In this document: positions 1 to 64,000 of the stretch, piece by piece
Layout of the letters: every line of letters begins with the position of its first letter
Position numbering within the stretch: the first letter of the stretch is position 1
NCBI GenBank assembly: GCA_965248265.1
Contig: CBDFJF010000002.1
Location: 3,136,001 to 3,200,000, forward strand
Length of the DNA: 64,000 nucleotides
Source of the DNA: Candidatus Latescibacterota bacterium
GTDB taxonomy: Bacteria > Latescibacterota > UBA2968 > UBA8231
Direction of reading: 5' to 3'
Position numbers and translations under genes: made by a program
The notes under the pieces: generated by a model
What the model saw: only the letters and a program-made list of their open reading frames with translations
Database searches by the model: none
Told to the model about the DNA's origin: nothing

Positions 1-156
1 GTGGCTGGACGTTCCCGCATTTACGAAGCGATCGTCAAGGGAGACAATCCGCCCGAGCCTGGAATTCCGGAATCGTTCAACGTTTTGGTGAAGGAACTTC
101 AGAGTCTGTGCCTGGACGTGATATTGGAGGACAGCCGCGTGGTGGAACCCTATTAA
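1..156 (+). CDS. rpoB: RNA polymerase beta subunit, C-terminal end (partial)
   Basis: Frame 1 reads ...[35 protein letters not shown]...PY*, the conserved RpoB C-terminus; lies directly upstream of rpoC. Confidence 0.97.
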
Positions 157-211
157 GGATGACCGATCTACCAATCGGTCATTAAGACGACCGATCTAGC
201 GATCGGTCGTT
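153..211 (+). repeat. Two tandem, near-identical hairpins between rpoB and rpoC
   Basis: ATGACCGAT-ctacca-ATCGGTCAT (159-182) and ACGACCGATC-tagc-GATCGGTCGT (187-210). Confidence 0.8.
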
Positions 212-266
212 GGCAGTAACTGACAGGTTCGATCGAAGCAGAGTCTAACCAACCAGAGGTGACGAC

Positions 267-3200
267 GTGATCAAAACCGGCAACTCAAGAAAACCGACAG
301 ATTTCGATTCCATTCGGATCCAGTTGGCCTCACCGGACACCATCCGGTCATGGTCGCACGGCGAAGTCACAAAGCCAGAAACCATCAACTACCGCTCGTT
401 CAAACCCGAACGCGACGGCTTGTTCTGCGAACGTATTTTCGGCCCGGTGAAGGACTGGAACTGTCATTGCGGTAAATACAAGGGGATCCGCTATCGCGGG
501 GTCGTCTGCGATCGCTGCGGGGTAGAGGTCACTCAGGCGAAGGTTCGTCGCGAACGACTAGGTCACATCGAGTTGGCTGTTCCTGTTTCACACATCTGGT
601 ATTTCAAGTCATTGCCGTCGCGCATCGGAGCGCTGATGGATGTGTCGATGCGCAACCTTGAGCGCATCCTGTATTACGAGTCGTATGTCGTCATGGACCC
701 CCGTGGTTCCGAGATCGAAAAGATGACGTTGCTGACCGAGGAGGAACTGCTCGAAGTGCGGGAGCAGGGCAACGATCCCAAGGTCGGCATGGGCGCACCG
801 GCAGTCAGAGATTTGCTCGCCGAAATCGACATCGAAGAGTTGTCGGCCGAACTGCGAGCCCGCGTACGCATGGAGACATCGATTCAGCGCAAGCAGGAAG
901 CGCTGAAGCGGTTGAAGGTCATCGAGGCCTTCCGCCAGTCCGAGAACCGGCCCGAATGGATGATCCTGGAGGTCATACCGGTGATTCCTCCGGATCTCCG
1001 TCCTCTAGTGCCTCTAGAGGGTGGCCGCTTCGCGACCTCGGATCTGAACGACCTGTACCGTCGTGTCATCAACAGGAACAACCGCCTCAAGAAGCTGATC
1101 GGCATCAAGGCCCCAGAGGTCATTCTGCGCAACGAGAAGCGCATGCTGCAGGAAGCGGTCGATGCGCTATTCGACAACGGACGGCGATCCCGAGCCGTGC
1201 GCGGCGACGGCAATCGCTCGCTTAAGTCATTGAGCGATTTGCTCAAAGGAAAGCAGGGCAGGTTCCGCCAGAATCTGCTTGGCAAGCGGGTCGATTACAG
1301 CGGCCGTTCGGTCATCGTTGTCGGTCCCGAATTGAAGCTTCACCAATGCGGCCTGCCCAAGAGCATGGCGCTGGAGTTGTTCAAGCCGTTCGTTATTCGC
1401 AAGCTCGAGGAAACTGGCCTGGTGCAGACGGTGAAGAGCGCCAAGAAGCTGGTGGAGCGCGAGCGACCCGAGGTCTGGGACATCCTGGAAGACATCATCA
1501 GTGACCACTGCGTGCTGCTGAATCGCGCGCCAACACTTCACCGGTTGGGTATTCAAGCCTTTCAGCCGATCCTCGTCGAGGGCAAGGCGGTGCAGCTTCA
1601 TCCGTTGGTATGCGCTGCCTTCAATGCCGATTTCGACGGAGATCAGATGGCGGTCCATGTACCGCTTTCGTTCGAGGCGCAGATCGAGGCGCGCTTGCTG
1701 ATGCTGTCGTCTCAGAATCTGCTCAAGCCGGCCGATGGCGAGCCCGTCATCATGATGGACCCCAAAGACATCGTCCTGGGTAGTTACTACCTGACCAAAG
1801 TGCGCTTCAGTGAAGCCACCAAAGAGGAGCGGCGCTTTGCCAGTCCGACCGAAGCCATGGCGGCGTTTGAGTCAGAGCGCATCACCCTCCACCAACCGAT
1901 CAAGGTTCGGGTCAAGGGTGAGATGATCGACACGACCGCCGGCCGGTTGGTGTTCAACGAGACCATGCCCCCGGAGATGGACTTCATCAACCAGAATATT
2001 GAGAAGGGTGACATCAAGAGAATTACCGGCGAAGTGCACCGTCACATGGGCAACAGGCGGACGGCGGAATTCGTCGACAACCTCAAGCGTCTTGGCTATC
2101 ACTATGCCACGATCGCTGGAATCAGCGTTTCGGTCGATGACGTGGTCGTCCCGCCGGAGAAGGATGAAATCATCAACGAAGCGTTGGGCGAAGTGGAGAG
2201 AGTGCGCGATCAGTACGCCAACGGAATCATCACCGACGGTGAGCGCTACAACAAGATTATCGATATCTGGACGCACGCCACGTCAGCCGTTTCCCGCGCC
2301 GTGCAAGGGGCCCTGGAGGATGCCGAGGAAGGCTTCAATTCCATCTTTGTGATGAAGGATTCCGGAGCACGAGGTAGTGAGGACCAGATAAAGCAGTTGG
2401 GTGGCATGCGCGGCCTCATGAACAAGCCACAGAAGAAGCTGACGGGAGCGGTTGGAGAAATCATCGAGACTCCGATCATCGCATCCTTCAAGGAAGGCCT
2501 GTCCGTGCAGGAGTACTTCATATCGACGCACGGAGCGCGCAAGGGATTGGCAGACACGGCACTGAAGACGGCCGAGGCCGGGTACCTGACTCGTCGCATG
2601 GTCGATGTAGCACAGGACGTCGTGGTCAGCCAACCGGACTGCGGTACTGGCCAGGGTCTGTGGACCGGCGCCCTGAAAGATGGCGAGGAGATTATCGAAC
2701 CTCTGGCCGATCGCATCGTCGGCAGGGTCATCCTCGACGACGCCGTCGACGCCGACGACAACGTCGTCGTCAAGGCCGGCACGTTACTCGAGGAGGCCGA
2801 TGCCAACAATATCGCCCAGGCCGGGTTCGAACAGGTGCGCATCCGCTCGGTCCTGACGTGTGAATCACAGCGCGGGGTGTGCGCCAAGTGCTACGGGCGC
2901 AATTTGGCGACGGGCAGGATCGTGAATATTGGTGAAGCCACCGGTGTCATCGCCGCTCAGAGCATTGGCGAGCCGGGGACGCAGCTGACCCTGCGCACGT
3001 TTCACATCGGCGGCACGGCCAGCCGTATTGCCGAACAATCTCAAATCACGGCGCGCCGTCGCGGCAAGGTTCGTTTCGCGAATGTCACCAGCGTGGAGAA
3101 TCCTGATTTGGGCCAGGTGGTGACGGGGCGCAATGGTGAGATCGAACTCCTCGATGAGCAGAATCGAGTGCGATCCCGCATCAACGTTCCGTACGGGGCA

Positions 3201-4379
3201 AGCCTCAAGGTGTCTGACGCCGAGGAGGTCGAAAGCTCCCAGGTGATGTACGAGTGGGACCCGTATAACAACGCCATCATCACCGACCGAGCCGGTAAGG
3301 TTAAGTTCACGGATATCGCCGATGATGTTACTCTGAGTGAGAAGTTCGACGAAACCACCGGTATGAGTGCGCGTGTGATCGTCGAGCAGCGCGATCGTTC
3401 ATTGAGTCCCCAGATTGACGTTATCAACAGGAAGGAAGGAAATCGCTCATTCATTCTTCCCGTCGGTGCGCGAGTGTTGGTGGCGGACAAGGAACAGGTC
3501 GCTCCCGGGACTCCACTGGTAAAGATACCGAGAGAGCGCACGAAGACTCGCGACATCACCGGTGGTCTGCCGCGCGTAGCCGAGCTGTTCGAGGCCAGGC
3601 GTCCGAAGGAGCCGGCCGTGATTTCAGAGATTGATGGGGCCGTCAAGTTCGGCGGGTTGGTTCGCGGAAACCGTGAGGTCCTCGTGACCTCTCACGACGG
3701 GGAAGAGCGCAAGTACTTAATCCCGTACGGCAAGCATATGAGGGTGCACGAGGGGGACCACGTGGTCGCCGGTGAGCGACTGTCAGAAGGAGCCGTGAAC
3801 CCGCATGATATCCTGCAGGTTCAGGGTGTGAACAAAGTGCAGGAGTACCTGGTGAACGAGATCCAGGATGTCTACCGTCTTCAGGCTGTAGAGATCAACG
3901 ACAAACACATCGAAGTGATCGTCAAGCAGATGCTGCAGAAGGTCAGGGTGCTGGATCCGGGTGACACCAACTTTCTCGAGGGAGAAGAGGTCGACAAGAT
4001 CCGCTTCAATCACGAGAACGAAAAGGTCATCACGGAGGGCGGAGATCCGGCCAATTGCACGCCGATCCTGCTCGGCATCACTCGTGCTTCCCTGCGGACA
4101 GACAGCTTCATCTCCGCCGCCTCGTTCCAGGAAACGACTCGAGTGCTAACCGAGGCAGCCGTGCAGGGCAAGATTGACCACCTGCGAGGCTTGAAAGAGA
4201 ACGTCATCATCGGCCGCCTGATTCCAGCCGGAACGGGATCCAGCCTTTACAGGTCGGTTAATTACCTCGATTTGCGTCCCGAGGAGGATGTGGTTGAGGT
4301 GCCGGCAACCGAGGAGGAGTTGGTCGAGGTTGGCGCCAATGGCGATGAGACAGCGGCCACTCCTGCCATGGGGGAGTAG
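267..4379 (+). CDS. rpoC: RNA polymerase beta' subunit
   Basis: NADFDGDQM catalytic motif, N-terminal Zn finger, 1370 aa. Confidence 0.99.
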
Positions 4380-4448
4380 GGTAGGGTTCATCAGCAGATT
4401 CATCGATTTTGTGAAAAATGCCGTCAATGTGCGAAAAAATCTGTAGTT

Positions 4449-4544
4449 GTTGACGAATCGTCTGGCGGCCGTTGACGAACCGTCTTGCGGCCGTTGACGA
4501 AGGCCCCAAGGGGCGTTGACGGACAACGATTTAGTCCTTAAGCT
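4449..4544 (+). promoter_or_regulatory. Probable str operon sigma70 promoter preceded by 22-bp phased GTTGACG repeats
   Basis: GTTGACG at 4449, 4471, 4493 and 4515; last copy gives TTGACG(4516-4521)-N17-TAAGCT(4539-4544). Confidence 0.6.
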
Positions 4545-4645
4545 TTAAGCTTGGCATGGAATGCGCTTCTTCAGTGTGAAACACGCATTTAGACGCGGAC
4601 TGAGGGTGTGAAAGCAAGTATTGTACCTATTGAGGATATCGGAAT

Positions 4646-5020
4646 TTGCCGACAATCAACCAGCTGATTCGCAAAGGGCGTTCGAGGTCGGGGCAACGCA
4701 AAGACGCTCCTGCTCTGCAGGGTTGTCCCCAGCGTCGCGGCGTTTGCACGCGGGTGTACACGACCACACCTAAGAAGCCGAATTCGGCTTTGCGCAAGAT
4801 GGCCAGAGTGCGTTTGACAACTGGTCAGGAGGTGGCGGCATACATCCCAGGCGAAGGAAACAATCTGCAGGAGCACTCCATCGTCCTGGTGCGTGGCGGG
4901 CGAGTGAAGGATGTTCCCGGCGTGCGCTACCACATCATTCGTGGCGTTCTCGATGCAAGTGGGGTAGCGGAGCGAAAGCAGGGCCGCTCCAAATACGGGG
5001 CGCGAAGGGCCGACAGTTAG
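4646..5020 (+). CDS. rpsL: 30S ribosomal protein S12
   Basis: [12 protein letters not shown]...[11 protein letters not shown]...[12 protein letters not shown]; TTG start. Confidence 0.99.
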
Positions 5021-5068
5021 GCTTGCTTTTTTCACTGGAAACTTCGCCAGAATTCGAGTAGATATCCG

Positions 5069-5539
5069 ATGTCCAGAAGAAGAAGAGCAGTAAAGCGACA
5101 GACGCTTCCCGATCCAAAGTACAACAGCGTTCTTGCTGCCCGGTTTATCAGCTGTCTCATGAGCAGGGGTAAGAAGAGTCTGGCTGAGCGGATCTTCTAT
5201 GACGCCGTTGATCTGGTAACGCAACGCTCGGATCAACAGGGCATCGATTTGTTCATGAAGGCTGTAGAGAATTGCAAGCCGATGGTGCTGACGAAGTCCA
5301 GGCGTGTCGGCTCTCAGACCTATCAGGTCCCTCTGGAAGTCAGGCCAGAAGAGCGTACCACCCGCTCGATCAAGTGGATTATCCGTTTCGCGCGAGAGCG
5401 CTCGGAACGCACGATGGCTGATCGATTAGCCAATGAGTTGATCGCAGCTTCCAAGGGAGACGGGGGCGCGATACGCGCCCGTGACGAAGTGCATCGAATG
5501 GCCGATGCGAACAGGGCTTTCGCCCACTACAGGTTCTAG
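5069..5539 (+). CDS. rpsG: 30S ribosomal protein S7
   Basis: MSRRRRA...PDPKYNS...HRMADANRAFAHYRF. Confidence 0.99.
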   Translation: MSRRRRAVKRQTLPDPKYNSVLAARFISCLMSRGKKSLAERIFYDAVDLVTQRSDQQGIDLFMKAVENCKPMVLTKSRRVGSQTYQVPLEVRPEERTTRSIKWIIRFARERSERTMADRLANELIAASKGDGGAIRARDEVHRMADANRAFAHYRF

Positions 5540-5554
5540 GAAAAGAAGGACAGA

Positions 5555-7651
5555 GTGGCCAGGGAACACGCAATCGCGGACACGCGAAACATCGGGATCG
5601 CAGCCCACATCGACGCCGGCAAGACGACGACGACCGAGCGTATTCTGTACTACACCGGCCGTCTGCATCGAATGGGGGAGGTCCATGATGGTACGGCCAC
5701 GATGGACTTCATGGACCAGGAGCGGGAACGCGGTATCACCATCAACTCCGCTGCTACCGCAGCCGAGTGGAACGGTCATCGAATAAACATTATCGACACC
5801 CCCGGCCACGTTGATTTTACCGCTGAAGTCGAGCGTTCACTCCGGGTGCTAGACGGTGCCGTGGGCGTGTTTTGTGCCGTTGGTGGTGTCGAGCCGCAGT
5901 CGGAGACGGTCTGGCGTCAGGCGGACCGCTACGGTGTTCCTCGGATTGCCTTCGTCAACAAGATGGACCGCAACGGAGCCGATTTTTTCAGGGTGCTCGA
6001 GATGCTGGAGGAGCGTCTTGGGAGTAATTTCGTGCCGGTGCAGTTGCCGCTTGGCAGCGGAGAGACCTATACCGGGTTGGTCGACTTGATTGAGATGAAG
6101 GCGATCACCTATCAGGACGATTCGCAAGGCATGGATTTCCTCGAAACAGAGGTGCCTGAAGATCTGACGGAGACGGCCCTGAAGTACCGGGAAAAGTTGC
6201 TCGAGTCTGTTGCCGACTACGACGATCACCTTCTCGAAAAATTCCTCGAAGGCGAAGAGATCCGTTCTGACGAGATCAGGGCGGCCCTTCGGCAGGCCAC
6301 CATCGCCTTGAAGGCTGTTCCGGTTGTCTGTGGCAGCGCCTATAAGTTCAAGGGGGTGCAGAAGCTCCTAGACAGCATAGTCGAGTTTCTACCTTCTCCT
6401 CTGGATGTGCCTCCGGTTACCGGAGTCTTGCCCAATTCCGAGGAGTCAGCGGAGCGTCCGGCTGCCGACGACGCGCCATTCTCAGCGTTGGCGTTCAAGA
6501 TTCAGGCTGATGATTTCGTTGGCCGACTGACCTTTTTGCGAGTGTATTCTGGCACGCTGAAATCAGGTTCCTACATACACAACGTCAACTCGGGGAAAAA
6601 GGAACGCGTTTCTCGGCTGGTCGAGATGCACGCCGACACGCGCTTGGAGCGCGAGGACGCTCATGCCGGAGACATCATCGCCGTGGTCGGGCTCAAGAGT
6701 ACGACAACGGGTGAGACCCTCTGTGACGGCGACCAGCAGATTCTCCTTGAGAAGATAGAATTCGCCAAACCGGTCATTCATCGCGCCATCGAACCCAAGA
6801 CCAAGGGTGACCAGGAGCGGCTCTATAGCGCGCTCAACAAGATGAGTGAAGAAGATCCGACCTTCGTCATAACCGTCGACAAGGATACCGGGCAAACGCT
6901 GGTATCGGGGATGGGTGAACTGCATCTCGAAACACGCATCGAACGTCTGTTACGCGAATTCAGGGTCGCTGCCAATGTGGGAGATCCGCAGGTGGCCTAC
7001 AAAGAAGGCATTCGAAACACGGTCGAGGCCACGGGGAGATTCGTGCGACAGAGCGGCGGGCGCGGCCAGTTCGGCCATGTGGAGATCGAGATGGGGCCAG
7101 GCGAGTCCCGCACCGGTCTGGTGTTCGAATCCAAGATCGTCGGTGGCTCGATTCCCAGGGAGTATGTCAACCCGGTCCGTGAAGGCATCCAGGAGGCCAT
7201 GTTGAGTGGCCCGATCGCAGGTTATCCCATCGAAGACATCGTGGTGACGTTGGTCGACGGCTCGTATCACGAGGTTGATTCATCGGAGATGGCTTTCAAG
7301 GTGGCAGGATCCATGGCCTTCAAGGAAGGGGCACGGAAGGCCAAGCCATTCTTGATGGAGCCGGTCATGGATCTCGAAGTCGTCGTGCCCGAACAGTACC
7401 TCGGCGATGTCATCGGCGACCTCAATTCCCATCGCGGTGACGTGCAAGGTATCACCCCTCGCTCCGAGGCGCAGGTGATAGAGGCCGTGATTCCTCTGTC
7501 AGAGACGTTCGGTTATGCGACCAGGCTTCGCTCGCTGACTCAAGGCCGGGCCGTTTTCACCATGCAGTTTTCGCGCTTCAAGCAGGTACCCAAGCAACTG
7601 ACCGAAGAGATCGTCGATCGTATCCGGGGGTATTCGGAAGCGGCGGCGTGA
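5555..7651 (+). CDS. fusA: Elongation factor G
   Basis: [23 protein letters not shown] and NKMD motifs; 698 aa. Confidence 0.99.
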
Positions 7652-7705
7652 TCGAGAGAGCATTTCAAGCAGGTAGGTTCAACGAGTAGGGAAAGGAAAG
7701 GCCTC

Positions 7706-8896
7706 ATGGCAAAGGACAAATTCGAACGCAACAAGCCTCACGTGAACATCGGTACAATCGGTCACGTGGATCACGGCAAGACAACGCTGACTGCGGCCAT
7801 AACCCTCCACCTGGCCAGCCAGGGCTTCGCTGAGGCCAGGTCCGTCGATGACATCGATAACGCACCAGAAGAGCGCCAGCGCGGCGTGACCATCAACGTC
7901 TCACATCAGGAATACGAGACGGCGAACCGGCATTATGCGCACGTGGATTGCCCTGGTCACGTCGACTACATCAAGAATATGATCACGGGCGCCGCTCAGA
8001 TGGACGGCGCCATTCTCGTGGTCAGCGCAGCGGATGGTCCGATGATCCAGACGCGCGAGCACATTTTGTTGGCCCGTCAGGTCAACGTGCCCGGCATCGT
8101 CGTCTATATGAATAAAGTGGATCAGGTGGATGACCCTGAATTGTTGGATCTGGTCGAGCTCGAGACCCGTGAGCTTCTCTCTGAGTACGACTTTCCAGGA
8201 GACGACGTTCCGGTCATTCGCGGCTCCGCATTGAAGAGCGTCGAGGGCGACGATAGCGAGATCGGTACGCAGTCGATCGACCAGTTGGTCAATGCAGTGG
8301 ACGAGTACATTAATCTGCCCGACCGGCCCGTGGATCAGCCCTTCCTGATGCCCGTGGAGGATGTCTTCAGCATCACCGGACGTGGTACGGTTGGCACAGG
8401 TAGGATCGAGCGTGGCGTTATCAAAACGGGAGATGATGTCGAGGTGGTGGGCATCAAAGAGACCCGCAAGACCGTGGTAACGGGCGTAGAGATGTTCAGG
8501 AAACTCCTTGATGACGGTCAGGCCGGTGACAACGTGGGCCTGTTGCTGAGAGGCGTTGAGAAAGAAGAGCTCACACGCGGCATGGTCGTGTGTGCTCCCG
8601 GAAGCATAACACCTCACACAAAGTTCAACGCAGAGGTTTACGTGCTGACATCCAAAGAAGGTGGTCGCGAGAAGCCATTCTTCACAGGATACCGGCCGCA
8701 GTTTTACTTCCGCACGACGGATGTCACCGGAAGCATCGAGTTGCCCGAAGGCGTCGAGATGGTGATGCCTGGCGATAACGTCAACATGGTCGTCGACCTG
8801 ATTCAGCCCATCGCCATCGAAGCGACATTACGCTTCGCCATCCGAGAGGGTGGACGGACGATCGGCTCGGGCGTCGTCACTGGTGTCATCGAGTGA
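7706..8896 (+). CDS. tuf: Elongation factor Tu
   Basis: [18 protein letters not shown] and FAIREGGRT motifs. Confidence 0.99.
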
Positions 8897-8942
8897 TCGA
8901 GCCCGTTGCGAGTGTGAAGATAGATAGAAAGCGCAGACAGTA

Positions 8943-9251
8943 ATGGCAGTCGATAGAATTCGAATCAGGCTCAAGGCCTACGATCACGCGGCACTCGACA
9001 AATCCGTCGATGAGATCGTGCAGACAGTGAGACGAAGCGGTGCCCGAATCGCCGGACCGATTCCTTTACCTACTGACCGCACAATCTACACGGTGTTGCG
9101 CGGGCCTCATGTTGACAAGAAGTCCAGAGAGCAATTTGAGACGCGGATCCACAAGCGTCTGATTGACATTTTTGAGTCGACTCCGCAGACCGTCGACGCG
9201 CTGATGAAGCTGGATTTACCAGCCGGCATCGGTATCGAAATCAAGGTTTGA
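8943..9251 (+). CDS. rpsJ: 30S ribosomal protein S10
   Basis: [10 protein letters not shown]...GPIPLPT...KSREQFE. Confidence 0.99.
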
Positions 9252-9259
9252 GGAAGATC

Positions 9260-9916
9260 ATGGCAACGGTAGACGTGTTGACGGCAGACGGAGGCAAGAA
9301 GGGCTCGCTGGAGCTTCCTTCGATCCTGTTCGAGGCGCGTGTGTCCGAACACGCCGTCCATGCCGCCGTGGTCGCCTTCGAGGCCAATCAGCGGCAGGGA
9401 AACGCCTCGGTGAAGGGTCGTTCGGAAGTCAATCGGTCGGGCCGCAAGCACCATCGGCAAAAGGGCTCAGGATTGGCACGTCGTGGGACGGTCACCACCA
9501 ATCTCTTGAGAGGGGGCGGGGTCGCGTTCGGTCATCCGAAACCTCGATCCTACCGCACTCACCTTACCAAAGGAATGAAACACCGAGCTCTGGTGTCGGC
9601 GCTTTCTTACAAAGGCAAGACCGAGCAGGTACGCGTGGTCGAAGACGTGGAATTCGAGAAGCCGAGCACGAAATCCTTCGCGGCGCTGTTGCAAGCCATC
9701 GGATTGGGTCGGGAAGAAAAGGTTCTGTTCGTGACGGCGACAAATGACCCGGTGTTGTTCAAGTCGTGCCGCAATTTGCCGGGGGTTGAGATGGCGACCG
9801 CCACGACGGTGAATACGTATGGTATTGTGGCCGCCGATGTCCTCGTGCTGACTCCGAAGTCAGTTGAAGCACTGGGAGTCGTGCACGGTGATTCCAGTGG
9901 GGGCGAGTCACAGTGA
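9260..9916 (+). CDS. rplD: 50S ribosomal protein L4
   Basis: [13 protein letters not shown]...[11 protein letters not shown]...RGGGVAFG; ATG at 9260 after GAGGAAG. Confidence 0.97.
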
Positions 9917-10200
9917 ATGATCTACGATCCGTTTTGCGGGCCCCGGTTGTTACGGAGAAGGCGACCATTCAACGCGACAAAGGCACCTACACCTTTCGTG
10001 TCGATCGCAGGGCCAATAAGATCCAGATTCGCCACGCCGTAGAGTCGATTTTCGATGTTCAGGTTGCTTCAGTACGCACGGTTACGGTGCCGCGTAAGCC
10101 GAAGCGACAAGGAGCGTTCCGCGGTGCCACTTCGGCCTGGAAGAAGGCCTATGTGACGTTACGCGCCGGGGATGCCATTGAACTCGTTGAGAGTGTGTGA
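9913..10200 (+). CDS. rplW: 50S ribosomal protein L23
   Basis: PVVTEKA...FRVDRRANK...WKKAYVTL. Confidence 0.98.
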   Translation: MNDLRSVLRAPVVTEKATIQRDKGTYTFRVDRRANKIQIRHAVESIFDVQVASVRTVTVPRKPKRQGAFRGATSAWKKAYVTLRAGDAIELVESV

Positions 10201-10224
10201 GGGAGTTTTAAAAAAGGTGACATA

Positions 10225-11052
10225 GTGCCAGTCAAGCGATTCAGACCCATAACGCCCACCCAGCGCTACAAGACGGTGAACTCCTTTGCCGAAGTTACGG
10301 CGGAGTCTCCGGAGAAGTCCCTCACGGCACCACTGTCAAAGACCGGTGGGCGTAACAGTCGTGGCCGTATGACCGCGCGTCGGCGCGGAGGTGGGCATAA
10401 GAGGCGCTATCGCATCATCGATTTTCGGCGGGACAAGGTGGGGGTTCCTGGTCGAGTGGCTTCGATTGAGTATGATCCCAACCGCTCAGCATTCATTGCC
10501 TTGATCGTCTATCGAGACGGTGAAAAGCGCTACATGATTGCCGCCCATGGCCTCAATGTTGGAGACACCGTGTTGTCGGGTAGTGATGCGCCGGTTCAGG
10601 TTGGCAATGCCTTGCCACTTTCTCGGATCCCAGTGGGGACGACTGTCCACAATGTGGAACTCAACCCTGGCCAGGGCGCGCGTCTGGCCCGTAGCGCCGG
10701 AGCTGAGGTCCAACTCATGAGTAGGGCGGAAGGGAGAGCTCGATTGCGATTGCCCTCTGGCGAAGTTCGGCTGGTATGGGAGACCTGTTGCGCGACGATC
10801 GGGCAGGTCGGAAACCTGGATCATGGTAATATCGTTATCGGCAAGGCTGGCAGGTCACGCTGGTTGGGTCGACGTCCCAAGGTCCGTGGTGTGGTGATGA
10901 ATCCGGTCGATCATCCCCATGGTGGTGGCGAGGGTAAGAGTTCGGGTGGCCGTCATCCAGTGACTCCGTGGGGCAAGCCGACCAAGGGTTACAAAACCCG
11001 GAAGCGCACGAAGAAGTCAAACCAGTGGATCGAAAGTCGGCGGAGCAAGTGA
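10225..11052 (+). CDS. rplB: 50S ribosomal protein L2
   Basis: IEYDPNRSA and [13 protein letters not shown] motifs. Confidence 0.99.
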
Positions 11053-11118
11053 TGGCCTTCATTCACTCAGCTATATTTATTCAGTTCTATTCATTCAGTT
11101 AAACCGTAGGATAGCAAC

Positions 11119-11406
11119 TTGCCGAGATCAGTTAAAAAGGGTCCCTTCATAGACCCAAAACTGGCAGCGCGTGTGGAGGACATGAACAGGACCGGTGACA
11201 AGACAGTCCTGCGAACCTGGTCCAGGCGCTCGACGATTACGCCAGATTTTGTCGGCCTCACGCTGGCGGTCCACAACGGCAACAAATTCATCCCGGTCTA
11301 CGTGACCGAGAACATGGTTGGCCACAAACTCGGCGAATTTTCCCCTACGCGGACCTTTCGGGGGCACGGCGGTCGTTCAACCGAGCGTGTGACAGGGGTG
11401 AGGTAA
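11119..11406 (+). CDS. rpsS: 30S ribosomal protein S19
   Basis: RSVKKGPF...TWSRRS...[11 protein letters not shown]. Confidence 0.99.
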
Positions 11407-11407
11407 G

Positions 11408-11815
11408 ATGGAAGCCAAGGCCATACAGCGGCACATCGGAGTGCCGGCAACCAAGGTTCGGTTGGTCATCGACCAGATCAGGGGAAAGTCAGTAGAAGAA
11501 GCGCTGGCCATACTGCGGTTTTCGACGCGGCCGGTCGCCCGTGTTGTGGAGAAGACGCTGCGCTCTGCAGTCGCGAACGCGCTGGTGAAGGATGAAGACA
11601 ATCCGGTTGATGCAGAAGAGCTCTACGTGAGCCGCATATTCGCCGACGAGGGAAGAATGCTCAAGCGCCTGAGGCCGAGAGCCCGTGGCGCGGCATTCCG
11701 CGTACGCAAACGGCAAAGTCATATGACCGTGTTCGTCTCCGATGGTATCGCGTCTGTGGTGGCCGCCGATGTGAAGGATGAAGTCGCCGAGACCGCAACC
11801 GTCTCAGAAGAATAA
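11408..11815 (+). CDS. rplV: 50S ribosomal protein L22
   Basis: [12 protein letters not shown]...SAVANA...RPRARG; acidic C-terminal tail. Confidence 0.98.
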
Positions 11816-11831
11816 AAAGCAAGGAGCTGTC

Positions 11832-12485
11832 GTGGGTCAGAAGACACATCCGTACGGGTTCCGCCTTGGAGTGATCAAGGGTTGGCGTTCCAACTGGTTC
11901 GCGGAAAAGGAAACCGCCGCATTGATAAAGGAAGACTTGATGTTGCGCAGCTACATCCAGCAGCGCTTGCAGCGTGCTGGAGTTTCCCGCATCAACATCG
12001 AGCGTCATCCGAAGCGCGTGACCGTAGAGGTTTTCACGGCCCGTCCAGGTATCGCCATCGGTCGCCGTGGCGCTGAGGTGGACAAGCTTAGGGACGAGCT
12101 CAAGCAGCTCACTGTGAAGGATGTTGCACTGAATATTCAGGAAGTAAAGAAGCCCGAGTTAGACGCCCAACTGGTGGCTGAGAATCTGGCTCGTCAGCTC
12201 GAGCAACGGGTGGCGTTCCGGCGCGTGATAAAGAAGGCCGTCGCGTCGTCCATGCGGATGGGAGCAGAAGGTATTCGCATTGTCTGCTCAGGTCGGATCG
12301 GTGGCGCAGAGATGTCACGACGGGAGCGCTCGGAGCCCGCTGGTAGAGTGCCTCTGCACACGCTTCGGGCTGACATCGACTACGCCACCGCGACGGCTTT
12401 CACCATGTCGGGAACCGTAGGCGTCAAGGTTTGGATCTGCCACGGCGAAGTTGTCGACGACGCCGAAGCAGCAGTCCAGGGCTGA
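11832..12485 (+). CDS. rpsC: 30S ribosomal protein S3
   Basis: GTG start after AAGGAG; [12 protein letters not shown]...[14 protein letters not shown]. Confidence 0.98.
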
Positions 12486-12537
12486 TGAACACATCAGGGC
12501 TAATGAAAATCGCGATCGGGGATGGGTTGACTGAACC

Positions 12538-12957
12538 ATGTTGATGCCGAAGAAAGTCAAGTGGCGCAAACAATCGCGCGGACGGATGAGAGGGCAGACC
12601 AAAGGTGGGGCGATGGTTTCCTTCGGCGAATTCGGTCTCAAGGCGATGGAGCCAGGTTGGATCACGAGTCGCCAGATAGAGGCTGCACGCGTTGCCATAA
12701 GCCGGGCCATGAGTCGTACCGGAAAAATGTGGATCAGGGTTTTCCCGGACAAACCTGTCACCAAGAAACCGGCTGAGACGCGCATGGGAAAAGGCAAGGG
12801 TGCACCGGAGGGTTGGGTGGCCGTCGTCAAGCCGGGACGGGTGATGTTCGAGTTGTCCGGCGTGCCCGTCGAGATGGCTAAACAGGCTCTGCTCAGAGCA
12901 GCACACAAGCTGCCAATCAAAACGAAGTTCGTGGAACGAACGGCCGGTGTGGCATGA
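12538..12957 (+). CDS. rplP: 50S ribosomal protein L16
   Basis: [11 protein letters not shown]...RMGKGKG. Confidence 0.99.
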
Positions 12958-13184
12958 CCGCGGTGGAACTCAGAGAATTGAGCGTTGATGACCTCCAGGC
13001 CAAGCTTCGCGACCTGTCGGAAGAAGGTTTCAATCTGCGCTTTCAGCACTCGCTGGGGCAGTTGAGCAGTCCAATTCGATTGCGTCAGGTGCGCAGAGAG
13101 GCCGCCCGCGTTCGTACCGTGATACGGGAACTAGGTGTCACTGCGAGCAATCAGGTTGAAGCAGGAGGGCATGCAGAGGCGTGA
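12954..13184 (+). CDS. rpmC: 50S ribosomal protein L29
   Basis: ELRELS...FNLRFQ...GQL...ARVRT; operon position. Confidence 0.97.
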
Positions 13185-13456
13185 GCGAGACGAAAGATCA
13201 GCTTCGGGGTGGACGTGCAGTCGAAGGTCGAGTCGTCAGCTCCAAGAATGACAAAACCAGAGTCATAGCGGTCGACCAGAGATTGGCGCATGCGCTCTAC
13301 GGGCGCAGCATCAATCGGACGACGAAATTTGTCGCGCATGATGAACTCAACAAGTCGGCGGCCGGAGACTTGGTGCGCATACGGGAATGTCGACCGTTGA
13401 GTCGAACGAAACGCTGGCGAGTCATAGAGATCATAGAAAAAGCACCGAGCGAGTGA
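13181..13456 (+). CDS. rpsQ: 30S ribosomal protein S17
   Basis: [11 protein letters not shown]...AHDE...[11 protein letters not shown]. Confidence 0.98.
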
Positions 13457-13468
13457 TTGGTTAAGGTC

Positions 13469-13837
13469 ATGATCAGAGAGTACGGAGTAGTCAAAATGGC
13501 GGACAACGCCGGTGCCAAGCGTGGGAAATGTATTCGCGTGCTGGGTGGCACGAAAAAGCGTTACGCCTCAGTGGGAGACCTCATCGTCGTCGCCGTCCAT
13601 GATGTTACTCCCAACGGTCCTCTGAATGAGGGCGAGGTTGCCCGGGCAGTCATCGTTCGCACCAAGAAAGAATACCGGCGTCCTGACGGGTCATATATAC
13701 GTTTCGACGACAACGCGGCGGTCCTCCTGGACCTAAACAACGAACCTCGCGGCACCCGAATTTTCGGTCCAGTGGCCCGCGAGCTGCGAGAGAAGCAGTT
13801 CATGCGCATCGTTTCTCTCGCTCCGGAGGTCGTGTGA
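13469..13837 (+). CDS. rplN: 50S ribosomal protein L14
   Basis: ADNAGAK...FDDNAAVL...[13 protein letters not shown]; ATG at 13469. Confidence 0.98.
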
Positions 13838-13847
13838 GGGACCAATT

Positions 13848-14168
13848 ATGAATATTCGCAGGGGTGATATCGTTCAAGTTATCAGTGGCAATGACAAGGG
13901 GAAGCGCGGTCGCGTGTTGCGGGTATACGGCGAAGCCAACCGGCTGATCGTCGAAGGTGTGCGCATGATGAAACGACACACTCGTCCAACACAGCGTGAT
14001 CCACAGGGTGGCATAGTAGAGCGCGAGGCCACGATGAACGCATCCAACGTCATGGTGATTTGTCCGAAGACCGATACCCCGACGCGGGTTGGCAAGAAAC
14101 GCCTGGATGACGGTCGCAATGTGAGAATCGCCGTCAAGAGCGGCGAAATGATAGACTCCGAAGGGTAG
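13848..14168 (+). CDS. rplX: 50S ribosomal protein L24
   Basis: KOW motif GDIVQVISGNDKGKRG. Confidence 0.98.
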   Translation: MNIRRGDIVQVISGNDKGKRGRVLRVYGEANRLIVEGVRMMKRHTRPTQRDPQGGIVEREATMNASNVMVICPKTDTPTRVGKKRLDDGRNVRIAVKSGEMIDSEG

Positions 14169-14186
14169 GAAGACGAGGACGAAACC

Positions 14187-14726
14187 TTGGCGCGCCTGAA
14201 ATCATTGTACTACGAAACGGTCGTGGCTTCGCTGACCGAGAAATTCTCTTACGGGAATCAGATGGAGGTTCCGCGGTTGGAGAAGATCGTCGTCAACTCC
14301 GGGGTCGGAGAGGCGGCCCAGGATCCGAAGGTCCTTGAAGGAACCCTGGTCGAGTTAACCGCGGTGACCGGTCAAAAGCCGGCCGTCCGGCGCTCACGGA
14401 AGGCCATCTCGAATTTCAAGCTACGCGAGGGAATGCCGGTAGGGGCCGTGGTTACCCTGAGGCGTGAAAGAATGTTTGAATTCCTGGATCGCCTGGTGAA
14501 CTTCGCTCTGCCCCAGACGAGAGACTTTCGCGGCTTGCCGCCAAGATCCTTCGACGGCCGGGGCAACTACAACCTCGGAATTCGTGAGCAAATCATTTTT
14601 CCCGAAATCGATTACGACAAGATCGATCATATCAGGGGAATGAATATCACGATGGTGACTTCCGCGCAGACAGACGAAGAAGCGCGGGAACTGTTGCGCC
14701 TACTCGGCGTGCCATTCGCAAACTGA
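14187..14726 (+). CDS. rplE: 50S ribosomal protein L5
   Basis: [10 protein letters not shown]...FKLREG...FDGRGNY. Confidence 0.99.
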
Positions 14727-14751
14727 TGTCCTACTGGTCCGGAGCTGATCG

Positions 14752-14937
14752 ATGCCGAAGAAGTGCTTGCTGATCAAACAGCAGAAAGAACCCAAGTTCA
14801 AGGTGAGGAAGTACACGCGTTGCCAGCGTTGCGGACGGCCGCGGGCGGTGTACCGCAAGTTCGGACTATGCCGTATTTGTTTCAGAGAGTTGGCGTTGCG
14901 AGGCGAGATTCCGGGCGTGACCAAGTCGAGTTGGTAG
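14752..14937 (+). CDS. rpsN: 30S ribosomal protein S14, short zinc-binding (type Z) form
   Basis: 61 aa with RCQRCGR...LCRICFR. Confidence 0.98.
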
Positions 14938-14965
14938 ACGGGAACAGAGAACAAGGGAATACACA

Positions 14966-15364
14966 ATGAGTATGACCGATCCGATAGCCGATTTGTTGAC
15001 ACGGATCCGCAATGCGTCCAGGGCCAGACACAAAGTCGTCGACATACCGGCATCCAATTTGAAGCGTGAAATTGCACGCGTGTTGGCTGAGGAACGGTTT
15101 ATCGACAATTTCGCCTACTACGGTGACGGCAAGCAGGGTCAGTTGCGCTTATATCTGAGATATGATGAAGCCGAGGATCCGATCATTCAGGATCTACAGC
15201 GAATTAGCAAGCCCGGGTTGCGCCGCTACTCGTCGAAAAGTGATCTTCCGAGGATCAGACGCGGTCTCGGAATCGCCATCGTGTCGACGTCCAAAGGCGT
15301 GATGACGGATCGCCGGGCCCGGCGCGCCGGTCTTGGCGGTGAGGTGCTGTGCAGTGTCTGGTAG
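14966..15364 (+). CDS. rpsH: 30S ribosomal protein S8
   Basis: [14 protein letters not shown]...SKPGLRRY...GGEVLC. Confidence 0.99.
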
Positions 15365-15382
15365 CGAGGGGTAGCGCACGTC

Positions 15383-15940
15383 ATGTCCAGAGTTGGAAAA
15401 ATCCCCGTTCCGGTTCCGTCCGGGGTCGAGGTGTCAGCCGAGGCCTCCGACCTGAAGGTCAAGGGGCCGAAAGGCGAACTGCGCGTGCCATTGAGAACCG
15501 ATGTCCTCGGGGTCGTGGTGGAGGATTCTTCTGTGAGCGTTACTCGCAAATCCGAATCCAAAGAAGCCATGGCCATGCACGGTCTAATCCGCTCCTTGAT
15601 CGCCAATGCGGTCACGGGGGTCACTGTTGGGTTTTCAAAGCGCTTGAACGTTTACGGCGTGGGGTTTCGAGCCGAGTTACAAGGTTCCAGGCTCACGTTG
15701 CATATCGGGTACTCGCATCCGGTAATTTACGAAGCCCCCGATGGAGTCGAGTTGACGACGGAAGATGGTGCGGGTGGGGCTCAGGCGGGCATCGTCATCA
15801 GCGGCATCGACAAGCAGAAGGTCGGACAGGCGGCCGCTGACATCAGGGAGAAGCGGAAACCGGACCCATACAAAGGTAAGGGGATCCGGTATGAGAATGA
15901 GGTCATCCACTGGAAGGCCGGCAAGACGGCCGTCGTGTAG
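15383..15940 (+). CDS. rplF: 50S ribosomal protein L6
   Basis: MSRVGK...PDPYKGKGIRY. Confidence 0.99.
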   Translation: MSRVGKIPVPVPSGVEVSAEASDLKVKGPKGELRVPLRTDVLGVVVEDSSVSVTRKSESKEAMAMHGLIRSLIANAVTGVTVGFSKRLNVYGVGFRAELQGSRLTLHIGYSHPVIYEAPDGVELTTEDGAGGAQAGIVISGIDKQKVGQAAADIREKRKPDPYKGKGIRYENEVIHWKAGKTAVV

Positions 15941-16004
15941 GTCGCGGATCGCATAGGTCGCGGCTCGTGACACCACTTAACCCGAACGCATTACGAAGAT
16001 TCTA

Positions 16005-16373
16005 ATGGCCAGCATCCAACAACAGAAGAACATCTCCCGGGAGCGTCGGCGCTTCAGGGGGCGCAAGAAGATCATGGGTACTGCTGATCGCCCCCGCCTC
16101 GTCGTGCATCGCTCTTTGCGACACATCGAAGCTCAGATCATAGATGATCATACAGGCCATTCTGTCGTGGGGTTGTCGACTCAGTCGAAGGAGTTGAGGG
16201 CCGATGGGGAGGGGAATCGAGTCGCGCAGGGTCACTCCCTGGGCAAGCTCATCGCTGCCAAGGCCAAAGACAGCGGAATCGAGCGCGTGGTGTTCGATCG
16301 GGCTGGCTTTCGATACCACGGCATCGTCAAGGCGGTCGCTGAAGGCGCTCGCGAGGGCGGATTAAACTTGTGA
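16005..16373 (+). CDS. rplR: 50S ribosomal protein L18
   Basis: GTADRPRLVV...VVFDRAGFRYHG...AREGGL. Confidence 0.98.
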   Translation: MASIQQQKNISRERRRFRGRKKIMGTADRPRLVVHRSLRHIEAQIIDDHTGHSVVGLSTQSKELRADGEGNRVAQGHSLGKLIAAKAKDSGIERVVFDRAGFRYHGIVKAVAEGAREGGLNL

Positions 16374-16430
16374 CATCGAGTGTCGAGACGCACAAACATG
16401 TCGACACTATGGCAATGCAAAGGAGATCCA

Positions 16431-16934
16431 TTGGCGCGAATCGATCCGACTAGCCTGGAACTGACTGAGGTCGTTGTCCAGAACAGCGTTCGGCGCGTTT
16501 CCCATGTGCGCAAAGGCGGGCGCAATTTCAGTTTTACCGCCATGGTCGTAGTCGGTGATCGCAACGGCCATGTCGGTGTTGGCTCTGGAAAAGCAGGAGA
16601 AATTGCGGAGGCGATCCGCAAGGGCACGGAAGCTGCGAAAAAGCAGATAATCAAGGTGGCTGTCGTGGACGGGACCATTCCCCATGAGATTACCGGAAAA
16701 TTCAGCGCGGCGAAGGTACTGCTGAAGCCGGCCTCTCCTGGGACTGGCGTTATCGCCAGCGGCGGCATTCGCATTGTACTCGATTTGGCCGGTGTCCATG
16801 ATATCCTGACCAAGTCTCTCGGGTCTGCGAATCCTCAGAACGGGATCAAGGCGACGTTGGAGGGACTGAAGCTGTTGCGGGATGCTGAAACGACCGCCAA
16901 GAACCGCGGTTTGCGGATACGCGATCTGAGATAG
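16431..16934 (+). CDS. rpsE: 30S ribosomal protein S5
   Basis: [16 protein letters not shown]...PASPGTG; probable TTG start after AAGGAG. Confidence 0.97.
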
Positions 16935-16940
16935 GAATAG

Positions 16941-17120
16941 ATGAAACTGCAGATCAAGCAGACTCGTAGCGCCATCGGGCGAGCCAGAAATCAGCAAGAG
17001 ACGATACGTGCTCTTGGGTTGAGACGGATTCACCACACCGTCGTCCACGAGGATACCCCGCAGATCAGGGGCATGATCAACACGGTATCACATCTGTTGG
17101 CAGTGGAAGAAGTTGAGTGA
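16941..17120 (+). CDS. rpmD: 50S ribosomal protein L30 (not in the ORF track)
   Basis: Translated by hand: [59 protein letters not shown]. Confidence 0.97.
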
Positions 17121-17141
17121 GGGAAATTTCCAAGGAATATT

Positions 17142-17621
17142 ATGCGTCTAGGTGAATTGAAAGGTGCGCGTGGAGCGCGCCGCAACGGCAAGCGTCTGGG
17201 TCATGGACCGGGTTCGGGAACCGGCAAGACGGCCGGCAAGGGGCACAAGGGTCAGCGCGCGCGCTCCGGTGGCCGAAGAGGCAGTCGCAGCGGGTTCGAG
17301 GGTGGCCAGATGCCCCTGCATCGGCGAATACCAAAGATCGGCTTCTCCAACCATCCTTTTAGAAAGCGGTTCGAGATCGTCAACCTGGCGGACATCGATG
17401 AGCGTGCCCTCGAAGGGGAGATCGGTCCGCAGGAATTGAAGCAGGCTGGATTGATCCGGCGGGCGGATTCAGCGATAAAGATCCTTGGGGACGGTACATT
17501 GAGCCGCAAGGTAAGTGTGCGAGCACATGCGTTCTCCCAGACCGCGCTCCAGAAAATCGAGCAAGCGGGAGGCACGGCGGAGCGAATCACCGCGTCCGAT
17601 CCTGCACGGGCTGACGGGTAG
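17142..17621 (+). CDS. rplO: 50S ribosomal protein L15
   Basis: GSGTGKTAGKGHKGQRARSG...FEGGQMPL. Confidence 0.99.
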   Translation: MRLGELKGARGARRNGKRLGHGPGSGTGKTAGKGHKGQRARSGGRRGSRSGFEGGQMPLHRRIPKIGFSNHPFRKRFEIVNLADIDERALEGEIGPQELKQAGLIRRADSAIKILGDGTLSRKVSVRAHAFSQTALQKIEQAGGTAERITASDPARADG

Positions 17622-18956
17622 ATGCTTCAGAGCTTCCAAAACTGTCTCAAGATACCGGATCTGCGCCAGAAGATATTTTTCACGATCGGGATTTTGTGCG
17701 TTTACCGCATCGGCGGGCAAATTACCGTTCCCGGGGTCAACGAGTCGGTACTACGGGAATTCTTCGCGAGCGCCGGCAGTACGCTGTTCGGCCTCTACGA
17801 CATGTTCGTTGGGGGTGCTTTTACGCGAGCCACCGTATTCGCCCTGGGCATCATGCCCTACATCAGCGCTTCAATCATTCTGCAACTGATGGGGGCTGTC
17901 GTTCCCTTCTTTCAAAAATTGCAGCGAGAGGGCGAAGAGGGGCGACGCAAGATAAACCAGTACACCCGCTATTTCACGGTGGTGCTGGCGGTAGCCCAAT
18001 CGCTGGGAGTCAGCTACTTCCTGGAGAGCATTCGTGGACAGGGCTCCGGATTGATGGCCGTTACCGACCCGGGCTGGGCTTTTCGCCTGATGACGATGTT
18101 GACGATCACCAGTGGTACGATCTTCATCATGTGGTTGGGTGAGCAGATTACGGAGCGCGGAATCGGCAACGGCATTTCACTCATCATTTTCGTCGGCATC
18201 GTCGCTGAACTTCCATTCGCTATCAGAAGCGAATGGACGCATTACCTGATTAACCGGGGGGGCACGAAGAACCTGATTGAGGAGATTTTTCTGATCGCCT
18301 TGATGGTTTGCGTTGTCGCCTTCGTCGTTTTGCTTACGCAGGGTCAACGCAGGATTCCGGTGCAGTATGCCAAGAGGGTTGTTGGACGGCGGGTGTACGG
18401 CGGACAGACAACCAACATTCCGTTGCGTGTTAATGCAGCAGGAGTGATCCCGATCATTTTCGCTCAATCCATCATGTTTTTGCCGGGGACGGTCACGCAG
18501 TTTTTCCCCGAGAGCGATCTGATGCAGACGATGGGTGCATTCTTTACCGTGGATTCCCCTTTTTACTGGGGATGCTACGGGCTGATGATCGTTTTTTTTA
18601 CTTATTTCTATACTGCTATCGTGATGGATCCGAACCAGCTTGCTGACAACATGAAGCGTCATGGTGGATTCATTCCTGGAGTCCGGCCGGGCAAGCGGAC
18701 GGCCATGTACATCGATCGCATCATGACCCGGATCACGCTTCCAGGTGCTTTTGCCCTGGCCGCAGTGGCCATTTTCCCGTTTTTCGTGACGCAGCAGTTT
18801 AACGTGACACGCTCCTTTTCTCAGTTTTTTGGTGGAACCGGATTGCTCATTATCGTCGGCGTTGCTCTGGATACGCTACAGCAACTCGAGTCGCAGCTGA
18901 TGACACGGCACTACGAAGGGTTCATGAAAAAGGGACGCATGCAGGGGCGTCGTTAG
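17622..18956 (+). CDS. secY: Preprotein translocase subunit SecY
   Basis: FALGIMPYISASII, WLGEQITERGIGNGISL and IPGVRPG motifs. Confidence 0.99.
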   Translation: MLQSFQNCLKIPDLRQKIFFTIGILCVYRIGGQITVPGVNESVLREFFASAGSTLFGLYDMFVGGAFTRATVFALGIMPYISASIILQLMGAVVPFFQKLQREGEEGRRKINQYTRYFTVVLAVAQSLGVSYFLESIRGQGSGLMAVTDPGWAFRLMTMLTITSGTIFIMWLGEQITERGIGNGISLIIFVGIVAELPFAIRSEWTHYLINRGGTKNLIEEIFLIALMVCVVAFVVLLTQGQRRIPVQYAKRVVGRRVYGGQTTNIPLRVNAAGVIPIIFAQSIMFLPGTVTQFFPESDLMQTMGAFFTVDSPFYWGCYGLMIVFFTYFYTAIVMDPNQLADNMKRHGGFIPGVRPGKRTAMYIDRIMTRITLPGAFALAAVAIFPFFVTQQFNVTRSFSQFFGGTGLLIIVGVALDTLQQLESQLMTRHYEGFMKKGRMQGRR

Positions 18957-18974
18957 TGTGGAGGGCATGAAGAA

Positions 18975-19091
18975 ATGAAAGTCAAGGCATCAGTAGGAAA
19001 GCGTTGTTCGGACTGTAAGATCATCAGGCGGCATGGCGTAGTAAGGGTCATCTGCAGCCGCAATCCCAGGCACAAACAGCGCCAGGGGTAG
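18975..19091 (+). CDS. rpmJ: 50S ribosomal protein L36 (not in the ORF track)
   Basis: Translated by hand: [38 protein letters not shown]. Confidence 0.97.
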
Positions 19092-19104
19092 GGAGATATA
19101 AACC

Positions 19105-19488
19105 GTGGCACGTATAGCAGGCGTTGACCTGCCCAGGGACAAGAGAATAGACATCAGTCTTACCTACATCTATGGCATTGGACGCACCTCAGCGAACGCC
19201 ATCCTGTCGGAATCGCAGGTGGATCCGTCTTCACGTGTGAGTTCGTTGTCTGATGAGGACCTGACGAAGCTTCGCGGGATCATCGAGAACAAGTACAAGG
19301 TCGAGGGCAGTCTGCGGGGCGAAGTCAACATGAACATCAAGCGCCTCATGGATGTTGGTTGCTACAGAGGATTGCGTCATCGTCGATCTCTTCCTGCGAA
19401 CGGGCAGCGAACCCGGACCAACGCCAGAACGCGGAAGGGACCACGACGTGCCATCGCCGGCAGGAAGAAAGCTCCTGCCAAGAAGTGA
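19105..19488 (+). CDS. rpsM: 30S ribosomal protein S13
   Basis: ARIAGVDLP...YRGLRHR...[13 protein letters not shown]. Confidence 0.99.
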
Positions 19489-19547
19489 GTGATCTAGGGT
19501 ACCACCCGATTGCAACACTCGGCGCCATATAACGAGGAAGGCTAAGC

Positions 19548-19940
19548 TTGCCAGCTGAACGCGCTAGAAAGAAACGGAAGAAGTCGAAGAAGGTAGAGGC
19601 TCTGGGCATTGCCCACATACTTTCGAGCTTCAACAACACCATGGTCACGCTGACGGACGTCGAAGGCAACGTCATTTCGTGGGCGACCCCAGGCAAGGTC
19701 GGCATCAAGGGGAGCAGAAAGTCCACTCCCTTCGCAGGCCAGCTGGCTGCTGAGCGGGCGGCGCAAGATGCCATGAGCATGGGGCTGCGTCGAGTCGAGG
19801 TATGGGTCAAGGGACTCGGCGTCGGTCGCGATTCCGCCATTCGTGCGCTACAGAATGCCGGCCTTGAAGTATCCGTTATCAGGGATGTTACGCCGATTCC
19901 GCACAATGGCTGTCGTCCCCCGAAAAGAAGAAGGGTTTGA
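19548..19940 (+). CDS. rpsK: 30S ribosomal protein S11
   Basis: SFNNT...RKSTPFA...[18 protein letters not shown]. Confidence 0.99.
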
Positions 19941-19992
19941 TGTCATCCATCCAACATGCACACAGTCAATCTCGTAATCGGATAGAGGACGC

Positions 19993-20619
19993 ATGAGTCG
20001 TTACACCGGTCCAAGTTGCCGGCTTTGCCGGAGGGAGGGCACGAAGCTGTTCCTGAAGGGTGAGCGCTGCACTCTCGAGAAATGTGCCTTCGAGCGCCGC
20101 AGTTACGCGCCCGGTCAGCACGGCCAAAACATGCGTCGAAAGCAGTCGGAGTACAGTGTTCAGTTGCGAGCCAAGCAGAAACTTGCTCGACTCTACGGAA
20201 TTCGAGAAGGTCAGTTTCGCAAGTACTACAAAGAGGCGACGCGGATTCCCGGAGTCAGCGGTGAAAACCTGCTTCGTCTGCTCGAGAGCAGGTTAGACAG
20301 CATCGTTTATCGCCTCGGCCTGGCCCCATCGCGAAAGGCTGCCCGAGTGCTGGTCCGACACAAGCACTTCACCGTGAACGGCGCACGCGTCAACGTTCCG
20401 TCCTACCTGACCAAGCCGGGAGACCAGATCTCCGTGGCGCCGCGCAGCAAGCAGTTGGAAGTCATTCACGAGTCACTGAGACGTGCCAGAGACATGGTGT
20501 CCTGGCTCTCCGTGGACAAGGCGAATCTCAACGGGACGGTGCTGGAGCGCCCATCGCGCGAAGACATACCGACCGTGGCCGAGGAACAACTCGTCATCGA
20601 ATTCTATTCTCGAGTTTGA
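19993..20619 (+). CDS. rpsD: 30S ribosomal protein S4
   Basis: RYTGPSCRLCRREG...LESRLD...IEFYSR. Confidence 0.99.
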   Translation: MSRYTGPSCRLCRREGTKLFLKGERCTLEKCAFERRSYAPGQHGQNMRRKQSEYSVQLRAKQKLARLYGIREGQFRKYYKEATRIPGVSGENLLRLLESRLDSIVYRLGLAPSRKAARVLVRHKHFTVNGARVNVPSYLTKPGDQISVAPRSKQLEVIHESLRRARDMVSWLSVDKANLNGTVLERPSREDIPTVAEEQLVIEFYSRV

Positions 20620-20732
20620 GGCCAATCGCGAGTTTTGAGATCGATCTCGATGCTGAGATTAGTAGCATACAAGAGGACGAGGCCCGGAACGGGCGTTTAC
20701 TTTGACCATTCAATGGAGGGGTTGATTACACT

Positions 20733-21749
20733 ATGTCACTGAACGGTTTCCAGATGCCGAGGTTGTTGGAAATCGAAAAGGACAGCCTGAATGAAACGTT
20801 CGGTCGCTTCGTCATGCAGCCCCTGGAGCGTGGTTTTGGGGTGACCGTGGGGCATTCGCTCAGACGAGTCCTGGTGTCATCGATCGAAGGAGCCGCTGTA
20901 AAATCTGTGAATATCGAGAGTGTGCAACACGAGTTTTCGACGATCAAGGGAGTGCGTGAGGACGTACCCGAGATCGTGTTGAACTTGAAGGAAGTCGCGT
21001 TGCGGTATCACGGAGACGAAGATAGAACGTTGCGTATCGAGGCGAGCGGCCCGGGTGACGTCACGGCGAAGGATCTGGCTGTTGATTCCAGCGTTGAGGT
21101 TATGAATCCTGATCGGCACATCGCCACGCTGGGCAAGGGTGCTAAGTTCAATATGGAGTTTACCGTTGGGAAGGGCAGGGGGTACGTTTTCGCAGACGAC
21201 AGCAAGACCCCGGATCTACCCATCGGAACGATTCAACTCGATGCGAACTTCTCGCCTGTGCTCAAGGTCAACTATGATCTCGAACACGCGCGCGTCGGCC
21301 GCCGGACCGACTATGACAAACTCACCATCGACGTTTGGACTGATGGGTCGGTGCGTCCCGAGGATGCCATCGCTCAGGCGGGCAGGCTCATGATCGATCA
21401 TCTAAACCTGTTCGTGAACGTCGAGGAGGAGCCGGCGCCGCCGGAAGAAAAGACTGTCGATGAAGAAACCAAGCGAGTGGCCAAATTACTCGCCATGCCC
21501 ATGGACGAGCTGGAGCTTTCCGTACGCTCAGCCAACTGTCTCAGAGCTGCTGGTATAGGCACGTTGAAGGAGCTGGTTTCGAGGAGCGAAAGCGAGATGT
21601 TGCGTTTTCGTAATTTCGGTCGCAAGTCGCTGACGGAGCTCGGAGAAATCCTGGTAACCATGAACCTGAGTTGGGGAATGGACATCGCCAAGTACGAAGA
21701 TGTCGAGATCGACGAAGAGCCCGTGAGTCCATTGGTCGAGGATTTCTAG
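20733..21749 (+). CDS. rpoA: RNA polymerase alpha subunit
   Basis: PLERGFGVTVGHSLRR; CTD LELSVRSANCL...NFGRKSL. Confidence 0.99.
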   Translation: MSLNGFQMPRLLEIEKDSLNETFGRFVMQPLERGFGVTVGHSLRRVLVSSIEGAAVKSVNIESVQHEFSTIKGVREDVPEIVLNLKEVALRYHGDEDRTLRIEASGPGDVTAKDLAVDSSVEVMNPDRHIATLGKGAKFNMEFTVGKGRGYVFADDSKTPDLPIGTIQLDANFSPVLKVNYDLEHARVGRRTDYDKLTIDVWTDGSVRPEDAIAQAGRLMIDHLNLFVNVEEEPAPPEEKTVDEETKRVAKLLAMPMDELELSVRSANCLRAAGIGTLKELVSRSESEMLRFRNFGRKSLTELGEILVTMNLSWGMDIAKYEDVEIDEEPVSPLVEDF

Positions 21750-21753
21750 GACC

Positions 21754-22170
21754 ATGAGACACAGGAAACGAGTCGCCAAGCTCAACCGGGACCACAGCCA
21801 CCGGAAGGCGACACTCAGCAACATGGTTACGTCTCTGTTTGAGCACGAAATGATAAACACCACGCACGCTAAGGCTCGAGAGCTTCGGCGGGTGGCGGAC
21901 TCCATCATCACCTTCGCCAAGCGGGGGGACCTGCATGCCCGTCGGATGGTGTTGAAGTCGGTCGCCGACAAACGCATCGTCAACAAGCTGTTCGACGAGT
22001 TGGGTCCAAGGTACGCCGAGAGGAACGGAGGCTATACCCGTCTCATCAAGACCGATCCCCGGCGGGGAGATGGTGCGCCGATGTGTTTTGTCGAACTCGT
22101 CGACCGTCCAGAGGGAACCCGTTCGCCGGCGGTGGTAGAAGAAACGGAGCCTGCTGAAGACGACGGTTGA
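21754..22170 (+). CDS. rplQ: 50S ribosomal protein L17
   Basis: MRHRK...RNGGYTR...RRGDGAPM. Confidence 0.99.
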   Translation: MRHRKRVAKLNRDHSHRKATLSNMVTSLFEHEMINTTHAKARELRRVADSIITFAKRGDLHARRMVLKSVADKRIVNKLFDELGPRYAERNGGYTRLIKTDPRRGDGAPMCFVELVDRPEGTRSPAVVEETEPAEDDG

Positions 22171-22239
22171 GTTGTGCAGGTGGTGGGTAGTGTCCGTGCG
22201 AGCTGAGCATAACGGCTACCCATTGGGTGTCGTATCGTG

Positions 22240-22270
22240 AAAGGCGGGATCAATTTGATCTCGCCTTTTT
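22240..22270 (+). terminator. Intrinsic terminator of the ribosomal superoperon
   Basis: AAGGCGGGATCA-att-TGATCTCGCCTT stem ending in a T run. Confidence 0.8.
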
Positions 22271-22379
22271 GCGTACATCATTCGGTCGTTTGCTCTCATT
22301 TGAGTGGGGTGGGTACTCGCAACGCTGATCTAACTTCGACCCAAGAGGCCGGACTCGGCGCATCAGTGATCTGCAGAAT

Positions 22380-23750
22380 ATGAAGAAGCCTGAAGTCCAC
22401 GAGCTGAAGATCGAGGGGCTGACATCCCAGGGCGATGGTCTGGCTCGCTGGGGTGATCGTGAGGTAACCGTGGCAGGGGCTGTGCCTGGCGATCTCGTCG
22501 AAGCTTGGGTGGGACGCAGGAAGCGAAAGGGCAGGCACGTCGGGAGGCTGGAGCAGCTACTGGAGCAGGACATACCTCGACGCGATCCCCCGTGTCCTCA
22601 TTTCGGTGTTTGTGGTGGCTGTCGTTGGCAAAATATCGACTACGGGGAGCAGCTGCTGCTGAAGCAGAGGATGATTGTGGATGCCTTGAGCCAGTCCGGG
22701 GTTGTGGTGGAGACGACGGATACTCCCATCGCGAGCCCGGACGTATTCTTCTATAGAAACAAAATGGAATTTTCCTTCGGCCGCGGGTTCGAGGGGGAGC
22801 TACAGCTTGGACTGCATGTGCGTGAGCGCTACAATCGTGTTTTCAACCTGCACTCCTGCCAGCTTCAGTCTGAGCTGTCAAACCGAGTGGTTCGCTGCGT
22901 TCGCGATCAAGCAGAAGCGTTGCGACTTCCCGTCTACGATCTGCGTACCCACGAAGGTCTGCTGCGTTTTCTGGTCGTCCGCGACACCAAGGCGCGTGCC
23001 GGTATGCTGGTCAATCTCGTAGTCAGCACGTACCCGCATGATGGCATCGATGAATTGGTCTCCCAGGTGCTGCGAGAGGTGCCCGAGATCACGGATCTGG
23101 TGATCACGAAGCATTCGGGGAAAGCCCAGGTCGCCATCGGAGAGCAGGAATTTTTAATAAAGGGGGAGGGACGACTCCACGAGGCATGCGGTCTGCTGGA
23201 ATTCGAGATTTCACCGCAATCTTTCTTTCAGACCAACACGCAACAGGCAGGAAGGCTCTATTCACTGGTCGGCGAGATGATCGGAGACCAGGAGGGAGGC
23301 CACGTCCTCGATCTGTATTGTGGAACTGGTGGAACCACCCTTCACATTGCCCTCAGAGCACGCCGGGTTCTGGGTGTGGAGCAGGTTCCCGAGGCCGTTG
23401 TTGATGCTCGGCGTAACGCACAGCGGAATGGAATTTCAAACTGCGAATTCATCGCCGGATCGGCAGAATCGGTTCTGGACGGCCTATGTACTCAGGGTCG
23501 CAGGTTTGATGTGATCGTCGTCGATCCCCCCAGACCGGGTGTGCACAAGGATGCGATGAAGCAGATTCTGCGTCTCAATCCTCCCGTCATCATCTATGTA
23601 TCCTGCAATCCGTATTCGATGGCGAAGGATTTGAGCCAATTCTGTGTATCCGAATACCGGGTCGGGAGGCTACAACCGATCGATCTGTTTCCACACACTC
23701 CGCATTGCGAGGTCGTTGCGCGACTTGTAGGTAAGGCCAGTGGCAGTTGA
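22380..23750 (+). CDS. rlmD: 23S rRNA m5U methyltransferase (RlmD/RumA family, TRAM domain and 4Fe-4S)
   Basis: CPHFGVCGGC, YRNK, SFFQ, DLYCGTG, DPPR, YVSCNP and DLFPHTPHCE motifs. Confidence 0.93.
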   Translation: MKKPEVHELKIEGLTSQGDGLARWGDREVTVAGAVPGDLVEAWVGRRKRKGRHVGRLEQLLEQDIPRRDPPCPHFGVCGGCRWQNIDYGEQLLLKQRMIVDALSQSGVVVETTDTPIASPDVFFYRNKMEFSFGRGFEGELQLGLHVRERYNRVFNLHSCQLQSELSNRVVRCVRDQAEALRLPVYDLRTHEGLLRFLVVRDTKARAGMLVNLVVSTYPHDGIDELVSQVLREVPEITDLVITKHSGKAQVAIGEQEFLIKGEGRLHEACGLLEFEISPQSFFQTNTQQAGRLYSLVGEMIGDQEGGHVLDLYCGTGGTTLHIALRARRVLGVEQVPEAVVDARRNAQRNGISNCEFIAGSAESVLDGLCTQGRRFDVIVVDPPRPGVHKDAMKQILRLNPPVIIYVSCNPYSMAKDLSQFCVSEYRVGRLQPIDLFPHTPHCEVVARLVGKASGS

Positions 23751-23821
23751 CCAAACCATTGTTTTATATTACTGTTACAGCAAAGTAGGAACCAAAATCG
23801 GAGCACATAAGGCAGGTTTGT

Positions 23822-25234
23822 ATGGGCAAAGACAACGGCGAACAGACAGTCAAGAAGAAGAAAAAGAAGAAGGGCAAAGCGTCCGCCTCCTCAGACGGTG
23901 AGTCGAAGCCGAACGGCTCTGAGAAGCCAGCGAAGGAGAAAAAGGAGCGTAAACCCTTTTCTCGCCCGGATCTGTTCACGAAGGCCAAGGATTTGCAGAT
24001 CCTGTTTCAGGCTTTCCGCGATGGGGAAGTCAGTGCCGCCATTCTCAGGCCGAGATTACAGACGGAGTCTGTCGAGCACGGCCGCGGGGCTGGTATAGTC
24101 CGGAATTTCGGCTTTCGCAAGTTCAAAGAGGTACCCAAGGCCGTTCTGTACATGAACGTCCCCAGTTCCAAGGGAGGCGGCGCCTTCGAACCGACTGACC
24201 GCTTGCTGAATCCAGGTGAGCAGATGCGGTTGACGTATACGACTACGGTAGACGGCGCCGACGGGCCGATTTTCTTCCTCGCCAAGGGATTTTTTCTACG
24301 CAAAAGCTTCTACGTCCCTGAAGACCCCCAAAATCCGGGAAAACCGTGGACTGGACCTCGAGACGAAGCGGAGAAAAAGTTTTCGAAAGACGTTATGGTC
24401 CGGGGGGACGATGTCATAGAGATACGGATCGATGCAGTGAACAGCTTTCCTGGGGGGCCGGGTAGAACAGACAGAAATGTTCTGGAGCGATACCTGAGTG
24501 CTGCCTCCTTGTACGTTTTTCCCGGCGGTGGTGGGTGGAATCAGAAAAGCACTCAGGGTAATTTCTTCGATGCCATTCGTGATCCTCTCGACAAGTACAT
24601 CGAGCGCGAGGATCTCAAGGTTATCGACAAGGTTACCATCGATGAGTTCGGCAACCTGGGAGAGGTCACTCTCATGATCAAGGAGCGTCTGCTGGCTGAT
24701 GTCGAGCATGAGGTGGCGCGTCCGAGCGTGGTGAAGAATCCGGAGAAGCATGTTGGTGAAATCAACATGAAGCTCGGGTTTCTGCTGAAGTTCAAGGTAG
24801 ATGATGCGATAGGGGAGTCCTTGATGCGGACTTTCCCCAAGAAAGCCGGTAAGGCGGAGGACATTTATCTGCCCCTGATTCTCGAAAATGTGGCGAATGC
24901 CCGCGAGCAATTCAGAGTCACCTTCCTGGTCTTTCCGCGTGACCTGATCGAGGAACGTTCGCGAACGAGTATGGAGCGAGGGCTGAAGTTCATGCCTCCC
25001 TACGCATTGCACCAGGGTTCTGAGAATCAGAACACCTACAGCAAATTACTGATCTTGTTGAATCAGCGATTCAGGGAAGACGAAAAGCCGGAAGAGGACA
25101 AGCTCAAGAGCGAAAAACTTCAAGCCTCAGTCGAAAAGCGGATTGCCGATCGGCGCTCCGCCTTTACAGACGACAAGGTCAAGTCGGCCTTCAGTGACCG
25201 CGTGTCGGCGAAGAAGCGGAAAGAAGAAGGTTAG
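23822..25234 (+). CDS. Hypothetical cytoplasmic protein with Lys-rich N-terminus; possible degenerate paralog of the convergent PilZ-like gene
   Basis: 470-aa ORF; AVLYM...LLNPGEQMRLTY resembles DVLYL...NLHPGEKILARF of 25345-26837. Confidence 0.75.
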   Translation: MGKDNGEQTVKKKKKKKGKASASSDGESKPNGSEKPAKEKKERKPFSRPDLFTKAKDLQILFQAFRDGEVSAAILRPRLQTESVEHGRGAGIVRNFGFRKFKEVPKAVLYMNVPSSKGGGAFEPTDRLLNPGEQMRLTYTTTVDGADGPIFFLAKGFFLRKSFYVPEDPQNPGKPWTGPRDEAEKKFSKDVMVRGDDVIEIRIDAVNSFPGGPGRTDRNVLERYLSAASLYVFPGGGGWNQKSTQGNFFDAIRDPLDKYIEREDLKVIDKVTIDEFGNLGEVTLMIKERLLADVEHEVARPSVVKNPEKHVGEINMKLGFLLKFKVDDAIGESLMRTFPKKAGKAEDIYLPLILENVANAREQFRVTFLVFPRDLIEERSRTSMERGLKFMPPYALHQGSENQNTYSKLLILLNQRFREDEKPEEDKLKSEKLQASVEKRIADRRSAFTDDKVKSAFSDRVSAKKRKEEG

Positions 25235-25264
25235 GGCAGGCAGGTAGGGGGGCAGGAGGTACAG

Positions 25265-25317
25265 AGAGTAGCGGTGGCGTCAGGCGTGACACGTTTGCCT
25301 GACTCCACCGCTACTCT
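25265..25317. terminator. Long stem-loop between convergent genes (probable bidirectional terminator)
   Basis: AGAGTAGCGGTGGcGTCAGGC...GCCTGACtCCACCGCTACTCT, ~21-bp stem. Confidence 0.75.
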
Positions 25318-25344
25318 AATGTAACTACCTTCCGCGGCCGGGAA

Positions 25345-26837
25345 TTAGGCCGGTGCGGCCCGACTGCGCTGCAGGTCTTTCGCCCGGTTTTCGAGATGAC
25401 CGATCAACTGGCTCAAATGGGTGTGCGTTTCGCGAAGATAAACATTGTCCTTCATGAAACGCGTGTAGCGCCAATTGACCATTTCGTCCTCCTCGAGCGG
25501 GACGCCCTGTGGATCGTAGGCAAACTGGATGCCGTGCTGGAGGACCCTTTTCTCCGCCACGCGCGCCACGTGGGTGCGTACGACCTGGCCGATGATGGAG
25601 AACTTGGAGGGTAATTCCGGCTCGAATTTCTTGACGGCGTCAGGAAAGTGGAGCCGTGGGTAAATGTGAACTGAATCATCGGTACCCGCATCGCCTCGAA
25701 TGCCTTCTGCCAGTAGTCGCCTTCGAATTCAATTTCCTCATCCACGTTCGGCGGACATTCATCTCCCAGAGCCATCTTGAGGAACTCGGGACTGCTTTCG
25801 ATGAGCAGCCCACCGATGCTGTAGTCGACGAGTCCAATCGGTAGCCCGGTTTCTTCACGCATAAACTCGAGCGGTCTGACCACCTCGTTTTGCGTGCGTG
25901 CTTCCATAACCTCGCACAGCATCTCGTAGTGCGTCTGGTCCTCGGAGAAGCGAGCGAGGATCTTCTCTCCCGGATGCAGATTGTAGGGGTTGTCCTGACC
26001 CTTCTTGATGCCGGCCTTGTTGGATTTCTTCAGGTACAGAACGTCACGCAGCGATTCCATCTCGAGTCCGAGGATGTTGATCTCGCCAAGGAGCAGCTCC
26101 TCGTCCGGTTTCTTGACCATGCCGGAAGACTGGTCACGCACAACCTTGGTTACTCCAACAAGGCGTTCATGCACGTTCTTGCGCAGCATGACATCGCGGA
26201 ATTCGTTTATTCCATCCCGGGTAGTGAAGGGTCGGTGATTGTCCAGTTCCTTGTACGGCCTAGGCTGCAGGTCGTTGAGGAGAACCGTTGGGGCCCCCTC
26301 CATGGCAAACTCGTGATTCGTCGATTTGACGAAGAGGTCGAATCCTATATGTGTGGTCAACGGTATTCTGGAGTCGCCATAATTTTGAACCGCGTAGCGG
26401 TAATACTGACGCTTTTCCTGCTTGGCGATCCGGCTGATGGGCAGCAGCTTGTATGCCGACTTGGCGTTGAAGTCGAGAGTCTCGACGATTTCGGGTAACA
26501 GTCGAAAGCGTCCAACCACCTTGCATTCCATCCGATGGGGGACACGGCGACTGGAGAACTGGAGTTTGATGGTCTTATTCGCCAGGGCCTGGTCCGACTC
26601 GACACTCTTGAGGTTGTCAGGAGCGGTGATGTATAGGTTGCTACCCTCAGTGTACAGTTTCTTGTCGCGCCGCAGGAAAAACGCCTTGCCCAGATCCTCC
26701 AAGTCATCGTCATCGACCCCCGGTTTGGCCATGTACACGAGAGTCGATGGCGGGCTGAGCGCACCGAGGGCGGCGATCTCGACAGCGGGATCGAAGCTCT
26801 TTACGCCCTTCTTTTTTCTTGAGAAGAAGTCGAACAT
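25345..26837 (-). pseudogene. PilZ-domain (c-di-GMP receptor-like) protein with a 1-bp frameshift near 25662
   Basis: KRQYYR (RxxxR) and DYSIGG (DxSxxG); adding one T (TTT TAC) joins the two ORFs as FTFYPRLHF...IIGQVVRTH...HGIQF. Confidence 0.7.
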
Positions 26838-26947
26838 TACATCGTATTCCGTGGATGGATCAAGTTGAAGAACAATACAGCTGGTGGCGAGGCAGGCTTT
26901 CCGTATTCACTCTTAAGTCCTCTATCTTACCTAATTTACCACAATTT

Positions 26948-26975
26948 AAGATAGGTAGTGCGCGAAATGTGTCAA
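26948..26975 (-). promoter_or_regulatory. Putative sigma70 promoter for the PilZ-like gene
   Basis: Minus strand TTGACA-N16-TATCTT in an AT-rich intergenic region. Confidence 0.45.
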
Positions 26976-27215
26976 GTTTTCGTTGTTGCTACAGTTTGAC
27001 GAGTTGCAGCTTACCCGACCGATCGGCACTCGACTGGGCACGCGCAGTGGAACAGCAAAAAGGAAAACTCCCTTTCAAAGTCCATACCGCGGGCTCTGCT
27101 GCTCGGTCTGGTCGCGTGTGTTGTCGCTGCGTTGATAATTCTTAAGTTATTGAAATCAATTCAATTAAGCAGTTTTTACTGCCAGTGACAGTGACCTGGA
27201 TGAGGCGTTAGTATC

Positions 27216-28595
27216 GTGAGTGAGGAAGACAAGGCGACCCTATCGAGGGTGCTGGTGGTGATGCCGGAGGACGGCACGACAAGAGAGTTGCTTGCCTATC
27301 TGGAGCGGCGGGCACTCGAGGTGTTGTGGGTCAGGGAGGGGCCGGCAGCCTTCGATATTTTGGATGCGGATCCCCCGGTGGATGCCCTTATCTGCGATCT
27401 GCGACATGAACGCATTGACGGCCTGCGAGTTATACAGGTCGGATTGAGGCGCAACAGCAGTCTGTGTGCCATCGTGATCGCGAACGTGGACGAGATCGAA
27501 TTGGGCACGGAAGCGATGCGACAAGGGGCCTACGATTTTCAGGTTCGACCCCTCAATCTACCCAAGATCAGTGCTGTCCTGGATCGCGGTTTGTCCTATC
27601 AGCGATTGATGGGTGAGGTATCCGAGCTTCAACGTCGTCTGGATGAGCGTTACCGGATGGGAGGGATCGCGAGGCGGTCGCCGCACTGGCAGCGCATCTA
27701 CAATCAGATCGAGCAAGTAGCACAGTCGAAGGCCACCGTTCTGCTTTCAGGCGAGACCGGCACGGGTAAAGGGGAGATTGCCAAAGCGATACATCAACAG
27801 AGCCGCAGGCGCGAGCGTCCGTTCGTCGAGATCAACGGTGGTGCGCTTCCCGATGGAATCGTGGAGAGCGAGCTCTTCGGCCACGAAAAAGGCGCCTTCA
27901 CTGGTGCGGCTACTTCTCATAAAGGCCGTTTTGAACTAGCCGACATGGGAACCCTGTTCCTCGATGAAGTAGGTGATCTGTCGCCACCGACGCAGGTGAA
28001 GATTCTGCGGGTCATCCAGGCTGGCGAGTTCGAGCGCGTCGGTGGAACACATACGCACAAGGTGGATGTGCGTCTTATCACGGCGACGAACCGTGATCTC
28101 GAATCGATGGTCGAGCAAGGTGGCTTCCGCGCCGATCTGTTCTACCGGTTGAACGTCGTTAGGATTGAGGTTCCTCCCTTGCGGGAATGTCCAGATGACA
28201 TTCCCATTCTCATCGATGAATTTGTCCATCAATTCTCGACGGAAAATGACAAAGCGATCAACGGGCTGACCTCGGAGGCGTCGGACGCATTGCTGCAGTA
28301 CGACTGGCCGGGCAACGTGAGGGAGCTGAAGAACTGTCTGGAAGGAATGGTGGTGATGAGCAAGGGGGAGGGAGAGCCACTGGATCTGATCGATGTTCCG
28401 AGTCAGATCAGGCGCAGTGCTCCGCGCCACGATGATACGGCATCGCGCTTTGGTCTGACGATGAAGGAGATCGAGAGGAAGGCCATCACCGATACCCTGG
28501 CATCGGTCGGCCAGGATCGTCGGCAAGCCGCTGAAGTTCTACAGATTGGTTTGAGCACGCTCTACCGGAAACTGAAGGAGTACGACATTCCGTGA
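27216..28595 (+). CDS. Sigma54-dependent activator (NtrC/AtoC family; atypical receiver, AAA+, Fis HTH)
   Basis: GETGTGK, ESELFGHEKGAFTGA, FLDEVG, WPGNVREL and C-terminal HTH (STLYRKL). Confidence 0.95.
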   Translation: MSEEDKATLSRVLVVMPEDGTTRELLAYLERRALEVLWVREGPAAFDILDADPPVDALICDLRHERIDGLRVIQVGLRRNSSLCAIVIANVDEIELGTEAMRQGAYDFQVRPLNLPKISAVLDRGLSYQRLMGEVSELQRRLDERYRMGGIARRSPHWQRIYNQIEQVAQSKATVLLSGETGTGKGEIAKAIHQQSRRRERPFVEINGGALPDGIVESELFGHEKGAFTGAATSHKGRFELADMGTLFLDEVGDLSPPTQVKILRVIQAGEFERVGGTHTHKVDVRLITATNRDLESMVEQGGFRADLFYRLNVVRIEVPPLRECPDDIPILIDEFVHQFSTENDKAINGLTSEASDALLQYDWPGNVRELKNCLEGMVVMSKGEGEPLDLIDVPSQIRRSAPRHDDTASRFGLTMKEIERKAITDTLASVGQDRRQAAEVLQIGLSTLYRKLKEYDIP

Positions 28596-28598
28596 GGG

Positions 28599-30107
28599 TC
28601 AGGGACTCGCGTCGCCAAAACGGCGTTTGATCAGCTGGTTTAACGCTGCCTGCGGATCTCGTAATACATCAGCGGTGATGACGAATTCCTCGAGCTCTAA
28701 CAGTTTCAGCCCGTGTCCATAGTCGTGCAGAGCTTCTCGACATGTCGCGACAGGCAACTCGTCCCGTGCCGCTGCCATCTCTTTTGCCGCCTTCTTCGCT
28801 GACTCGTCGAACATCAGCGTGATTCCGTGCTCCATCTGGAAACTGTCGATGAAGGCTGTCAGCGATTGATCGATCAACAGTTGTCGCAGGTGCTTCTCTG
28901 GCTCTCGGACGAGTCCGTCGTCGACGGTTAATGATTCGATGTCCGATGAGGGCAACTTGCACTCGAAGCTCAGCAGTGCCTTCTCGATGGCGCTGACGAG
29001 GCCGCGTGCTCCGGTGTGCTCCTGAAAGGCGCGTTCGGCCAGCACGGCCAACGAGTCCTCGGTGAAGGTAAGGTCAATGCCGTAGGACTTGAAGTCTCGT
29101 TTCTTCGAGAGGATGACACTGCTTTTGGGGTTGCTGAGGATCAGGAACAGATCGTCTTGGCTGAGTCCATCGAGGACGGCGACCACGGGCAGGCGCCCGA
29201 CGAATTCTGATTCGAAGCCGTACTCGATCAGGTCTTCGGCGCGCACCTGTGCCAGTAGGCTCTCAGTTCCCGCCTGGTTTTCCACACGCTCGTCATCGGT
29301 AGGCGCTTGGGGAAGGGAGAACCCCATGCTGCCGCTGTTCACTCGCCGTGCAATGATGTCATTCAACCCGGCAAAAGCACCGCTGACGACGAAGAGGATA
29401 TTGCGGGTGTTGATTTTCTTGCGTTCCATCTTGCCGGTTTTCTGAAGCTGAATGACCGATTCCATCTGAGACGAGATATCGTTCGGTGCCTTGAGGTCGA
29501 CGTCGGTCTCCTCCATCAGTTTGAGCAGGTTGCGCTGGACACCCGAGCGGGAAACGTCGGGTCCCGTGGTGTCGCGCGAGGAGGCGATTTTGTCGATTTC
29601 GTCAATGTAGATGATGCCGTGCTGCGCCAGCTCCATATCGCCGTCTGCTTCGGCGACGAGTTCACGAACGAGATCCTCGACATCGCCACCGACGTACCCG
29701 GTCTCACTGAACTTCGTCGCGTCGGCCTTGACGAATGGGACTCCCAGGCGGCGGGCGATCAACTTGATGATGTAGGTCTTGCCCACGCCGGTGGGGCCGA
29801 TCATGAGGATGTTGTTTTTTATGTTGCCTACAAGGTCCTCTTCATTCTCGAGCGGCAGTTTCAGGCGGTTGAAGTGGGTACAGATTTTGGTGGCCAAGAT
29901 CGCTTTGGCGGGATCCTGACGGATGACGAACTCGTCGAGGTAGGCGATCAATTCTTCGGGCTTGACGTCGAATTGCAGGCGTTCGGAGGCGGAGACGGTG
30001 TGCGATCCCTCACCCGAGCTGGCGGCTTCAGGCTCAGCAGTGGACGCGGGCTCATCTTGTTGTTGACTGGCAAGCAGTTCCCGGAGTTTTTCCGGATCCA
30101 GTCCCAT
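28599..30107 (-). CDS. ClpX-like AAA+ ATPase lacking the N-terminal Zn-binding domain
   Basis: NILMIGPTGVGKT, ADATKFSETGYVGGDVE, IDEIDKI, DVSRSGVQ, EFVGRLP and GARGL; probable start MGLDPEKL at 30107. Confidence 0.88.
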   Translation of the reverse strand: MGLDPEKLRELLASQQQDEPASTAEPEAASSGEGSHTVSASERLQFDVKPEELIAYLDEFVIRQDPAKAILATKICTHFNRLKLPLENEEDLVGNIKNNILMIGPTGVGKTYIIKLIARRLGVPFVKADATKFSETGYVGGDVEDLVRELVAEADGDMELAQHGIIYIDEIDKIASSRDTTGPDVSRSGVQRNLLKLMEETDVDLKAPNDISSQMESVIQLQKTGKMERKKINTRNILFVVSGAFAGLNDIIARRVNSGSMGFSLPQAPTDDERVENQAGTESLLAQVRAEDLIEYGFESEFVGRLPVVAVLDGLSQDDLFLILSNPKSSVILSKKRDFKSYGIDLTFTEDSLAVLAERAFQEHTGARGLVSAIEKALLSFECKLPSSDIESLTVDDGLVREPEKHLRQLLIDQSLTAFIDSFQMEHGITLMFDESAKKAAKEMAAARDELPVATCREALHDYGHGLKLLELEEFVITADVLRDPQAALNQLIKRRFGDASP

Positions 30108-30403
30108 TTTCTCGAGTCGTATGTTCACCGGGTTGGCTCTTCGAATTTGACTTGCTGTAGATGGGCTATCGACTAATCTGTGTGGAATATACTGGGCTGG
30201 TGATGCCTCGACAACACAACTTGACCGCCATGTGCGATTGCAATAGATTCGGCGCCACCCCTCACAGCGCTCCAGGGCGTTGGCCGCATGGACGCGGTAC
30301 GCTTCCTTCCCATTTCCTCTCCCGGGGCGCTCTTCGAGCGCCACGCGATGTGCGTTTCTCATGTGCCCGCTCGCAGCTCGAACGCAAATGCAGAGCTCGG
30401 CCA

Positions 30404-32689
30404 ATGACCGGTCTTAGTCAATCGATGGCACCGCGGTGCCGTCGTTCACGTTTTGGAATCCGCCCGGTCACGATAGTCTTGACGGTGATGTCGGCGATCT
30501 GGCATCAACCGACCAGTGCGCAGTTGGCTGAGGAGACCTACCTGGTTGAAGCAGAGCGGTTCTTCGAACGCGGCTTGGAGGTATACGACAAAGAGGCGTT
30601 CGACAAGGCACGCGTCCAATTTGAGAAGATCAGTGAGCTGCCCACCAATCAGAGATCCAGTGCCGGCCTGCTGATGCTGGGGAGAACCCTGTTCCGACTG
30701 GGGCAGTATGAAGAGGCGCGCCAGGTGACGCGACGCCTGGAACGGGAATTCGAGGGAAGCCGCTACAGCGCGGATGCCAGCCTGATCATGGGGGACGCCT
30801 TCTATCAGGAGCAGCGTTTCTTCGAGGCAGCCAGACGCTACGTTCGTGTGCTGGGCACACCGTCCCCCCTGAGAGTCCAGGCCAGCGCAGCCGAGCGTCT
30901 TGCCGCCATCGTCAGGAACGGGGACATCGATCCCCAGGGCGTCGACCGCCTTCGCATGATAACAGGTCCGGCTCTGTTGCGAGACGCCCTGCTCTTTGGA
31001 GACGCACGCTGGTACGCTCGTCTGGGTTGGAGGGAACAAAGTCGAGTTGCCATGGGAACCTATCTGGGTGCCCTTCCCGACGGAGTCTTTGCGCGATTCG
31101 CGCGCAGTAACCTGGCGGGAGATGGTGGCTGGGTGCCTGCGGCGGAGCATCTGACACAGCCACCGGCCCCTGCTCTTGAGCCGGTTGAGGCGGACTTTTC
31201 GCCGCGACCCAGTGCCCCACCAACCCGTGTCGGCCTCAGGATACCATCACTGGCCGATGGGCTGTCGGAGCGTTCGCGAGTGAGGCCCTTCTCGCTCACC
31301 AGCGAAGAGCTCAGCTTGTCGACCCGGCCGCGCCTGGGGATCATTCTGCCGTTGAGCGGAGATCAATTTCCGTCTGCCGAGGAGGTGCTGGACGGGATCG
31401 TCATGGCGAATGACGAAATGGGACAGCCATTCGATCTGATCCTGGCAGACACCGGACACGATTTTGGTACGGTGCCGATCAAGCAGAGCGAACCCAGCCG
31501 GCTCATCCACACGGTCAGGGTCGCCGAGGAGCTTATCGATCGATGGGGAGTCGTGGCCCTGATCGGTCCTCTCTTCAGTACGTCATGCACGGCGGCTGCC
31601 TCCGTCGCGGAAGCCGCAGGCGTGCCCCTGATTTCGCCGCTCGCGCAACAGAGCGGTCTGGACTCGCTGGGACAGTATATCTTCCAACTGCGCACAGTAC
31701 CGGAGGTACAGGGTCAGGTGTTGGCTGAATACGCCACCCTGGTTCTTGGGTTGCAGACCTTTGCTGTTCTGTCGCCTCTGACCGACTACGGCTGGAACTT
31801 TGAGCGCGCCTTCAGCGCCTCGGCGCGTGCCAACGGGGGGGTGATCGTCCATAGCGACTGGTACCACCCGGATGCTACAGACTACCAGGCGCAATTTGAC
31901 TCGATCAGGATGGCGGGTTTCGAACTGATGCCCTCTCCCAGCAAAGAGGATAGTTTGGCCGTGCTGGATTCGCTGTCCCAAGCCGTCCTCGACACCTCGC
32001 TGGCCGGTGACGGCCTTTTCTGGGAGATGGTCGGCGACAACGATTTCCTGACCGAACCGCCAGACTCAACGGAACTGTTCATATACACGATTGATGGGAT
32101 CGTCGTCGTCGTTGAACGGTTTGCCGAAGCGGAAGTGATCGCGCCTCAAATTCCGTTCAAGCGGCTCGTCACGCAGGTCTTGGGCAACGATTTGTGGTAT
32201 GATCCAGAGGCACTGATGGAGATGGGGCCCCGTGACCGGGCCAACATGGAAAACACCGTTATCGTTTCGGGCCGAGGCGTCAAGGGAGAGGAGGCGACGC
32301 GGTTCACGGCGAACTTTCGCAGGCGGTTCGAGACGGATCCAGGCTATGCCGCGTACGGGTATGACGCAGCCAGGATCCTCGGTGCGGCGTGGGACGAAGG
32401 CTACCGAACGCGTGACAGCTTGCGGGCCTGGCTGTCAGCGTTGCGCGGCTTCGAGGGCGCATCCGGGCGCATAAGTTTCTCCGATGCACGTCGGGTTAAC
32501 GGCGAGTTGATCCTTCTCAAGATCGGTGCCAACGGTGTCATCCGCCCAATGAGCACGGAGGATCTGCCCACGGTCAAAATTCCAGATGATGAGCTGCCGG
32601 AGGCTGCCTTGGAGTTGGATCTCGACTATGACCTGGATTTCCTACCGGACCCGGCAGACACCAGCGGAATGACGGAACAAACCTTCTGA
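30404..32689 (+). CDS. TPR plus type-I periplasmic binding fold protein (LpoA/LppC-like); start uncertain
   Basis: Hydrophobic N-terminal segment, TPR helices, LGIILPLSG, ALIGPLFS, AAYGYDA and GFEGASGRISF. Confidence 0.8.
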   Translation: MTGLSQSMAPRCRRSRFGIRPVTIVLTVMSAIWHQPTSAQLAEETYLVEAERFFERGLEVYDKEAFDKARVQFEKISELPTNQRSSAGLLMLGRTLFRLGQYEEARQVTRRLEREFEGSRYSADASLIMGDAFYQEQRFFEAARRYVRVLGTPSPLRVQASAAERLAAIVRNGDIDPQGVDRLRMITGPALLRDALLFGDARWYARLGWREQSRVAMGTYLGALPDGVFARFARSNLAGDGGWVPAAEHLTQPPAPALEPVEADFSPRPSAPPTRVGLRIPSLADGLSERSRVRPFSLTSEELSLSTRPRLGIILPLSGDQFPSAEEVLDGIVMANDEMGQPFDLILADTGHDFGTVPIKQSEPSRLIHTVRVAEELIDRWGVVALIGPLFSTSCTAAASVAEAAGVPLISPLAQQSGLDSLGQYIFQLRTVPEVQGQVLAEYATLVLGLQTFAVLSPLTDYGWNFERAFSASARANGGVIVHSDWYHPDATDYQAQFDSIRMAGFELMPSPSKEDSLAVLDSLSQAVLDTSLAGDGLFWEMVGDNDFLTEPPDSTELFIYTIDGIVVVVERFAEAEVIAPQIPFKRLVTQVLGNDLWYDPEALMEMGPRDRANMENTVIVSGRGVKGEEATRFTANFRRRFETDPGYAAYGYDAARILGAAWDEGYRTRDSLRAWLSALRGFEGASGRISFSDARRVNGELILLKIGANGVIRPMSTEDLPTVKIPDDELPEAALELDLDYDLDFLPDPADTSGMTEQTF

Positions 32690-32873
32690 CCCGGAGCCGG
32701 CGCACGAATTCCGCCCATCCAGGGCGCAGGTGCCGTTGACAGGCCCTACTGCGCTTACCCGAGGATATTGCGTGGTGGTGCTAACGGGAGTATATTCAAG
32801 ATTTTACCTGAGAAATGACGCAAAACTGAGATCCAAGACTATCCGGATAACGGCGAACTACACACCTGACGAT

Positions 32874-33188
32874 ATGCCGACCTACGATTACGAGTGCCCG
32901 AAGTGCTCACACACCTTTGAGGCATTTCAAAGCATCACCGCGGAACCGCTTACGAAGTGCCCTCAAAAGGGGTGTCGAGGACGGATCAAGCGTCTGATTG
33001 GTACCGGCGGCGGGTTGTTGTTCAAGGGCTCTGGCTTCTACATCACTGACTACAGAAGCGACAGCTACAAGCAGGGTGAGAAGGCCGCAAAAAAGGATTC
33101 CAGCCCCAAGGTGGAGAGCAAAAGCGGGGAGGGAAAGGCCGAGTCGAAGTCTTCCCCCACAGAGAGCACTACCGGCAAGAGCAACTGA
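32874..33188 (+). CDS. FmdB family zinc-ribbon protein
   Basis: MPTYDYECPKC...CPQKGC...FKGSGFYITDY with Ser/Lys-rich tail. Confidence 0.92.
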   Translation: MPTYDYECPKCSHTFEAFQSITAEPLTKCPQKGCRGRIKRLIGTGGGLLFKGSGFYITDYRSDSYKQGEKAAKKDSSPKVESKSGEGKAESKSSPTESTTGKSN

Positions 33189-33203
33189 GCAAGGCAGTTT
33201 TAC

Positions 33204-33743
33204 GTGATGTCGTCGTTCTCAACGAGAATATTTCGAGGCCGCTTTCTCTTGAAGGGAGTCATGCTGCTTGCCGCGTTCGGTGTGGCGTCGGTGGCTTGTT
33301 CCTGTGACTCTGGCCCGCGGCGGTTGCTCGCCCAAGCCGACGGCCTTGCCAACACGGCGAATCCCGATTCTGCCGCGAAGGCGATCGATCTCTATACCTC
33401 GTTCATAACTCAGTACCCAGACCGCGAAGAGACTCCTCGTGCGCTCAGAACGCGAGCGCGACTGACGCAGCAGCTGGGAGACATGACCACGGCCCTAGCA
33501 ATGTATGAAGGGCTGCTCGACAAGTATCCTGAGTGTTCCTACGCCGCTGAGGCCCAGTTCATGGTCGGTTATATTTACGAAGAGCATGTGCGGGATCTGG
33601 ACCGAGCGCGGACGGCGTATCAAAGCGTGATTGACCATTATCCTGATTCTGAGCTGGCCCTGAGTGCCAGGCACCTGTTACCCCACGTTGGTCGAGCTGC
33701 TGAGGAATGGGTGGAGTTTCAGGAAGGGGTGACAACGCAATAA
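33204..33743 (+). CDS. TPR-repeat lipoprotein (BamD/CpoB-like)
   Basis: Hydrophobic signal ending VAC/SC; repeated YP.S...A.F..G TPR pattern. Confidence 0.8.
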   Translation: MMSSFSTRIFRGRFLLKGVMLLAAFGVASVACSCDSGPRRLLAQADGLANTANPDSAAKAIDLYTSFITQYPDREETPRALRTRARLTQQLGDMTTALAMYEGLLDKYPECSYAAEAQFMVGYIYEEHVRDLDRARTAYQSVIDHYPDSELALSARHLLPHVGRAAEEWVEFQEGVTTQ

Positions 33744-33981
33744 CCGAAGTGTAAATAATGTTTTCTTATCGTGCGTCTTCGCGACCCTCTCAAGTATCCG
33801 ATCACCACCCACCACCACTTAGTTTTCGCTCATCCTGGGTTCCCCCGGATTTTCGGCGGCCAGACGCCGCGGGAAATGTCGTCGAGTGGTTTCGGAAGGC
33901 GACGACCGCCGCGCAACCGCATTTTTCGGGATCCATCCGAATGGTATCTGCGTCGAATCTCTTACGCGCAATTCGAAGGCC

Positions 33982-34977
33982 ATGCAGACTAACACGGACA
34001 TCGAGGCGGTAACTCAAAAGATTCAGCAGGAGAGTTCCCGGATCGACCGAATTCTACAGGAAGTCGATCGGGTGATCGTGGGACAGCGCTACATGGTGGA
34101 GCGACTCATCATTGGCCTGCTGTGCAACGGACACATTCTGCTGGAAGGGGTCCCTGGGTTGGCGAAGACGCTGACCATCAGGACACTGACGCGCGCCGTG
34201 AAGGGCGCGTTCAGGCGATTGCAGTTCACACCGGATCTGCTGCCCGCCGATCTGACCGGCACCATGATTTACAATCAACGAACGGGTGAGTTCAACGCCA
34301 AGAAGGGCCCGATTTTTGCCAACATGATTCTCGCTGATGAGATCAATCGAGCTCCGGCCAAAGTGCAGAGCGCTCTATTGGAGGCCATGCAGGAGCGTCA
34401 AGTAACGATCGGTGACGACTCCTACCCACTCGAGGATCCCTTTCTGGTGATGGCGACCCAGAACCCGATAGAGCAGGAGGGGACTTACCCGCTTCCGGAG
34501 GCCCAGATCGACCGCTTCATGTTGAAGGTCAAGGTCGACTATCCAACCAGGGAGGAAGAGCGCCGCATCCTTGATCGCATGTTGGAAGAGCCGAATATCG
34601 AGGTCAGCCCGGTGATCACCCTCGACGACCTGCGCCAGCTGCGGGAGTCTGTGCGGCTGGTGTACACAGACGACAAGATCAAAGACTACATCGTCAATTT
34701 GATCCAGGCGACGAGGATTCCGGCCGATGCCGGTATGACGGATTTCGCCGAACTCATCGATTACGGGTCCTCACCGCGAGCCACCATATACCTGGCGCAG
34801 GCCGCGCGGGCCTACGCCTTTCTGCGTGGCCGCGGCTATGTCACGCCAGAAGACGTCAAGACCATGGCGCACGATGTCCTGCGGCATCGAATCGGTACGA
34901 GTTACGAGGCGGAAGCCGAAGAGATCGGTCCCGATGATCTGGTACAGCGGCTGCTGGACCATGTCGAGGTTCCGTAG
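33982..34977 (+). CDS. moxR: MoxR family AAA+ ATPase
   Basis: HILLEGVPGLAKT, QFTPDLLPAD, DEINRAPAKVQSALLEAM and QEGTYPLPEAQIDRF. Confidence 0.96.
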   Translation: MQTNTDIEAVTQKIQQESSRIDRILQEVDRVIVGQRYMVERLIIGLLCNGHILLEGVPGLAKTLTIRTLTRAVKGAFRRLQFTPDLLPADLTGTMIYNQRTGEFNAKKGPIFANMILADEINRAPAKVQSALLEAMQERQVTIGDDSYPLEDPFLVMATQNPIEQEGTYPLPEAQIDRFMLKVKVDYPTREEERRILDRMLEEPNIEVSPVITLDDLRQLRESVRLVYTDDKIKDYIVNLIQATRIPADAGMTDFAELIDYGSSPRATIYLAQAARAYAFLRGRGYVTPEDVKTMAHDVLRHRIGTSYEAEAEEIGPDDLVQRLLDHVEVP

Positions 34978-34993
34978 GGACGAGGACGGCGTA

Positions 34994-35878
34994 ATGATCC
35001 CGAAGGAAATCCTCAAGAAGGTCCATCTCATAGAGCTGCGCACGAGCAACATGGTAAACGCGCTGTTCGCGGGAGAATACCATTCGGTTTTCAAGGGACA
35101 GGGGATGGAATTCGCCGAAGTGCGCGAGTACCAGCATGGCGATGAAATCCGCAGCATCGATTGGAATGTTACGGCCCGGGTCGGGCGACCTTTCGTAAAA
35201 ATATTCGACGAAGAGCGCGAGCTCACCGTCATGCTCGTCGTCGATGCCAGCGCCTCGGGGTCGTTCGGCAGTCAGGCGCAGATGAAAGGAGAGATCGGCG
35301 TTGAGGTTTCGGCGGTGCTTGCTTTCGCCGCCATCAAGAACAACGATCGAGTAGGGTTGTTGATATTCACCGACGAGGTCGAGGTCTTCGTGCCGCCCAA
35401 GAAAGGCCGTCGCCACGTCCTTCGTGTTATCCGCGAATTGCTCTACTTCAAACCGCGTGGACGCAGGACCTCCATCGCCACCGCCCTCGAATACCTGGAC
35501 CGCGTCGTCCATCGGCGCAGTGTCGTTTTTGTACTGTCCGATTTTTTCGACACGGAGTACCAACAGGCTTTGCAGCGTCTGGCCCGCCGGCACGATCTGA
35601 TCGCCATACGGTTGTCGGATCCACGCGAGCGACAATTGCCGCCGGTTGGCCTTGTTGAGCTACACGATGCCGAGACAGGTGAGCACCTACTCGTCGACTC
35701 CGGCAGCTCGCTGGTGAGGGAGGCTTATGCGCTTGGTGAGCGTGAGGCTTCACAAGTGCGCAGTCGAATGTTCAGAAAACTTGGCATCGACGAAATTCGG
35801 TTGGATACAACGGGGTCATACGTGGAACCCCTGGTTCGCTTCTTTCAGACCCGCATGAGGCGGGCGGCCTACGCATGA
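34994..35878 (+). CDS. DUF58 (MoxR-associated vWA-like) protein
   Basis: GMEFAEVREYQHGDEIRSIDWNVTAR, EEREL and SDF motifs. Confidence 0.93.
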   Translation: MIPKEILKKVHLIELRTSNMVNALFAGEYHSVFKGQGMEFAEVREYQHGDEIRSIDWNVTARVGRPFVKIFDEERELTVMLVVDASASGSFGSQAQMKGEIGVEVSAVLAFAAIKNNDRVGLLIFTDEVEVFVPPKKGRRHVLRVIRELLYFKPRGRRTSIATALEYLDRVVHRRSVVFVLSDFFDTEYQQALQRLARRHDLIAIRLSDPRERQLPPVGLVELHDAETGEHLLVDSGSSLVREAYALGEREASQVRSRMFRKLGIDEIRLDTTGSYVEPLVRFFQTRMRRAAYA

Positions 35879-35937
35879 CAGGATCTGCAGGATCAGTAAC
35901 CAGGATCTATAAACAGGATCCGTAAACGGGAGGTAGA

Positions 35938-36873
35938 TTGGTGATTGAGGTTAGGGAGCTTTCCAAACACTATGGCGACGTCGCCGCCGTTCAGGGTATC
36001 AGCTTTGATGCGGTCAAGGGGGAGATCCTCGGTTTTTTGGGACCGAACGGTGCCGGGAAGACGACGACGATGAGGATCATCACGGGATTTCTCCCCCCGA
36101 CCGCGGGCACGGTTACCGTCGCCGGGTTTGATGTGGTTGAGGAATCGATGGAGGTACGACGACGCATCGGGTATCTGCCGGAACTGCCACCCCTGTACCC
36201 GGACATGACCGTGGACAGCTACCTCCGCTTTGTGGCCAAGATCAAGGCGGTCCCATCCGCACGAATTCAAGACCGGCTCGAAGAGACGATGGAGCGCACG
36301 GCGATCACCCACGTGCGTCATACTGTTATCGGTCATCTGTCCAAGGGATATCGTCAGCGCGTCGGCCTCGCGCAGGCCCTGGTCCACGATCCGGATGTGC
36401 TGATTCTGGACGAGCCGACGGCCGGCCTCGACCCGAAGCAGATCATCGAGATCAGAGAGTTGATCACGGGCCTTGGTGGGGATCGCACGGTGATCCTGAG
36501 TACGCACATCCTGCCAGAGGTCAGCATGACCTGTGAAAAGGTCGTCATCATCAACAATGGACGGATCGTCGGATCGGGGACTCCTCAGAGTTTGACTGCC
36601 CAACTGGGTGAAGGGGAGATCTTGCGAGCGCAAATCGTCGGCCCGCAGGAGGAGGTCAAACAGCTGGTCTCCAGCGTCAGCGGAGTCGTCGATGTGCAGA
36701 CGGAAGGTGAACACGCTTTCCTGGTGACGACGGCTCCAGGAAGCGATGTGCGCGATCAGCTGGCGAGTGCGGTCGTCGGGGCGGGGCATGGGCTGAAGGA
36801 ACTGCGCTCCCAGGAAGTAAGCCTGGAGGACATCTTTTTGAAGTTGACGACTGAAGAAGGAGTGGGTAGCTGA
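35938..36873 (+). CDS. ABC transporter ATP-binding protein (GldA-like)
   Basis: GPNGAGKTT, LSKGYRQRVGLAQAL, ILDEPT and STH motifs. Confidence 0.95.
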   Translation: MVIEVRELSKHYGDVAAVQGISFDAVKGEILGFLGPNGAGKTTTMRIITGFLPPTAGTVTVAGFDVVEESMEVRRRIGYLPELPPLYPDMTVDSYLRFVAKIKAVPSARIQDRLEETMERTAITHVRHTVIGHLSKGYRQRVGLAQALVHDPDVLILDEPTAGLDPKQIIEIRELITGLGGDRTVILSTHILPEVSMTCEKVVIINNGRIVGSGTPQSLTAQLGEGEILRAQIVGPQEEVKQLVSSVSGVVDVQTEGEHAFLVTTAPGSDVRDQLASAVVGAGHGLKELRSQEVSLEDIFLKLTTEEGVGS

Positions 36874-37656
36874 ATGCGAAACTTTCTGGCTCTTTACAAT
36901 AAAGAAATGCGGTCCTACTTCGTATCGCCCATCGCCTACGTGGTGGCCGGCCTGTTCCTGTTGATATCGGGATTTCTGTTCCGCAACATTCTGATGCAGT
37001 TCAATCTACTGTCCCTGCAATTGGGTCAGCGTGCGCAATACATGGGTGGTCAGATGCCGGCTCTGAATCTCAACGAGATGGTCGTAACCCAGTTTTTCGC
37101 GGTCATGTACTTCATCTGGCTGCTGTTGATGCCATTCCTGACGATGCGACTCTTTGCTGAAGAAAAGCGCAGTGGGACCATCGAGTTGCTGATGACGTCA
37201 CCGATCTCGACCATCCAACTCGTGCTGGGGAAGTTTTTCGCCTGCTTCAGCCTGTACACCTTGATCGTGGCGTTGACCCTGGTGTTCCTGTTGATCCTCG
37301 ACGCCTACGGAGATCCCGATTGGGGCCCGATCTGGTCTGCCTACCTGGGATACCTGCTGTTGGGCGGGACCTTCGTCGGCGTTGGCTTGCTGGCTTCCAC
37401 GTTGACCGAAAACCAGATCGTGGCTGGGGTCATCGCTTTCGTTGCCCTGCTCACGCTGTGGCTGATAGACTGGTCGGCAAGCTTCGCCGGGCCGACCGCA
37501 GCCAAGATCTTCCAATACCTGTCCATCATCGCGCACCTCAAGGATTTCCACAGAGGTGTCATCGATACCAGCGATGTCGTCTTCTACTTGAGTCTCACGT
37601 TTTTCTGTCTGTTCCTGACCGCACTGTCGATCAACTCGCGAAGGTGGAGAAGGTGA
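36874..37656 (+). CDS. ABC-2 permease (GldF-like)
   Basis: KEMRSYFVSPIAY, TMRLFAEEKRSGTIELL, GKF and TENQIVA; about 6 TM segments. Confidence 0.92.
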   Translation: MRNFLALYNKEMRSYFVSPIAYVVAGLFLLISGFLFRNILMQFNLLSLQLGQRAQYMGGQMPALNLNEMVVTQFFAVMYFIWLLLMPFLTMRLFAEEKRSGTIELLMTSPISTIQLVLGKFFACFSLYTLIVALTLVFLLILDAYGDPDWGPIWSAYLGYLLLGGTFVGVGLLASTLTENQIVAGVIAFVALLTLWLIDWSASFAGPTAAKIFQYLSIIAHLKDFHRGVIDTSDVVFYLSLTFFCLFLTALSINSRRWRR

Positions 37657-37657
37657 G

Positions 37658-40600
37658 ATGAAGCGACATGCTGGAGCGATAAGCCTCCTCGGTGGATTCA
37701 TCCTGGTGGCCGGACTGCTGACGCTGGCGCTGGATTTTGTCCTCGATCGTGAGACTACCTGGATCCCGTTGGCGACCCTGGGTTGCGGCGCCGTGTTGGC
37801 TGCGATCTCAGGTGCACTCGAGCCCGGGCTGTTCCGCCACTACGGACGGTGGATCAACGCCTCACTCGGTGGCATCATGGTATTCCTCATCGTCGCCATG
37901 GTGAATTTCCTCAGTAATCGATATCACGATCGGATCGACTTGACGGAAGGACGGTTGCACAGTCTCGCCGATTTAACGGTGGAGACGCTGCAAGGGTTGG
38001 ATCGGGAGGTGCGGGCGCTTGGTTTCATGGAAGGCGGGGTGCACGAGGATCTCGAGATTCTACTCGAAGGCTATGCCTCACATAGTCCCAAGTTCAGCTT
38101 CGAGTTGATCGACCCTGACAAGGAACCTCAACGCACGGCCGACTACGGTGTACGCAGTTATGACGTCTTGCTCATCGAGGAAGAGAGTACCGGTGAGGTA
38201 CAGAATGTTAGTGAACGGACGGAGAAGGAGATCACGAACGCGCTATTGAAGGTTTTGCGCGAGGACACCCAGCAAATTTATTTGACGGTAGGGCATGGGG
38301 AAAGTGGGATGCAGGCAGGGGCCAAGTCTTATAGCCGTTTGATGGGCAGAATGAAGGAGATCTCGTTCGCCGTCGAGGATTCTCTGTTCCTCGCGCGCGC
38401 TGGAGAGGTACCGGAGGACTGCGCCGTCCTGGTGGTGGCCGGCCCCCGTTTCGCGTTCCTGGAAACCGAGGTCCAGGCGATCGAGCGCTATCTCCAAAGA
38501 GGCGGTGCCGCGCTGATCCTGCTCGATCCCGCCCATGAAGTCGGCTTGGGAACCCTGCTGGCGAGGTGGGGAATCGTAGTCGGTGATGATTTCGTCATCG
38601 ACACCAGCGGTGTCGGTAGCTTGTTCGGATTGGATTTCACCACGCCGGTAGCTGTGCAATATGACTCCGAACACCCGATCGTTCGCAAGCACCGGGGTGG
38701 CCTGATGACGCTGTTTGAATTAGCTCGCTCAGTCCGTTTCGAGTCGGATCGCGCTGCCGATTCTGGATTGACTGGGACCCCACTGGTGCTGACCAGTGAG
38801 CAGAGTTGGGCTGAGGCGGATGTCAGTGTGTTGTCTGCCGGACAAGGCAAGCGCGCGATCTCCCTGAATGAGGACGTCGATCGTGTTGGGCCAGTGGCAC
38901 TCGGCGTAGCCGTCCAGGCCGAGGGTGAATCTGGCGGCAGACTCGTCGTTTTTGGCGATTCCGATTTTGCCGCCGACAGTTACTTCGACGTTCAGGGCAA
39001 TGGCGATTTGGCGTTGAATGCCTTGAGTTGGTTGGCCGCCGACGAATCCCTGATTTCCATTCGACCGAAGGAGGCCGGGCACACTCCGATCGCGTTGACG
39101 GAAAGTGACTCCGGCACGATAAGCTGGCTGCTGGCTCTGTATCCGCTGGCCATCTTCGTCGCCGGCATGATCATTATCGGACGCGCCCGCGCAGTTAGTC
39201 CGTGGTTGTATTTCGGAATGTTTCTCAAAGCCCTCGTGCGCCGGATGTTCGCGCGAATGTACGTCGTTGTTCTGGTGTTTCTGGCCGCCCTGGGCACTGG
39301 GTTGCTGGATCGTCACGGGCTGAGGTTCGATCTCACCGAGGACAAGCTCTATACCCTCTCAGCCGACACCGAAAAGCTGCTGTCACGGGTGGATGCTGAA
39401 AACCGCTTCGTGACCGTCAAGACTTTCATGAGCATGGAAGAGGGATTGCGTTTTCAGGATACCATGGAAGAGTACAGCTATCTGTCGTCGAATTTCGACT
39501 ACGAGATCGTCGATCCTCAGAAGAACCGGCTGGAGGTCGAGCAGCTTGGCATTCGCCAACGCGGCACCTCCATAGTCGAGGTCCTGGCGGATGGCAAGGT
39601 CACGACAGAGCGCTTCGAGGAGCAGACGGAGGAGGCTCTCAGCAACGCCATTCAGAGCGCCCTGAGGGCTGACGAACGACGCATCGCCTCGATCGGTGGG
39701 CATGGCGAGGGACAACTGACCCTCGTCGACGGTCGGGGATACAGCATACTGAACGGCCGCCTCAAGGAGTTGAATTTTCAAATCGAAGAGGCGGTGGATC
39801 TGAGCCGGGACGAGCTGCGACGTGGACAGATTCTGTTGGCGTTGGCTCCTAAGCAGCCGTTCACCAGCAGCGAGGTCGATGTCCTGAGGGTACATCTCAA
39901 GCGAGGTGGTGACGCCCTGTTATTGCTGGATCCGGGTCCGCCAACGGGTCTCGAAGCACTCTTGCAGGAGTACTCCGTCGACCTCGGCCAGAACTTCATC
40001 GTCGATTTGAGTCCAGTTGGGCAACTGTTCGGCGCCGATGTTTCCATGCCCGTGGTGTTGCGTTACGGAGCGCATCCAATCACAGAGACGCTCACGGGGG
40101 GGACGATGAGTTTTTATCCGTTCGCGCGCTCGGTCGCCAAGGGGCTCAACCAACCCCCCGGCACGAAGGTCGATGAACTCGTACTCACCGATCAAAGTAG
40201 TTGGGGAGAGTCCGATCTGTCGCTGATTCTGGGTCAAGGTGGTAAGGTCGAATTCGATGAGATCGACGATCTCTCCGGGCCGCTATCGCTGGCCGTCGCC
40301 GTGCACGCTGACGCCGACACTGCGTCTGGTGGGGGAAGTGGCGACAAGGCGCGTCTGGTCGTTTTCGGTGACAGTGACTTCGCCACCAACGACTACTTCG
40401 GACAACATGCCAACGGAGCGCTGGTCATCAACAGCTTGAAGTGGCTCGTGGAGGGCGAAAACAAACTGACCATTCCTGTGAAAACTCCGCGCTCGAATCC
40501 AATCAATCTCATCGGCCACGAGGGAGACACCATTCTGTGGTTGTCGGTGTTTGTTCTGCCGCTGGCCGTCGCGCTCTGCGGTATGGTCGTGGTGTTGCGG

Positions 40601-40984
40601 AGGGGAGCAGCGGGTTACCTCGAGGGGTTCGTGACGTGGCAGATGTTCTGTTTCTACGCTGCCGGAGCGCTCTACCTGGGCATCCACCTGGTGGAATCAG
40701 GCACGGCGGAACCCGCGGTCACGCTCGGTTACCTGTTGGCTTCTATCGGCAACTTCGCCGTTGCCCGCAGTGTCAGAGAGGCGACTGGCCGTCATCGCAT
40801 CACCTGGGTCTCAGCTCTTGTCATCTGCTTGGCCAACGTGGGGTTGGCGTTTTCGGTCCTGCCGTTGCTGTGGCAGCAGGTCGTCTACGCCGCCATTTTC
40901 GCGGCCAACACCGCGATGTTGGTGTGGATGCACAGAGATTTTCTAGCGGGCGAAACTTCCGACGGTTTGGAAGTGAGTTCGTAG
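37658..40984 (+). CDS. GldG-like ABC auxiliary protein with two tandem GldG modules
   Basis: Two copies of DLT..(H/Y)(S/T)L...DP...GHGE...LLDP...RLVVFGDSDFA...NG.L..N.L.WL separated by TM segments. Confidence 0.88.
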   Translation: MKRHAGAISLLGGFILVAGLLTLALDFVLDRETTWIPLATLGCGAVLAAISGALEPGLFRHYGRWINASLGGIMVFLIVAMVNFLSNRYHDRIDLTEGRLHSLADLTVETLQGLDREVRALGFMEGGVHEDLEILLEGYASHSPKFSFELIDPDKEPQRTADYGVRSYDVLLIEEESTGEVQNVSERTEKEITNALLKVLREDTQQIYLTVGHGESGMQAGAKSYSRLMGRMKEISFAVEDSLFLARAGEVPEDCAVLVVAGPRFAFLETEVQAIERYLQRGGAALILLDPAHEVGLGTLLARWGIVVGDDFVIDTSGVGSLFGLDFTTPVAVQYDSEHPIVRKHRGGLMTLFELARSVRFESDRAADSGLTGTPLVLTSEQSWAEADVSVLSAGQGKRAISLNEDVDRVGPVALGVAVQAEGESGGRLVVFGDSDFAADSYFDVQGNGDLALNALSWLAADESLISIRPKEAGHTPIALTESDSGTISWLLALYPLAIFVAGMIIIGRARAVSPWLYFGMFLKALVRRMFARMYVVVLVFLAALGTGLLDRHGLRFDLTEDKLYTLSADTEKLLSRVDAENRFVTVKTFMSMEEGLRFQDTMEEYSYLSSNFDYEIVDPQKNRLEVEQLGIRQRGTSIVEVLADGKVTTERFEEQTEEALSNAIQSALRADERRIASIGGHGEGQLTLVDGRGYSILNGRLKELNFQIEEAVDLSRDELRRGQILLALAPKQPFTSSEVDVLRVHLKRGGDALLLLDPGPPTGLEALLQEYSVDLGQNFIVDLSPVGQLFGADVSMPVVLRYGAHPITETLTGGTMSFYPFARSVAKGLNQPPGTKVDELVLTDQSSWGESDLSLILGQGGKVEFDEIDDLSGPLSLAVAVHADADTASGGGSGDKARLVVFGDSDFATNDYFGQHANGALVINSLKWLVEGENKLTIPVKTPRSNPINLIGHEGDTILWLSVFVLPLAVALCGMVVVLRRGAAGYLEGFVTWQMFCFYAAGALYLGIHLVESGTAEPAVTLGYLLASIGNFAVARSVREATGRHRITWVSALVICLANVGLAFSVLPLLWQQVVYAAIFAANTAMLVWMHRDFLAGETSDGLEVSS

Positions 40985-41006
40985 TACTTGGAGAGGAAAG
41001 CAACCC

Positions 41007-42494
41007 ATGCGTCTCAAGACCAACCTGGTCATCGGCGTTCTGTTCGCGGCGTTGGCGGCCTATGTGTACCTGCATGAAATAAAGGGCGAGGAGGATCGCC
41101 GAGCCGAGGCAGAGCGTTCGAGTAAGCTGCTTGAGTTCTCTGATCATGAGGTTCAGCGCATCACCATCCAGCGTGAGGATGGTGATGACACCACCATCGA
41201 GCGGCGACTCGACGAGTGGTGGATCGTACAGCCGGTAGAAACCCTGGCGGACGAGGAAGCCATTGAGCGTTATCTGGGCAACATCGGTGAAACCACCACC
41301 GAACGCGTGATCGAAGACAGCAGTGCCCTTGCCGGCAGCGAGTCTGGCGAAATGGAGAGTCGCTATGGCCTGGCCGAACCCAGGCTGAGCCTGTATATGG
41401 AGTTGTCGGAGGGTTATCTGGACACGATTCGTTTTGGTGCTGACAGTCCGACCGAGCGCTTCGCCTATGCACAGAAGCGCGGGGCTAACCGTCAGGTGTT
41501 CACTGTACGTGCCTGGCGTTTCGACAATCTCGACAAGGGCCTTTTCGACTTGAGGGACAAGCGGCTGCTCGGTTTCGACAAGGAGGCGGTTCGCGAGATC
41601 AGCCTGAATCACTATGAGTTCGACAGCGGAGACGGCATTCAGCTGGTGAGAGCGCCCGAAGGCAGCGGTTGGCAGATCAAGTCGCCGGTGCGGGCTGACG
41701 CCGATAAGAGTGAGGTGGACGGCATCCTGAACAAGCTGTTCAATTCCACTGCCGAGTCGTTCGAAATGGAGACCCCTGCACAGGCCGATCTGGTGGAGGC
41801 CGGCCTGGCGCCGCGTCCGTTCCGAGAGGTGATCCTGACCGTGGGTGAGGACCGCGCCGTGAAGACCCTCCACATCGGCAACCCGTCGGGGAAGAAGGGT
41901 CATTTCCTGGCCAGAGACGTTGGTAGGAATCCTGTGTTCCTGATCGATTCCACCGTCGTCAGCACGGTGAGCAAATCTATGTTCACCCTGCGCGACAAGA
42001 GTCTGTTGTCCCTCGATGATGAGGATCGGATTCAACGCCTGGAATTGCACCGGGCCCCGGAGGGCCAGATTTTTGCTGCCGAGCGTGACAGCGTCGGCAG
42101 CTGGGTGGTGGTGGCCCCCGAGCGGCGGACGGCCAAGTCCTGGAAGATCAACGGCATCCTGACCGACATGCAGGAAGTCCAGATGAAGGAATTCGTCACC
42201 GACGTGGTCCCGGATGAGGCGCTCGATCTGGCGTCGTTCGGTCTGGATGCCCCTCAGGCTCGCCTGCGCCTGGACATTGACGACGGCACCGTGCTGGAGT
42301 TGCTGTTCGGTGCCCAGGCCGAAGACGGAGTCTACGCCACCGTCGCAGGTTCGGATGGTGGGGTGTCGAAGATTGACGCTGAGGTGTTGAAGACCCTCCA
42401 GGTGGCGTTGGACGAGATAGCTCAGCCACCGGCCCCCGAGCCGGTGACAGCCGATTCGGCAGGGTCTGGCGTCGATCCAACCGGTTCTCAATAG
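41007..42494 (+). CDS. DUF4340-like repeat protein
   Basis: N-terminal TM; repeated W.I..P....AD, (Y/F)GL..P and LRDK.LL motifs; typical neighbour of GldG. Confidence 0.85.
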   Translation: MRLKTNLVIGVLFAALAAYVYLHEIKGEEDRRAEAERSSKLLEFSDHEVQRITIQREDGDDTTIERRLDEWWIVQPVETLADEEAIERYLGNIGETTTERVIEDSSALAGSESGEMESRYGLAEPRLSLYMELSEGYLDTIRFGADSPTERFAYAQKRGANRQVFTVRAWRFDNLDKGLFDLRDKRLLGFDKEAVREISLNHYEFDSGDGIQLVRAPEGSGWQIKSPVRADADKSEVDGILNKLFNSTAESFEMETPAQADLVEAGLAPRPFREVILTVGEDRAVKTLHIGNPSGKKGHFLARDVGRNPVFLIDSTVVSTVSKSMFTLRDKSLLSLDDEDRIQRLELHRAPEGQIFAAERDSVGSWVVVAPERRTAKSWKINGILTDMQEVQMKEFVTDVVPDEALDLASFGLDAPQARLRLDIDDGTVLELLFGAQAEDGVYATVAGSDGGVSKIDAEVLKTLQVALDEIAQPPAPEPVTADSAGSGVDPTGSQ

Positions 42495-42514
42495 CGCTCC
42501 AGCCACCGTCGTAT

Positions 42515-43558
42515 TTGGCCATGCGACCGCGTTTTCGCAAGCCCATGTTGGATCGAATGTTGCATCGACTGGTGGCCGTGGTGACGCTCATCAGCGGCGT
42601 CCTTACGCCAGTCAGTGCGGGCGATTCGGAACCGTCCGTGATCTCCTCGGTTGATCTTCCCCCATCCACGACGGTTACCCTTGGCGATCCGATCCTCTTC
42701 CGTCTCACACTCCGATACCAGGCCGATCAGCGTCCCGAGCGCGTGTCTCCGCCTGCCTTCGACACAGATGTCGATGTGACGGAATTGGCGTCAACTCCTG
42801 CACGCGCCATGGACGACGGTTTCTTCGAAACCGTTTTGAGCTGGGAGTTGCGCTTTTTCGAGCTCGGTGATCATCAGATCCCACCGATGGAGGTGATGCT
42901 GGTGTCCGGGTCGGGTGTGGCGGAGTCGTTGCGATCGGCGCCGGTAGAAATCACCATCGGCAGCGTTCGTGAAAGCGCCGATTCCGAGGAACTTCAGGAT
43001 ATCAAACCTCCAGTGGCCATCCCCGGCGGGGTGCCGTTGTGGTTGGCCGTAGTGGTACTCACCCTCATGCTCGCCATTCTGGTTGCCCTGCTGCGCTCGT
43101 TGCTGGGAAGGCGCAGGCGTTCCAGCGTGACCGCCCTGATACCGCCGAAGCCGACTGATTACATCGTCGAATTCAAAAGAATCGCGCGTATGGGCCTGGT
43201 TGAGAGACGGGCGTTTCTCGTCCACTACACCCTGCTCTCGGAAACGCTGCGCCGCTATCTAGAAGACCGGGTGGGTGTCGACGCCATGGAGCGGACGACG
43301 GAGGAGGTTGCTGAAGCCCTGCAGGATTCGATCGTCGATTCCGCTCAGACGGGACGCGTACTCGAGTTTCTGTATCAGGCCGACCTGGTGAAGTTTGCCT
43401 GCGCCGAACCCATCGCCGAGGACGCCCGGCATGCTCCTGAGACCGGCCAGCAAATCGTCCACGCGGTCGACGCTCTCCTGGTCGCTGAGCAAGAAGAGGT
43501 GAAATCGGAGTCCGCTTCGATGGACACATCCAGGACGTCACCAGGGGTCGGTAAATGA
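42515..43558 (+). CDS. Bat-operon membrane protein (BatD-like Ig domain, TM and helical C-terminus); start uncertain
   Basis: VTLGDPI, LQDIKPP, TM, LRRYLE...AMERTTEE...ADLVKFA. Confidence 0.8.
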   Translation: MAMRPRFRKPMLDRMLHRLVAVVTLISGVLTPVSAGDSEPSVISSVDLPPSTTVTLGDPILFRLTLRYQADQRPERVSPPAFDTDVDVTELASTPARAMDDGFFETVLSWELRFFELGDHQIPPMEVMLVSGSGVAESLRSAPVEITIGSVRESADSEELQDIKPPVAIPGGVPLWLAVVVLTLMLAILVALLRSLLGRRRRSSVTALIPPKPTDYIVEFKRIARMGLVERRAFLVHYTLLSETLRRYLEDRVGVDAMERTTEEVAEALQDSIVDSAQTGRVLEFLYQADLVKFACAEPIAEDARHAPETGQQIVHAVDALLVAEQEEVKSESASMDTSRTSPGVGK

Positions 43559-43577
43559 GGGCGGCGGGGTCATCCAC

Positions 43578-44549
43578 ATGTTCGGCCTGACGCGATTTGA
43601 GGATCCTCTCTGGTTGATCTGTTTAGTGGCTCTGCCGGTGATCTTGTACTGGTACCTTCTGGAGCGCCGACGAGGATCGGCAAGCATCCGGTTCACCCAA
43701 GTTAGTGAAGTGAAGAGCCGGGTGCCCGTGACCCTGCGCCGTCGTTTGCGTCCGACATTGCTGGCGCTGAAGCTGCTTGGCCTTGGTGTGCTCATCATTG
43801 CGATGGCCCGGCCTCAGGCCGGCACCCAGTTGATCGATCTGAGTGCTGAGGGCATCGATATCATGCTCACACTGGATGTGTCGAGCAGCATGGAAGCCAA
43901 GGATCTTGGAGCGGCCAGTCGCCTGGAGGTAGCGAAAAAGGTCGTCGCCGATTTCGTCTCGGGGAGGATCAGCGACAGGGTAGGCATGGTGGTGTTCGCG
44001 GCCCAGAGCTTCACGCAGTGTCCGCTGACCCTCGACTACGACATTCTGCTCGAGTTTCTCAAGGACATCCGCATCGCGGAGGAGGAGTGGGATGGGACTG
44101 CCATCGGCATGGCCCTGATCAACGCCTGCAACCGGCTCAAGGACTCGGACGCGGACAGCAAGGTGGTCATTCTATTGACCGATGGAGTAAACAACGCCGG
44201 AGAAATCGATCCGATGACGGCGGCGGATGCCGCCGCCGCTATCGGGGTTCGGGTGTATTCGATCGGAGTGGGTCGCCAGGTGTCGGCACGCGCACGCGGA
44301 AGGGTTGAATTCGATGAGCAGGCCCTCAGATCAATCGCCGATCGAACCGGTGGAAAGTACTACCATGCGCACAGTGAGGAGAAACTGCAGGAGATATACG
44401 CGGAAATCGGTGAACTCGAGAAAACCGAGGTAACCAGCCAGGTCCACGTCGACTACTCAGACCGTTTTGCCTCCTGGGTCTGGTTCGGCTTGGTCGTGTT
44501 GGTGGCCGAATTCACCCTGGCAAATACCGTTTTTCGAAAGGTTCCGTAA
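43578..44549 (+). CDS. batA: BatA-like vWA membrane protein
   Basis: F..P.WL N-terminus, ARPQ, MIDAS DVSSSM, GTAIG and ILLTDG.NN.G. Confidence 0.9.
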   Translation: MFGLTRFEDPLWLICLVALPVILYWYLLERRRGSASIRFTQVSEVKSRVPVTLRRRLRPTLLALKLLGLGVLIIAMARPQAGTQLIDLSAEGIDIMLTLDVSSSMEAKDLGAASRLEVAKKVVADFVSGRISDRVGMVVFAAQSFTQCPLTLDYDILLEFLKDIRIAEEEWDGTAIGMALINACNRLKDSDADSKVVILLTDGVNNAGEIDPMTAADAAAAIGVRVYSIGVGRQVSARARGRVEFDEQALRSIADRTGGKYYHAHSEEKLQEIYAEIGELEKTEVTSQVHVDYSDRFASWVWFGLVVLVAEFTLANTVFRKVP

Positions 44550-44550
44550 C

Positions 44551-45579
44551 GTGCGTTGGGGGAGTCCTGACAGCCTGCTGCTGTTGATGCCACTGATCGC
44601 GGTCTTGATCGCCTTCGCCTATTTCGTGCACGTGTCACGACGAGGCCTGTTGGCCCGGTTTGCTCGAAGTGCGATGCTGCCTCGGTTGACGCGCAGCGTC
44701 AACGAATCCCGCCACCGGACCAGGATGGTGTTGTTCCTGATCGGCATGGGATTTCTGTCCATCGCCCTGCTGGAGCCTCAGTTCGGCACCGTGCTGGAAA
44801 TGGTCAAGCGAAAGGGTGTGGATGTCGTCGTCGCCCTGGACGTATCCCGCAGCATGCTGGCCGAGGATGTCAGACCGAACAGACTGGAGCGTGCCCGCTA
44901 TCAGGTTGGGGAGCTGCTTGAGCGCCTGGAAGGGGATCGCGCCGGTCTGGTGCTGTTTGCCGGCAGTGCCTTCATCCAGTGTCCGCTGACCGTCGACTAC
45001 GGAGCTTTTCGCATGCTGCTGTCCATCGTCGGCGCAGGGAGTATTCCAGTGCAGGGCACCGCCATCGGAGATGCCATTCGTCTGGCCCTCAAATGCTTCG
45101 ATGACGGGGATCGCCAACACAAGGTCGTCGTCCTCTTCACCGACGGCGAGGATCACGAAACCGATCCCATGGCGGCGGCGGAGATGGCCATCGACCAGGG
45201 AGCACGGATTCTCGTTGTCGGGATGGGAACGCCCGAAGGGGAATTGATACCGCTACGGGATGAGGACGGCCAGGTCGACTACCATCAGGATGGCCAGGGA
45301 AACTACGTAAAGACGCGACTTGATGAGGCCACTCTGAGGCGAGTTGCACTAGCTACGGATGGGGCATACTTCCGGAGTTCCCTGAGCGGAATGGAAATGG
45401 ACTTGATGTACGACTTGATCGCCAACATGGACCAGAAGGAGTTCGGTTCCGAGCGCTTCTCGCAGCGTGAGCAGCGCTATCAATACCCCCTGTTCGCGGC
45501 CATTTTGTGTTTTGTACTCGCCACGATGTTGCCTGAGGGCAACAGGAAGGAAGAGGAATGGCGCGGCCGTTTCGCATGA
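44551..45579 (+). CDS. batB: BatB-like vWA membrane protein
   Basis: GVDVVVALDVSRSMLAEDVRPNRLE, PLTVDY and TDGEDHE; probable GTG start at 44551. Confidence 0.88.
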   Translation: MRWGSPDSLLLLMPLIAVLIAFAYFVHVSRRGLLARFARSAMLPRLTRSVNESRHRTRMVLFLIGMGFLSIALLEPQFGTVLEMVKRKGVDVVVALDVSRSMLAEDVRPNRLERARYQVGELLERLEGDRAGLVLFAGSAFIQCPLTVDYGAFRMLLSIVGAGSIPVQGTAIGDAIRLALKCFDDGDRQHKVVVLFTDGEDHETDPMAAAEMAIDQGARILVVGMGTPEGELIPLRDEDGQVDYHQDGQGNYVKTRLDEATLRRVALATDGAYFRSSLSGMEMDLMYDLIANMDQKEFGSERFSQREQRYQYPLFAAILCFVLATMLPEGNRKEEEWRGRFA

Positions 45580-46361
45580 AATCCTCGCCCGCCTGCCTGT
45601 TGGCTTTGATGCTGATTCTGTGGGCAGGAGATCATTCGCGGGCCGCCACGATCGGGGACAAGGTGGCCTCGCGCAGTGCCCAGGCGGAGGAGGCCTACCG
45701 CGGTGGAGCATTCGACGAGGCGCTGCGGCTCTACCGCGACGCTCAGCTCGAGGATCCCGATTCGCCCGCCCTGCACTTCAACATCGGGGATGCACTCTAC
45801 AAGCTGCAGCAGTACGATGCTGCGGCGGAAGAGTTCCAACGGGCGGCCGCTGCGGGGGAGGCCGTGACGCCGAATCTGGGTGCCGGGAGTTGGTACAACC
45901 TGGGCAACACGCTGTTCCAGAAGCAGCAGTACGCAGAGGCCGTGGAGGCCTATAAGAATGCGCTGACGCGGAATTCGGGCGATGTGGAGGCCAAGGCAAA
46001 CCTGGAGATGGCTCTGGCACGGTTGCAACAGCAGCAGCAACAACAACCGCAGCCATCCGAAGACGGCGAAGAGGGAGAGGAAAACCGAGAATCGCAACAG
46101 CAACAGCAGCAACCGGAAGAGGGCGAGCAGGAGCGGGAGAGTGAGGAATCTGCCGATTCAGGTGAAAATCAGCAGGAGCAGTTACCCGAGCCTACGCCGG
46201 AAAAGGAACCCGGAAACCCGGATCAGCCAATGGACGAAACCGCCGGCGAGATGGACGAGGAGGAGGCGGAGCAATTGCTTGAGGCCCTGCGCGACCGCGA
46301 GACGGAAGCTCAACGCAGGCGTTTTCGGGTCGTTCCTCGAGGCCGGACCCATGACTGGTAA
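45576..46361 (+). CDS. batC: BatC-like TPR protein with Gln/Glu-rich tail
   Basis: YNLGN TPR motifs, poly-Q, EAEQLL and C-terminal DW. Confidence 0.85.
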   Translation: MKSSPACLLALMLILWAGDHSRAATIGDKVASRSAQAEEAYRGGAFDEALRLYRDAQLEDPDSPALHFNIGDALYKLQQYDAAAEEFQRAAAAGEAVTPNLGAGSWYNLGNTLFQKQQYAEAVEAYKNALTRNSGDVEAKANLEMALARLQQQQQQQPQPSEDGEEGEENRESQQQQQQPEEGEQERESEESADSGENQQEQLPEPTPEKEPGNPDQPMDETAGEMDEEEAEQLLEALRDRETEAQRRRFRVVPRGRTHDW

Positions 46362-48156
46362 GCCTGCCCTTCAGCTCTGGTTTCCGGTGTGGGTTGCCCT
46401 TCTGTTCCTGGTGCAGCCTGCTGTCCCAGAGCTTTCCTTCACCGCCAAGGTCGATCGCCAACGCACGACCCAGACCCAACCGGTCCGCCTGACATTGACC
46501 CTGTCGTCGACGCAGAACATAGCCCATGTCCCGGAGGTGAAGATCGATTTGCGGGCGTTCGACTACCAGGGTCCCTCGATTGGTACCCGTGTGGAAATGT
46601 CCACCAACGGCGGCACGACCTTCGCACGTGACCTGACCTATGCTCTGTACGCGCGCAAAGCAGGCAGGTTGACCATCCCGGCCGCGAGGATTGAGCTGCA
46701 GGGGCAGGTGCTGCAGACAAAACCGATCACGATCGAGGTGACGGCGAGAGGCCAGCGCGCCGGCAACGCCGTCGAGGACAATCTCTTCATCCGGGTCACC
46801 ACGGACCAAGAGCGGGTCTACGTCGGACAGCAACTGACCGTCACCTACGATTTGTGCTATCGATATCAACTGCGGGACATCGGCTTCAGCGAGATCCCAT
46901 CCTTCGCGGGCTTCTGGGTTAAGGATCTGTTCGTCGCCCAGACGCTCGATCCGAAACGAGAAGATATCGACCAACTCGCCTTTAACGTGTCGACGTTGCG
47001 TCAGGCCGCGTTGTTTCCAACACGGTCGGGGGCACACCGCATCGATCCGCTGGTCATGTCTTGCAATATTCCCAAGTCGGGACGCAGGCGCGGCAGTTTG
47101 TTCGACTCCATCTTCGACGATCCATTTTTCGGCCGCAGCCAAACCCATCTGGTGCGCAGTGAAGCCATCGAGATTGAGGCGCTGCCGCTGCCGAAGTTGA
47201 GGCAACCGGACGATTTTAGTGGTGCGGTCGGGCGTTTTGCGATCTCAGTCGAAGCGCAGCCACGCAGCGTGCCCGTGGGTGACCCCGTGACCGTGAGAGT
47301 GCGCGTGGAGGGCGAAGGAAATTTTCAAGCCGTCGGGGTTCCGGCGTTGGCGGATATCGATGGCTTCAAGGTGTACGACCCGAAGCAGATCGACGAGGAG
47401 GGCATCGTCGGGAATCTCTATGCGGGCAGTCGTACCCTGGAGTACATCCTCATACCGGAGCGAGTCGGATCCCTGAGAATTCCTGCGGTGTCGTTCTCCT
47501 ATTTCAATCCGTCGCAGGTGGTGTACGAAACCGTCGAGTCGGTTTCAATCGAGATCGACAGCCACGGCGAGGTGGAGGATGCCGGCGAGTCGCCGTTTCC
47601 ACTGACACGGACAGAGATAACCCAGGTGGGCAGTGACATACGCCACATCAAGCCGGATGCAACCGAGTTGAGCTTGGGGGGGCGTTTGTACAGCAGCATC
47701 TGGTTCTGGCTATTGCAAGGGTTGATTCCGTTGACCTATCTGGGTTTCCTGGTTGCCCACCGTCACCGCATGCGATTGCAGGGAGATGCCGCCTACGCCC
47801 GTCGCAAAAGAGCCCGCTCGCAGGCAACTCGACGCCTCGAGAAGGCCGGGCACTGCCTGGATGCGGCAGATGGTCCAGGCCTTTACGATGCCATTGACGA
47901 GGCGTTGCGCGCCTATCTGGCTGATAGCGCCAACGTCTCTGAAGCCGGATTGACCAAAGAAGAGTGTGCTTCCTTAGCAGCTGAAATCTGTGACTCCGAC
48001 GACGCGGACACCGTGGCAGCGCTCGTCGCCGTGATGGAGCGTTGCGAGTACGCCCGATACGCCCGCGCAGCTTCGACTCCGGAGGAGATGCGTTCGGCGT
48101 ATGACACGGCGGTGCAGATCATTGACACGCTCGCCAAGGGGAAGACGACGAAATGA
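46351..48156 (+). CDS. batD: BatD family protein
   Basis: FTAKVDR, YVGQQ, FSGAVGRF, GEGN, TM and ARYA; operon position. Confidence 0.88.
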   Translation: MTGKPALQLWFPVWVALLFLVQPAVPELSFTAKVDRQRTTQTQPVRLTLTLSSTQNIAHVPEVKIDLRAFDYQGPSIGTRVEMSTNGGTTFARDLTYALYARKAGRLTIPAARIELQGQVLQTKPITIEVTARGQRAGNAVEDNLFIRVTTDQERVYVGQQLTVTYDLCYRYQLRDIGFSEIPSFAGFWVKDLFVAQTLDPKREDIDQLAFNVSTLRQAALFPTRSGAHRIDPLVMSCNIPKSGRRRGSLFDSIFDDPFFGRSQTHLVRSEAIEIEALPLPKLRQPDDFSGAVGRFAISVEAQPRSVPVGDPVTVRVRVEGEGNFQAVGVPALADIDGFKVYDPKQIDEEGIVGNLYAGSRTLEYILIPERVGSLRIPAVSFSYFNPSQVVYETVESVSIEIDSHGEVEDAGESPFPLTRTEITQVGSDIRHIKPDATELSLGGRLYSSIWFWLLQGLIPLTYLGFLVAHRHRMRLQGDAAYARRKRARSQATRRLEKAGHCLDAADGPGLYDAIDEALRAYLADSANVSEAGLTKEECASLAAEICDSDDADTVAALVAVMERCEYARYARAASTPEEMRSAYDTAVQIIDTLAKGKTTK

Positions 48157-48926
48157 TCAAGCCCGTGGTGTTGGTCATAATGTGCGCGGTGGCGGGGATC
48201 CTGGTTTGCTCGTCGCGAGCCGTTGACGCTGAGTCCGCTGCGGTCAGCGTTTTCAGCGAGGCCAATGCACTGTACCGGACGGGTGACTACGATGCAGCCA
48301 GGTTCGGTTACCTGGATATCATCGCGATGGGTGTCACGGATTTCCGTCTGTTCTACAACCTTGGCAATGCCTGTTTCAAATCCAACCGGATCGGCGAGGC
48401 CATCGTCTGGTACGAGCGAGCGCGGCGTTTGAGGCCTAGAGACGGAGATGTCCGTGCCAATTTGCGCTTCGCCCGCCACGTAAAGAAAGACCGTTCACCG
48501 CCCGACACCGACTCCGCCCTCTGGCGTGGGCTGGCACACGTCTACATGTATCCGACTGAGGACGAACTGTGTATCGCCTTGCTTGCGCTGTCGCTGGGCT
48601 TACTCGTGCTCTCGGTGCTGCGTTTGCGCGAGTTCGATACCAGAGACGTGTGGCAGGGCCTGTTCCGCGTGAGTTGTGTGCTGACGGTGGTCGCAGCGAT
48701 GTACCTGGGTGCTCGGGTCTATCAGCTCGAAGCCGATGCTTCCGCCGTCATCACCGTCGAACAGGCAACGGCACGCAGCGGACCCGATCTTGAGCAGACG
48801 GTCAACTTCATCGCACATGAGGGCACGACCGTTCACGTGGAGCGACAAGAAGGGGAGTGGTCGCGCATCCGGCTTCCTGGCGGCCTTGGGGGTTGGGTTT
48901 CCTCCGCGGACATGACGGAGATTTGA
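48153..48926 (+). CDS. batE: BatE-like TPR plus SH3 protein
   Basis: ANALY...YNLGNA...YERA; C-terminal RSGP...HEGT...W..I.L..G..GWV (SH3b). Confidence 0.88.
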   Translation: MIKPVVLVIMCAVAGILVCSSRAVDAESAAVSVFSEANALYRTGDYDAARFGYLDIIAMGVTDFRLFYNLGNACFKSNRIGEAIVWYERARRLRPRDGDVRANLRFARHVKKDRSPPDTDSALWRGLAHVYMYPTEDELCIALLALSLGLLVLSVLRLREFDTRDVWQGLFRVSCVLTVVAAMYLGARVYQLEADASAVITVEQATARSGPDLEQTVNFIAHEGTTVHVERQEGEWSRIRLPGGLGGWVSSADMTEI

Positions 48927-48982
48927 CATTGTAGAGGGTCTCGGCGCCAGCCCTGCAACGATCAGAGCTTGTCGAGAAAGTC

Positions 48983-49146
48983 CCGGAAGGCTTATCATTA
49001 CAGTTAGTATTGAGTGCCGGAAGGCTTATCATTATGGTTAGTATTGAGTGCCGGAAGGCTTATCATTACAGTTAGTATTGAATGCCTAGAGGCTTATCAT
49101 TACAGTTAGTATTGAATTAGCATTGAATGCCTGAAGGCCTATCGTA
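48983..49146. repeat. AT-rich 34-bp tandem repeat (4 copies plus a degenerate partial copy)
   Basis: Unit CCGGAAGGCTTATCATTACAGTTAGTATTGAGTG at 48983, 49017, 49051 and 49085; no spacers. Confidence 0.95.
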
Positions 49147-49287
49147 GTAATGGATACAGCGCTCCCTTAGTCTGTTCCCTCCCTGGTTGTTCTTCACCCA
49201 CCACTCGAACAGCGTGATGCGCTGGTTCCGAGCCAAATGAGTGGTGTCCCCACAGTTCAAGTATTTGTACCCCTTTGCCGGACTTCG

Positions 49288-51339
49288 ATGAAATACCTAA
49301 TCACGGGCGGGGGCACCGGCGGGCATATCTATCCTGCTCTGGCCGTTGCCGATGAACTGCGGAGAAACGACCCACAGGCAGAGTTTCTGTACGTTGGCGT
49401 ACGCGGGCGCATCGAGGCGCGCATCGTCCCACGACGCGGTTATACCCTGCTCTACGTTCGCTCCAGACCGTTTCCGCGGCCTCTGTCGATAACAGCGCTC
49501 ATCGGCTTCGCCGCCACTCTGATGGTTGGTTGCACCAAAGCCGTGCACATTCTGCTGCGGTTTCGACCCCACGTCATCATCAGCACCGGGGGATTCGTGT
49601 CGGCACCGGTCATCTTCGCGAACGGGATGTTGCGGAATATCGGGCTCTCCAGCGCCAAGGTGTTCCTTTATGAGCCCAATGCACAGCCTGGCCTACTGAA
49701 CCAGGCTGCGGGCCGAATGGCCGATCGCATCGGAGTAGCCTTCGAAGAGGCTGCCCGCTGGTTCGACATGAAGCGGGTCTGTGTGGTCGGGCACCCCGTC
49801 CGCAGTGAGATTCTCAAGGCTGAGCGCCATGAAGCCCGTCGAGCATTGCAATTGGATGACACGGCCAAGGTCGTCCTCGTCGTCGGTGGCTCCGGAGGCT
49901 CCAGGTCCATGAATCGGGCCGTCGTAGATGCCCTACCCCGGTTGGAGCACATTCCCAACCTATTCATCCTCCACGTAACCGGGACGTACTGCGCCGCCGA
50001 CTACGACGCAGTCGCCGATACGGAAGCTCATCTGCAGCAAGCAGGTCTGTCCGGTGATGTCTCGTCGTGGTATCGCCGTTTTGATTACCTCGATGATATA
50101 GAGCATGCCTACGCGGCAGCAGACCTCGTCGTATGTCGCGCCGGTGCCGCGACCCTGACGGAAATCAGCGCTCGTAAGCTGCCTGGAATCCTGATACCGC
50201 TGCCGACCGCTGCCGAAGATCATCAGGCGGCGAATGCCCGCGATCTTGAGAATAGAGGGGGTGCCCAGATTCTGTATCAGCAGGCACGCTGGGATGCCCC
50301 GCGGGTGATCAGTTGCATCGATCCCGAGCGTCTGGCGCAGCTCATCGAGGAGGGTATCGGCAACGCGGGGGGTAGCAGCGGCGGGACACCGGCGTCCTCA
50401 CAGGCTTTCTATCGGGCCGATAGCCTCAAATTGATTCTCTCCGAGATCGGCAGTCTGGCCAACGCGCGACGACCATCACCGCTGCGGCTGGAGTTTCCGG
50501 TGCAGCAAGTGGGATTGCCGGGCAATCCCAACGCCCTGGTCCGACACGTGTCGCGGCGGGTGGAGGAAGCCGGCGGGCCTGCTGGGATGGGTGAGCTCGA
50601 GCGCGCCTACCTGTGCTACCAGGCCGATCGGCTGCTGTGCTCGGAAGGGTGGTTCGAAATACCTCTAGGCATGCGTAATGTCGGCGTCAAGCTCGTCGGT
50701 ATCCTGGAGAATCGCAGGTGTCTTCCGCTGTTGCTGAACATGCTCAACGATCGCACGCCCACCACGTTCGTGCGGCGACTTTCCGGCGGCGACTACCTGC
50801 ATCCCGGGATTCTGCGCCGCAATATCATCGAATACGGGCTGCGGCTGTTGCCGGATGATAGCGATGAAGTGTTCGCGGCGCTGACGCGTGCGCTGGCAGA
50901 AGATCCCTACTTTGAGGTGCGCGCGGCGGCAGCACAACTGCTCGGTGAACGCTTCGAAGGCAGCCAACTCGAATCCTTGATCAAACCAGCTCTGCGAGAT
51001 CGTTCACCACGTGTAGTGGTGCAAGCCATTCGCGCCCTTGGCAAGGTTGCCGTCAACGGGGATGTGATGGATGCACTGCGCCACCTCTACGAACATCCGG
51101 ACTGGCAATTCAGGCAGGAAGTCGTTGGCGCGATTGCCAACCTGCTGGACCGGGGTATCGTCAGCGCAGCGGATGTCGCCGGCGATGTGGATCAGATTCT
51201 GGCAACCGCTCCCAGTTTCGAGCCCACGTTCCCATTGCGCGACGGCTTACAAAGCCTGTCGTCCAAACTGCATCAATTGGAACATACTGGAGGCAACGTG
51301 ATCGACAATCGTAAAGGAGCGGGCGAGCGAGGTTCCTGA
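49288..51339 (+). CDS. murG: MurG-like glycosyltransferase fused to a C-terminal HEAT-repeat domain
   Basis: GGGTGGHIYP, GGFVS, GHPVR, GGSGGS, RAGAATLTE and HQAANA, then ~300 aa with D.YFEVRAAAA.LLG and D.SPRVV..AI.ALG HEAT repeats. Confidence 0.85.
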   Translation: MKYLITGGGTGGHIYPALAVADELRRNDPQAEFLYVGVRGRIEARIVPRRGYTLLYVRSRPFPRPLSITALIGFAATLMVGCTKAVHILLRFRPHVIISTGGFVSAPVIFANGMLRNIGLSSAKVFLYEPNAQPGLLNQAAGRMADRIGVAFEEAARWFDMKRVCVVGHPVRSEILKAERHEARRALQLDDTAKVVLVVGGSGGSRSMNRAVVDALPRLEHIPNLFILHVTGTYCAADYDAVADTEAHLQQAGLSGDVSSWYRRFDYLDDIEHAYAAADLVVCRAGAATLTEISARKLPGILIPLPTAAEDHQAANARDLENRGGAQILYQQARWDAPRVISCIDPERLAQLIEEGIGNAGGSSGGTPASSQAFYRADSLKLILSEIGSLANARRPSPLRLEFPVQQVGLPGNPNALVRHVSRRVEEAGGPAGMGELERAYLCYQADRLLCSEGWFEIPLGMRNVGVKLVGILENRRCLPLLLNMLNDRTPTTFVRRLSGGDYLHPGILRRNIIEYGLRLLPDDSDEVFAALTRALAEDPYFEVRAAAAQLLGERFEGSQLESLIKPALRDRSPRVVVQAIRALGKVAVNGDVMDALRHLYEHPDWQFRQEVVGAIANLLDRGIVSAADVAGDVDQILATAPSFEPTFPLRDGLQSLSSKLHQLEHTGGNVIDNRKGAGERGS

Positions 51340-51366
51340 CTCGCCTCAGACACAGGTCATACGTAC

Positions 51367-52473
51367 ATGCTCTACTATCTGGGAAGCTACCTCCATAGCA
51401 CTGTGGAGGCGCTGTCTTTTCTCCGGCTGCTGGAGTCGATCAGCTTCAGGGCGATCGGCGGAGCCATGACCGCGCTCATATTCACCATCCTGTTCGGTGG
51501 ACGCATCATCTTGTCCTTTTACCGGTCCGGTCAGCGGGATGCGTCACGCCGCTATGCCCACTTTCCTTCGTCTCAGCATCAGTCGAAGACGATAGGCGGG
51601 GGCTTGCTGGTTGCGGCCATCGTTCTCAGCTGCCTGCTGTGGTGCCAGCTCATCAATCCGTTCGTCGTCGCCTGCCTGGCCGCGCTGCTGTGGTTCGCCA
51701 GCCTCGGATTCGTCGATGACTTCCTCAAGGTTCGGCATGGCAGCAGTGATCGGGGTCTGAGCGAAACCGCCAAACTGTCGTTGCAGTTCCTCTTTAGCCT
51801 TGGATTCGCCCTCGTATTCGTAACCCCTGAACTTTCGCCGCTGCCGCCAGACCTGGCGACCAAGCTGTACCTGCCATTCCTAAAGAATCCGGTAATCGAC
51901 CTGTCCTGGGGATACGTTCCCTTCATCATATTCACGGTGATTGCAATCGCCAATTCCGTGAATATCACCGACGGCATCGACGGACTGGCCGTTGTCCCAA
52001 TCGCGTTCAGCATCATCGTCTACGGCGTTTTCGCGTACGTCGCCAGTCACGCGCAGATCGCAGGGTTTCTCATCTTCCCGTTCATGCCCGGAGCGGGAGA
52101 GATCGCCATCATCTGTGCCATCGTGTTCGGCGCATGCCTGGGTTTCCTGTGGTTCAACTCCTACCCGGCCAATGTCATTATGGGCGACACGGGGTCGATG
52201 GCCCTTGGTGGCTTGCTCGGCACTGTCGTCGTCCTCGCCAAACAGGAGTTTCTGTTTCTCATTGTCGGCGGCATATTCGTCGCTGAAGCTCTGTCCGTCG
52301 TGGTGCAAGAAAAGATTGGTATCCGCAAGCTGGGCAGACGCTTCATCCACGTAGCCCCCCTCCATCACCACTTTCAGTCGCGTGGCTTGGCGGATACCAA
52401 GATCGTCGTCAGGTTCTGGATTGTAGCCGGTATACTGGCCCTTGGCGGGTTGGCAACGCTAAAGATCCGCTGA
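51367..52473 (+). CDS. mraY: MraY-family phospho-MurNAc-pentapeptide transferase (divergent)
   Basis: GFVDD, NSVNITDGIDGL, FNSYPA..MGDTGS, APLHHHF and KIVVRFWI; GTPTMGG motif altered. Confidence 0.87.
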   Translation: MLYYLGSYLHSTVEALSFLRLLESISFRAIGGAMTALIFTILFGGRIILSFYRSGQRDASRRYAHFPSSQHQSKTIGGGLLVAAIVLSCLLWCQLINPFVVACLAALLWFASLGFVDDFLKVRHGSSDRGLSETAKLSLQFLFSLGFALVFVTPELSPLPPDLATKLYLPFLKNPVIDLSWGYVPFIIFTVIAIANSVNITDGIDGLAVVPIAFSIIVYGVFAYVASHAQIAGFLIFPFMPGAGEIAIICAIVFGACLGFLWFNSYPANVIMGDTGSMALGGLLGTVVVLAKQEFLFLIVGGIFVAEALSVVVQEKIGIRKLGRRFIHVAPLHHHFQSRGLADTKIVVRFWIVAGILALGGLATLKIR

Positions 52474-52558
52474 TCAACACCAGGCCGAACCTGAGGCAGC
52501 ATGGGTGCCTGCCGCGTCCGTGTATGGCCGATGTGGGTGGGATGGTCGATGGGGTTGG

Positions 52559-53047
52559 TTACAGCTGCAGCAACCGAACCCCATACAGGAACAGCAGGAT
52601 CAAGGTGCAGCCGATCGTCACGGTAATCCACAAGGGGACTCCGCTCTCATCACCGTCGTAGATTTCCCGCGTGAAGCGACGGTACTCGCGCGACAGCAGG
52701 AAGTAGCCGGAGGCCAGTCCGATGATGACGGATAGTACCAGGAAAGAGTACCCGACGAGACCAGGATCGATGGCCCGCCCGAGGCTGATGGCATAGGGGA
52801 GCACGTTGACGAGCAGGCCGTACTCCCGGGACAGGATGCTGTAAATTACGGCACCCAGGCTGAAGGAACTGATGGCTGTGGAGGTCAGGGCGTCCACGAG
52901 CGGAATCTGAAATGCGAAGACCAGGAGAGGCACGCTCAACAGCAGATGCAGCCACATCCCAGAATAAGCGTAGAAGAAGGATGGCCGCTCGAGTGAGGCG
53001 GTCCCGATTAAAAATTGCGAAAAGGATGGCCGGCGCTGCATCTCCAT
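52559..53047 (-). CDS. Hypothetical multi-TM membrane protein
   Basis: 162 aa with about 5 hydrophobic segments; GGAG RBS upstream. Confidence 0.7.
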   Translation of the reverse strand: MEMQRRPSFSQFLIGTASLERPSFFYAYSGMWLHLLLSVPLLVFAFQIPLVDALTSTAISSFSLGAVIYSILSREYGLLVNVLPYAISLGRAIDPGLVGYSFLVLSVIIGLASGYFLLSREYRRFTREIYDGDESGVPLWITVTIGCTLILLFLYGVRLLQL

Positions 53048-53216
53048 TGTAGCTCCAGAGACGTCGGTAGATGATCAAGGGGAGATGAAGCGGAACGGTT
53101 CGTAGGTGCTTGAGAAGTAGCCAGTTACAGCAATTCATCCGGGGGAGGATAGACCCAATGATAGGGGCCAATGGCCGTCCCTGTCAAGGATCGGTGACGG
53201 CCGGGTGCCCGGATGA

Positions 53217-54109
53217 TCAGGCTGCTGGTGCCACCGGTGACATCGCGCTGGCACTGCCCTGACGGGGGGAAACGAACTCCAGGCTGACGGTACCTTCTCC
53301 ATCCTCGTTGAGTCCGCTTGGCGTACCAACCCCCTTCTTGATGGACTGGCGTTCGAGATGCCGTACCAGCTGATAGCAGGTTTCCTGTGACTCGAAGAAG
53401 GCCAGCGAGATGGCGGTGATGGCGCCCTTGCTGTCGTTGAGATGCAGGTGGGAGCTGACGATCTGGGCTTCGATGCCTGACAGACGCTCCTGAAGGCGCT
53501 GGCGAACCTTCAGGAACGGATCCAGTGACAGGGTGCGATGTTCCGTCAATTTGGCCGATCCGCGCCGACTCCGAACCGTCTCTTCGATGAAGCTATTCGG
53601 CACGGTCAGAGCCAGTCGCAGGTCTTCGCTGCGAGGACTATAACGGGCAAAAACCTGGGCGCCTCCACCGCTGAGATTGGTGGCAACGCATGGCTTGGAG
53701 ATCAGTCGTTCTCCATCATTAGTCAATTCGATGCACTCGATCTGAGCTCGGAGGCAGACGGAGATGCGATAGGCAGATCGGCGCTGCCGTTCTTCGACCT
53801 CCACAGGCGGGCGCAGCAGTAGCACGGGCAATCGCCCCTTGAGCCGCCCGCGGCCCTGAATCTCGCTGGCGAAGCTGAAGTCGCCGGCCTCACTGCGGAT
53901 GCTGTGAACGGTGACGGCGGTTCCCCGAGGGGGCCGTACGTCCAACGGTGCGTCAACGCAAAGCAGTCCATCCTTGCTGAAGTCCTGAAGCCGGCCCTGA
54001 TAGGAGGTTCGGCAGCCAGATCCGGGTCATCGAACGAGAGCAAGAACCGCTCGCCAATCCGAATGCCATTCGGGAGATCGGGTCTGATACGTCGGTGAGA
54101 AAGCTTCAT
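53217..54109 (-). pseudogene. YcgR/PilZ-like (flagellar brake type) protein with a 1-bp frameshift near 54010
   Basis: QRRSAYR (RxxxR) and NLSGGG (NxSxxG); the frame MKLSH...IGERFLLSF...LAA continues after a shift as TSYQGRLQDFSKDGLLCVDAPLDVRP. Confidence 0.72.
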
Positions 54110-54204
54110 GTTTCGTCTCCTCGAAGAGGCGCTTTCACGCGGTACAATCGGTTTTATAGAATGGGGCCATTATTTGGCTTTTTATGTGTTGGCCTCTATG
54201 AGAT

Positions 54205-54231
54205 TGATCGGACGCTCCGGCAAGTTCTTTA
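54205..54231 (-). promoter_or_regulatory. Sigma28 (FliA/SigD)-type promoter for the YcgR-like gene
   Basis: Minus strand TAAA-N15-TCCGATCA versus consensus TAAA-N15-GCCGATAA. Confidence 0.6.
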
Positions 54232-54439
54232 GTAGTAATTTATATCAAATACTACTATATCAGGAAGGCGGGCGTGATTTGATACACTGGCAAACTTTGT
54301 GCCCCTTGGTTTTGTTAGGCGAGGGGAGGAAAGTTGGCTGATGGAGGTGACTCGAATTGGCAACATCAATGGGACAAAGCAACCACACACCACGGGAACA
54401 GGATCTTCGCCGCAGACTCGATGAACTGGGAATACGGGG

Positions 54440-56572
54440 ATGGCATCTGGGGTGATGGGACCCGAGTGGAGTGGTGGACAACATTATTGGGCCTGGTTGT
54501 TGCCGGTATCGATCGTCGAACTCGAGGGTGTGGGGCCGCGCCGAGCGGCCACGCTGGGTCAGTGTGGCATCCAAACCGTCGGCCAGTTCCTGCTGCGGTT
54601 ACCTCGCAGGTACATCGATCGCAGCCGCGTCCTGCCGATTTGGGAGGCCCCGCTCGGAGAGGAAGTCACTCTCGTCGTCTCGGTGCTGGATTCGGGGCAG
54701 CAGTCGGGTGGGCGCCGGGGTTCCAGCCGCAATCGAGCCCCGACGCGGGCACGTGTGGGGGATCACTCAGGTGAGTTGGACTGTGTCTGGTTTCACGGAC
54801 ACTATCAGAGCATGAATGACGGTGACACCGTCGCCGTTAGTGGCAAGATCGAGAGGTACGGATCTCGTCTGCAGATCGTTCATCCGGAGATCGAGCCTGT
54901 TGGCGAAGGACGCGCGCGCAATGGGGGGGAGGATGGATCGAGTGCAGGCACCATTCATACCGGAACCATCGTTCCCGTGTATGGCTCGGGTGAGGAACTC
55001 AAGTCCGCCGGCCTGACGAGCCGCCGCTGGCGCTCCCTGGTACGCGCTGCACTGGATCGCTTCGGTCCGGACATCCAAGATCCACTGCCCTCTGAGGTGT
55101 GCGAAAGCATCGGTCTGCCGGGCCTGGGTCCGAGCCTGCAGGCCGTTCACGCACCGGCATCGCTTGAAGAGGCAGAGCTGGGGCGTCGCCGCTTGGCGTT
55201 CGACGAGCTCCTGGGCATGCAGTTGGAGTTGGCGCGTCGCAGGCAAGCTCGTCTGCGGGGGCGGGGCATACAGCACAAAGCCAGGTCGCTGGTGGCGCGG
55301 TTCGTCGCCTCGATGCCTTTTTCCCTTACTCTCGCACAGGAGCGGGTCAAGGCGGAGATCCTCGACGACATGGCCGCCCCAAGTCCGATGCGACGGCTGT
55401 TGCATGGGGAGGTCGGCTCGGGCAAAACGGTAGTAGCTCTGTGCGCGGCAATGGCTGCTGTGGAGAATGATTGCCAGGTCGCCCTGATGGTTCCGACAGA
55501 AGTGCTGGCAGAGCAACACTTCGCCACCATACAAGACATTCCTTCATTCGAGGAGATCTCGACTGTCCTTCTTCTTGGCGGCCAGGGGAGTAGAGCCCGC
55601 CGGCAGCTGTTGGCGGCAGTGCAGTCGGGCAGTGCTCGCGTCGTCGTCGGCACCCACGCGCTGTTCCAGAGTGATGTGCACTTTGAGCGCCTTGGTTTGA
55701 TTATCGTTGACGAGCAACACCGCTTTGGCGTAACGCAGCGTGATGCGCTGGGCTTGAAGGGCTCTGACGCTGACGTGCTGGTGATGACGGCGACGCCGAT
55801 ACCTCGGTCGCTGGCCCTGACCCTGTACGGCGATCTGGACATTTCGACCTTGGATGAGTTGCCCAGTGGGCGGTGCCCGGTGCGTACTGTGGTGCGTGGT
55901 TCCGCTCAGCGTCCCCAGATATTGGAGTTTGTGGCGCGCGAGTTGAAACAGGGACGTCAGGCCTACTTCGTCTATCCCATGATCGACGAGTCGGAAAACG
56001 CTGGTCTGCTCCTCACCTCTGCCAGCGCTGCATTCGAGGCTTTGAGCGCGGGACCGCTGGCCGAGTTCGATCTCAGGATCCTGCACGGGCGCATGCCATC
56101 GGTGGAAAAGTCGGAGGCCATGGAAGCCTTCAGCCGCGGAGAATGCCAGGCTCTAGTCTGTACCAGTGTCGTGGAGGTTGGGCTGGATGTCCCCGGGGCC
56201 ACGATCATGGTGGTCGAGAATGCCGACCGTTTTGGACTGGCTCAGTTACACCAGCTGCGCGGTCGCGTCGGACGGGGTACGGTAGACGTCCAGGCATACT
56301 GCATCCTGATCGCCGACCATCATCACCAAGACGACCTTGCCGCGCAGCGACTTCGGGTACTCTGCGAGACTTCCGACGGCTTCGAGATCGCACAGCAGGA
56401 TCTCGAGTTGCGCGGTCCGGGTGAACTGCACGGGACGCGGCAGTCCGGCATGCCGGATTTTCTCGTGGCGGGACCGGCGGACGAGGACCTTCTGCTTGTG
56501 GCTCGAGATCAGGCTGCCCAGATGTTGATTGCCGTGCCGGCCGAGACCGGAGGGGGGTATCGGAATGAGTGA
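54440..56572 (+). CDS. recG: ATP-dependent DNA helicase RecG
   Basis: PRRYID wedge domain, RLAFDE, GEVGSGKT, DEQHRFG, MTATPIPRSL, QLHQLRGRVGR and DLELRGPG. Confidence 0.97.
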   Translation: MASGVMGPEWSGGQHYWAWLLPVSIVELEGVGPRRAATLGQCGIQTVGQFLLRLPRRYIDRSRVLPIWEAPLGEEVTLVVSVLDSGQQSGGRRGSSRNRAPTRARVGDHSGELDCVWFHGHYQSMNDGDTVAVSGKIERYGSRLQIVHPEIEPVGEGRARNGGEDGSSAGTIHTGTIVPVYGSGEELKSAGLTSRRWRSLVRAALDRFGPDIQDPLPSEVCESIGLPGLGPSLQAVHAPASLEEAELGRRRLAFDELLGMQLELARRRQARLRGRGIQHKARSLVARFVASMPFSLTLAQERVKAEILDDMAAPSPMRRLLHGEVGSGKTVVALCAAMAAVENDCQVALMVPTEVLAEQHFATIQDIPSFEEISTVLLLGGQGSRARRQLLAAVQSGSARVVVGTHALFQSDVHFERLGLIIVDEQHRFGVTQRDALGLKGSDADVLVMTATPIPRSLALTLYGDLDISTLDELPSGRCPVRTVVRGSAQRPQILEFVARELKQGRQAYFVYPMIDESENAGLLLTSASAAFEALSAGPLAEFDLRILHGRMPSVEKSEAMEAFSRGECQALVCTSVVEVGLDVPGATIMVVENADRFGLAQLHQLRGRVGRGTVDVQAYCILIADHHHQDDLAAQRLRVLCETSDGFEIAQQDLELRGPGELHGTRQSGMPDFLVAGPADEDLLLVARDQAAQMLIAVPAETGGGYRNE

Positions 56573-58163
56573 GGGAAGACGCTGGATGTACACTGGACTG
56601 TCGATAGCCGGGGGCATGATCGCCGTGATCACGCTCTTTGTTTGGAATGAGTACGCCCTGGTCGGTCACATCGGCTTTCCGCTGGACGACTCCTGGATTC
56701 ACCTGCAGATGGCCCGCAATCTAAGCCTGGGTCACGGCATGTATTTCAACACCGGAGAACCGGTGTCGGCTTCGTCCGCGCCGCTGTGGACGTTGTTGCT
56801 GGCGGCTCTGCATCTGCTGCCATGGGACACCATACTGGCCGTAAAGCTCAGCGCGGTGGCCCTGTTGTGGGGTGCCGGGTTGGTGACGGCAGTTGCTGGT
56901 CGCAGCCTTGGACTGTCGCCAATCTGGGCAGCGGGAGCAGGCATGGCGCTGGCATTGAGTCCGAGGATGATTTGGGGCGGACTCTCGGGCATGGAGATCC
57001 CTCTTTATACACTATTGGCGACGGCAGGCATCTGGCTGCACATCCGATCATTCGGGAGCAGTCCATCATTGGGGTCGACGGCGTTGTTTGCCTGTGCTTC
57101 GCTGGCTCGCCCCGACTGTTTGGTGCTGTTGCCGTTGGCGTTGCTGGACCGCTGGCGCCGGGCATCGCTGATATCTGTTTGGCGCGATTATCGCAGGCAC
57201 CTGCTGTTGTTCACCGGCATCCTGGCCCCGGCTGTCGCCTTCAACCTGGCTACCATCGGCCGCCTATTGCCGAACACGTATTACGCCAAGGTCGGCGATT
57301 TCGGGTTGCCGGGAGCACTGAATGATGGCAATTACATACAGGTTCTTAAAACGTTGGGGTACTATCCCTTACAGCAATTACAAGAATTGGCTCAGCTGGC
57401 CGCATCAGAGAACCTGGTGTTGGCCTGTTTCGTTCCAATCGGCCTGCTTCACCTGATTTCTGAAAGCTCTGGGGGGGGAAAGTCAAAGCCTGTCGGTCAG
57501 TCCGCTTTTTTGTTGCTGATTCTGGTGGGCTATCCGGTGATTCGCGGCCTGCTGGCGCCATTTCACGGACCGCTATTCCAGCACGGGCGGTACGTCGGAT
57601 TTCTGTTTCCCCTTTTCATACTGGTTGGTGTTGTCGGCATGCGCCAGGCGATTCTTCAGTTTGCCAAACTGGGCGATTTTCCCAGGGTGCGTCGTACTGT
57701 CACCTGGGGTCCAGCATTGCTGTGGGGGATACTGGCGATCAATATGATGGGATCGCAGTTGCAGTACGCCCGCACTTATGCCGCCAACGTGGCTAACATT
57801 GAGCATATGCACGTGGCCATGGGGCATTGGCTGGCGCGGAACACGGGTGAGGACGCGGTTATCGCCACCCACGACATCGGTGCCATCGGCTATTTTTCGG
57901 GCCGCCGTGTGGTGGATACGTCTGGCTTGATTACTCCTGAAATTCTGCCGCATCTTCGACCGGGACGGATGGCCGATATCGGGGTGCTGGAATTTCTTGA
58001 GCGAGAGAGGCCGGATTACCTGGTGGTGATGCCCACCTGGTACCCCGAACTCGTGCGGCGAAAGGACCTCTTTGAGTCAATGTACGAGATCGAACTGGGG
58101 GTTCGATCGATTGCTGCGGGTGATCGCTTCGTGGTGTATCGGACAAAATGGACTGGTGGGTGA
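56565..58163 (+). CDS. GT-C superfamily membrane glycosyltransferase
   Basis: PLDDSWIH...ARN loop after TM1, SGME, ARPD, PNTYYAK, DIGAIGYF and DTSGL; many TMs; overlaps the recG end. Confidence 0.8.
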   Translation: MSEGRRWMYTGLSIAGGMIAVITLFVWNEYALVGHIGFPLDDSWIHLQMARNLSLGHGMYFNTGEPVSASSAPLWTLLLAALHLLPWDTILAVKLSAVALLWGAGLVTAVAGRSLGLSPIWAAGAGMALALSPRMIWGGLSGMEIPLYTLLATAGIWLHIRSFGSSPSLGSTALFACASLARPDCLVLLPLALLDRWRRASLISVWRDYRRHLLLFTGILAPAVAFNLATIGRLLPNTYYAKVGDFGLPGALNDGNYIQVLKTLGYYPLQQLQELAQLAASENLVLACFVPIGLLHLISESSGGGKSKPVGQSAFLLLILVGYPVIRGLLAPFHGPLFQHGRYVGFLFPLFILVGVVGMRQAILQFAKLGDFPRVRRTVTWGPALLWGILAINMMGSQLQYARTYAANVANIEHMHVAMGHWLARNTGEDAVIATHDIGAIGYFSGRRVVDTSGLITPEILPHLRPGRMADIGVLEFLERERPDYLVVMPTWYPELVRRKDLFESMYEIELGVRSIAAGDRFVVYRTKWTGG

Positions 58164-58184
58164 GGGGAATTGTGTGGTCGGAGC

Positions 58185-58213
58185 TTGACAAGTGCACACT
58201 TGTATAGTATACT
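58185..58213 (+). promoter_or_regulatory. Near-consensus sigma70 promoter with an overlapping inverted repeat
   Basis: TTGACA-N17-TATACT; ACAAGTG-ca-CACTTGT at 58188-58203. Confidence 0.8.
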
Positions 58214-58252
58214 TTTGTGCAGTAATAACGACCACGAATGCAGGAGGGTGAG

Positions 58253-58432
58253 ATGATGGAGAAGTTTGACAAGAATCGGGTAGAGAGAGCGGCGAGAATC
58301 TATGCCAGCAATCGAGATGCTGGTCAGGCACTGGGCATAGCACCAGGCAGCTTCGGGCGATTATGCCGGCGATTCGGGATTGAGACGCCGAAGGCTCGAC
58401 GACAGCGCACCCGAACCTTGAGCATGAACTGA
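58253..58432 (+). CDS. Small Fis-like helix-turn-helix protein
   Basis: AGGAGG RBS; NRDAGQALGIAPGSFGRLCRRFGI HTH pattern. Confidence 0.75.
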   Translation: MMEKFDKNRVERAARIYASNRDAGQALGIAPGSFGRLCRRFGIETPKARRQRTRTLSMN

Positions 58433-58451
58433 GAGTTAAGAGTGGGGACTG

Positions 58452-58922
58452 ATGATGCCGCGAAACAGTAGTATCAACAAGGTAATTCTGGTCGGCAATC
58501 TGGGGGCAGATGCAGAAACCCGGTTCACGCCGAGTGGGACACAGGTGACCACGGCGAGGCTGGCCACGGATGATCGCTGGACAGACAATGAAGGCAATAC
58601 CCAATCCAGAACGGAATGGCACAAGCTCGTGTTCTGGCGTCGTCTGGCCGAAATCGCCAGCCAGTACTTCAAGAAGGGCAGTCGTGTCCACATAGAGGGC
58701 AGGCTGCAGACCAGCAGCTGGAACGATTCATCGGGAACCAGGGCATCGGGAAAAAGGCGTTACATCACCGAAGTCGTCGTCAGTGATGTGAAGCTGCTCG
58801 ATGCGGCTGGAGGCCCGGCAGATCTGGATATGATGTACGCCCGGGCAGAGGGTAGGCGCCTGCGGCAACACGATGGAAGGACGGAGGCTCTGGAAGTGGG
58901 CGAGGACGGCTTGCCTTTCTGA
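58452..58922 (+). CDS. ssb: Single-stranded DNA-binding protein
   Basis: INKVILVGNLGAD...TEWH...KKGS...EGRLQT; C-terminal DGLPF. Confidence 0.95.
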   Translation: MMPRNSSINKVILVGNLGADAETRFTPSGTQVTTARLATDDRWTDNEGNTQSRTEWHKLVFWRRLAEIASQYFKKGSRVHIEGRLQTSSWNDSSGTRASGKRRYITEVVVSDVKLLDAAGGPADLDMMYARAEGRRLRQHDGRTEALEVGEDGLPF

Positions 58923-59083
58923 TCTCTCCTTCCCTACCCGGCGTTACGCGCTCCATCGGCCATCGTCCACCAATTGCGTGAACGGTGGCCTTCGTATTTG
59001 ATGGCCAATCCCTTGACGGGTCGATGCCCCGCCACTATGTCTGACTGCCTCCCCGTTCTCGTCATCAACACAACCATTGAGGT

Positions 59084-59950
59084 ATGGTCATGAGAGTGAA
59101 GGCACTCGCCGTTGGCGTGCTCATAGTGCTGTTGGGACCCGCATCACTGACGGCCTGGTGGTGCGACGGCCACACGGTGCTTACCCAGGCGTCCTTTGTC
59201 GCGCTCCCCGAAGGCGTGCCCGCCTTCTTTCGTGCCGGTGCCGCTGAAGCCGGCCACTACGTGTGCGATCCAGACCTCTTCAAGAACAATCAGGTGCCCG
59301 AGATCTCGGCCGCGGAGTTGCCTGAGCATTATTTCGATATCGAGTTACTCGACGGTCATACGGTGCCGTCCCATCGAAACCAGTTGCTCTCCTTGTGCGA
59401 TAGTCTGGGGGTTGAGCCATCCAAGGTTGGGTACGCGCCGTACGCCACCACAGAGTGGACGCAACGCCTGACGATTGCCTTTGCTGAGCATCGTCGTTGG
59501 CCGGCGAACGAGGCCATCAAGGCCAAGTGCCTGGTGTATTCAGGAATCCTCGCACACTACGCCCAGGATTTGTGTCAACCGCTGCACGTCACCGTCCACT
59601 TCGACGGCCGCGCGGATGCACACGGCAAGGTGCCGCATACGGGTATCCACGAGAGTGTGGATTCACTCATCGAGCGTTTGGGCTTGAGCGATTCCGCGAT
59701 CGCGACCAATGTTTCCCCGACCTCCTTCGATGACATCCGAGCTGCCGTTCAGGAAGAATTGCGTCGATCTCATGCGCTCGTCGACGTGATATACGACCAT
59801 GAGCAGGAGATGCGAACAGCTTCGGGAGACCATGCGAAGTCGTTCGCCACTGAGCGCTCCGAGGCGGCCGCCCAATTCACGGCGTCGTTGCTTGTGAGTG
59901 CCTGGGAGTTGTCCGAAAGCGTCGAATTGCCGGGCTGGCTGCGTCGCTGA
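59084..59950 (+). CDS. Secreted S1/P1 nuclease or Zn-dependent phospholipase C fold protein
   Basis: Signal peptide, then W...GH, PD, HYFD, HYAQDLCQPLH and H...D Zn ligands. Confidence 0.8.
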   Translation: MVMRVKALAVGVLIVLLGPASLTAWWCDGHTVLTQASFVALPEGVPAFFRAGAAEAGHYVCDPDLFKNNQVPEISAAELPEHYFDIELLDGHTVPSHRNQLLSLCDSLGVEPSKVGYAPYATTEWTQRLTIAFAEHRRWPANEAIKAKCLVYSGILAHYAQDLCQPLHVTVHFDGRADAHGKVPHTGIHESVDSLIERLGLSDSAIATNVSPTSFDDIRAAVQEELRRSHALVDVIYDHEQEMRTASGDHAKSFATERSEAAAQFTASLLVSAWELSESVELPGWLRR

Positions 59951-59978
59951 TCGTCGACGAACGGTCGCGCCGGGGGCG

Positions 59979-60592
59979 CTACCGTTGGAAGAATTCCTGT
60001 AGTTGGACTCGATCGAGGGTGTTTGATGACGTCTTCTGGACGCAACCAGCCCTTGCGCGCGATGCCGACGCCCAGCCGGAGGTTGTCCAGGTCGCTCAGA
60101 CGATGGGCGTCCGTGTCAAGGGCGCCGGGAACGGGCAATGGATTCGAGCAGGCGTTGGCTGGTTTTTCCGCCGAAGCCGGGCAGGGCATCCAGCGCGCCG
60201 CTGCCGCAAGCATCCTCGAGTTCCGCGACGGAGGTGATTTGGAGGGCCTGGTGTATGGCCATGACTTTCTTGTGGCCCAGCCCCGGCAGGCGCAGCAGAT
60301 CCAGCAGGCCTTCGGGCACGACCTGTTTCAGCTCTTCGTAGGTCGTGGTGGTGCCACTGTCGATGAACTCCGCCACCAGTTCGGCGATGCCTTTGCCTAC
60401 GCCCTCGATCTCCGTCAGGGTCTCCTGTCGCGACAGTTCGACGACATCGACATCCTCCACCTCCTCGATCATGCGGGCGCCATTGGCCAGGGCTCTGATG
60501 CGGAATGCATTGTCGCCGTTGAGCTGCATGAGCTCGCTGAGGCGATGGAGAAAGCTGGCGACCTCCGTATTCGTGGGCGCTGGCGCGGACAT
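59979..60592 (-). pseudogene. polX: DNA polymerase X/PHP remnant (N-terminal HhH part plus PHP tail; centre deleted)
   Basis: N-terminus FRIRA...IEGVGKGIA...LPGLGHKK...LPGFGGKT stops at 60116; the next frame reads DTDAH...GVGIARKGWL...DVI. Confidence 0.8.
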
Positions 60593-61428
60593 TAGTAGAG
60601 GTCGGAGATCAGGTTGAGTAACGCATCCGAGAGCGTGGGGTTGCCAGCCACCAGTCCTCCGCGGATCAGGGGATCTGACTGGTTGTACAGGCGCTCACGA
60701 CCGTCCAGATCGACCATGTGTCCGCCCGCTTCACACACAAGCAAGTCGCCGGCACATACATCCCATTCGTTCTTAGGCTGCACACTGACATTGACGTCGC
60801 ACAAGCCAGCGCTGATCACGGCCAGTTTGTAGGCGACGCTGCCGACTTCGCGAACTTCGTGCAGGTGGGGGCGCAGGGGATCCACCTCTCCCCGCGCTGC
60901 TTCACTGCGGCTGACAGTCAGCGAGGCGGTATCCAGGCGTTGACAGTCCGTGCAAAAGACGCGCTTGCCATTGAGGAAGGTGCCGCCGCCGCTGACGGCG
61001 CTGAACAGCTCGTCGGTGACCGGATTGAACATGGCAGCCACGGTAGGGCGGCCGGATTCCACCAGGGCGATGGAAACAGCAAATTCTCCAATGTGAGAGA
61101 CGAATTCCTTGGTGCCATCCAGCGGGTCCACGATCCAAACAGCGTCCCTGTCGAGTCGCTCGGGTGAATCGACGGTCTCCTCCGAAAGCCAACCATAGTC
61201 CGGGTGCGGACGGCGCAACATCTCCTCAAGACACTGGTTGGCAGCCAGATCAGCACTGGTGAGCGGGTCGTACTCGAGGTCGCGCAAGGCAGGCTGTCCA
61301 CCCTGGGATTCTTTGCCTTCCTTGATGGATTTCTTGTTTTCGACTTCGTAGGCGGACTCATAGAACCTGAGTAGCTGGGAGCCTGCCTCACGAGCGGCTT
61401 CCATGGCGAGCGTCAATTCGGGTCTCAT
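60592..61428 (-). CDS. cysQ: CysQ/inositol monophosphatase family phosphatase
   Basis: PLTSAD, LSEE, WIVDPLDGTKEF, SRS, GS..KL and EWDVCAG. Confidence 0.9.
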   Translation of the reverse strand: MRPELTLAMEAAREAGSQLLRFYESAYEVENKKSIKEGKESQGGQPALRDLEYDPLTSADLAANQCLEEMLRRPHPDYGWLSEETVDSPERLDRDAVWIVDPLDGTKEFVSHIGEFAVSIALVESGRPTVAAMFNPVTDELFSAVSGGGTFLNGKRVFCTDCQRLDTASLTVSRSEAARGEVDPLRPHLHEVREVGSVAYKLAVISAGLCDVNVSVQPKNEWDVCAGDLLVCEAGGHMVDLDGRERLYNQSDPLIRGGLVAGNPTLSDALLNLISDLY

Positions 61429-61463
61429 GAGGTTGGAATATGGTGGGCCATTCACAGGTAGGC

Positions 61464-61490
61464 AAAAAAAAACCCCACATCCTTGTGGGG
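61464..61490 (-). terminator. Intrinsic terminator (minus strand) whose loop carries a CsrA consensus site
   Basis: Minus strand CCCCACA-agga-TGTGGGG followed by T9. Confidence 0.85.
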
Positions 61491-61545
61491 ATTAGCGAGA
61501 CGTCCCTGTCCGGCGGAACGACAGAGCAAGGCTCATCATTCCACC
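61464..61545 (-). ncRNA. Candidate sigma28-dependent, CsrA/RsmA-binding small RNA (~80 nt)
   Basis: Bounded by a sigma28-type promoter and a terminator; contains ACAGGGACGU, ACAAGGAUGU and two more GGA motifs. Confidence 0.5.
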
Positions 61546-61550
61546 CTGTA

Positions 61551-61577
61551 TTATCGGCTCCGTAATCGATTGCTTGA
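61551..61577 (-). promoter_or_regulatory. Sigma28 (FliA/SigD)-type promoter
   Basis: Minus strand TCAA-N15-GCCGATAA (exact -10 consensus). Confidence 0.7.
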
Positions 61578-61731
61578 GGAGATAGTCGCTGCGGAGCCTG
61601 ATCTTGACAATGCTTGACAATGCTCCCGTTATCAGTAACCTAGGCTGTGTTCCATGACACAGCGTAGAACGTCCCGCGAGCGTGCACAGCGTTGCCCTTT
61701 CGGTGCTCAACCCAAAATCAAATTGGATACC

Positions 61732-62364
61732 ATGTCTTCACGCCGCATCACAATCGCACTCGTATTCTCAGTCGCCATCGGATCAATCCCAAGCTCCTGG
61801 GCCGAAAACGAAGCCGCTGATCAACGCGTCGTCGACACCCTCATCAGACTCGACCGCGACGATCTGTGGGGGGAAGCCGTGATGAAACAGGGTGGGGTAC
61901 GTCCGATCAGAGTGGTATCCATAAAAGGCGACACCGTGGACGTGCGCGAAGTGATAGGGGCGCTCCAAGAGCGCCCCGCGACCTACGCGATCTCTGAGTT
62001 CCGGTCGCTCCGTGAGCTCGGTGAGCACAGGATCCCGATGCGACGGGCACCTTATCGATCAAGCCGTTCGATGGTCAGGGCGTTGGGTCTGGAGTTGGTG
62101 GTACCGGGCGGTGGGTATTTCTATGTCGGCGAGTCCCGCCAGGGCTTGGCCATGCTCGGTTTCTCGGCCCTGGCCGTGGCTACCGCCTTCACCACCGGTG
62201 AATCCGGTGTTGCGGGATGGGTGCCCATTGCCACCTGGTTCAAGATCGCTTCACTGGTTCATCTCGCCGATGAAGTGCAAGCCATGAATGCGGCTCACGC
62301 CACAGCTGCAACCACGTCGTCGTCATCGCCACCGCTCCTGTTGGGGCTCACGCACCGCTTTTAG
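61732..62364 (+). CDS. Hypothetical exported/membrane protein
   Basis: Signal peptide; L..VVPGGGYFYVG motif followed by hydrophobic helices; ends in F; duplicated TTGACAATGC upstream (61604, 61614). Confidence 0.7.
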   Translation: MSSRRITIALVFSVAIGSIPSSWAENEAADQRVVDTLIRLDRDDLWGEAVMKQGGVRPIRVVSIKGDTVDVREVIGALQERPATYAISEFRSLRELGEHRIPMRRAPYRSSRSMVRALGLELVVPGGGYFYVGESRQGLAMLGFSALAVATAFTTGESGVAGWVPIATWFKIASLVHLADEVQAMNAAHATAATTSSSSPPLLLGLTHRF

Positions 62365-62456
62365 TGCCCTGTCACGAAAGTATTCTTGTATTCGGCCGCC
62401 GATTCATCCCGACCTGCTGCGCCCTCATTTCACAAGCCTACTTCCATGACAGGGCA

Positions 62457-64000
62457 CTAATCTGCCGTAGATCCAAAGGCATCCGCGAACAGGAAGAAGT
62501 CGTCGAAGTCGACGATCAGGCTGGCATCAAGGTCGAAGTCGGGGTCCCACCCAAGATTCTCGTCCGTAGTTCCGAAGGCATCCGCGAACAGGAAGAAGTC
62601 CTCGAGGTCGACCCGGCCGCTGCTGTCAAAGTCAGCCGGGAGCTCGGGTCCCGGAGGCTCCTCGCCGGGGGCCAGAACGAGTACCTCGACATTCTCTGAG
62701 TCGGCTCCGTCTTGCGCGTCCGTGGCGGTAAAGGCCAGGGAGGAGGCGCCCACGAATCCCGGGATGGGGTTGATGGTGAGGGTGCGTTCCTGGGCATTCA
62801 CGATGACGGACAACCCACTGCCCGCCAATACGTTCCAGCTGATCTGGCCGACGTCTTCGTCATCCGTTACCAGGGTGTCCAGATCCAACTGTGTGGGTGA
62901 ACCGGCCTCCAGGAACAATCGCGTTAGGTCGACAATTTGAGGCGGATCATCTATGTCCAGGATCAGCACGTCAATGGTATCTGCGACACTGGAGAGATCG
63001 TCGTTGACGGCGATGATGACGGTAAACGATCCTGAGCTGTCCGGTGCAGTCCAAAGCCGTAAAACTCCCGTTTCCTGGTTGAAGTCACTGATCAGGTCGG
63101 CCGACGGTGAAATGACGAATTCCAGGTCGCCGACGTCATCGTCCGAGTCCTCGACCAGGGCATGCAGGTCCAGTTCGAGGCTGTCGTCCTCAGAGATTGT
63201 CAGCGATTGCGGCAACGTAAGCACGGGTGAATCATTGACCGCGATAACCTCAATGGTGGCCGTGTCCTGGCTCTGAGCACCGAAGGCGTCCTCGGCGCTG
63301 ATGGTGAGACTGGCGTTGCCGGAAAAGTCAGCGTCCGGTACCAGGGTAATCTGTTCGCCATCGAAGGCGATCTGCAGGCGGTCACTGGTTACCTCGATGG
63401 TCAATTCTGTATCGTCGACATCGGTGACGAATGCACTCAGTGGCCTGATGGATGTTCCATCCTCGAACATCGTGAACGGCGTTATGGCGACGACCGGCGG
63501 GTCGTTCACGGAGCTTGAAGTGATCAGGTCCGAAGACACCGTCCCAAGATCACCCTCGTCGCCAATGGTTTCGTCGTCAGCCGTAAGGGAAAACGACTCC
63601 TCATCTACGGTCGGGAAGTAGGTCAGATTGGGGAAGGTGGCGACCGCGTTCACGGCCGTCGCCGTGTTGAACTGGAGGGTCCCTGGGGCGTTCGTCGTCA
63701 GTGTGATGGCGTCGTCGAAGTCCGTGTCGAGGAAATCCAGATCATCTCGGGCTTCGACGACTGGCGGAACGTCCAACGCGATGCCGCTGATGGATCCTGC
63801 CGGCTGCGTGGTGAAGGCCAGATGGGTGGCGACAACGTCGATCTCGAGCACTCCCATAGTATCGGAATTGGCCCTTACCATTCCTCTGCCGCCCGTGGAG
63901 GTCAGCAAATCACCGGTGGCAAATGATACCCAAATCGAGTCATGCTCCGTCGCCGTCGTTTCCACCAGCGCGGAGACCAGATAGTGCCGCTCGACCCCTG
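62457..64000 (-). CDS. Large surface protein, 3' part: Ig/cadherin-like (tandem-95 type) repeats with a C-terminal dockerin/EF-hand-like pair
   Basis: Repeated VNDPP/VNDSP/IDDPP...ED...D.DD...P..F.G units; C-terminal DFDSSGRVDLEDFFLFADAFG and DLDASLIVDFDDFFLFADAFG; appears open at the window edge. Confidence 0.85.
   Translation of the reverse strand, partial: GVERHYLVSALVETTATEHDSIWVSFATGDLLTSTGGRGMVRANSDTMGVLEIDVVATHLAFTTQPAGSISGIALDVPPVVEARDDLDFLDTDFDDAITLTTNAPGTLQFNTATAVNAVATFPNLTYFPTVDEESFSLTADDETIGDEGDLGTVSSDLITSSSVNDPPVVAITPFTMFEDGTSIRPLSAFVTDVDDTELTIEVTSDRLQIAFDGEQITLVPDADFSGNASLTISAEDAFGAQSQDTATIEVIAVNDSPVLTLPQSLTISEDDSLELDLHALVEDSDDDVGDLEFVISPSADLISDFNQETGVLRLWTAPDSSGSFTVIIAVNDDLSSVADTIDVLILDIDDPPQIVDLTRLFLEAGSPTQLDLDTLVTDDEDVGQISWNVLAGSGLSVIVNAQERTLTINPIPGFVGASSLAFTATDAQDGADSENVEVLVLAPGEEPPGPELPADFDSSGRVDLEDFFLFADAFGTTDENLGWDPDFDLDASLIVDFDDFFLFADAFGSTAD

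Follow-up and report, generated by a model that had tools for sequence, protein, structure and literature searches.

A predicted small RNA gene conserved upstream of cysQ in Latescibacterota, with two CsrA-type GGA loops and a putative sigma-28-family promoter

The question raised by this locus is whether the short gap upstream of a cysQ-like gene in a Latescibacterota genome holds a small RNA (sRNA) gene of its own and, if so, which partner such an RNA would serve. The window, meaning the whole stretch of 64,000 nucleotides that was analysed, carries rpoC, fusA, tuf, a ribosomal-protein operon, secY, rpoA, a Bat/MoxR cluster, recG and ssb. The element under study occupies a gap of ~300 bases between a divergent plus-strand ORF of 236 codons (likely start at 61732; no Pfam family) and a minus-strand cysQ-like gene of the inositol-monophosphatase family (60592..61428; PF00459, 1.8e-51), which is its downstream neighbour and lies outside it. 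Since there is no upstream minus-strand gene for a terminator to serve, the terminator in this gap would close a short unit of its own. An earlier note on this DNA had read the unit as a sigma-28-driven RNA acting as a CsrA sponge, in a lineage for which no such RNA was known, and had offered two alternatives, a peptide of 15 codons or an attenuator in front of cysQ-polX.

The individual parts of the unit are present on the minus strand as that note had described them. TCAA (61577-61574) is followed after 15 bases by GCCGATAA (61558-61551), and the unit of ~80 nt ends in a GC hairpin, CCCCAC-AAGGAT-GTGGGG (61490-61473), and nine T (61472-61464). Two sequences, ACAGGGACGT (61509-61500) and ACAAGGATGT (61486-61477), match ACARGGAYGU, the latter lying inside the terminator stem-loop, while four GGA triplets were counted in the unit and the 15-codon ORF was found in the window. 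By the geometry of sigma-28 promoters, with the start placed 8 bases past the -10 element, transcription would begin near 61544-61542 and end within the T-run, giving a predicted sRNA of ~79-81 nt (61464..61544, minus strand). The 82-nt stretch 61545-61464 has a folding energy of -36.8 kcal/mol and a z-score of -4.19, with 0/200 shuffles as stable, and is predicted to fold into a 5' hairpin, a small hairpin with the six-base loop AGGGAC, and the terminator. The motif ACARGGAYGT was found three times in the window against 0.39 expected (0/100 shuffles gave three), two copies being within the element and the third within recG. Taken singly, GCCGATAA is not beyond chance in the window (3 occurrences against ~2 expected by arithmetic on a uniform composition), and a terminator scan of 2 kb, which returned one site against 1.3 expected, is not significant alone. 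The unit is taken as real because of its conservation across 13 related loci, and not on the window statistics alone.

Relatives were collected by a scan with the CysQ protein, with one genome per species, which yielded 64 loci. The closest 18 (L001-L016, L023 and L025) belong to MAGs titled Latescibacterota, 'Gemmatimonadetes' or uncultured bacterium; they have in common the neighbourhood efflux - divergent gene - cysQ - polX, and their CysQ proteins are 48-65% identical to that of the window. The other 46 loci come from other phyla. Together, the window and the 18 closest loci amount to 361,823 bp, which were examined on both strands. In what follows, the 14 sequences are the window and the 13 loci that carry the unit, and the 19 sequences are the window and all 18 closest loci. 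The promoter-GGA-terminator unit lies upstream of cysQ, on the same strand, in 13/18 Latescibacterota loci (L001-L008, L011, L012, L015, L023 and L025), so that the search of related genomes proposed in the earlier note gave a positive answer. Each of the 14 sequences has a single copy of the terminator motif, and GCCGATA always lies 69-142 bases upstream of it. A covariance model, R1, was built from the 10 short forms described below and finds one copy per carrier, with the 14 copies scoring 34-98 bits (72.6 bits for the window). A decayed copy in L016 scores 23 bits; it retains GCCGATAC, its first GGA site is weakened, and GGA is gone from its terminator loop. The four other R1 matches, at E 0.7-3.1, comprise three that hit these terminators in antisense and one in L042, which is the sole match among the 46 loci of other phyla (15.8 bits, E = 2.6). 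Upstream of cysQ in the remaining four of the 18 loci (L009, L010, L013 and L014), no such unit was found. Among the complete chromosomes represented, OZ244235.1 has the RNA (L005), and OZ242318.1, OZ244619.1 and OZ253462.1 (L009, L010 and L013) are without it at cysQ. The claim of a real short transcription unit is thus upheld by a conserved and free-standing arrangement in 13 related loci, with neighbours that have their own promoters, and the sequence evidence makes it very likely that the unit is a genuine, conserved and independently transcribed sRNA gene.

The promoter assigned to this gene consists of a -35-like element, TCAAG in the window (61573..61577, minus strand), whose conserved form is T-N-N-A-G, and a -10 element, GCCGATAA, of the sigma-28 / FliA / SigD / WhiG type (61551..61558, minus strand), to which the window conforms at 8/8 bases. 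GCCGATA is invariant in 14/14 sequences and the T, A and G of the upstream element are kept in all of them, with 14 bases between the two (15 in L001 and L005). Positions 2-3 of the upstream element are G/C and A/G/C in the 14 sequences, as opposed to the AA of TAAAG. The composite pattern T-N-N-A-G / 14-15 / GCCGATA has 15 matches on both strands of the 361,823 bp, 14 of which are the sRNA element; the one remaining match (L008 3582-3607) is at chance level, for which ~2 were calculated. The pair '-35 TAAA; -10 GCCGATAA' has been called a well-established flagellar consensus (PMC8325347), and the sigma-28 promoter of P. aeruginosa fliC has TCTAAAG ending at -30 and GCCGATAA at -15 to -8, with 14 bases between them (PMC12784957). 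Compared with the fliC promoter, the sRNA promoter has the same spacing and a full -10 match, whereas its -35 element is matched at T, A and G only. What the earlier note had claimed of a sigma-28 promoter therefore holds for the -10 element and the spacing, whereas TCAA is only part of the conserved -35 element T-N-N-A-G. Furthermore, both flanking genes use canonical-looking sigma-70-type promoters, which argues that the sRNA promoter belongs to a class other than the housekeeping one. Taken together, these patterns make a sigma-28-family promoter upstream of the sRNA moderately probable; factors of this family control non-flagellar genes too (PMC8325347).

The predicted RNA combines a variable 5' part with two invariant GGA hairpins. 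The 5' hairpin (61512..61545, minus strand) has 15 predicted pairs in the window, with GGAA/UUCC at its base, and its sequence varies between species while the structure is kept. A hairpin of 11-17 pairs is predicted in 14/14 sequences, although the median pairwise identity of the segment is only 57%, and the fold has a z-score <= -2 in 8/14 (mononucleotide shuffles). The base of the stem is GGAR/YUCC in 11/14, and above it the pairs switch between types (CG, UA, AU, UG and others). The MAFFT alignment of this hairpin was too poor for column-wise pair counting, so pair types were read from the minimum-energy fold of each sequence individually, with GGAR as the anchor; L001, L005 and L023, which lack this anchor, were excluded. 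As every pair in such folds is canonical by construction, the count describes structure kept despite sequence change and is not a statistical covariation test.

Site 1 is a hairpin, GGAC-AGGGAC-GUCU (61498..61511, minus strand), supported by both fold and alignment, with GGA in its hexaloop and the motif ACAGGGACGU at 61509-61500. The form GACA-N-GGA-Y-GT is found in 14/14 sequences, the 10 aligned short forms show no variation in GACA-GGA-GT, and the GGA lies within a hairpin loop in 11/14 minimum-energy folds. Site 2 is the stem-loop of the intrinsic terminator itself, CCCCAC-AAGGAU-GUGGGG (61473..61490, minus strand; motif ACAAGGAUGU at 61486-61477). Its stem of 7 pairs (5 G-C) runs into the T9 tail (61464..61472, minus strand), the last two T of which overlap the -35 element of the cysQ promoter. 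The stem is invariant in all 14 sequences, where site 2 reads CCCCAC-A-R-GGA-Y-GTGGGG followed by a T-rich tail. Both loops are A-R-GGA-Y hexaloops closed by AC and GU pairs, and ACARGGAYGU is fitted by 27/28 sites (two per RNA in the 14 sequences), the exception being site 1 of L005, ACACGGACGU. The remaining two GGA triplets of the window are paired in the 5' stem in one case and part of the site-1 stem in the other. In the alignment of the 10 short forms, from which the long forms L001, L002, L004 and L025 were left out, the invariant columns are the site 1 and site 2 blocks. RNAalifold recovers both GGA hairpins with zero variation to count, and because both are invariant, covariation is uninformative for or against pairing in them. 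The distance between the two GGA is 23-28 nt in all 10 short forms; the four long forms, with one or two extra hairpins between the sites, have 72-85 nt. Since an identical motif is repeated in two loops, the conserved two-site structure points to a dimeric RNA-binding protein as the probable partner rather than to an antisense seed.

The motif can be compared with the known preferences of CsrA. The consensus obtained by SELEX is RUACARGGAUGU, with ACA and GGA fully conserved; GGA is located in a hairpin loop in 51/55 ligands, 44 of these loops having six bases with AC/GU pairing, and one CsrA dimer bridges sites 10-63 nt apart with an optimum of >18 (PMC7652899, review by Pourciau et al.). 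The sRNA motif agrees with this consensus at 10/10 core positions, and the spacing of 23-28 nt in the short forms falls within the bridging range of a dimer. On the other side, the terminator stem has 6-7 G+C-rich pairs and is longer and stronger than those of typical SELEX ligands, which mostly have no more than four pairs, and CsrA binding may suffer when a stem is very stable (PMC7652899). Also against CsrA, the 18-base terminator hairpin is wholly invariant, a constraint beyond what a protein that binds the loop would require, and at 72-85 nt the sites of the long forms are too distant for the linear limit of 63 nt, unless they are brought together by the inserted hairpins. Considering the motif and its spacing against these features, we see about even odds that a CsrA-family protein is the partner of the sRNA.

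A Pfam scan of 445 ORFs in 362 kb (184 in the window, 52 + 132, and 261 in the 18 loci) gave no csrA, fliW, fliA or flagellin gene, an absence that says little, as it concerns ~20 kb per genome around one locus. The same scan recorded only FapA-family proteins, in three loci (L007, L014 and L023), and in L016 a sorting-type FlgD_ig domain that is unrelated. Single-cell genomes of Latescibacteria encode most core flagellar genes, and their supplement lists sigma-70/32, sigma-54 and sigma-24 with no mention of sigma-28 or CsrA, these genomes being incomplete (PMC4454575). Flagellar motility is also encoded in marine bins that were grouped with Latescibacteria or PAUC34f (PMC5596340). CsrA is described as scarce in Bacteroidota, and the homologues of Krumholzibacteriota and Eisenbacteria as mostly predicted non-functional; one supplement of the same study has no entry for Latescibacterota, Latescibacteria or Krumholzibacteriota (PMC13443453).

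The position of the element invites other readings. It might act in cis on cysQ-polX, as a leader, attenuator or riboswitch that governs read-through into these genes. In 14/14 sequences it immediately precedes cysQ and shares its strand, and in the window 36 bases separate the end of the terminator from the cysQ ATG. However, between the two lies a sigma-70-type promoter, TTGCCT, 17 bases, CATATT (61437..61465, minus strand), which ends 8 bases before the ATG at 61428, so that the cysQ mRNA would be leaderless or near-leaderless. The corresponding pattern (TTG-N3, 16-18 bases, [T/C]AT-N-[T/C][T/C]) is conserved in 11/19 sequences and, in the window, L003, L006, L007, L008, L012, L013 and L015, stops 8-12 bases short of the ATG. 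As it is also found in three of the four loci without the sRNA (L009, L010 and L013), cysQ appears independent of read-through. A Bacteroidetes-type promoter, TAnnTTT[GC], was considered upstream of cysQ as well; it has 12 matches in the window, none tellingly placed before a gene start, and the sigma-70-type reading was preferred. The divergent gene has its own sigma-70-type promoter, TTGACA, 16 bases, TAACCT (61614..61641, plus strand), of which the pattern TTGAC-N, 16-18 bases, TA-N3-T is found in 15/19 sequences. A leader is further opposed by the 4/18 loci that have the same gene order without any element, by inspection, in which no alternative anti-terminator pairing was seen, by conserved bases that form two identical loops, unlike a junction-type aptamer, and by Rfam, which gives no family match. 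Cis-acting control, including the attenuator suggested earlier, is therefore improbable, and judging from the promoter arrangement the predicted sRNA is a separate gene and not the leader of cysQ. Two further readings dispense with a functional RNA structure or with RNA altogether. The 15-residue peptide MMSLALSFRRTGTSR is encoded in the window, but in 3/14 homologues no ORF of at least 8 codons begins ahead of site 1, the other 11 disagree in start, frame, length and peptide, and the ATG is one base past the SD-like GGUGGA; with no conserved ORF among the 14 sequences, a coding role is scarcely credible. The inverted repeats CCCCAC, 6 bases, GTGGGG and GAC, 6 bases, GTC, the first of which abuts the cysQ -35 element, might instead form a DNA-level operator bound by a transcription factor controlling cysQ or the divergent gene. 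Their best-conserved part, however, is the non-palindromic loop bases, and RNA is indicated by the T-run, by the promoter upstream and by a 5' hairpin whose structure is conserved, which leaves an operator very improbable.

If the element is an sRNA, it could still have a partner other than CsrA. A trans-acting sRNA unrelated to CsrA might pair with its targets through the G-rich loops or the C-rich arm of the terminator as seeds. Seeds behave as the full 18-base terminator hairpin and site 1 do, being invariant in sequence and not only in structure, and no CsrA gene was found in the 362 kb examined. Yet the 10-base motif stands in both hairpin loops and agrees with a protein SELEX consensus in 27/28 cases, and one of the supposed seeds would sit in the terminator loop; base pairing is for these reasons considered unlikely. 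Another RNA-binding protein, one that recognises A-R-GGA-Y hexaloops, might also be the partner, with the RNA as its decoy or scaffold. The architecture would suit a dimeric RNA-binding protein, and that no csrA was found in the 362 kb speaks for this reading, as do the reported scarcity of CsrA in Bacteroidota and the mostly non-functional predictions for Krumholzibacteriota and Eisenbacteria (PMC13443453). Against it, the motif agrees with the CsrA consensus itself at 10/10 core positions. We know of no other protein family with a specificity for A-R-GGA-Y hexaloops, and a different protein partner is accordingly judged quite unlikely.

The reading we prefer is that of a CsrA decoy sRNA under sigma-28, to which we assign a probability of roughly 45% as a full model. 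In this model, a sigma-28-family alternative sigma factor would read T-N-N-A-G, 14 bases, GCCGATAA. The transcript, as sequence, folding and conservation show, would fold into the 5' hairpin and two A-R-GGA-Y hexaloop hairpins closed by AC/GU, the second of which doubles as the terminator. The two loops, 23-28 nt apart, would bind both RNA-binding faces of one CsrA-family dimer, and firing of the promoter would let the RNA titrate CsrA off its mRNA targets. The sRNA would then work as a two-hexaloop flagellin-mRNA leader that has become detached from the flagellin gene.

Whatever its partner, the sRNA is a new, well-delimited RNA family of an uncultivated phylum. Literature searches and Rfam gave no prior description of it, and the statement that the lineage was without a known RNA of this kind holds as well, no description in Latescibacterota having been found. 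CsrA is widespread, whereas the sources consulted describe RNA antagonists only for Gammaproteobacteria, with FliW thought to serve elsewhere, and report RNA antagonists and FliW as anti-correlated (PMC4682653, PMC7652899, PMC4894983). A sigma-28-type sRNA with two consensus CsrA loops in a candidate phylum of the FCB group would, if true, break this Gammaproteobacteria-only picture and would suggest that a decoy can originate as a flagellin leader minus its gene. Bursts of late flagellar transcription would then free CsrA-repressed mRNAs, one dimer per RNA. The further proposal, which we put forward tentatively and with some doubt, is that the sRNA is the first example beyond the Gammaproteobacteria of an RNA that antagonises CsrA, a free-standing, sigma-28-transcribed flagellin-leader mimic in Latescibacterota that would release one dimer's worth of repression per RNA, beside or replacing FliW. 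The decoy idea is directly testable, as the RNA is short and both sites are defined to the base, and L016, with its terminator loop without GGA, and the four related loci without the RNA provide natural controls.

Several known systems share parts of this architecture. Like the CsrB/CsrC and RsmX/Y/Z/V/W RNAs (CL00106), which sequester CsrA/RsmA (PMC7652899), the sRNA has GGA in hairpin loops and an intrinsic terminator. Unlike E. coli CsrB with its 22 GGA sequences, it has two conserved sites, fewer than the five or more with which several dimers would be sequestered, and its promoter is of the sigma-28 type, whereas those of CL00106 are BarA-UvrY/GacA-driven. Its host phylum falls in the FCB group, whereas sRNA antagonists are described as gammaproteobacterial and BarA-UvrY-driven (PMC4682653). 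The Rfam check, run at gathering score on the window and 14 related loci, matched no known family, the CsrB/RsmZ clan included. A permissive scan of 61300-61800 gave seven weak matches, which are taken as chance matches driven by the terminator; the best is anti-hemB with 17.7 bits against a gathering score of 49.5, and RsmV reaches 10.7 bits (E = 1) against 100.

The TwoAYGGAY motif (RF01731; PMC2864571, bioRxiv 10.64898/2026.09.22.753630) resembles the sRNA in having two hairpins whose terminal loops carry a six-base motif centred on GGA. The loops of the sRNA are A-R-GGA-Y, whereas those of TwoAYGGAY are A-Y-GGA-Y, and its hairpins are without the common basal stem that the latter share. 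In addition, the sRNA is single-copy per locus, whereas TwoAYGGAY is flanked by repeats and can reach tens to hundreds of copies (bioRxiv 10.64898/2026.09.22.753630). The RF01731 model itself gave no match at E up to 10 in the permissive scan of 61300-61800.

Sigma-28-dependent sRNAs are transcribed together with late flagellar genes in E. coli, and those of E. coli and C. jejuni act by base pairing and are not known to be CsrA decoys. The C. jejuni sRNAs, too, are small RNAs transcribed with late flagellar genes (PMC11187230). The leaders of flagellin mRNAs offer a comparison in both promoter and sites. In the C. jejuni flaA leader, 21 nt separate two hexaloops with GGA, and this leader is not only repressed by CsrA but also titrates it (PMC4894983). 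As in this leader and that of B. subtilis hag, the sRNA has a putative promoter of the late-flagellar (sigma-28 / SigD) type and two GGA sites in adjacent hairpin loops ~21-28 nt apart, sized for one CsrA dimer (PMC4894983, PMC13443453). Unlike these leaders, in which the second site overlaps the ribosome-binding (Shine-Dalgarno) region of the flagellin gene, site 2 of the sRNA is a terminator loop followed by T9, and the sRNA is free-standing, without a conserved ORF, the next gene being cysQ with its own promoter. Of the CsrA sponge claimed in the earlier note, the two GGA hairpin loops that fit the CsrA consensus, of which one belongs to the terminator, are retained, whereas the term itself overstates two conserved sites, which equal one dimer. 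The two-site sRNA is better described as a candidate one-dimer decoy, for which 'leader mimic' fits better than 'sponge'.

The predicted sRNA upstream of cysQ, with its GGA sites in a short hairpin (site 1) and in the terminator loop (site 2), varies in length and integrity among the related loci. In four of these loci it takes a long form of 147-162 nt (L001, 9815-9967; L002, 1267-1428; L004, 9836-9982; L025, 7353-7507), with one or two additional hairpins placed between both GGA sites, and a conserved GACGGGC...GCCCGU hairpin is common to the long forms of L002, L004 and L025. A decayed copy is found in L016 (9849-9949), which retains the -10 element GCCGATAC, while site 1 reads ACAGGAAU and the GGA is gone from the terminator loop. 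This copy is a natural loss-of-site variant. The L013 locus carries no sRNA at all. Comparison of its region around 9880-9960 with the sRNA-bearing region of L006 (9760-9840) shows that L013 retains the promoter of the divergent gene (GTCAAG) and the CTGCCG that follows, after which the cysQ promoter begins directly. In this comparison L013 appears to have lost the sRNA cassette by a clean deletion, or else the other loci gained it by insertion.

The cysQ promoter itself (window 61437-61465, minus strand) is found at the same place in L003, L006-L010, L012, L013, L015 and L023. In eight sequences it stops 8-12 bases short of the ATG, which suggests that the cysQ mRNA is leaderless or near-leaderless; no Shine-Dalgarno sequence is visible before cysQ. 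On the opposite side of the intergenic region, the 10-base unit TTGACAATGC is tandemly duplicated (window 61604-61623, plus strand), a repeat that also doubles TTGACA, the -35 hexamer in the promoter of the divergent gene.

A third exact copy of ACAGGGACGT is located within the recG coding region (window 55948-55957, plus strand) and is taken as a chance occurrence.

Downstream of cysQ, the polX gene of the window is truncated to a 158-residue N-terminal piece containing the HHH_8 and HHH_5 domains (60116-60592, minus strand), and is followed by an ORF (59770-60213, minus strand) for which no Pfam family was found. PolX of the relatives comprises 564-628 residues, including thumb and PHP domains, and the window polX is probably a gene remnant.

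The window also encodes a cadherin/Big_9 repeat protein (62457-63965, minus strand). At its C-terminal end an acidic motif resembling D-F-D-D-F-F-L-F-A-D-A-F-G occurs twice and may serve as a tail for sorting or calcium binding. The related loci repeatedly encode large NHL/Big_9 proteins. Three of these loci contain, a few kb downstream of cysQ-polX, a gene of the FapA family ('flagellar assembly protein A'; L007, 20178-20774; L014, 13275-15431; L023, 10970-13108), accompanied in L007 and L023 by nearby HDOD response-regulator and sensor-kinase genes and, in L007, also by an H-NOX gene. The FapA family is not specific to flagella.
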